Shown: piece after piece, positions 1 to 33,129 of the stretch | Layout of the letters: each line of letters opens with the position of its first letter | Numbering within the stretch: position 1 is the stretch's first letter | IMG/VR virus record: IMGVR_UViG_3300013767_000192 | Location: 1-33,129 of that record | DNA length: 33,129 bases | Direction: 5' to 3' (one strand) | Source of the DNA: a virus | Lineage: Duplodnaviria; Caudoviricetes | Made by a program: the position numbers and the translations under genes | Notes under the pieces: generated by a model | What the model saw: the letters and a program-made list of their open reading frames with translations, nothing else | The model's database searches: none | Told to the model about the DNA's origin: nothing

Positions 1-663
1 TTACATCGCGTAGACGATGAGGAAGAAGTCCATCGGGAAGGTCGCGGTCGTCGAGAACGAGGTCTCGTAGGTCTGGACGCGAACGACGTTGTTGGAAATG
101 CCGATCGCCGAGGCGAACACACCGTTGCCAGTGATGGCGCCGCATGCGATCGGGATCAGCGTCGCGTAGTTTCCCGCGGCGGCGAGCTGCAGCGTGATGT
201 CGTAGGTCCCATTATTGCCGCCGTACCACTTGATGCTCTGGATTCCGAATCCGACCACCACCGTTCCGTTGCCGGCGATGTGTGCGAGCGCGATCGGGCA
301 GGCGTCGCCGTAGAGCAGGCCCTTCTGAACCGCCGTGCCCGGAACGGCAGCCGACAGCGCGCGTGCGCCAACAGCGACTGAACCGCCCGCCGAGACGTTG
401 CCGCTGGCGGCGACGCTGCCGCCAGCCGAGAGTGCCGCGCACTGCACGGCGCCGCCGATGTTGGCGGCGCCGGTGAGCGATAGCCCACCTGCGGGCGGCG
501 CTGCCGCATTGCCACCAACGCCGTCGACGATCAAGCCGGCGAATGAGTACTTGCCCAGGAACGCCTTGTTGATCGCGTCCTGAATCGCGTTGAGGTCGCT
601 CGCCTTGATCGCCGGCGTCGAACCGGGAAGGTACGTGGTCAGCGGCGTGATGGGCCAGGCCAT
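1..663 (-). CDS. Short tail fibre / receptor-binding protein (220 aa)
   Basis: ATG at 663 (MAWPITPLTTY); N-terminal IKASDLNAIQDAI resembles fibre attachment segments; Gly/Ala-rich shaft; beta-rich C-terminus; follows baseplate genes. Confidence 0.7.
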   Translation of the reverse strand: MAWPITPLTTYLPGSTPAIKASDLNAIQDAINKAFLGKYSFAGLIVDGVGGNAAAPPAGGLSLTGAANIGGAVQCAALSAGGSVAASGNVSAGGSVAVGARALSAAVPGTAVQKGLLYGDACPIALAHIAGNGTVVVGFGIQSIKWYGGNNGTYDITLQLAAAGNYATLIPIACGAITGNGVFASAIGISNNVVRVQTYETSFSTTATFPMDFFLIVYAM

Positions 664-665
664 GA

Positions 666-902
666 TCAGATCCGCACGAACAGCTGCAGCATGCCGGGCG
701 CCTTGGCGAGCGCGGGCAGGATGGCGGCGCGGCATTCATCGAGCACGCGCGCGACCAGCGCTGACGAGGTCTCGTCGGGCAGGTGCGCGCCGCTCGCGGC
801 CGCGTACGTGATCGCCGCCGCGAATGCCCGCGCCGCGCGCGCCAGCTCGAGGAGCGCGTCCTCGTAGAGCCGCTGGTCGATCTCATCCGGGCAAGCAGCC
901 AT
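666..902 (-). CDS. Small hypothetical helical protein (start 902 or 923)
   Basis: Fills the gap between the gp48-like and fibre genes; protein-like Ala/Leu composition. Confidence 0.45.
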   Translation of the reverse strand: MAACPDEIDQRLYEDALLELARAARAFAAAITYAAASGAHLPDETSSALVARVLDECRAAILPALAKAPGMLQLFVRI

Positions 903-1848
903 CGGGCACCGAGTTCGGGTCATCGGGAATGGCGAGCAGGCTGGTCAGGAGCACGCCGTTGGTGTGCGCGTGCTCAATGCGCGAAATCGCCGTGCGCGCA
1001 CCCTCGCGATCGGCGGGCGCACCGTTCTTGCCGGCGAGCGCCGGATCCAGAAACGCGCCCCAAGTGCACAGATCTTTCGATAGCCCGTCTCGGCCGGCGC
1101 CTTCGACGAACACCGACCAGCTCGCGATCGGCGGCGTGGTCGTGGCACCAGAAAGCGAGACGACAACGACGGTCCACGTCCCAAGACAGCGCTCGCCCAC
1201 GAGCTCGAGCGAGTAGAGGCGGAGCTTGAGCGAAGGCCGGCCGAGCGTGGTCGACGCCCAGCTCTGGTACCTGCCGCTCGGCGAGGCGAGATAGATCACG
1301 AACGGCGCAGAAGGTAGTGCGCCGAGCTGGAGATCGACCTGCACGCCCGCGCGACCGACTGTACCGCCGTCCGAGACGTAGACGCTTGCGACTGCCCAGA
1401 CCGACGGCGGATACGACTTCCCGTCGGTGTAGCTGTGGGCCGCGCGCATCTTGGCCCGGTCCGTCTCGACGACGACGAGCTTGCCAGCGTCGACGTAGCC
1501 GAGCAGCGCGGCCAAGATCGCGCGCGTGTTGCCGAGCGTGAAGGCGCCGAACTCCCTCAGCTTGGCGACGACGGCGCCTTGCCGCTGCGCGACCGTTCCA
1601 TAGCGCGCGGTGTAGCTCGAGGCGATGGCGAGCGCGTTCTCCCAATCGGAGAGCTTGTCGACGGCCGTGGCCGGATTCATCTCGTGGCGGAGCCGATCGA
1701 CGATGTCGTAGCCGAAGGTCTTCACTGCCTCGGCGAGCCCGTCGAGAAACCGGCTCACCTTCGACCTCGGCGTGTACCAGTCGTAGAGGTGCCCCGGTGG
1801 AAAGAGCTGGAGCAAGATCCCGCGCACGTCTTTGATGGAGAGCGCCAT
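883..1848 (-). CDS. Baseplate wedge protein, Mu gp48/YmfQ (DUF2313)-like, with inserted P-domain-like module
   Basis: LLQLFPPG...EMNPATAVDKLSDWENALAI...RQGAVVAKL and C-terminal EHAHT match the gp48 pattern; directly after baseplate J. Confidence 0.8.
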   Translation of the reverse strand: MALSIKDVRGILLQLFPPGHLYDWYTPRSKVSRFLDGLAEAVKTFGYDIVDRLRHEMNPATAVDKLSDWENALAIASSYTARYGTVAQRQGAVVAKLREFGAFTLGNTRAILAALLGYVDAGKLVVVETDRAKMRAAHSYTDGKSYPPSVWAVASVYVSDGGTVGRAGVQVDLQLGALPSAPFVIYLASPSGRYQSWASTTLGRPSLKLRLYSLELVGERCLGTWTVVVVSLSGATTTPPIASWSVFVEGAGRDGLSKDLCTWGAFLDPALAGKNGAPADREGARTAISRIEHAHTNGVLLTSLLAIPDDPNSVPDGCLPG

Positions 1849-1851
1849 AGG

Positions 1852-3351
1852 TCAGTCGGTGATGGCAATCGTGTGGACGATGAGGAGCTCGGGCGGATCG
1901 CCGGTCGTGTCCGTTGCCTCGCGGTCCTGCGCCTGGCCGTCGATGGTCACACCGCCTGGGATGACGTTGCGGCAGAGCGGCGTGCCGCTCTCGTCCTTGA
2001 GATCGAGCGCAAGCTGGATGAGTCGCGCGATCGAGCACGCGTCGTCCCACGGATCGTTCGGATCAGCGTAGCCCGACTGCCGCGACGGACCGAGCGCGTC
2101 GACGTAGCGGCGGGCCGCATTCGCGATCGGAGCCACGACCGGCCCACCGGCAAACACCGCGTCGCCTACATTAATGATGCCCGTCGCCGGGCCCGCCTGA
2201 ACAGTAAGGACCGCTCCCGCCGCCGCCGTGCAGGACAGTAAGAGTGGCGTGGGCTGTGCCGCCGCACCGGATGCGATCACCTGCACGAGCGGCCATTCGG
2301 CCGACAGTCCGGCTTGAGCGCGATTGATGGCGGCGACCAGATCGGCGGGCGCGCCTTGGTTGAGCGTCAGCGTCGCCGGCGCGGCGCCAGGCGGCGCGTA
2401 CGCGGTCACGCTGTAGCTGGCGCCCGCCGAGCTCCAGTGGAAGGCGAACTTCGGCGATGGGATCACCCGAATGCGGATCGCGATTCCCGGCGCAACGGTC
2501 CGCGGCAAGAGCGTCTGATAGCCCTCGACAGTGACCGAGCGCACCGAGCCGACGTACGCATCGACTGCCGTCTGCACCGCGGCCGACGGCACGCGCGCGG
2601 CGCCGCTGCCCGCGGTCGCAATGACGACGTGCACCGTGTCCGTGCCGCCCCGCAGTGGATAGACGTACGCGCGAAAGACCCCGTCCACCGACTGCGCCCA
2701 GGAACGGAAGTCGCCGGCCGTGCCGCCCTTGGGCGGACGCTGCATCCTGTCGAGCGTGCGCTGGAGCAGGGCCGCGTCGGATTCTCCATCGAGCGCGCCG
2801 CGCAGCGGTGAGGTCAGCGTGACGGTCGAGTCGGCGCCGCTCGGCGGCGATTGCCAGGTGAGAACCGTGCCGACGGGGAGGTTGCCGGCGCTCCCCGGTG
2901 TGACCGCGATGAACTTCCCGACGACCGATCCGGCGCCAGGCGGCGCGCCCGCGATCGTGACCGCGCCACTGAGCGCGACCTCGGTCTGCCCGTCGGGCGC
3001 CGTCAGGAGCGCGCCGTCGGGAAAGGCGGTGCCGAGCGTGCCCGTGCACAGTCCCTGGCCTCCCGTGGCGAGCGTCGGGCCCTTCGCACCGAAGTCACCG
3101 GACGTGTCCGAAGGCACGCCGAAGACGAACGCCCAGCCGCGCAGTCCATCTGACGAAGTCCTTCGCGACGGCGGCGAGTCGGCATCGACCGCCGCGACCG
3201 CGCGCAAGAGGCCAAAGATGGCCATCCCGACTGCACGTGCCGTCTTTCCCAAGAATGATTCCGGGTGATCATCCTTGCCCGGAAACCGATTCCGGAAGAA
3301 GGCGAGGATCTGCTGCCAGAGCGAATCGTAATCTGGCAACGAGAGCGGCAT
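1852..3351 (-). CDS. Baseplate J-like protein (Mu gp47-like)
   Basis: AVTPGSAGN, GALDGESDAALLQR, PPKGGTAGDFRSWAQSVDGVFRAYVYPLRGGTDTVHV are typical Baseplate_J motifs. Confidence 0.93.
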   Translation of the reverse strand: MPLSLPDYDSLWQQILAFFRNRFPGKDDHPESFLGKTARAVGMAIFGLLRAVAAVDADSPPSRRTSSDGLRGWAFVFGVPSDTSGDFGAKGPTLATGGQGLCTGTLGTAFPDGALLTAPDGQTEVALSGAVTIAGAPPGAGSVVGKFIAVTPGSAGNLPVGTVLTWQSPPSGADSTVTLTSPLRGALDGESDAALLQRTLDRMQRPPKGGTAGDFRSWAQSVDGVFRAYVYPLRGGTDTVHVVIATAGSGAARVPSAAVQTAVDAYVGSVRSVTVEGYQTLLPRTVAPGIAIRIRVIPSPKFAFHWSSAGASYSVTAYAPPGAAPATLTLNQGAPADLVAAINRAQAGLSAEWPLVQVIASGAAAQPTPLLLSCTAAAGAVLTVQAGPATGIINVGDAVFAGGPVVAPIANAARRYVDALGPSRQSGYADPNDPWDDACSIARLIQLALDLKDESGTPLCRNVIPGGVTIDGQAQDREATDTTGDPPELLIVHTIAITD

Positions 3352-3372
3352 CGAGTGATCGGCAAAAAGAGA

Positions 3373-3771
3373 TCAGTACGAGACCGGCGGGATGCGGACC
3401 GAGGCTGAGCGCCCGTCGCGAGTGCGCCAGCGAATCTCGAAGGCGTAGCGGCCAGGCTGGACGCGCTCGGCGGTCACCGTGAGATCGCAAAGACGACCAT
3501 CCGCGACGGCGGGCGCGAGCGCCTCCTCGAGGCGCGCGATCAACTCCGACTGCGTCGTGCGCGTGTCGTTGCGGAGCGTGTTGAGGCGCGAGCCGCGCTT
3601 GCCGGTCTGATCTGCCCACCAGCGGCCCTGCCACTCGAGCACGAGCGACAGGACCGTGTGCGTCTCGGTGTCGTCGAAGGTCGGGTTCGGGCCGTCCCAG
3701 TCGAGATCGAACCGGCCGTTCGCCGGATTGCGAACGAGCGCGACATCGCCGCCGTCGTCGGAGAGTGGCAT
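3373..3771 (-). CDS. Baseplate protein, Mu gp46-like
   Basis: VLSL...RWWAD...GSRL...EEALAPAVADG pattern; lies between spike and J genes. Confidence 0.88.
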   Translation of the reverse strand: MPLSDDGGDVALVRNPANGRFDLDWDGPNPTFDDTETHTVLSLVLEWQGRWWADQTGKRGSRLNTLRNDTRTTQSELIARLEEALAPAVADGRLCDLTVTAERVQPGRYAFEIRWRTRDGRSASVRIPPVSY

Positions 3772-3774
3772 GGC

Positions 3775-4404
3775 TCAGCCCGTCTTGGTCTTGTCGCTCG
3801 CGGACGAGATCTTGCCCTTGAGCGGGATGTTGATCGTCGGCGGCGTCGGCGCCGGCACCGTGCCGCCCGGCGGGATGTAGCTCAAGACCGCGGCGGTCGT
3901 GCCGGCGTTCGGCGTGAACACCAGCGTCCCGCAGTCGACCTCGTCGTTGAGACGGGCGACGCCGCGGTCGCCGCCCTGCAGGCTCACGATCTTGCCGTCG
4001 GCCGAGCGCGCGTCGATGTTGCCGTTTTGATCGAGCCGCATCTCGACGCCGGCGACGCTATTGAAGAGCGCAACCTCGCCGTCTTGTAGATCGCCCGGTC
4101 CGTAGCGTCGCGAGTCCTCGGCGACGGTGACGTTGTTGGTGGGCCCGCCGGTGGCCGCGACGCGCACCGCCCAGACGTCCTTTGGCGGCCGCGAGCGGAA
4201 GCCGAAGTGCTGCATGCGCCGCACCTCGTAGTCGTACGCCTCCTCCCCTACCCCCTCGGTCCAGTAGCCGGCGACCTTGTCGTGCTCGCCCGAGCTGGTC
4301 GAGCGCGTGAACTGGGTGAACTGGATCGCGTTCGCCACGACCTGCCGAGCGTACTCGCGCAATTCGTCGCGCAGGCGGCGCGCCAGCTCGAAGAAGTCGA
4401 CCAT
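3775..4404 (-). CDS. Baseplate spike / assembly protein V (Mu gp45-like)
   Basis: MQHFGFRSRPP, DLQDGEVALFN, VARLNDEV motifs; synteny. Confidence 0.88.
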   Translation of the reverse strand: MVDFFELARRLRDELREYARQVVANAIQFTQFTRSTSSGEHDKVAGYWTEGVGEEAYDYEVRRMQHFGFRSRPPKDVWAVRVAATGGPTNNVTVAEDSRRYGPGDLQDGEVALFNSVAGVEMRLDQNGNIDARSADGKIVSLQGGDRGVARLNDEVDCGTLVFTPNAGTTAAVLSYIPPGGTVPAPTPPTINIPLKGKISSASDKTKTG

Positions 4405-4406
4405 CG

Positions 4407-5564
4407 TTATGCTCGGAGCAGGTTTGCCTTACGGAATGTGAGCGTCGTCGTCTGCCCCGGCGGATCAGCTCGCCCGGCGTAGCGCACGGCGCTGACGTAG
4501 TAGGCGCCTTCGACTCCGTTCACGGTGTCGTGGAGATCGGCGCCGGTGTCCGGCTCGAAGAAGACGCCGTTCTGGACGTGACCCATCACCTGGCAGGTGT
4601 ACTGCCAGGCGTCGAAGAGGCCGCGCTCGGCCTTCCAGCGCGCGCGGCCGGTCGCCTGCTGCTTCGTCAGCTGATCGCCGTCGGAGAACGTGAACCGCCG
4701 CGCGAACGGCAGCGGTCGTGCATTCGCCGGAGCGCGATACGTGCCGCGGAAGCGCCCCTCGTTCGGGTTGGTCGCGCTCACCATGTTCGGCGGCAGCACG
4801 ACCGTGCCGACGCAGATCACGTCCGTGTAGAGGCTGTCGATGGCTTCGTAGAGCGTCGCGCGCTCGATGTTGTTGCGCGACCTCTGCGCCGGCTCGGCGT
4901 GCAGATGGAACGAGTACAGAGACGTCGGGTTCGACTGCGGCGACCAGATTTGGAGATACCCATCCGAGGAGACGTTGACGAGCTGGCGCGCGCGACGAGC
5001 GTAGAGGATCAGGAGATCCGCGATCATCTCGCCAGGCTCAACCTGGATCGGCGGGATGAGCGCGCTGATGGATCCCGAGATCGCCTGTACGGCGCCCGCG
5101 CGCCCGAGCTTGAGCGCGCGGTTGGTGTCGTTGTCGGTGCGGACGCCCGCGAATCCCCACGAATCGTCGAGCACGCGCTCGAGCAGCGTCGTGAAGCGGA
5201 TCCCGCGTAGGCGAAACCAGAGCGGCGCGGCGTTGTTGAGGAGGTGCCAGCCGAGGTCGGCACCACCGATCGTGAGCATCGTGCCCGCGTCGGGCGTGCA
5301 CTCCACCTGGCGCGTGGTAACGAGGCCCTTGAGCTTGCGCGTCTTGCGCCCGCCGCTCACGTCGGGATGCGCGATGTATAGCTCGAGCGGATCGCCGAGC
5401 TTGATCTTGCCGTTCAGCTTGCCATCCGGATTCGGAATGCGCACCGAGCAGGGATCGCCAAGCTGCAGCACGTCGGTGTCGTAGGCGTACTCGGCGATCT
5501 TGGTGTACTCGTTGCCGGCGATCACCACCGAGACCGAGGCGAGACGCTGCGCCAACGTGGCCAT
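4407..5564 (-). CDS. Baseplate hub protein (Mu gpP/gp44-like)
   Basis: 385 aa; IQVEPGE, SSDGYL, YYVSAVRY...TTTLT; lies between N-like and spike genes. Confidence 0.82.
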   Translation of the reverse strand: MATLAQRLASVSVVIAGNEYTKIAEYAYDTDVLQLGDPCSVRIPNPDGKLNGKIKLGDPLELYIAHPDVSGGRKTRKLKGLVTTRQVECTPDAGTMLTIGGADLGWHLLNNAAPLWFRLRGIRFTTLLERVLDDSWGFAGVRTDNDTNRALKLGRAGAVQAISGSISALIPPIQVEPGEMIADLLILYARRARQLVNVSSDGYLQIWSPQSNPTSLYSFHLHAEPAQRSRNNIERATLYEAIDSLYTDVICVGTVVLPPNMVSATNPNEGRFRGTYRAPANARPLPFARRFTFSDGDQLTKQQATGRARWKAERGLFDAWQYTCQVMGHVQNGVFFEPDTGADLHDTVNGVEGAYYVSAVRYAGRADPPGQTTTLTFRKANLLRA

Positions 5565-5579
5565 CGTCGTGGTCCGCGA

Positions 5580-6518
5580 TCATGGCAGCGTGAAGGTGGC
5601 CGGCGCCATCGTCAGCATGGTGCCCGCCGCGATCGCCGCCGGGTTCGGGATGAGACCAGGGTTGTTGGCCAAGATCTCGTCGATCCGAGACAGGCCATCC
5701 GGCCCGTAGAACTTCACTGCCAGCACCGCGATGTGCGTCGTCGACGGCACGACGTAGACGACTGGCGCGGCGGCAGAAAGGACGGCGCCTTCGAGCTGTA
5801 TGCAGTCGTCGTAGAGCTGCTCGATGAGCGCGATCAGATCGAACCGCGTGGCGTCGCTGCCCGTCGTCGAGTCTGCACGAATGGCGTCGCGCACGGAGAC
5901 GGCTCCAAGCTCGACTTGCGCGAGCTGCGACTCGAGCAGCCGCCCGTAGCTCAGCGCCTCCTCGGTCGTATTCACTGCTGCCTGCGCGTAGCCGAGCGCG
6001 GTCGTCACGAACCGGAGAACGTTGGCGCGGACCGGGCCCTGCGCGGGCGCACGTTGAAGCAGCGCTGCGCCGTGCGCTTGTGCCTGCTGCCGGATCGCCG
6101 CAGCGCCGGCGCTCGCCTTCGATTGAACCGCCGCGCCGAGCTGGTTCTCGATGAACGTCAGCGGGACAATGTAGAGGTTCGCGGCAAACTCGACGTTCAT
6201 CGTTGCTTCGAGAAAACCTTCGCACACCGCCGGCATCTGGCCATAGACGGGATGGACCAGGAGACCCGACGGATCTTGGTCGAGCGATGCCGCCAGCGGC
6301 AGCCAGTCGGTACGCCAGCTCGGCCCAGCGTACGCGAGCGTCGCCTTCACCTGGTGCGGCTTCCGGCCGAGCAGCTCGACCTCAGCGCCGTTCATCTTGA
6401 TGAACCGGTGCGGCGCGAGCGACTGCTGGCGCGTGTCTTTCCACTCGGTGAGGTTCTTCGAGAGATCGATGCCCTTGAAGGAGCAGCCCTGAAAGCCTTT
6501 GACGATTGATTGGGCCAT
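5580..6518 (-). CDS. DNA circularisation protein N-like tail protein with C-terminal LysM/tail-X-like segment
   Basis: CSFKGI, VELLGRK, GLLVHPVYG N-terminal motif; C-terminal LAVKFYG...EILANNPGLIPNPAAIAAGTML. Confidence 0.85.
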   Translation of the reverse strand: MAQSIVKGFQGCSFKGIDLSKNLTEWKDTRQQSLAPHRFIKMNGAEVELLGRKPHQVKATLAYAGPSWRTDWLPLAASLDQDPSGLLVHPVYGQMPAVCEGFLEATMNVEFAANLYIVPLTFIENQLGAAVQSKASAGAAAIRQQAQAHGAALLQRAPAQGPVRANVLRFVTTALGYAQAAVNTTEEALSYGRLLESQLAQVELGAVSVRDAIRADSTTGSDATRFDLIALIEQLYDDCIQLEGAVLSAAAPVVYVVPSTTHIAVLAVKFYGPDGLSRIDEILANNPGLIPNPAAIAAGTMLTMAPATFTLP

Positions 6519-6566
6519 CGTCGATTTTGCGTTCCATCCCGTCGCGCGTCGAGGTGGACGTCACGC

Positions 6567-7151
6567 ATGTCCAGACAAACACGCGCTCGGATCTGCGGCT
6601 TGCTTCTCCTGACCTTCGCGCTCGGCTGCGGTCGACAGAGCGCCAAATACGAAACAGCGAAAGATCGAGAGATCCAGCTCGCAAACGATCTGAAGATCAG
6701 CGCATCGAAGTTCCTGTCCGAGAACCCGATACCCATCGACGCCTACGTCAACGCCGTGGGCTGCGTCGATCGTTGCTACGCGCAGGCGTGGGACCAGATG
6801 GACGGCTTGACCGAGATGCGCGCCGACGAGCCGCACTTCAACCAGGCAGTGCTCGAGCTCATCGAGGAGCAGGGACGAAGGTGCAGCGCTCGCTGCGCGC
6901 CGCGCGGGAAGCGTGACGGCTGCGCGGCGATCGCGACCTCCTACGACAACTGCGACGGTGAGGCGCTCGGTGCGCTGCACCCCTGTGACACGATGAGCTG
7001 GCTGAAGGCTCGCCAATGCTGCTCGGACCGCGTGCTCTCGGGTCCGATCTGCGATGCGGCGAGCGGGACGCTCCCGGGCTACGCGGCGATCCTTCCGCAT
7101 CTTCCGTCGATGGTCCTCACCGCCCTTCGCCACCACACGCCGAACGAGTGA
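6567..7151 (+). CDS. Cys-rich lipoprotein, antisense accessory gene (194 aa)
   Basis: GAGGTGG at 6551-6557, ATG 6567; basic N-terminus, hydrophobic stretch and lipobox FALG-C; 10 further Cys; fills the gap between tape measure and N-like genes. Confidence 0.78.
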   Translation: MSRQTRARICGLLLLTFALGCGRQSAKYETAKDREIQLANDLKISASKFLSENPIPIDAYVNAVGCVDRCYAQAWDQMDGLTEMRADEPHFNQAVLELIEEQGRRCSARCAPRGKRDGCAAIATSYDNCDGEALGALHPCDTMSWLKARQCCSDRVLSGPICDAASGTLPGYAAILPHLPSMVLTALRHHTPNE

Positions 7152-8969
7152 CTATTGATGGGCGCCCCGTTGCCTCGCGACCACGCGGTGTGGACTGCCA
7201 GTATCGTCCTGTAGCTGGAGTTGCACGTTGAGCTGCACGTCCTTGAGCGCGTCCCTGAGCGCTGCCGCCAACGCGGGCGCCTGCTCTGCGAGCCCGGGAG
7301 GTACCGCGCCGTTCGCCGCGCCGGAGGCGACTAGCTGCAGCGCCGGATCTTGCGCAATCTCTCCCATGAGGCGCGGCCCGAGCTCGCGCCGGTAGCGCTC
7401 AGGCGAGAAGCCACCGGCTCCTTCGCCTGATGACCGCTCGGCCGCGCGCAGGATCGCGTAGACGCGACCGACGCGCGCCTTTTCCAGTTGCTGCTCGAGT
7501 TGATTTCTCTGCGCGCCGATGGTCTCGTTGAACTTGTCGAGCCCCGTCAGCTTGATGCCACCGTAGGTGGTGAGCGCGCTCAAGGCGAGCGCGCCCGTGG
7601 CGATGCTGCCAGCCGATCCGGATAGCAACCAGCGGAACGCACCGGCACCGAGCCGCGCAGCCGGCGAGATCTTCGACAACGCGCCGCCGCCGATCGCCAG
7701 TCCTTCACCACCTCCGAGCGCGCCAGCAGCAGCTTGCATCAGCTTCGGCGTGAATAGCCACTTGAGCCCCGAGGCACCCATCTCGAGACCCGTGAGCATC
7801 GCCAGATGCCCGAGAATCGGATGCCCCTCGAACAGCGATCCGAATGAATCTTGAATGCGCGCGAGAAGGCTGCCCGCGTCGTCGCGCTTCTCCTGCTCGA
7901 TGCGGTGTCGCCGCGCGATTGCTTGACCAGGATCACTCTGCCGATACACGCGCGCCCGATCGGCCGCCGTGGTCGACAGCCGCGCTTCGGCGGCGGCGCG
8001 CGCCGCCTCGGGATCGTACCCCATGATCGCCGCCGCCCCTTCGGGGCCGAAGTTCTGCGGCTGGCTGAGCACCTCGCGCGCGCGTAGGCCCCAGCGCTTA
8101 ACGGCCATCTGCTGCACGCGCTGGAGGAGCGCCGGAAAGTCTCGCACCTTGCCTTGTTCGTCGTAAAATTGCTCGAAGTTCACGCCGAGCTGCCGGCGCA
8201 GACCCTCGGTGTCCGAGAAGATGCGGCCGACAATGCGCTGCTGGACGCGCTCCTGCTGCTTGGCAGGCAGCCCGCGGCCGATCTCGGCGATCGATCCCGT
8301 AATGCTCGCGAAGTCGGAGCGGGTCTTGATCGAGACCTGCGAGATGGTCGCACCGAGGCTCGCGATCTCCGTCTGGAGCGCCGCCGGCCCACCCGAAGTG
8401 CCGAGCTTCTCGGCCGCAGCATCGATACGGCCGAGCGCATCGGGGATGTCATCGAAGCTCTGGCCGAGCTCGTTGTGGAGCGCCTCGCCGATCGGCGCCA
8501 TCTGGTCGAGCGATCGATTGGTGAGGAGCGCCTCGTTGCCGAGCGCCTCGATCGCGCGTGAAGAGTCGCTCGCATCGTAGGTCGCGATCTGCATCCCGCG
8601 GCTAAAGCGAGAAACCGCCTCGTCGGAGATCGCCAATCGGTCGCCGACGGTCTTGTATTTCTGCCCCAGCGCATCGAAGCTCTGCCCCGTCGACGCGGCC
8701 GTGCGCGCAACCTCCTCGCGGTAGCGGACGAATCGCGCCACCGAGGCAGCGAGGTCGACGGTGCCGAGCGCGGTAGCGACGCGTGCAACGTCCATCGCCA
8801 CGTTGGCGAACACGCGACCGGTCTCCGAGGCAACCGCGCCGAGCTTGGCGTGCACGCTCTGCGCCACCCGATCGATCGGCCCGAGGATGCGATCGGCCGC
8901 CGTCGCGACGTCGTCATCGACCTCGAGGCCAACGCGTACCGTCGCGTCTTTGGTGATCCCACCGCCCAT
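7152..8969 (-). CDS. Tail tape measure protein (605 aa)
   Basis: Long Ala-rich helical protein with hydrophobic Gly-rich segments, immediately after the chaperone gene. Confidence 0.85.
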   Translation of the reverse strand: MGGGITKDATVRVGLEVDDDVATAADRILGPIDRVAQSVHAKLGAVASETGRVFANVAMDVARVATALGTVDLAASVARFVRYREEVARTAASTGQSFDALGQKYKTVGDRLAISDEAVSRFSRGMQIATYDASDSSRAIEALGNEALLTNRSLDQMAPIGEALHNELGQSFDDIPDALGRIDAAAEKLGTSGGPAALQTEIASLGATISQVSIKTRSDFASITGSIAEIGRGLPAKQQERVQQRIVGRIFSDTEGLRRQLGVNFEQFYDEQGKVRDFPALLQRVQQMAVKRWGLRAREVLSQPQNFGPEGAAAIMGYDPEAARAAAEARLSTTAADRARVYRQSDPGQAIARRHRIEQEKRDDAGSLLARIQDSFGSLFEGHPILGHLAMLTGLEMGASGLKWLFTPKLMQAAAGALGGGEGLAIGGGALSKISPAARLGAGAFRWLLSGSAGSIATGALALSALTTYGGIKLTGLDKFNETIGAQRNQLEQQLEKARVGRVYAILRAAERSSGEGAGGFSPERYRRELGPRLMGEIAQDPALQLVASGAANGAVPPGLAEQAPALAAALRDALKDVQLNVQLQLQDDTGSPHRVVARQRGAHQ

Positions 8970-8972
8970 GGT

Positions 8973-9152
8973 CTACTCGTCGTCGTCTTCGCGCCGCGCG
9001 CGAGTCAGAATTCGGTGCGCCGCAATCACGCAGGCGCGCCAGCGCCAGAGGTCTGCGTCGGCGACCTGCCAAAGCGTGCGGCCAAAGAAGGCAGCGCCCG
9101 ACGGATCGTCAAGTATCCGTAGGAGGTGAGCAGGTCGCCGAACGAGTTTTTT
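8973..9152 (-). other. -1 programmed frameshift site and extension of the tail chaperone (GT-like product)
   Basis: In-frame A AAA AAC at 9152-9146; -1 frame open to TAG at 8975-8973, 3 nt before the tape measure ATG. Confidence 0.85.
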
Positions 9153-9598
9153 TCGGCCTCCTTGGCCAGCGCCTCGAGCTGCTCGGGCGTGACCTCGTCG
9201 GGGAACTCCTCGTCGACGAACTCGATGTACTCGGAGTAGAGCCGCGTCGCGACCGGCTGCACCAGCGCCGCGCGCAGCTCATCGACGCTGGCGGCGAACA
9301 GCGTGCGATGCTCGTCCGCGTCACGCAACGCGTAGAGCAGCACCTGGTACGCGACCTCGTTGCGCCGCTTCTCGGCCGGCGCCGTGCCGTCGGGATACGA
9401 CCTGCGCAGCGCCGCTTCCGCGGCGTCGATCGCCTTGTCGCGCTTGTTCTCGTCGACGAACGCCAAGACCGCGTTGCAATCGACGAGGTACTCCTCGCCG
9501 TGCGCGCCGCGTGCGATCGCCTTGAACCGCACCGGGCAGGTCGGCGCCATCGGCGCTCCCTCGCGGTGCTTCGCACTCAGAAATTCTCCGAGTCTCAT
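9026..9598 (-). CDS. Tail assembly chaperone (G-like, 190 aa)
   Basis: Between tube and tape measure; acidic helical protein; carries a slippery heptamer. Confidence 0.8.
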   Translation of the reverse strand: MRLGEFLSAKHREGAPMAPTCPVRFKAIARGAHGEEYLVDCNAVLAFVDENKRDKAIDAAEAALRRSYPDGTAPAEKRRNEVAYQVLLYALRDADEHRTLFAASVDELRAALVQPVATRLYSEYIEFVDEEFPDEVTPEQLEALAKEAEKNSFGDLLTSYGYLTIRRALPSLAARFGRSPTQTSGAGAPA

Positions 9599-9607
9599 TG
9601 TCCTCTC

Positions 9608-9988
9608 TCAGGCAATGCGAAGAAGCTCGGCCGCAACGAAGTTCACGGTCGTCTCGGTGTCGCCGGCCTCGGGCGTGTTCGACAGATCATCGTCCGAGAG
9701 GTGGCAGCCGTAGCAGGCCCACCGCTCGGCGCCCTTCGGGAAAGTGATCGTGAAACCCTCCTCCGAGTCGGAGAGCGCCTGCAAATCGATCTCGAGCCCG
9801 ACCTTCGGCACCGCAAGCGTCAACGCGCCGGTGACCTTGTAGAAGCCCTTGGCGGTGCCGATCGGACCGAACGCGCCGAACTTCACCGTGACTTGCCTCG
9901 CCCGCTTGATTGACACCTTGGTAATCGATGCGACAGCAACATTGTTCACCTCGATCGGGACTTGGCCTACGAGCGGGTTAAACGGCAT
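9608..9988 (-). CDS. Tail tube protein (126 aa)
   Basis: Beta-rich, typical size, downstream of sheath and upstream of chaperone. Confidence 0.8.
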   Translation of the reverse strand: MPFNPLVGQVPIEVNNVAVASITKVSIKRARQVTVKFGAFGPIGTAKGFYKVTGALTLAVPKVGLEIDLQALSDSEEGFTITFPKGAERWACYGCHLSDDDLSNTPEAGDTETTVNFVAAELLRIA

Positions 9989-10469
9989 GTTTCCCTGCTT
10001 TCGGCGGCGGATCAGCCGCCTGTGCGATCTCCTCCTCGATCCGGAGGTGATGGCGCAGCTTGGTCCTTACACGATGGCAGCAAGCGCAGACGACGTCGCA
10101 CTTCCCGATCTCCGCAAGGAGTTCATTGTCGACGTCGATCCGGTCGGAGATCTCGAACTTCTTGAGCTCGCCGTCTCGGTGGTCGAAATCCATCGCGCAC
10201 GTCGGAAAGCACCTGCCGCAATCGGCGCACGCGACCGCTTTCAGGCGATCGACGAATTCGTGGAACTGCCGCCTCTTCTCGCGTCGCTCGCTTCGGAAGT
10301 AGTGCCGGTTTTCAGATCGCCACCGAGCGATCTTCTCTACGTTGGCAGCGCGGTACACTTGACTTCGCTCGCGCGCGCAGCGCTTGCACTGCGAATCGAT
10401 GCGCCCGTTGCGCCGAGCACAGAACTCACGCTGATCGCCCTGGCGACCGCATCTTGTACACCGCTTCAC
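9978..10469 (-). CDS. HNH-family endonuclease with N-terminal zinc finger
   Basis: CTRC...CKRC, then CADC...MDFDH...EIGKCDVVCACCHRVRT; GTG start. Confidence 0.8.
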   Translation of the reverse strand: MKRCTRCGRQGDQREFCARRNGRIDSQCKRCARERSQVYRAANVEKIARWRSENRHYFRSERREKRRQFHEFVDRLKAVACADCGRCFPTCAMDFDHRDGELKKFEISDRIDVDNELLAEIGKCDVVCACCHRVRTKLRHHLRIEEEIAQAADPPPKAGKHAV

Positions 10470-10497
10470 GACGGTCAGCTCGAGAGACGATCGGTCT

Positions 10498-12243
10498 TCA
10501 GACGAGGCTCGCGTCGCCGCTCAACTGGTCGAGCTTTTCGGGCGGCCGGCACGGGATAAAGATGTCGACGCGGTGGCGGTTGTTGACGTTCGGGCTGACC
10601 CGCACCTGGTCCTTCAGGTCATCCACGCCGTCGAACAGATCGGCGTTGTCCCAGGTGCGAATGCGCTCGATCACCGCGTCCCGGATCGAGTCGAGCTTGA
10701 TCGTGTTCGGCGTGCGCGGCTCGCCGTAGAGCTTCAGGTTCTTGTGCGGGAAGCGCTGCTTCAAGAACGCGGCGAGGTCGAGCCGATAGAAGCCGAGCGT
10801 ACGGATCGTGCCCCACGCCCACAGGCGATCGTCGGTCGAATCGATCGTCGTGCGGTCGCTCAGGATGACGAGCTGACCGAGCGACTCATCGACCACGAGC
10901 GGCGTGAGCCCGAGTTGGAGAGCGGCGTTCTGTTCGTCCAGATCGGGCCGCGAGTTCTGGTGCGGGAGCAACAGCGGCACCACTCCGTCGGTCTGGAGAG
11001 GTTCGCCGTCGTAGTTGTACGGGTGATAGTCCTCGACGCAGACGCGCGCGGCCAAGCGCGCGCCGAGCTCGTACGCTTGCTCGGGCGCATCGGGACACCA
11101 GCCAATCGCGTACCTCGGCGAACCGGCGAGCGTCGGCGTCGTGGATGGCGGAAGCGCGCCGGCCTGGGTGACCGAGTCCGTCGAGCCGAGAAAGAGCTGT
11201 TGATCCTTTTGGCGCTTGCCGTCGGCGTAGCCCTCGATGTGCGCGGCCATCGCGCCGAGCGAATCGGCGTCAAGGAACGCGGACGTCCAGCACGGAAACG
11301 CTGCCTGCCCTGCGACATTGCCGAGCCCCTGGGTGAGCGCCGGCTCGCCCGATCCCGCCACGCCGATGGCGAGAGTGACGGCGATCCCGGTCGTCGTGTA
11401 GATCGTGGCCGAGATCCGGTGCACTACCCGGCCCGGCGCGTAGTAGAGCGTGAGCAGCCCGGCCGCGCTCGCCTCCGCCGTACACGGATAGGAATCGGCC
11501 GCGAACGCCTGCGCCAGCGATTGCGAGACGGTGATGCCAGTGTCGTTGTTCTTGATCGCGGCCTGCACAGCCTGAGTGCCGACCCTGACCACGACCGAGC
11601 CGTCGCCCACGCCGAGGCCATTGAAGCTGATGGTCCCTGGCGATGCGCGCACACCCGAGTTGCCCGAGAAGGCGACCATCACCGGCAGGTCATTGCCGAC
11701 GACGCCGACGTGGCGATAGACGAGCGTGACCGTGGCGCCGTTCGCCTGCGCGATGACCGGCACGTCGAGGAGCTGCTTGTTGATCGTCGAGGCGACGTGC
11801 CCGGCGATGGCGGCGGCCGAATCGAGATTCGCGATCGCGACCGTCGTTCGGTAGCCGCAGATGGTGATGTCGACCGCGCCCGCGCCCTTGGCGTCGCCGA
11901 TGAAGGTGATGAGGTGCGTGGACGCGATACCGCCCACCGGCTCGGGAATGGCGACGCCGTAGATGTCGGCCGCGCCGCCGCCAATCTGCGATTGCGTCGC
12001 GGCATGCAGGCGCGCCAGGTCGGAGCCGCGCCCGAAGTAGAGATTCGCGCTCGCCTGTCCCTGCAGCTGGACGACCGTGTTGAGCGGCGCGATCCCGGTC
12101 GCCGTCTTGTGGCCGACGAAGAGGATGCGCTTGGCGATGTTGCCGATCCCGGCCGACGAGCCGTGGAGGTCCAGCGAGATGTAGATCCCCGGAACCAACC
12201 AGTTGGAGGCCAGGTCGGGATTGAGCGGCGCGGAGATGGTCAT
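10498..12243 (-). CDS. Contractile tail sheath protein (Mu gpL-like)
   Basis: WLVPGIYI, YFGRGSDLARL, EQNAALQLGLTPL, NNRHRVDIFIP motifs. Confidence 0.95.
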   Translation of the reverse strand: MTISAPLNPDLASNWLVPGIYISLDLHGSSAGIGNIAKRILFVGHKTATGIAPLNTVVQLQGQASANLYFGRGSDLARLHAATQSQIGGGAADIYGVAIPEPVGGIASTHLITFIGDAKGAGAVDITICGYRTTVAIANLDSAAAIAGHVASTINKQLLDVPVIAQANGATVTLVYRHVGVVGNDLPVMVAFSGNSGVRASPGTISFNGLGVGDGSVVVRVGTQAVQAAIKNNDTGITVSQSLAQAFAADSYPCTAEASAAGLLTLYYAPGRVVHRISATIYTTTGIAVTLAIGVAGSGEPALTQGLGNVAGQAAFPCWTSAFLDADSLGAMAAHIEGYADGKRQKDQQLFLGSTDSVTQAGALPPSTTPTLAGSPRYAIGWCPDAPEQAYELGARLAARVCVEDYHPYNYDGEPLQTDGVVPLLLPHQNSRPDLDEQNAALQLGLTPLVVDESLGQLVILSDRTTIDSTDDRLWAWGTIRTLGFYRLDLAAFLKQRFPHKNLKLYGEPRTPNTIKLDSIRDAVIERIRTWDNADLFDGVDDLKDQVRVSPNVNNRHRVDIFIPCRPPEKLDQLSGDASLV

Positions 12244-12461
12244 GACACGTCACCGGAGCGCGCAGGCGCGCTCGTCTTCGCATTCGGATCGGTGAGGAGA
12301 ATCGAACCGTCGCCGGCACGGCGCGCCCACCAGGTGGACCACTCGACGACCGCGCCGTCCGCGGGCAGGAAACGATCGGCGATGCCCGGATGCTCGGGCA
12401 CGCGCACGCCCGGCCGCGGCCAGACGCGAACGCGCTGACCCATCTTGAAGGCGCTGGTCAT
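12240..12461 (-). CDS. Mu gp38-like (DUF2635) protein
   Basis: PRPGVRVP...LPADGAVVEWSTWWARRAGDGSI; ATGA overlap with the sheath start. Confidence 0.88.
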   Translation of the reverse strand: MTSAFKMGQRVRVWPRPGVRVPEHPGIADRFLPADGAVVEWSTWWARRAGDGSILLTDPNAKTSAPARSGDVS

Positions 12462-12470
12462 GAGGTTTTC

Positions 12471-13289
12471 TCAGCGACCGAAGTCGACTTCGGATTCGAG
12501 AACGGGCTCGTCCCCCATCGCGTACTCGGCGTCCGCGCCCTCGAGCGCCACCACATCTTCCTCGGGTCTGAGCGTCGCCCAGACGGTGATGTCCAGCGCT
12601 TCGACGACCGTGCGCTTCGCGAGCGCCACGATCACGGGCCGCTCGTCGCCGATCTCGACTCGTTCGACGGCGCCGCCGAGGCCGAGATCACTGCCGGCGA
12701 GCACTGCCTTCGAGTCGCCGAGGATGGCCGCAGTGCCGGGATCGAGCTTGCGCTCGCCCTCGCGTTGGCTACCGTGCCACGCAGCTTCGCCGCCGCGCAT
12801 GTTCGTGCTGATCGCGAACAGCCGATACGAGACGATGTACCAATAGAGCGCGCCGGCTCGGTTGGACACCGGCTTGTGGCGCGCGCCCTCGAACGAGATG
12901 AGCAGCGCCGGCTTCTTCGACAGAAGTCGCTCGGTCATCGTCTCCTGATCTTCGTCTTCGTTGTACAGCTCGCACCGCTCGAGGTAGCCCTCGGCGGCGA
13001 ACGATTCCGTTCTCAGCCATCGGCCGGGCGCACCCGTGGGCAGATCAGTCGCGGCGACGATGCTATCGCCGTCAGCCACCCGCGTGTCGCTGCGGGCGAA
13101 CCGGAACGTGCGCCGAACTGAGGAGACGTGTCGCAGATCGTCATCGGCGAGCGCCGACGATGGCAGCCCCGCGAGCTCGTCGGTCGAAGCGGCCGGCGGC
13201 AACCGCCGACCGTACGCGAGCAAGAGCGTATCGCGAAGCGCCGTCTCGATGACGACCCGTGCGTTACGAAAGGTGAGCTCGACCATCAC
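12471..13289 (-). CDS. Tail terminator / Mu gp37-like protein with N-terminal insert
   Basis: Position between G-like and gp38-like genes; PALLISFEGA core. Confidence 0.65.
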   Translation of the reverse strand: MMVELTFRNARVVIETALRDTLLLAYGRRLPPAASTDELAGLPSSALADDDLRHVSSVRRTFRFARSDTRVADGDSIVAATDLPTGAPGRWLRTESFAAEGYLERCELYNEDEDQETMTERLLSKKPALLISFEGARHKPVSNRAGALYWYIVSYRLFAISTNMRGGEAAWHGSQREGERKLDPGTAAILGDSKAVLAGSDLGLGGAVERVEIGDERPVIVALAKRTVVEALDITVWATLRPEEDVVALEGADAEYAMGDEPVLESEVDFGR

Positions 13290-13999
13290 AGCCCCACGTC
13301 GGCAACGCCGATGGCGCGCGCGACCAAGATCTTGACGAGCACGTCCACATCGTCCGGCTCGAGCTCGGCGAACGTGCGCTTCGGAATCATCGCGCCCTTG
13401 CCCGCAGCCCCGCCTTCGTTGTGCACGCCCGCCCAGGGAACGAACGAGCCGACCACGATCGCGTTGCCGGAGAGCTGCGCCTTGATCGTCGAGCCCAGCC
13501 GACCGAGGAGGTGCTGGTGCTTCGTGATCGCGCGCCGATGCTTGCGGCGCTTGCCCGCGTGTGCGCGATCGAGCGCCTTGGCGAGATTCGATAGCTCGCG
13601 CGCGTATCGACGGCCGGCCGCGAAGTGTCGTACCGCTTCGCCCAGCGCTCCACCGCCGGTCGACCGCGTCGCCCGCTCGAACGCGACGAGCACGCGCGCA
13701 TCGAGCCGCTCCGCGCGCACGTCGCGCTGGAGCCGCCGGCGCAGTCGCTTCAGGTGCGGTGATTCACGGAGCTTGCCCGCGCGGGTGACCGTGCCGGTGT
13801 AGCTCTGCAGCAGGTGGTGCCCCGTCGACTGGGCCAGCGGCGGCCAGCCCGGCCCCTCGGCAGTGAATCGATCTTTGAACTTCGCCCGCAGGTAGCCGCC
13901 GAAGATCTTCAGCGGCGGCCGGAGGTCCGTCAGCGTGCGGACGATCAGCTCGAGCCGGCGGCGGCCCGCTGTCGTATCGACCGAGAGTCTGACGCGCAC
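13286..13999 (-). CDS. Virion morphogenesis protein (Mu gpG / tail completion S-like)
   Basis: RFTAEGPGWPPLAQST and VGSFVPWAGVHNEGG...IPKRTF motifs; GTG start. Confidence 0.88.
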   Translation of the reverse strand: MRVRLSVDTTAGRRRLELIVRTLTDLRPPLKIFGGYLRAKFKDRFTAEGPGWPPLAQSTGHHLLQSYTGTVTRAGKLRESPHLKRLRRRLQRDVRAERLDARVLVAFERATRSTGGGALGEAVRHFAAGRRYARELSNLAKALDRAHAGKRRKHRRAITKHQHLLGRLGSTIKAQLSGNAIVVGSFVPWAGVHNEGGAAGKGAMIPKRTFAELEPDDVDVLVKILVARAIGVADVGL

Positions 14000-14005
14000 G
14001 TGACC

Positions 14006-14452
14006 TCAACAAAACCCCTTCAGGTTGCGCCGGGTGGTGCGCGTCTTGAGCGGATCGATGTCGACCACCTCGACCGGGTACGACGTCGCCGGGTGGCGCG
14101 CGGCGCCGAGCGTGCGAGTGCCCTTGGCGACATCGTCGAGCCAGCGCAGCGTGTCCTCGTATCCCTCGCGGACATCCTGAGGAACCGCCTGGCCCGACGT
14201 GCCCTTCTGGTACGCCCAGTAGACCGCGAGCTGCAGCTTCCGCTGTTCGAGCACAAGTGAGCCGTCGACGCGTGGATCGTCGAGGTCCACCGCCACTTGG
14301 ATGGCCGAGGCTGCCTCGCCTTCGGCCGCGTCAATCACCTGGGCGACCAGATCCTCGTCGGCGAAGCCGTCGAAGTTCTTGTCGAGGAGATCGCGCAGCT
14401 TGTCTGCGCCGCCGAGCGCGCCTTCGAGCTTGCCCTGGGTGAGGCGCGCCAT
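14006..14452 (-). CDS. Head-tail connector, Mu gp36-like (DUF1320)
   Basis: VIDAAEGEA...LAVYWAY...VREGYEDTLRWLDDVAKG pattern. Confidence 0.88.
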   Translation of the reverse strand: MARLTQGKLEGALGGADKLRDLLDKNFDGFADEDLVAQVIDAAEGEAASAIQVAVDLDDPRVDGSLVLEQRKLQLAVYWAYQKGTSGQAVPQDVREGYEDTLRWLDDVAKGTRTLGAARHPATSYPVEVVDIDPLKTRTTRRNLKGFC

Positions 14453-14455
14453 CGG

Positions 14456-14785
14456 TCACCCGTTGCCCGGCGTGCCGGCGCCGGCGAGCAGCTCGCGCTG
14501 TCGCCGTTGCTCCTCGAGCTGGCGCGCGCGCACTACGCGCAGGGCCTCGGCTTCCTTATCTGCCCAGCCGTTCGCCGTCGAGCGGTCGTCCTGCACCTGG
14601 CTCGCCTGCTGCGCGCGTCTTGCCTCCTGCTCCTTGCGCTGCGCCTCCTCGTCTTCCTTCGACAGCAGAACGCGCGCGCCGACGCGCTTGTACTCCCGCT
14701 CCTCCACTTCAACGGTGTCGCCGCGGAAGTGCACGCCGTACTGATGGCACACCACCTTGGCGCGGATCTTCTTCGGCTCCGCCAT
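14456..14785 (-). CDS. Hypothetical protein after capsid gene (109 aa, coiled-coil C-terminus)
   Basis: GAGGTG RBS and ATG at 14785 (MAEPKKIRAK); fills the capsid-to-gp36 gap. Confidence 0.75.
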   Translation of the reverse strand: MAEPKKIRAKVVCHQYGVHFRGDTVEVEEREYKRVGARVLLSKEDEEAQRKEQEARRAQQASQVQDDRSTANGWADKEAEALRVVRARQLEEQRRQRELLAGAGTPGNG

Positions 14786-14796
14786 TTGGCACCTCT

Positions 14797-15846
14797 TCAG
14801 TTGAGCTCGCCGCGGTAGAGGTCGAGGTTGCTCGCATCGACCACGCCCTTGAGCACGAACAGCGACTCGGTCTTGACGACCTTGTACTGGACGTTGGTCC
14901 GCACGCGCACGATGGTCGAGCCGTCGGGGCCGCGCTCGGGCTTCGGATACGTGTACGCGCCGATGGTGTCGGCGGGGTTGCCATCGTCCGCCGGCGAGTT
15001 CTTGCCGGTAAACGCGAATCGGTGCGTCGCGCCGACCGATTTCAGCGACGGCTCCTCGATGTACGCGATCGGTACATCCGCCCCGATCCAGCTGCGCTTC
15101 GCTCCCTGCTGCGGGCCGCGCTTGGTCTCGTAGCGGCCGAAGGTGATCTTGATCGAGCCCGGCTCGAGCACGTCCTCGAGCTTCTTCTCGAGCATCTCGA
15201 CCGTGACCATCTGCAGACCTGCCGGCGTGGTGTGCACCGGCGCGATCGCCTGCATCGCGGGGTTGAACTGCATGCCGCGCCAGGTGAGGAAGTCGAAGCC
15301 CATCCGGTTCGGCTTCCGGCCGATCTGCGAGATGATGTACTCGCACGCCTTGCGCAGCTCGAGCACAGGGTTCGAGCGCAGCGAGGTGTAGTTGTCGAAG
15401 AGCTCGTCGGGGCCGAGCACCTTGTACGAGGTGCCGAGCTGCGCGATGTCCCTGAGCGTCGCGAACCCCTCGAGCTCGAGCGAGTTCGCCAGGACCGTCA
15501 TCGGGATGTCGGTCTGGAGCTGCTCGTACTGGAGGATGTCGTCGGCGCGCGCGCGATCGTAGTGATCGATCACGCCCTCGAGCGCGTGCGCCCGGCAACG
15601 GTACTGCCCGTCGGGATCGACGTAGAACTGCACCTCGGCGACATCGCCGTCGGCCGACACCACCGTCTCGGCGGTCTGCTGCCAGGTGGACTGGTTGATG
15701 CGCTTGTAGAGGTTCGATTCCTTGTCGACCCTCAGCGTCGGGAAAAACCAGTCGGAGAGGTACCAGTTGTCCTTCGGCGGCGTCCAACGCTGGACGTAGT
15801 TCGACAAAAGGACGTCGCGGTGGAGAACCGTGTTTGACGTCGGCAT
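14797..15846 (-). CDS. Major capsid protein (349 aa)
   Basis: CAGGAG RBS, ATG 15846; LLSNY...WFFPTLRV, IGRKPNRM patterns; size and synteny. Confidence 0.9.
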   Translation of the reverse strand: MPTSNTVLHRDVLLSNYVQRWTPPKDNWYLSDWFFPTLRVDKESNLYKRINQSTWQQTAETVVSADGDVAEVQFYVDPDGQYRCRAHALEGVIDHYDRARADDILQYEQLQTDIPMTVLANSLELEGFATLRDIAQLGTSYKVLGPDELFDNYTSLRSNPVLELRKACEYIISQIGRKPNRMGFDFLTWRGMQFNPAMQAIAPVHTTPAGLQMVTVEMLEKKLEDVLEPGSIKITFGRYETKRGPQQGAKRSWIGADVPIAYIEEPSLKSVGATHRFAFTGKNSPADDGNPADTIGAYTYPKPERGPDGSTIVRVRTNVQYKVVKTESLFVLKGVVDASNLDLYRGELN

Positions 15847-15872
15847 CGGCGGCTCCTGCCGCCTCGCCAACA

Positions 15873-15890
15873 GCCGAGCCGAAGCTCGGC
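15873..15890 (-). promoter_or_regulatory. C(UUCG)G tetraloop hairpin in capsid gene leader
   Basis: Minus strand GCCGAGC-TTCG-GCTCGGC, perfect 7-bp stem in the intergenic gap. Confidence 0.6.
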
Positions 15891-15936
15891 CGCTCGCGAC
15901 GCGGCACGAAAAGAGGTTGCTGACGGGAACGTGGTG

Positions 15937-16764
15937 CTACGTCACGTCGAAGCTGGCGATGAGGCCCGCGGCGGTCGCCGAGTACGACACCACTTTGAGC
16001 GCGAGAAGATCGCCGCGGGCGAGCACCACCCAGCGCGCAAGATCGTCGACAGCGGCCTGGGGCCCGGCGAACTGGCACGAGACAGCGAGGTCGGTCCAGA
16101 TCGTGCCGCCGTCGCTCGATTTCACGACGGTCACGGTCACGGTTTCGTTCTGGGACGGCAGCGCCTGCAGCGTCGCACCGAGGCTGCGTACCACCTCGCC
16201 GTCGAAGCGCACGCGATAGAGCGCAACCGGCACTGGGCTCAGCGCCGAGCCGGGAGGACCGAGGTAGCGCGTGACGTTGTTGCCGAGCGGCGTCGCGCCG
16301 GGCTCGCCGCCGGTGACCGCGCGGACGAGCTCGATCCAGCCCGGCCGCACCTCGCCTTCGACCAGCTCGGGCGCGTTGCCGACCTGGTGAGCCTCCTCGA
16401 AGTGCCCGAGCACCATGGCCGACGAGCTGAAGGGCACGCGCTGGCGCACGTTGCCGAGGTTCGGCGCCCGGTCGGCGATCACTTGGCCCCCGAGCTGAGT
16501 CGCAACATTCGGCGAGACGAGGAGCTTGGCGTAGCCGAGCTTCTGGATCGAGATCTCCTCGCCCTGCGTCGTGCCGCCGCCGCCCATCACGCCCGCGGTC
16601 CGGTTGATGCCGGCGGCGGGCTGGAGTTGCGCCGCCTGCCAGCTCGGCAGCGCGACCTGAAATGCGGCCGAGCCGAAGACGGCGACCTGGCCTTCTTGAA
16701 AACCGCCGCTCGCGTCGTAGTAGCCGAGGTTGAAGAGGCGCGCGATTGCGCGTGTGAGACCCAT
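15937..16764 (-). CDS. Capsid decoration/cement protein with extra C-terminal beta domain
   Basis: Between scaffold and capsid; AGVMG...QGEEISIQKLGYAKL...GGQVIAD resembles DUF2190-type cement proteins; GGAGAG RBS. Confidence 0.65.
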   Translation of the reverse strand: MGLTRAIARLFNLGYYDASGGFQEGQVAVFGSAAFQVALPSWQAAQLQPAAGINRTAGVMGGGGTTQGEEISIQKLGYAKLLVSPNVATQLGGQVIADRAPNLGNVRQRVPFSSSAMVLGHFEEAHQVGNAPELVEGEVRPGWIELVRAVTGGEPGATPLGNNVTRYLGPPGSALSPVPVALYRVRFDGEVVRSLGATLQALPSQNETVTVTVVKSSDGGTIWTDLAVSCQFAGPQAAVDDLARWVVLARGDLLALKVVSYSATAAGLIASFDVT

Positions 16765-16792
16765 GACATCTCTCCTGTCGGGATGGTTTGGT

Positions 16793-17617
16793 TCAGCCGC
16801 GCATCGCCGCGTAGGCCGCGTACAGCTCGGGGTGCTTCGCCTTCACGCGCGTCATCGCGACGGGATACGAGACCTTCTCGTCGGCCGCGATCTTCTTCGC
16901 CGCCTCGTCGACGCGCTTCTCGATCTCGGCCGGATCGTCGCCGGCGAGGTTGAGCGGCTCGCCCTCGGGCTTGCCGGTGGGCGCGCCGGCGGTCGTGTAG
17001 CGCTTGAGCGCCGCCCACCGGCCCTTGTTCTTCTCGACGTGCAGCTTGGCCATGTTCGGCGCGCTGCGGTAGAACTCCGCCAGCCCGTCGACCTGCTCCG
17101 GATCCCACGCGCAGTCAGGCGACTTGCCATCCGCCCACTTGCGCGCGAAGGCGATCACTTCGGCTTCCTTCTCCGCCTGGGCGCGCACCTGCTCCTTCGA
17201 CTCGAGCTCGCCGAGCTTGCGCTTGAGGTCCGCGATCTCGGTCTTCGGCGCGGTGGTGAAGCGCAGCTCGGTCACCCTCTGGCGGATCGCCGACATGCTG
17301 GCGGCAACGCCGAGGTCCTTGGCCATCGCCGTCATCTCTCGCTTGTCGTCGTCCTTGTCGTCGTCGTCGCCGTCGCCTTCCATGAACTTTCGGAAGCGCG
17401 CCATCGACTCCTCGTCCTTCATGAACTTCTCGACGAACTTGGTCATCTCCTCTTCGCCACCGACGGCGTCGGCGAAGCGGCGGTAACGGGACATCGCCTC
17501 GTCGCGGCTCTTCTTGTCGGCGTCGACCTCCTCGGCGTATTTGGCCATGGCGGCGCGCATCTGCTCGGGCGTGGCGCTGTCGTCGACGCCGTAGCGCTTC
17601 ATCGTCTCGGGATTCAT
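16793..17617 (-). CDS. Putative nested scaffold protein from internal in-frame start
   Basis: GGAG-N8-ATG (MNPETMKRYG) right after the protease domain, as for Mu Z. Confidence 0.6.
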   Translation of the reverse strand: MNPETMKRYGVDDSATPEQMRAAMAKYAEEVDADKKSRDEAMSRYRRFADAVGGEEEMTKFVEKFMKDEESMARFRKFMEGDGDDDDKDDDKREMTAMAKDLGVAASMSAIRQRVTELRFTTAPKTEIADLKRKLGELESKEQVRAQAEKEAEVIAFARKWADGKSPDCAWDPEQVDGLAEFYRSAPNMAKLHVEKNKGRWAALKRYTTAGAPTGKPEGEPLNLAGDDPAEIEKRVDEAAKKIAADEKVSYPVAMTRVKAKHPELYAAYAAMRG

Positions 17618-18412
17618 GGGGGCTGCTCCGTGTGCAGGTGAGGCCGCCAGGCGGATCATCCGAAGCGGCGTCATGCCGTCAAGAAAGGGCCCGTTGGTCC
17701 AGGCGATGTTCAAGAGGACGTAGCCGATGTCGCGTCCCTGCTCGTCCTGGCCATTCGTCAGAAAGAGCGGGCTCACGTACCGGACGTTGGGCAGCTTCTT
17801 CTGCCCGAGCTCGGTCACCTCATAGCGGTGCGCGTAGACGCCGTCCTCGGCCTTGCCGGTGTCGGGACTGCGGAGCTGCTCCCGCCTTGGTGCGCTGATG
17901 GCCGCCTGATTCTCCGCACGGCGCGTAACCGTTCGGATCGGCACACCGTCGACAACCAGCGCGAGCGCGTCGTAGAGCGCGTTGGCGTCGCCGAAGTCGT
18001 GGTTCGTGTCGGCCCAGAGCGGATTGACCTGGCGCGAGAAGTTGTCGAGGAACTGGCCGAGGTGCTCGAGGTTGAACTCGGCGAGCTGAGGACCGTCGCC
18101 GTCGTCTTTGACGAAGCGGCCGAACTTGGCGACCTGATCCCAGCAGTCGGCGGGCTCGCTCGATAGCCTGAGCGGCGCATCGACGCTGAACGCGCGCCCC
18201 ATGCCGCGCGCTCGCGGCTCGCCGATGAGCGTCGGGCTGTGCAGTGCTCCCGACGACGTACTCGCCGCCTTGGCCTTGTGCGCTCCCACTTCGGCGAGTC
18301 GTTTCTCGGCTTCCTCCTTCGTCGCGTATGGGCCGCCGAGGTTCTTGCTCTCGTCCTCCGACAGCACGTGCCAGCCGTCGTCGCGCTGGACGATTCGAAA
18401 GATCATTCGCAT
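16793..18412 (-). CDS. Prohead protease-scaffold fusion (Mu I/Z-like)
   Basis: DTNH, VRYVSPLF, NIAWTNGPFLDGMTPL protease motifs followed by a charged helical scaffold region. Confidence 0.88.
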   Translation of the reverse strand: MRMIFRIVQRDDGWHVLSEDESKNLGGPYATKEEAEKRLAEVGAHKAKAASTSSGALHSPTLIGEPRARGMGRAFSVDAPLRLSSEPADCWDQVAKFGRFVKDDGDGPQLAEFNLEHLGQFLDNFSRQVNPLWADTNHDFGDANALYDALALVVDGVPIRTVTRRAENQAAISAPRREQLRSPDTGKAEDGVYAHRYEVTELGQKKLPNVRYVSPLFLTNGQDEQGRDIGYVLLNIAWTNGPFLDGMTPLRMIRLAASPAHGAAPMNPETMKRYGVDDSATPEQMRAAMAKYAEEVDADKKSRDEAMSRYRRFADAVGGEEEMTKFVEKFMKDEESMARFRKFMEGDGDDDDKDDDKREMTAMAKDLGVAASMSAIRQRVTELRFTTAPKTEIADLKRKLGELESKEQVRAQAEKEAEVIAFARKWADGKSPDCAWDPEQVDGLAEFYRSAPNMAKLHVEKNKGRWAALKRYTTAGAPTGKPEGEPLNLAGDDPAEIEKRVDEAAKKIAADEKVSYPVAMTRVKAKHPELYAAYAAMRG

Positions 18413-18424
18413 GACGCATGTGAG

Positions 18425-18973
18425 CTACGCGCGGCGCAGCGTGCGGACGTACGCGATGCAGCTCTCGTCGGTGGAAGCGGTGCGCGTGCGCACGAACCGC
18501 AGCACGCCGCGAGCCGCGATGATGTTCTGTGCCGAATCGAGGTCGAGCGGCCGAACCACCGTGCCTGGCGGAACGTTGATGCTCATCGCGTCCGTGATCG
18601 CGCCACCCGTCGCGGCATTCACGACCTGAATCGTACCCGCGCCGCCGCCCACGGCCCTCGTCTTGTGCAGCACCACGTCGACGATCTCCTCGCGAGCAAG
18701 GAGCAACACGTCGACGTTGCCGGTCGGGCCCGCGGGGATGACCACGCGGTGCTCGATCGCAATTGCGTCAGTCGTGTCGGCGTCCGCGACCGGCGCGACG
18801 ATGGCGACATCGCCGACCCGCCCCGCGGCGGTCTGCAACCTGAATGTGTCGGAGGTCGAGTTGTGCCAGAACGCGACCACGCCGACTGGCAGCGCCGGAT
18901 CCGCCGGCTGCGAGGCGAAGATGATGCCCGCCTGCTGGCGGAAGAAGTTGATGAGCTCGCGAATGACGTTCAT
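18425..18973 (-). CDS. Hypothetical beta-rich virion protein (possible head spike/decoration, 182 aa)
   Basis: GGAG RBS, ATG 18973 (MNVIRELINF); between portal and protease. Confidence 0.65.
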   Translation of the reverse strand: MNVIRELINFFRQQAGIIFASQPADPALPVGVVAFWHNSTSDTFRLQTAAGRVGDVAIVAPVADADTTDAIAIEHRVVIPAGPTGNVDVLLLAREEIVDVVLHKTRAVGGGAGTIQVVNAATGGAITDAMSINVPPGTVVRPLDLDSAQNIIAARGVLRFVRTRTASTDESCIAYVRTLRRA

Positions 18974-19003
18974 CAGGGATCTCCAGGATCGACGAGGTCG
19001 GCC

Positions 19004-19031
19004 TTGACCGTCGCAGGACCCGGCGTAGATT
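19004..19031 (+). promoter_or_regulatory. Sigma-70-like promoter for the small antisense ORF
   Basis: TTGACC-N16-TAGATT in the intergenic gap, upstream of AGGAGG. Confidence 0.55.
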
Positions 19032-19060
19032 GGGTCCCTCGATGGCAGGAGGATGGGGCG

Positions 19061-19165
19061 ATGGGGAAGCTTGCGGACTACACGCTCGGGTTGGCGATCG
19101 TCCTCGGCCACATGTTCCTCATGGCGCTGCAGGAACGTCGTCGCGCCGAGCGCGCGTTGTCATAG
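19061..19165 (+). CDS. 34-aa hydrophobic peptide MGKLADYTLGLAIVLGHMFLMALQERRRAERALS
   Basis: AGGAGG at 19047-19052, 8 nt before ATG; upstream promoter-like motif; hydrophobic helix plus charged tail. Confidence 0.6.
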   Translation: MGKLADYTLGLAIVLGHMFLMALQERRRAERALS

Positions 19166-20702
19166 CCGTCGCGCCATCGCCCGGGGGCTTCGGGTTGACG
19201 ACTCCAGCTGCTGCGTCGGTTGTGCTCGCCACCGCGCCGCCCGAGCTGAGGGTCACGGGCTTGCCCGGGAGCACGTCGTCCGCGCCGGTCGGCGTGTCGA
19301 GGCCGTATTCGCGCCGGAGCTGGCTGACGCTCACCTTCATGCCGGCGTCCGAGAGCAGCTTGATGATCTCGGCGCGTTCCTTCGGGCTGGTCTCGCGGTC
19401 GGTGCGGAACTCTCCGCGCGGCAGCGCGTAGACCAGCTCTTCGGGATTCGCGTCGAGAGCGCGCGCCAGGTCGTAGCCGTTGAGCTCGATCGCCGAGAGA
19501 AACACGTCGGCACGCAGATCCGCGGCCATGCCGAGCGCATCGCCGACGGTGACCTCGTGCTTCGAGTCGGCATGGACGATGCCCAGGTTGTAGCTGCCCG
19601 AAGTGCCCGGCTCGCTCGTCAGCGTCTCGCCCTGCACCGCCTTCGACTGTTCGAAGTTGCAAAGGCCGATGAGGCGCTGATGCGCATCGCCAGCGCCACT
19701 TCCGATCGGACCCTCCTTCGCTTCGATCGAGAGGCCGTCCGGAAGAATGGGTGCAGACTCGCCAGTGCCGTACGCGACGAGCGCCGCCTCGAGCACCTCG
19801 CGCATCTTCGCGTCCTGCCACAGGCCGCGCTCGACCTTGCCGTAGAGCTGCGGGATGCCGTACAGGTGCAGGAAGACCGCGAAGTCGCGGAAGCTGCAGT
19901 GCTTGAGGAAATGCAGCCAGACGACCGAGCGGATGTAGCCGCGCGTCGCCGCGATTCCGTCGCCGGGCGCTCGATGGAAGACGAATTTGTGGCGCGGCAG
20001 ATGGATACAACCATCGTTCCCGAGGTCGAGTAGCGGCTCGTCCGAGTCGGCCTTGAATTGGAAGTGTTTGCCGTGGACCCACTGCAACGACCTCGGGAAC
20101 AATCCATGGAGCGTGACGATGTCGCCGCGCAGACCTGGGAAGCGCACGCGACCCGGCGTCCACACGATCTCGGACGACGAGTAGCCGGGGCAGCTCGCGC
20201 CGAGGAGCTGAAAGACGCCGTCCGGGAAGCCGTCGATCCCGTCGACGACCTCGCGCATGAAGTGCGAGAGCGCCTTGGCGAGCGGCGTGTCGTTCTTCGG
20301 CTGGATCAGGAACGGCTTGTTCGCTACCGCCTGGCGCCGGCCGCGGTCGATCCCGAACAGGTGCGCGTCGCGCTCGAGCACCTGTTTGCACAGGTCGGCG
20401 TAGCGGTAGACGATGCCGAGGTCCGCTTGCCGCATGATGCTGTCGATCTTCAGCGGGTCGAGCGCCGTCGCAGCGTAAGTCGAGTAGCGGTCGAGCATCG
20501 GCCCGGCGCCGACCGCGATTCGTCCCTCGAGCGCGTTTCGTCCGCTGACCCTTGCCTCCGCGCGCGGGTTCGTCGCGGGATAGCCGGGCGGCGGCAGGCC
20601 GACGCCCGAGAATCGCGGCGGCATCCACGTGCTGAACGCGCGGGCACGCGCGCGTAGCCGATCGGTCGCCAGCCGCAGCCGTTCGGTAAAGCTGAGCGCC
20701 AT
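19119..20702 (-). CDS. Portal protein, DUF935 / Mu gp29-like
   Basis: LERDAHL, FLHLYGIPQLYGK, CNFEQSKAVQGETLTSE...GSYNLGIVH motifs; follows terminase. Confidence 0.95.
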   Translation of the reverse strand: MALSFTERLRLATDRLRARARAFSTWMPPRFSGVGLPPPGYPATNPRAEARVSGRNALEGRIAVGAGPMLDRYSTYAATALDPLKIDSIMRQADLGIVYRYADLCKQVLERDAHLFGIDRGRRQAVANKPFLIQPKNDTPLAKALSHFMREVVDGIDGFPDGVFQLLGASCPGYSSSEIVWTPGRVRFPGLRGDIVTLHGLFPRSLQWVHGKHFQFKADSDEPLLDLGNDGCIHLPRHKFVFHRAPGDGIAATRGYIRSVVWLHFLKHCSFRDFAVFLHLYGIPQLYGKVERGLWQDAKMREVLEAALVAYGTGESAPILPDGLSIEAKEGPIGSGAGDAHQRLIGLCNFEQSKAVQGETLTSEPGTSGSYNLGIVHADSKHEVTVGDALGMAADLRADVFLSAIELNGYDLARALDANPEELVYALPRGEFRTDRETSPKERAEIIKLLSDAGMKVSVSQLRREYGLDTPTGADDVLPGKPVTLSSGGAVASTTDAAAGVVNPKPPGDGATAMTTRARRDDVPAAP

Positions 20703-20717
20703 GCCGCGGTCCCATCA

Positions 20718-22331
20718 TCAATAGAAGTCGCTGCCCCGTCGCTTGAAGCGCACGATCTTGATGTCGGCCGGCGCGATCTCGATCGGGTCGGTCGGCTTGG
20801 GCTCGAGAAAATAGATGGCGTAGCCGGCAGCGTCGGTGATGTGCGAGTGCTTGCCGTAGGGCTTCCGCTTTCCGAAGCGGTTGTTCCCGAGCGGACACTC
20901 CCTGAACGATTCGATCAGCCACTTGCAACGTGGATCGACTCGCAGCCGGCCAGCCTCCATGAGGCGGTACATGATCCCGAGCCGCTGGTCGACGTCGGGA
21001 TTTTTCGGGTGTCGCGAGCGGTCGGGGCGCTTGATCTCTGTCGGGGCCTGCACGTTCCAGCGCTGCGACCGCAGCGCGTCGTACGAGGTGGTGTTCCCCG
21101 AGTGCTTCGCGTCTTGAAAGCTGCCCGAAGCGTCGGGCACCCAGAGCAGGGTCTCGGGCGTGTAGCCGTGGGCGTATGCCTCGTCCGAGAGGTGGAGCTC
21201 CGTACCCTCGACGATCAGCTCATCGACGAACCAGTAGATCGGGCCGTCGTCGCCGGCGAATATTCGCAGGACGGCGCCGGCCTGGTGCGGGCGGCCCTGG
21301 AAGTCCGCGCCGGCGACGAACCTGTACCGCACGAAGGTGAGCCGCTCGAGCGTGGGCGCCGTGATTTCCTTGGGGCTGATCTCGGGCGTCTTCTCGACGA
21401 GCTTCTTCGACCACTTCGGATAGGCGCGATCGCCGACCGGAAGCCACAGTCCCTCGTCGTCCGCCTTCGCCGCTCGCGGATCGAGCAGGCGCAGGATCTC
21501 ACCAACACGCTCGCGCGCCGGCTGGTCGACGCAGGTGTTGTCCTTGGACGAAAATCCAAAGTAGCGCGCGCCTTGGACGGCTCGCTCGTCGATCGCCTGC
21601 TTCAGGTGGAAGACCCACTCGCCGATGGTTCGCCTCGGCGGGTTGGCGGCCAAAAGCGCGATGCCGCCTTTGTCGGCGGTGCCGTAGATGCCGTTCGACA
21701 GAGCCGCGATCGGGATCTTCTGCGCCTCGTTGTAGAGCACGCAGTCGACCCGGCCGCGCTTGAGGCTCTCGGGATCGTCGGCCGAGACGTTCCTGAGCGA
21801 CGAGCCGTGCGCGAACGTGTAGCGAAACTCGGGCGCCTTCCGGTGCGTGTACCAGGCGGGCGGAATGTATTCGCGGATGATCTTATCGAGCTCGTCGCGC
21901 TCCTGGTAGCTCGCCGAGACCACCCAGCCCACCGTCGGCGAGCCGCCGTCGATGGGGATCGCGGGCACATCGATGAGGAGCGCCAGCGCGCACACGAGCA
22001 GGTTGAACGTCTTGCCGCCGCGCCGTTCGCCGGCCGCCAGCGCCAGCGAGCAGTCGCGAGGGCGTCCCTCGCGAAGGTCGCACAGGAACCCGGCGAACCA
22101 GCGCGTGAACTCGATCTGCGACTCCTCGAGATCGATCACATGAAAGCGCGGCCGTTCGCCAGTGAACCGCTTCTCAATCCGGTCCCATCTTCCCCCCGCC
22201 GCCAGCAAGATCTCCTTCGTCGTTCGGCGGCGCAGCAGCAGCGCCAGGTCGAGCATCCGGCTCTCGCTCCGCGTCACCCGCTCCAAGTCGTGAAGTCGGC
22301 GGGAGGGCTCCGTGGAATTCTTCGAGCTCAT
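20718..22331 (-). CDS. terL: Terminase large subunit (start uncertain)
   Basis: Walker A GERRGGKT, SLKRG, Walker B-like VLYNE, ANPP coupling motif, nuclease GADF and HITDAAGY. Confidence 0.92.
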   Translation of the reverse strand: MSSKNSTEPSRRLHDLERVTRSESRMLDLALLLRRRTTKEILLAAGGRWDRIEKRFTGERPRFHVIDLEESQIEFTRWFAGFLCDLREGRPRDCSLALAAGERRGGKTFNLLVCALALLIDVPAIPIDGGSPTVGWVVSASYQERDELDKIIREYIPPAWYTHRKAPEFRYTFAHGSSLRNVSADDPESLKRGRVDCVLYNEAQKIPIAALSNGIYGTADKGGIALLAANPPRRTIGEWVFHLKQAIDERAVQGARYFGFSSKDNTCVDQPARERVGEILRLLDPRAAKADDEGLWLPVGDRAYPKWSKKLVEKTPEISPKEITAPTLERLTFVRYRFVAGADFQGRPHQAGAVLRIFAGDDGPIYWFVDELIVEGTELHLSDEAYAHGYTPETLLWVPDASGSFQDAKHSGNTTSYDALRSQRWNVQAPTEIKRPDRSRHPKNPDVDQRLGIMYRLMEAGRLRVDPRCKWLIESFRECPLGNNRFGKRKPYGKHSHITDAAGYAIYFLEPKPTDPIEIAPADIKIVRFKRRGSDFY

Positions 22332-22956
22332 CGGCGTCGTCTTGTCCGGCTCCGAGGAGGCGCCCCTCGATCGCGTCCAGCTTCGCCTCGACCAGCGCCT
22401 TGGCGTGCGTCATGCCGAGCTTGGCGACCAGGTCGGCGACCAAGCGCGTCTTCCGCTCGGGCTCGATCGACGGGTTGCGCATGACCTCGTCGAGCTGAAG
22501 GACGAGGCAGCGCTGGCCCCAGACGAGCGCTTGCGTCGGATCCGAGGGCGGCGGGCCGAGCTCGGCCACGCGCGCCTCGCGCTCCGGATCGAACTGCGCG
22601 AACGCGCCCGACATCTCGGCGAGGAGGCGCAGCGTCGACGTCGCGGCGGTCCACGGTCTGTCCGTTTTCGTGGTGCCGTCGGGCAGCGTGACGGTGTCTC
22701 CCCGCATCGCGAGCGCGTAGTGCCGCTCCACCATGCGGATGAGCTTCTCGCGCCGGTGTGGCGCATCCTCGAGGTTCTCCTCGCGCCAGCGTCCGTAGAC
22801 CTTCTGCCGCAGGTTGCGCGCTTGGCGAACGGAAATGCCGTGCTTCTGTGCGAGCGCGCGGTCGACCTGCCCGGGCGGGAGCCCCGCTGCCAGGCGATCT
22901 TCGATCTCGTCGAGCCGCGACTGAAGGAGCGGCCCACGCGAGCCGGCGCCCGACAT
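22174..22956 (-). CDS. Probable terminase small subunit (N-terminal HTH)
   Basis: ATG 22956 overlaps the methylase stop; HTH-like LAQKHGISVRQARNL; immediately upstream of the large subunit. Confidence 0.7.
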   Translation of the reverse strand: MSGAGSRGPLLQSRLDEIEDRLAAGLPPGQVDRALAQKHGISVRQARNLRQKVYGRWREENLEDAPHRREKLIRMVERHYALAMRGDTVTLPDGTTKTDRPWTAATSTLRLLAEMSGAFAQFDPEREARVAELGPPPSDPTQALVWGQRCLVLQLDEVMRNPSIEPERKTRLVADLVAKLGMTHAKALVEAKLDAIEGRLLGAGQDDADELEEFHGALPPTSRLGAGDAEREPDARPGAAAAPPNDEGDLAGGGGKMGPD

Positions 22957-24356
22957 CAGGCCACCGCCCGCTCTTCGGCGATCTCCTCGAACGTGCGCTC
23001 GTCGCCGTCGAGCTTCGCCCTGGCCCCGGTCTGCTTCTGCCACCGATCGACGATCACGTCGCAGTACGCGGGATCGATCTCCATGAGCAGCGCGCAGCGT
23101 TCGGCCTGCTCACAGGCGATCAGCGTCGAACCCGAGCCGCCGAAGAGATCGAGCACGCGATCGCCGCGCTTCGGCGACGAGTACAAGATGGCACGCGACG
23201 CGAGCTCGACGGGCTTCTCCGTCAAATGAATCATCGACTGTGGATTGACCTTCTTCACCGTCCAGACGTCGGTGGCGTTGGTGACCGCGGGGTTGAACCA
23301 GTGCGCGGCGCCTTCCTTCCACGAGTAGAAGCACCACTCGTGGTTGCCCATGAAGTCCTTGCGCGTCAGCACCGGGTGCTCCTTCACCCAGATGATCGAT
23401 TGGGAGAAGTAGAGGCCGGCGGCCGCGATCGCCGGCGGGTAGTTGGTGCAGTTGGCGTAGCCGCCCCAGATGTACGCGCTGCCGCCCGGCACGAGCGCGC
23501 GCGAGAGATTGCCGAACCACGCGAGCAGGAGCTTCTCGAACTCAGCCGGCGGGAGGAAGTCGTTCGCCAGCGGCCGGTCCTTGGCGCGCATCGGGCCCGT
23601 CGGCTGCGACTTCTCGGGATGGCGCGCGAGGTCAAGTCCCTGGTGGTGCATGCCGCGCGAGCGCTGGCGCGGCATCGACTTGCCGGCGACGTCGATCTCG
23701 CCCGAGCGCGCGGCGGCGATCGCGTTGTTCGAGCGCGGCTCGACGCGCACGTTGTACGGCGGATCGGTGTTGGCGAGCTGCACCGGCGCGCCGGCGAGCA
23801 GACGATCGAGATCGGCCGCCACCGCGCTGTCGCCGCACAGCAGGCGGTGCCGCCCGAGGATCCAGAGGTCGCCGGTCCGTGTCGTCGGAACTGGCGGCGG
23901 CGCCATTGCTGGAGCTGGCTCGTCCGTCGATGTCTCGCCGATCAAGTCGACCACGTCGTACGCGGAGAACCCCGTCCCATCGAGGAGGTCGACATTCTGC
24001 TCGCGCAGCTCGGCGAGCAACTCGGCGAGCTTGTCGTCATCCCACGTCGCGATCTCACCGAGCTTGTTGTCGGCGACGGCGAGCAGGTGCGCATCGGCCG
24101 GATCGAGCTTGAGGAACCGGACCGGCACGCGGTCGAGCCCGAGCTGCTTCGCCGCCAAGAGGCGCGTGTGCCCAGCGATGACTTCGCCGTCCTGCTCGCG
24201 TGCAACAATCGGCGACGACCACCCGAACCGCTTGATGGCGCGGGCGACCTCGTCGACGGCCTTGGCGTTCTTGCGCGGGTTCCCGGGCCACGGGCGCAGG
24301 CGGTCGATCGGCACCCAGACCGCGGCCGGCTCCAGCGCTGTATCGGATGCGTTCAT
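22956..24356 (-). CDS. ParB-like N-terminal domain + N6/N4 DNA methyltransferase (start 24356 or 24425)
   Basis: NPRKN...IAGHTRLLAA ParB/Srx motif; HRLLCGDS, TDPPY, KPVEL, LDLFGGSGST motifs. Confidence 0.95.
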   Translation of the reverse strand: MNASDTALEPAAVWVPIDRLRPWPGNPRKNAKAVDEVARAIKRFGWSSPIVAREQDGEVIAGHTRLLAAKQLGLDRVPVRFLKLDPADAHLLAVADNKLGEIATWDDDKLAELLAELREQNVDLLDGTGFSAYDVVDLIGETSTDEPAPAMAPPPVPTTRTGDLWILGRHRLLCGDSAVAADLDRLLAGAPVQLANTDPPYNVRVEPRSNNAIAAARSGEIDVAGKSMPRQRSRGMHHQGLDLARHPEKSQPTGPMRAKDRPLANDFLPPAEFEKLLLAWFGNLSRALVPGGSAYIWGGYANCTNYPPAIAAAGLYFSQSIIWVKEHPVLTRKDFMGNHEWCFYSWKEGAAHWFNPAVTNATDVWTVKKVNPQSMIHLTEKPVELASRAILYSSPKRGDRVLDLFGGSGSTLIACEQAERCALLMEIDPAYCDVIVDRWQKQTGARAKLDGDERTFEEIAEERAVA

Positions 24357-24640
24357 GAGCAGGCTCGTGGGAGGTCGTGAACGGTGCAAACGGTTACCGA
24401 CCGGTAGCCGGAGGCGCGCGCCCATTTCCTCTTTTCAGCGGCGCGGAGACGTTCGGAGGGCGCCAAGTTATCGTCACAACGACGCTTTCGCGTCGGACGG
24501 GGCCGCGCGGGAGAGGAAATGAGAGGAAATGGGGCGGCGCTGCCAGCTCACTGCGCCGGATTTTTTTGGCCCCTTACGTGCGGAGGATTTTGTGCAAGCG
24601 ATTGCGGCGCCCGCAGTTGTTCCGCGCCCAATAAATTCGC

Positions 24641-24668
24641 TTGATGCGCCCGCCACCGACGGTAGTGT
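24641..24668 (+). promoter_or_regulatory. Sigma-70-like promoter, possibly giving a leaderless mRNA
   Basis: TTGATG-N16-TAGTGT, 8 nt before ATG 24677; no Shine-Dalgarno; AT-richer tract upstream. Confidence 0.45.
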
Positions 24669-24676
24669 GCGCCGCC

Positions 24677-25114
24677 ATGGACAACGAATGCGACCCGACC
24701 GTTCCCGATCTTCGTCCCACGCCTTGGCTCGCGCGCATCAACCTGCGAGGTCAGGCGCGCCTCCTTCTCGTCACGATCCCGCTGACCATCGCGATCGGCT
24801 GGTGGGCTTCGCGTGGCAACGAAGACTGCGCCAAAGGGATCCTCGAGGACACGCTCGGCGTGCCGTCGTCCGCGCGCTACGTCTCGTTCGACGTGCTGGC
24901 GAAGCAAGACCACTGGCGGATGCAGCGGGTGGTCTTCGAGGTCGGCGATTCCCGATACGGCATGTGCCTCACCTATCGCCTCGAGGACGGCCAGTACAAA
25001 TGGCGCCGCAACGAGGGCGTTCGCGACTGCGACACGCCGCCGACGGCAGATGAGATCGCGCGCCTGAAGCGGCTCAACGGCTGGCCCGGCCTCGCCACCG
25101 CTTCCGCCGATTGA
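24677..25114 (+). CDS. Membrane-anchored hypothetical protein, antisense accessory gene (145 aa)
   Basis: One TM segment (LLLVTIPLTIAIGWW) followed by a soluble domain with Cys; high GC3 in this frame. Confidence 0.72.
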   Translation: MDNECDPTVPDLRPTPWLARINLRGQARLLLVTIPLTIAIGWWASRGNEDCAKGILEDTLGVPSSARYVSFDVLAKQDHWRMQRVVFEVGDSRYGMCLTYRLEDGQYKWRRNEGVRDCDTPPTADEIARLKRLNGWPGLATASAD

Positions 25115-25301
25115 CGCTCCCGCGGTGCTTGCGCTCCGAGCGCCGCGTCCATCGCGGCTCGGCGCGCTTGTTCGTGCGCCCGTCCGCGCGGTCGTGCCGG
25201 ATCGCCACCCGGTGCAGGACGAAGCCGGTCCCGCCCGCGACGAGCACGCCCGAGAGCGAGAGCAGGATTGCGAGCAGATGCATGTGCAGGAACTCGATCA
25301 T
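25074..25301 (-). CDS. Single-TM protein with highly basic tail (holin-like candidate)
   Basis: GAGGTG RBS, ATGA overlap with rusA; LLAILLSLSGVLVAGGTGFVL then Arg/Lys-rich tail. Confidence 0.55.
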   Translation of the reverse strand: MIEFLHMHLLAILLSLSGVLVAGGTGFVLHRVAIRHDRADGRTNKRAEPRWTRRSERKHRGSVNRRKRWRGRASR

Positions 25302-25684
25302 GGCTCACCTCGTTCGGTTGTGATTTCGACCTCGACGCGTGGCGCGGAGGCGTCCTTGCAGAGACGAGAGCCGTCCCAGCTCTGGATCAGACGATCGTTA
25401 CCGACCACGCCCGCCGCCTCGAGCGCGTCGGCGAGCGCCTCCAAGTAGTTCACGAGGTCGCCGACGCTCCGCTCGCGATAGAACTTCGCCTTCACCGCGA
25501 CGGGGCCGATGAGCGGCGGCTCGTGCCATTGCGACCGGAGCTGCGGGATCGCCAAGCGAGCCCAGGTCTCGTGCGCGGCCGACGGCAGCACGCGCAGCCG
25601 GCGGCCCGCGCGCACGATCCGATTGCTGGTCTTCTTCGTCCGGGGCGCACCGAAGACGATGAGCTTGATCGGTTCGGGCCGCAC
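25298..25684 (-). CDS. rusA: RusA-family Holliday junction resolvase
   Basis: GAPRTKKTS, GPVAVKAKFY, DLVNYLEALADALEAAGVVGNDRLI, PRVEVEI. Confidence 0.88.
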   Translation of the reverse strand: MRPEPIKLIVFGAPRTKKTSNRIVRAGRRLRVLPSAAHETWARLAIPQLRSQWHEPPLIGPVAVKAKFYRERSVGDLVNYLEALADALEAAGVVGNDRLIQSWDGSRLCKDASAPRVEVEITTERGEP

Positions 25685-25691
25685 GAGCGAG

Positions 25692-26090
25692 CTACCAGGT
25701 CACGCCGTCGACGCTGACCTCATCGCCCGCCTGGCCGATGCCGGCCGTCGATCGACCGAGCAGGCGAACCGCGAGAATGCCGCGCACGTCGACGAGAAAT
25801 GAGAACGACGCCGAGACAGATCCTGCCGGCACCGCGAACGTGTGCTCGAGCTCGGTCACGCCATTGTCGTCGCGGCGGCTGACTACGTCCTGCCAGCCGT
25901 TTGGATTGGACGGGTCCTTGGTTCCCTGCCACTTGAGCGCGACGCTCGGCACGGGCGAGCCCGCGCCCAAGCGAACGCGCGCGTGCGTGCGCACGTACTC
26001 CGGCCGGCCGACGTAGAGCGTCGGTCCGGCCGAATAGCTCGGCTGGATCGCGCTGCCGGCTAGATCGAGGAGATGCTCGAGCGGAATCAT
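25692..26090 (-). CDS. Hypothetical all-beta protein (132 aa)
   Basis: ATG 26090 overlaps the patatin stop (ATGA); alternating hydrophobic pattern. Confidence 0.72.
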   Translation of the reverse strand: MIPLEHLLDLAGSAIQPSYSAGPTLYVGRPEYVRTHARVRLGAGSPVPSVALKWQGTKDPSNPNGWQDVVSRRDDNGVTELEHTFAVPAGSVSASFSFLVDVRGILAVRLLGRSTAGIGQAGDEVSVDGVTW

Positions 26091-27109
26091 TGCGCACCGT
26101 CGAGTCGCGCGAGTGCTCGTCGAGCGGCGTCGCGGCCCTCTTCGACGTACGCGCGACGGAGCTCGCGATCGCGCAGCGCCGTCAGCGGATTGCCGGCGAG
26201 CGCCACCTGCGGCTCGATGATCACGATCTCGACCGGGCGCGCGTAACGGAGACCCACCGCCTCCTTGATCTGCCGCAGCTGCAGCTCGCCGAAGCCGTTG
26301 GTCCCGGCGAGCCGCTCGACAGCGGCGAGTTGGCGGTTGATCTCGGCCGCCTCGTTCAGATCGCGGTTGAGCCGCTCGGTGATGAGGATGTCGATGATGT
26401 GCGCCGCCAGCTGGCAGCCGGAAAGGTGGCTCGTCTCCGCGACCGACGGAGACGGCCGGATGACGAAGATGCGATCGATTTCCGGATCTTCGAGCGCCTG
26501 GCGGATCGGCGTGTTGTTCACGATCCCGCCGTCGACGCACTCGCGTTGGCGCACCACGACCGGCGCGAAGATGCCCGGCACCGCTGCGGACGCCGCCGCG
26601 ACGTGCGCCATCTCGGCGACACGCTCGGGGTACTCGAAGTCGAGCCCGCGGTAGCCGATCACGCTCTCGTGCGTCGTCGTGATGGTCAGGCCCGTGCCCC
26701 ATGAATCGATGCCCTCGAGGTCGGTGAGCACGATCCGCAGGTCCACGTCGCGGCGCGCGCCTGGCAGGTACGCCACGAGGTGCGCGCGAATCAGCTCCTC
26801 GAGCTTGTGCGAGCGCGACAGCCCTCGCCCGCGCGCGAGGTCGCGGAGGCTCAGCTCGATGAAGTTCCACCACTCGGCGTGCTCCGCCCAGAACAGCGCC
26901 AGCTCCTCGGCGGCGTCGCGCTCCTTGCCCGCGCGGATCGCCGCCGCGTAGTAGACCGCGTTGAGCGCGCCCGAGCTCGATCCGACGACGCGCGCGATCG
27001 GAACGCCCGCCTCGGCGAGCGCGGCACACGCGCCGGCCTCGAACGCGCCCTTGGCGAGCGCGCCCGAGAGCACGAGCGCGCTGCGGCGCGGTTGAGTCAC
27101 GGTGAGCAT
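26087..27109 (-). CDS. Patatin-like phospholipase (start 27109 preferred over 27214)
   Basis: ALVLSGALAKGAFEAG oxyanion loop, GSSSG nucleophile, ASAAVPGIF, DGG catalytic Asp. Confidence 0.93.
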   Translation of the reverse strand: MLTVTQPRRSALVLSGALAKGAFEAGACAALAEAGVPIARVVGSSSGALNAVYYAAAIRAGKERDAAEELALFWAEHAEWWNFIELSLRDLARGRGLSRSHKLEELIRAHLVAYLPGARRDVDLRIVLTDLEGIDSWGTGLTITTTHESVIGYRGLDFEYPERVAEMAHVAAASAAVPGIFAPVVVRQRECVDGGIVNNTPIRQALEDPEIDRIFVIRPSPSVAETSHLSGCQLAAHIIDILITERLNRDLNEAAEINRQLAAVERLAGTNGFGELQLRQIKEAVGLRYARPVEIVIIEPQVALAGNPLTALRDRELRRAYVEEGRDAARRALARLDGAQ

Positions 27110-27126
27110 CGATCGATTCGGGGTGA

Positions 27127-27498
27127 TCAGGCGGACGCGCGATGCTTCGTCGGGCGAGACCGTTTGCGGCGTGCTGCGTTCTCGTCGGCCCTGAGCCGCA
27201 GCATCGCGCGCCACTCGCGACGCCGCTTCTCGGCCGCCTGTTGCTCGCGCGCGCGGCGCGACTTGCGAAGATCGCGACAGGTCAGGACGGCGCGATGAGC
27301 GGCGTTGATCTCGTCGAGGTGCTCGGCGGTCCAGAAGATGGTCGGCCCTTCGTGCAGAGCGAACCCGAGCTCATAGGAGCGGAACCAGCCCGGCACCTCG
27401 ACGAACGCGGGGATGTACAGTGCGCCGTTGCCGCCGCCGGCCTGGTGCGAGACCAGCCACTCCAGCCATGCGACCTTGACGAAGCGACGAAAGTTCAC
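27127..27498 (-). CDS. Hypothetical protein (123 aa, basic C-terminal helix)
   Basis: GGAGG RBS with GTG start; co-oriented, non-overlapping. Confidence 0.7.
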   Translation of the reverse strand: MNFRRFVKVAWLEWLVSHQAGGGNGALYIPAFVEVPGWFRSYELGFALHEGPTIFWTAEHLDEINAAHRAVLTCRDLRKSRRAREQQAAEKRRREWRAMLRLRADENAARRKRSRPTKHRASA

Positions 27499-27624
27499 GC
27501 GTGGCCTCCGGCTGGTGTTGCGCTCTCACTCATTCGTACGGCAGAGCTGGGACAGATTGGTCGGCGCGATTCGGCAGATCTCGATCCGTTTCACGCGGTT
27601 AAGGCGATCGGCGTGCACCAAAAA

Positions 27625-28110
27625 CTATTTTTCGATGCTGTCGATGACGCGCTGAACGTGCGTGCGCGAGCAGCCAAGCCGTCTGGCGAGACGGCGAACC
27701 GTGTAGGCGCGCCGGCGGTACTTCACGCCGCGGCTGCGCCCGTCCTTGTCCTTGTAGGCGACTGCGATCCGTTCGCCCTCGACAATCAACCGGACGATCT
27801 CGGTCATGAGCGGCGTGACCGGCGTCAGTGGGCGATCTTGCTGCTCGCGCAGGCGAAGATTTGCGTCGTCCAGTGATTCGGCGTTCTCGTCGGGCAGCTC
27901 GTCACGCCCGATCACCCACTCCGCGTTTTCAGCGCGAGCGTGGCACTCCGGGCAGACCTTGTTCGTGTCGTGCCTGCCGATGCGTCCGGTCTTGGCGTCG
28001 TAGGAGCAGATCGCGCAATCGCGTCGGCCGTGGTTCCGCGCATACGCGAGGGCGCAAGCGTTCGAGCACAGCCAGAAGCTCGACTCCACTCCGCACTCCA
28101 CGCACGTCAT
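27625..28110 (-). CDS. Zinc-finger + C-terminal HTH protein, candidate late transcription regulator
   Basis: ATG 28110 (ATGA overlap, GGAGG RBS); CxxC/CxxxC pairs; YTVRRLARRLGCSRTHVQRVI HTH. Confidence 0.78.
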   Translation of the reverse strand: MTCVECGVESSFWLCSNACALAYARNHGRRDCAICSYDAKTGRIGRHDTNKVCPECHARAENAEWVIGRDELPDENAESLDDANLRLREQQDRPLTPVTPLMTEIVRLIVEGERIAVAYKDKDGRSRGVKYRRRAYTVRRLARRLGCSRTHVQRVIDSIEK

Positions 28111-28367
28111 CGGCCACCTCCGGTTGGAATTTCGGATTCCATGAACCGAGCCAACGCACGCTCGGCGAGCCGATGCACGACGCGCGCCTCGCCGACCCAC
28201 GCGTTGATCCAGTCGAGCGCTTGGTGCACACGCTCGCCGATGATCGGCACGTCGTAGCTCGGGAGGATCTCGCACCGCAGCCGCGTGGCTTCGCCCTCGG
28301 TGACGTACAAGACCTCGCGCGCACGCCCGAGGCGCTGCACCAGATCATCTCGCCGTGCGCGGCTCAA
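28107..28367 (-). CDS. Hypothetical protein (86 aa)
   Basis: TTG start with GAGG upstream; stop coupled to next ATG. Confidence 0.6.
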   Translation of the reverse strand: MSRARRDDLVQRLGRAREVLYVTEGEATRLRCEILPSYDVPIIGERVHQALDWINAWVGEARVVHRLAERALARFMESEIPTGGGR

Positions 28368-28385
28368 CGGCCGGCCTCGTCCTGT

Positions 28386-28799
28386 TCACGCGACATCGAG
28401 ATCTCCGGGTGCGAGAGACAATGCGTCTACCGACTCCGCGTCGGTTCGCTCGTCGGGGAAGAAGGCGTCGAAGGCGGAGTTGCCGGGGCCCGCGAGGTCG
28501 GCGAGCTGGCTCCGGATCTTGAGGAGCGCGGTGAGCTCGATCTGCCTCACGCGCTCCCGGGTGATGCCGAGGAACGTTCCGACCTCCTCGAGCGTGTGCG
28601 GCCCGCGGTCGGCGACGTCGAGCGCGCAGGTGTCCTTGGCGGGCTCAATCGAGCGCACCTTGAGCCGACGCGATCCGGGCAAGATCTTGCTCGCGAGGTG
28701 GTAGCGGCAGTGGACGAACGCGCACGGCCGAGGTCCATCGACGCAGTCGCCGCGGGTGCACGGCATCTCCGGAACGACGACCAGTTTGACGAACGGCAT
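28386..28799 (-). CDS. Stand-alone sigma-70 region-4 HTH protein with Cys/His-rich N-terminus
   Basis: AAGGAG RBS, ATG 28799; TRGDCVDGPRPCAFVHCRYHL, TCALDVA, TLEEVGTFLGITRERVRQIE (region 4.2 signature). Confidence 0.88.
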   Translation of the reverse strand: MPFVKLVVVPEMPCTRGDCVDGPRPCAFVHCRYHLASKILPGSRRLKVRSIEPAKDTCALDVADRGPHTLEEVGTFLGITRERVRQIELTALLKIRSQLADLAGPGNSAFDAFFPDERTDAESVDALSLAPGDLDVA

Positions 28800-28848
28800 C
28801 GCGTTCTCCTTCCTGCTCGACGAGACTCGAAACGTGGGGGCTGCCGGC

Positions 28849-29077
28849 GCTCCCCGAACGGGGAGCAGCAGATGCTTCCAAGTCGGGGAGCACGAGGTCG
28901 CCCGAGGACTGCTCCCCGGCGATCTCGGATTCGTGCTGCTCCCCGCTCCCCTTATAGGGGGAGCGGGGAGCACTGCTCCGGGAGCGCTCCGGGAGCACGG
29001 GGAGCAACTGCTCCGGGAGCGCTCCGGGAGCAACGGGAGCACTGCTCCGGGAGCGCTCCGGGAACAACGGGGAGCAG
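28849..29077. repeat. Palindromic direct/inverted repeat cluster, candidate replication origin
   Basis: Three copies of CTGCTCCGGGAGCGCTCCGGGA at about 34-bp period (28973-29063); perfect 15-bp inverted repeat 28937-28972 with TTATAG loop; more GGGGAGC/GCTCCCC copies at 28849-28917. Confidence 0.85.
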
Positions 29078-29086
29078 TAAGACGGC

Positions 29087-30103
29087 TCACCTTCGCACCC
29101 CCTTCCAGATCTCCCAGAAGAGGTCGTTTCGGACCCTCAGGCCGAGCTTTCGGAGGTGCTCTTGACACTCGCGCCCGCTCGCGCTCGGGTGGCCGAACTT
29201 GAACGCGATGATCGTCTCCTCGATCGCCTCGTCGCGGTTCTCCTTCGCCGTCTCGCGCTCCCCGACGACGAGGCGCAGCGTCGCGCCGTCGTCGGCGTGG
29301 CCGTCCTCGACGGAGAACTGGAACGGCTGTCCAGGCGGGCCACCACGGTTCTCGATGCGGAAGACCTCGGTCGTGAGCTCGTCAGGAGCGCGCGCGTACA
29401 AGTTGAAATCGCCGAACGCGTTGAAGTCCGTCGAGCCGCGCGACTCGCCGAGCTTGTTCGCGTGGTGCGCGATCACGAACACCGCGCGTGGACACGATCG
29501 CGCGAGCGTCCGCAGGAACGAATGAATCGGGCCGAGCTCGTTGGCGCGGTTGTCGTCGATCGAGTGCAGGCGGACGAACGGATCGAGCCAGCAGAACGCC
29601 AGATCGTCTACGGCCTGCAGCGTCGCTGCGAGTCGCGCCTGATGCTCGAGGTTGTCGAGCGCGAGCGCCGGCACGTCGATGAGGTACAGCTTCTCGGGAA
29701 CCTCGACGCCGCGTGCGCGCGCCAGCCGATGGACGCGCCGCGACGTCTCGCCCTTCGGATCTTCGGCGAAGAAGCCGACCGCGGTGCCGGTGTGCTCGAC
29801 GGCGTAGGCGCCGAGCGCGTCGGTGCCAGTGGTAACCGAGAGCGCGACGTCGGCGAGCATCAGGCTCTTTCGCGCCTTGGCGGGGCCGAACAAGTAGCCC
29901 GCCGTTCCGTCGTCGCCGTAGCGCGGGATGAGCCCGCGCACGAGCCACTTCTGCTCGGCGATCTCGGCGACGTCACGCACGGAGACGAGTGGAAATCCAG
30001 CTGACGCCCCACCAGCATCCAGCGGCATCGGCTCGGCACCTTCCAGCGCCGCAACGCGCGCGCCGTCGCGGTAGCTCGACGAGATGTCGGCGCCGCCGCT
30101 CAT
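29087..30103 (-). CDS. AAA_25 / RepA-like (RecA-fold) replicative helicase
   Basis: KWLVRGLIP, GPAKARKS, FFAED, WLDPF, IAHHANK, RGSTDF. Confidence 0.88.
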   Translation of the reverse strand: MSGGADISSSYRDGARVAALEGAEPMPLDAGGASAGFPLVSVRDVAEIAEQKWLVRGLIPRYGDDGTAGYLFGPAKARKSLMLADVALSVTTGTDALGAYAVEHTGTAVGFFAEDPKGETSRRVHRLARARGVEVPEKLYLIDVPALALDNLEHQARLAATLQAVDDLAFCWLDPFVRLHSIDDNRANELGPIHSFLRTLARSCPRAVFVIAHHANKLGESRGSTDFNAFGDFNLYARAPDELTTEVFRIENRGGPPGQPFQFSVEDGHADDGATLRLVVGERETAKENRDEAIEETIIAFKFGHPSASGRECQEHLRKLGLRVRNDLFWEIWKGVRR

Positions 30104-31116
30104 GTTGTCGTCTCCGGTGTCGCCGGCCGGAAGCGTCGCACGTCGAGGCGGCGGGGCAGCGCGGCGCGGATCTGTTGCGCGTACCGGTCGCCGGAGGCGT
30201 CAGGGTCGGTCGCGATCACCACCGGCGCATCCGGCCAGCGCACGCGCGCGAGCGCATCGGTCCCGGTCGTCGACATGACGCCAAGGACCGCCCACGGCTT
30301 TCCCGCTTCTGCAAACGCGAGCGCCATCGTGACCGTGTCGGTGAGCCCCTCGCAGATCGCGATACCGCCCGTGTCCGCCGGCGCCGCGCCACGCAGCACG
30401 GCGACACCGCGCGCATCCGCGAGCACGAGTCCCTTGGCCGAGCAGCCGCGCGGCCACCGTTGGCGCTGATCTGGTTCGACGTCCGTCACCGCTCGCGCAT
30501 GCAGGCTCGCCGCGTAACCGTCGGGCTCGTACGCGAGCACCGCCACGCGGTAGATGCTCGCCCACGTCGATGGCCACCAACTCGGCCAGGCGAATGTCCG
30601 CGGCAAAACTCGCACCATCCCGAGCCGGTCGAGATGCGGCGGCCACCATCTGCGCGCGGAAGTGAAGCGCATGATGGCGAGACTTGAGGGCGGCGGAGCA
30701 GCGTCGATCACCGCGAACGGCCCGGCTGCATTCCAGAGCGAGAGCAACTCCGCTTGATGCGGTCGTGCTGGCGCCGGAGCCCGACGTGGTGGCGCCGGCT
30801 TGTCGCCGACCGGCCCGGCGATCTTCACCGCCTCTTCGAGCACACGCACAAAATCGCGGCACAGGTCGAGCCCGCGCGCGGAGGCGATGAGCGAGAGCGC
30901 ATCGCCCGTCGCGCCGCAGCCAAAGCAGCGCACGCGCACGGTGCCGTCGGGCCCGACGGTGATGCTGCACGACGGACCGCGCTCGGCATGCCACGGACAG
31001 CACACCAAGAGGCCGCGCGGCTGCTGCTTGGCACCGTCGGTGATCCCGAGCGCCGTGGCAAGCGCCGCCGGATCGGTGAAGCGCCGACGGAGCTCGTCAA
31101 CCCGCGCGCGATCCAT
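30100..31116 (-). CDS. DNA primase-like protein (CHC2 zinc finger + TOPRIM); start 31116 or 31125
   Basis: CPWHAERGPSC...CFGCG zinc finger; ICEGLTD and ATDPDASG TOPRIM motifs; ATGA overlap with helicase. Confidence 0.88.
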   Translation of the reverse strand: MDRARVDELRRRFTDPAALATALGITDGAKQQPRGLLVCCPWHAERGPSCSITVGPDGTVRVRCFGCGATGDALSLIASARGLDLCRDFVRVLEEAVKIAGPVGDKPAPPRRAPAPARPHQAELLSLWNAAGPFAVIDAAPPPSSLAIMRFTSARRWWPPHLDRLGMVRVLPRTFAWPSWWPSTWASIYRVAVLAYEPDGYAASLHARAVTDVEPDQRQRWPRGCSAKGLVLADARGVAVLRGAAPADTGGIAICEGLTDTVTMALAFAEAGKPWAVLGVMSTTGTDALARVRWPDAPVVIATDPDASGDRYAQQIRAALPRRLDVRRFRPATPETTT

Positions 31117-31174
31117 CGGCCCCATGCTCCAGCTCGGCGAGAACGGTGTTGCAGATGCGATGGTTCAGCCCCAT
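31097..31174 (-). CDS. Putative 25-aa ORF MGLNHRICNTVLAELEHGADGSRAG
   Basis: AAGGAG upstream of ATG 31174; stop overlaps the primase 5' end. Confidence 0.4.
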   Translation of the reverse strand: MGLNHRICNTVLAELEHGADGSRAG

Positions 31175-31284
31175 GGCGTTGCTCTCCTTGGCCGCGGGCA
31201 GACCCGTGGCGTTGCGCCCGGCACGAGGGCGGTGAGCCGGCGGCGGCATCGAGCGTTGCCGCAGTCGCTACATCCGGCAACCGC

Positions 31285-31746
31285 TCAGAACGCGATGTCG
31301 TCGTCGCCTGAGCCGGAACCTCGCAGCGACGGCGATGTGCGGCCGTCGGTGCGCGTGTTGAAATAGATGTTCTCGAAGTCGCCGCGCGTTCGCTTGGTCA
31401 CCTCGAGCTCGATGTCGAGGAGGCGCTCGAGCGCGCCCGGCAGATCCGACAGCTTCTCCAAGTCGACGCCGCAGAGGTGTAGATCGCTCTTGAGCCACGC
31501 GATCATCTGCGGCGACGAGAGAACGCTGTTGCGGAAGAGGAGGCGATTCTTGAACTGCCCGTCGAGGATCTTCAGCCTCCACTTCAGCATCGCATTTCCC
31601 GAGGTCCGAGCCGTCGTGATCTCGACGCGATCGACGACAACGCGGTACTTGCCGTCGGGAATCTCGCCGAACTGCCTTTCGTCGACGGGCGCGGCAGCGT
31701 AGGCGTCGTCGAACTGCGTCAGATCGATCTCGTCGTTGCGGCTCAT
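31285..31746 (-). CDS. DUF669-like single-stranded DNA-binding protein
   Basis: IPDGKYRVVV...SGNAMLKWRLKILDG; acidic tip DDDIAF; ATGA-coupled to the ATPase. Confidence 0.85.
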   Translation of the reverse strand: MSRNDEIDLTQFDDAYAAAPVDERQFGEIPDGKYRVVVDRVEITTARTSGNAMLKWRLKILDGQFKNRLLFRNSVLSSPQMIAWLKSDLHLCGVDLEKLSDLPGALERLLDIELEVTKRTRGDFENIYFNTRTDGRTSPSLRGSGSGDDDIAF

Positions 31747-32567
31747 TGCGGCCTCCCGTTTTCGGAACGAGTTGAACGCGTCGCGACGGCACGCAGGCGC
31801 GGTGCAGGCGCAACGGGCGGTGCTGCAGCCGGAGCGGTCGGGGGCGCTGGCGTCGGAGATGGAGTGGGCGGCGTCGGCGTTGCGCAGGCCTCGGCAAATT
31901 TCGCGTAGTCGAGGTCGAGCACCTCGGGAAGGCGCCCGGTACGATCGCCCGCTTCGTAGTTCGCGTGCGGCTTGGTGCGCAGAACCCGCCGGCTTGTGTG
32001 CTGGCCGTCGGCACCCGTGGCGAGCTCGATGTCGCAGTAGAGAATGATGTCGACGAAGCCGAGCACGATCTTGCGCGCCTTGTCCGGCAGCGTCGGCACG
32101 ATGCGCGTCACCTTGCCGGTGCGCGTTTCGATCTCGCGCTCCTGCGCGTGCGACACCAGGATGAGTCCGTAGGGCAGTTGCGCGAGCTTGGTGAGCACGC
32201 GCTGGAACTCGGAGTTGACGAGCGCGTACCCTTTGCCGAACTCGAGGTCGCTCTCGTGCTCGACGCCGTATTTCTTGCACACGTGCTCGGCGCACATCCG
32301 GTAGGCGTTGTCGACGGTGTCGAGCACGATGGTCTTGAACTCGTGCTTGCCCTCGGCGATCTCGGCCGCGATCGTCAGCAGCTTCTGCCACGAGTCGATC
32401 GGCACCTGGAACACTTCGAGGTTGTTCAGGCCCGGCTCGGTGGCGAGGAACAGCGCGCCCTCGGCCTTCGAGCACCACTCGGACTTCCCGATCTTCGGCG
32501 ACCCGTACACGAGCACCGTGAGGTCGGCGTGGCTGGTCTTGGGAGGCGTCTTTTGCGTGGGTAGCAT
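31743..32567 (-). CDS. Sak4-like AAA_24 ATPase (single-strand annealing/recombination)
   Basis: VYGSPKIGKS, ATEPG, TIVLDTVD, FGKGY, LVSHA, AGDRTG; AAGGGG RBS, ATG 32567. Confidence 0.9.
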   Translation of the reverse strand: MLPTQKTPPKTSHADLTVLVYGSPKIGKSEWCSKAEGALFLATEPGLNNLEVFQVPIDSWQKLLTIAAEIAEGKHEFKTIVLDTVDNAYRMCAEHVCKKYGVEHESDLEFGKGYALVNSEFQRVLTKLAQLPYGLILVSHAQEREIETRTGKVTRIVPTLPDKARKIVLGFVDIILYCDIELATGADGQHTSRRVLRTKPHANYEAGDRTGRLPEVLDLDYAKFAEACATPTPPTPSPTPAPPTAPAAAPPVAPAPRLRAVATRSTRSENGRPQ

Positions 32568-32581
32568 GGTGGTGGCCCCTT

Positions 32582-32944
32582 TCAATGTGCCGCGCACGGG
32601 CGGCAGTAGATGCGGTAGACGGCGACGCCGTCCGCGTCCTGGCCAGCGTCGGAGACATAGAACTCGTGCTCGACGTCGATCACCGATTCGAGCTCGATGC
32701 GGTGGAACACGCCGTCGAGGCGCAGCCACGGGTGCGGGCTCGCGAGCGGGGCGCGACGGAGGAACGTCTCCACGGCGCGGAGGTTCTTGCGCGCCTCCGC
32801 CGCCAGGTGATCGCCGTCGTGGCCGAGGTCGACATCGGCCAGATCGTCGAGGCAGCCCAGCGCGCAACGGGCGGCCTCGATCGCGTCCTCTCTCGTGCGC
32901 GCCGACTCGTACGACCATCGCGACTTCGACAGGCGCGGGCTCAT
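32582..32944 (-). CDS. Hypothetical protein (120 aa); C-terminal half resembles the upstream ORF
   Basis: AAGGAG RBS; ATG 32944 overlaps the upstream stop. Confidence 0.75.
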   Translation of the reverse strand: MSPRLSKSRWSYESARTREDAIEAARCALGCLDDLADVDLGHDGDHLAAEARKNLRAVETFLRRAPLASPHPWLRLDGVFHRIELESVIDVEHEFYVSDAGQDADGVAVYRIYCRPCAAH

Positions 32945-33129
32945 GCTGTCGGCTCCTTGGCCGCGTGCGGCCGGTGGTAGACCGCGTAGAGCTGCTCGCC
33001 GCGGTCGTCGCGCTGAACGGCCTCGCAGAGGAAATCGTCGCTGCGCTTGCCCGGCCGTACGGGCTCGATCACCTCGCCGAGCTCCGAGCGCCGGAACAGC
33101 CCCGGCAACTTCACCCAATCGTCCGTCAT
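32941..33129 (-). CDS. Hypothetical protein (62 aa)
   Basis: Co-oriented ORF coupled to the next gene and similar to its C-terminal half. Confidence 0.7.
   Translation of the reverse strand: MTDDWVKLPGLFRRSELGEVIEPVRPGKRSDDFLCEAVQRDDRGEQLYAVYHRPHAAKEPTA

Follow-up and report, generated by a model that had tools for sequence, protein, structure and literature searches.

A losable patatin gene within a conserved late module of Mu-like prophages: a possible aid to phage release

Introduction

An endolysin gene is expected in tailed phages that infect walled bacteria, and in lambdoid phages the holin, endolysin and spanin genes occupy a cassette in the late region. At the corresponding place, the prophage described here carries a gene for a patatin-like phospholipase, which raises the question of whether the patatin is the means by which the phage leaves its host, an aid to it, or cargo unrelated to lysis. 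The window, that is, the whole stretch of DNA that was analysed, is the entire 33,129-nt record of a provirus (G000; CheckV completeness 44%). It is cut at the stop codon of the tail-fibre gene and at the start of a small ORF, and comes from a source contig of 133,200 nt. A first-pass annotation had proposed that the phage may exit by a phospholipase route, with a β-protein coupled to the patatin as inhibitor or activator, and had named a defence effector or a captured host lipase as alternatives.

Results

The Late Module and Its Surroundings

G000 encodes a Mu-like head, a contractile tail and a baseplate, and a replication block consisting of Sak4, SSB, primase and helicase (Pfam and PHROGs). 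Lambdoid traits are confined to the replication genes and the layout of the late operon; the virion module is Mu-like. Judging from sequence relationships, the host is likely a member of the Myxococcota, because the nearest genomic relatives of the patatin are myxobacterial and a Myxococcales MAG contains the closest prophage known from a genome.

The ORF map confirmed five minus-strand genes in the order previously described, ahead of the methylase and terminase genes: a 123-aa protein (27127–27498), the patatin (26087–27109), the β-protein (25692–26090), the RusA resolvase (25298–25684; PF05866, E = 3.7e-6) and a transmembrane (TM)/basic protein (25074–25301). The ATGA overlap between the patatin and β-protein genes is present in the sequence, and a second overlap (GTGA/ATG) joins the RusA and TM genes. 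The module is a real feature and not an artefact. Comparison with the relatives G001 and G002 places RusA outside it, since RusA lies upstream of the module in both. Upstream of the module in G000 is a Zn-finger/HTH protein (27625–28110, minus strand; weak HTH matches), with two partial homologues in G002, which is likely a late regulator. Downstream follow a ParB–DNA methylase (22956–24425, minus strand; Pfam, PHROGs) and the terminase genes (20718–22956, minus strand), of which the large subunit matches phrog_2 and the likely small subunit is assigned from position and conservation. On the plus strand, a membrane-anchored ORF (24641–25114) overlaps the end of the TM gene by 41 nt; it has a 90% match in G003 and no counterpart was found in G001 or G002, and we list it as variable cargo.

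G000 and G001 are 90% identical in the portal, 93% in the capsid protein and 84% in the β-protein; identity is lower in the N-terminal half of the terminase (72%), the small subunit (41%) and the methylase (41%). These values suggest that the packaging block (20718–22956 plus the methylase) was swapped relative to G001. In G002, a 7-deazaguanine set replaces the methylase before the terminase (L073, 1–1867; L083, 1485–4517), with ParB, TGT-like, QueD, QueE, FolE and QueC members.

Other features lie elsewhere in the window. An HNH endonuclease gene (9978–10469, minus strand) is inserted between the sheath and tube genes and had no counterpart found in G001 or G002. A Cys-rich, lipoprotein-like ORF (6570–7151, plus strand) lies on the opposite strand between the tape-measure and gp43-like genes; it matched no family, has a clear homologue in G001 (L072, 8113–8694) and is a candidate moron acting in exclusion or at the surface. 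Beyond the helicase gene, at 28800–29087, short GC-rich units recur; they were noticed in translation only and possibly mark a replication origin.

Proteins Encoded by the Module

The first gene of the module encodes a basic helical protein of 123 aa, conserved in G001 and G002 and found in 21 homologue rows. Its structure model was all-helical (pTM 0.39), and no enzyme fold was seen in it. The TM protein (75 aa) has a single TM helix at its N-terminus, followed by a basic tail, and both are kept in all three elements read (hydropathy 2.1–2.5; 14–19 K + R in the tail), with 55% and 41% identity to the G000 protein. We consider it a holin-like candidate; it matched no holin or other family in Pfam, PHROGs or NCBIfam, and may just be a membrane protein of an ordinary kind.

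The β-protein (132 aa) was modelled confidently as a single jelly roll of the YomS or XepA C-terminal type. YomS and XepA were its best solved matches, at 14–15% identity (PDB 6i5o, 6i56). Its structural look-alikes include many unnamed phage proteins, and an Atlas match to PF27453 fell under the bar for naming; the fold is common among phage proteins without an assigned role.

The Patatin and Its Origin

The patatin is a protein of 340 aa that matches PF01734 with an E-value of 4.9e-27 (95.8 bits versus a gathering cut-off of 27.7). Its start is likely the ATG at 27109, where the homologues begin; the GTG at 27214, which gives the longest ORF, was rejected for the same reason. The GxSxG and DGG motifs reported earlier are intact (GALAKG, residues 16–21; GSSSG, 43–47; DGG, 193–195), including Ser45 and Asp193, and no signal-like stretch was found at the N-terminus. 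GSS/AG and DGG are retained in all ten full-length rows of the clade, over 55–100% identity. One other member, P0107, consists of just 172 aa from the C-terminal part.

In a quick tree of 75 rows with a midpoint root, ten close phage-linked sequences, including that of the window, form one branch inside a myxobacterial family (SH-aLRT 97%). The nearest non-phage patatins are solitary chromosomal genes, called NTE/RssA in the source annotations, and no recurring partner was found among 48 flanking genes at 24 of the 25 loci tried. None of the other window proteins was matched at 64 patatin genome loci; the sole further match to window proteins was Sak4 in the viral locus L001. This nesting supports the suggested origin as a captured host lipase, the capture being old.

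NCBIfam cut-offs ruled out an identification of the patatin as CapV, RssA or VpdC. For CapV (NF041079) it scored 19.4 bits against a cut-off of 200, leaving little support for the first-pass alternative of a prophage defence effector that, like CapV, kills the lysogen upon superinfection. The patchy distribution of the gene would suit such a role, as would two PADLOC phospholipase-effector matches, which are weak (E = 3e-6 and 6e-5) and cover ≈44 residues around the DGG motif. However, no cyclase, CD-NTase or sensor was found near the patatin within the window (Pfam, PHROGs, PADLOC), and the gene is embedded in a late operon with no consensus promoter of its own found, in what is a weak test at 68% GC. 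We regard a defence role as very improbable.

Recurrence of the Linkage

Ten close-clade patatins other than that of the window were available for comparison, and a linkage was counted when the longest contigs were of exactly equal size. By this measure, six of the ten match a homologue of the β- or 123-aa protein in contig size, whereas none of 80 more distant patatins does; identity is as low as 57–58% for one of the six. Conversely, among 12 contigs of at least 3 kb with a β- or 123-aa homologue, five matched a patatin and seven did not, two of these seven having been read as DNA. DNA was read for G000–G002, and beyond these the linkage rests on equal contig sizes. This evidence, while indirect, indicates that the association between patatin and module is old and recurrent; the linkage thus probably recurs, and the 6/10 versus 0/80 counts speak against a reading of the patatin as one-off cargo.

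Loss of the Patatin in Close Relatives

In the sister phage G001, codons 20–306 of the patatin are missing in frame (26192–27052 in the alignment with the window, minus strand). The deletion lies near a 9-nt repeat and leaves a remnant of 49 aa, which is known from two assembly sources. One contig in run X1 has a matching skip (26094–27051), and the same run yields a contig of 4,519 nt that is identical to the window. This evidence is not independent of the window, because X1 may be its source. In G001, the β-protein gene is ATGA-coupled to a different ORF of 60 aa, followed by the TM gene.

G002 is more distant (capsid 79%) and is flanked on both sides, with a serine integrase at one end and, at the other, a glycosyltransferase beyond which host genes follow. 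It is the only fully flanked case (1/1), because G001 lacks the integrase end. The order of its module is 123-aa gene, TM gene, β-protein gene, and no patatin or remnant was found across the flanked element. Both G001 and G002 retain full-length virion genes and no decay was seen; the stops present in two alignments were judged to fall at the alignment ends. The TM, jelly-roll and 123-aa genes are conserved despite the loss of the patatin. The retention of the β-protein in both phages speaks against its proposed role as inhibitor or activator of the patatin.

Three genes on the opposite strand lie just upstream of the 123-aa gene in G002 (L083, 5834–9507), encoding a metallophosphoesterase, a lipoprotein-like protein and a protease. 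By the presence of these three unrelated genes, the module region is a hot spot for cargo. The host flank of G002 (L084, 7417–14078) contains several small β-rich ORFs without a Pfam match, beside a GT4/methyltransferase/GT2 fusion gene.

Could the patatin be the essential lytic enzyme of a patatin-plus-holin cassette like that proposed for phage WO, with G001 and G002 being lysis-defective or complemented in trans? The anatomy is similar to the WO proposal (PMC9203015, PMC3173496), and no endolysin was recognised in any element read. What G001 has lost is precisely the catalytic core, as would be expected if a toxic gene were being domesticated, and P0107 likewise retains only the C-terminal piece. 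The intact and deleted forms in run X1 have contig depths of 19.5 and 15.6, compatible with co-residence, but depth is not copy number. The virion genes of G001 and G002 show no decay, however, and G002 has neither a remnant nor the same gene order. Myxobacteria, moreover, possess peptidoglycan, which a phospholipase cannot cut. The WO host is reported to lack it (PMC9203015, PMC3173496). We therefore hold an essential role to be quite improbable.

Another explanation is that the patatin is non-lytic cargo, a host-derived gene for remodelling or mobilising lipids that is kept for fitness, while the jelly-roll protein decorates the virion and release proceeds via unrecognised genes, the host or a helper. 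Such a role would fit the loss of the gene in two of the three elements read, the solitary chromosomal relatives named NTE/RssA, and the large amount of cargo acquired by this group of phages. It would also fit the β-protein, with its common fold and the vertex role suggested for YomS (PMC6834076). The cargo of the group is often on the opposite strand, however, whereas the patatin is within the operon and coupled stop-to-start. It has also been kept across 55–92% divergence, and lysis would be left unexplained. On balance, this explanation is possible, if somewhat unlikely.

Search for Lysis Genes

The first-pass annotation had recognised no endolysin or spanin, and our search of the window agrees: no lysis family was matched by the 41 main ORFs (Pfam, PHROGs), 4 more ORFs, or an additional six-frame set of 122 ORFs with a minimum of 80 aa (PHROGs only). 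Sensitivity is limited, because PHROGs likewise failed to detect the GH75-like lysin candidate in G404, described below. For spanins, there was no family match in the window and no match in a lipobox scan, which was strict and also missed the apparent lipoprotein at 6570–7151. No endolysin, holin or spanin was matched in G001 or in the fully flanked G002 either; the stretches read from these phages are 92–97% tiled by assigned genes, and ORFs in the gaps yielded only QueC.

G404 is a complete, distant relative (terminase 50%) with morphogenesis genes in common. After its tail genes, at L095 6927–8801, are two ORFs resembling membrane proteins or lipoproteins, one with a TM segment and a coiled coil, and one resembling GH75 chitosanases, which scores below the family cut-off. 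This is likely a lysis cluster, and the GH75-like ORF is a candidate endolysin, albeit of an unusual family for the role. No homologues of the cluster were found in G000–G003. The corresponding place in G001 and G002 is taken by a glycosyltransferase: a GT4 gene follows the tail-fibre gene in both (L072, 15263–16349; L082, 6838–7956), and likely lies just outside the window as well. Since the probable lysis cluster of G404 follows the tail genes, lysis genes of this lineage need not occupy the slot before the terminase. The comparison thus weakens the argument from position, and strengthens the case that the G000 group lacks the usual lysin of its lineage.

Discussion

The proposed phospholipase exit route stands in part. 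It is consistent with the leading place in the late operon, the lack of a recognised endolysin in G002, the probably recurrent linkage, the holin-like TM protein and the XepA/YomS fold of the β-protein. It does not account for the deletion of the patatin in G001 and its absence from G002, in which the virion genes are intact and no substitute endolysin was found. Because one close relative has deleted the patatin and another lacks it, the patatin is likely a helper and not the escape mechanism itself. Our tentative preference, which we hold at somewhat short of an even chance, is that the patatin serves, by analogy with LysB, as a dispensable lipolytic aid to a non-canonical release module centred on the TM protein. 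The late transcript would begin with the module, and the conserved TM protein, with its one helix and basic tail, would act as the trigger by depolarising the inner membrane in the manner of a holin. Host autolysins, activated upon depolarisation, would then breach the wall, and hydrolysis of membrane phospholipids by the cytoplasmic patatin would speed the release of virions. The YomS-like β-protein probably serves as a pentameric helper or at the capsid vertex, rather than regulating the patatin.

Several observations count for the LysB-like helper. The module lies between the late regulator and the terminase; the motifs are retained within one clade, with matching contig sizes in 6/10 versus 0/80; and G001 and G002 have full-length virion genes without a patatin, while the TM gene is present in 3/3 elements. 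The modelled fold of the β-protein and the LysB and LytA precedents, discussed below, add support by analogy. Against it count the retention of a phage endolysin in the LytA precedent, the non-toxicity of YomS alone, the lack of a holin family match for the TM protein, the cargo hot spot at the module, the reliance on contig sizes for linkage beyond G000–G002, and the position of the G404 cluster after the tail. The broader proposal that a group of tailed, contractile myxobacterial prophages exits walled Gram-negative cells without endolysin or spanin appears unlikely at present; in it, the TM and jelly-roll proteins would collapse the membrane and trigger host autolysins, and a captured patatin, carried by many members and deleted in one, would complete the destruction of the envelope. 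Were the patatin no more than cargo, the finding would be an ordinary one, and the missing lysis system of the group would still call for an explanation.

Comparison with Known Systems

With CapV of CBASS, ExoU, VipD and PlpD, the patatin shares only the Ser–Asp dyad; unlike these, it has no cyclase partner and no added effector or β-barrel domains, and scores far below the family cut-offs. The resemblance to chromosomal NTE/RssA-like patatins (PF01734) of Myxococcota is closer, with 34–45% full-length identity, the same motifs and enclosing clades. It differs from these in forming a branch of its own, in its place in a late operon and in scoring far below the RssA equivalog cut-off.

LysB of mycobacteriophages has a cutinase-like fold, not that of a patatin. 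As a lipolytic, non-essential lysis helper, it provides a functional model by analogy: LysB mutants are viable and lyse poorly (PMC6116005). Unlike the patatin, LysB accompanies an endolysin and a holin and attacks mycolate esters (PMC6116005). The same source describes a holin that recruits the host autolysin LytA in a phage that still has an endolysin (PMC6116005).

XepA belongs to the lysis cassette of PBSX and is toxic only as a two-domain protein, whereas YomS alone is non-toxic and its authors suggested a role at the capsid vertex (PMC6834076). The β-protein has one domain, like YomS, as opposed to the two-domain dumbbell of XepA; its fold is therefore a hint of a lysis context rather than evidence of lysis. 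It places a XepA/YomS-type protein in a Gram-negative phage.

A patatin-based lytic cassette is already known as a proposal for Wolbachia phage WO (PMC9203015, PMC3173496). What is new here is a phage group without a recognisable endolysin that includes a natural knockout allele of the patatin; the virus tables of a myxophage preprint could include relatives (bioRxiv 10.64898/2026.09.14.751636). Like WO, the window has no recognised canonical endolysin or spanin, and the patatin is near a small protein with a single N-terminal TM helix and a charged tail, two genes lying between them in G000. The cassette precedes the terminase in G000, whereas in WO it is beside the tail module; G000 lacks an ankyrin-TM gene, and the tail of its TM protein shows no evident coiled coil. 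The G000 patatin stems from a myxobacterial clade, in a host that is likely free-living and walled. While the patatin is reported in all tailed WO (PMC9203015, PMC3173496), it can be lost here, as G001 and G002 show. Natural alleles with and without the patatin, set in backbones that are nearly identical, provide a ready comparison for the WO-derived proposal that patatins act in phage exit.
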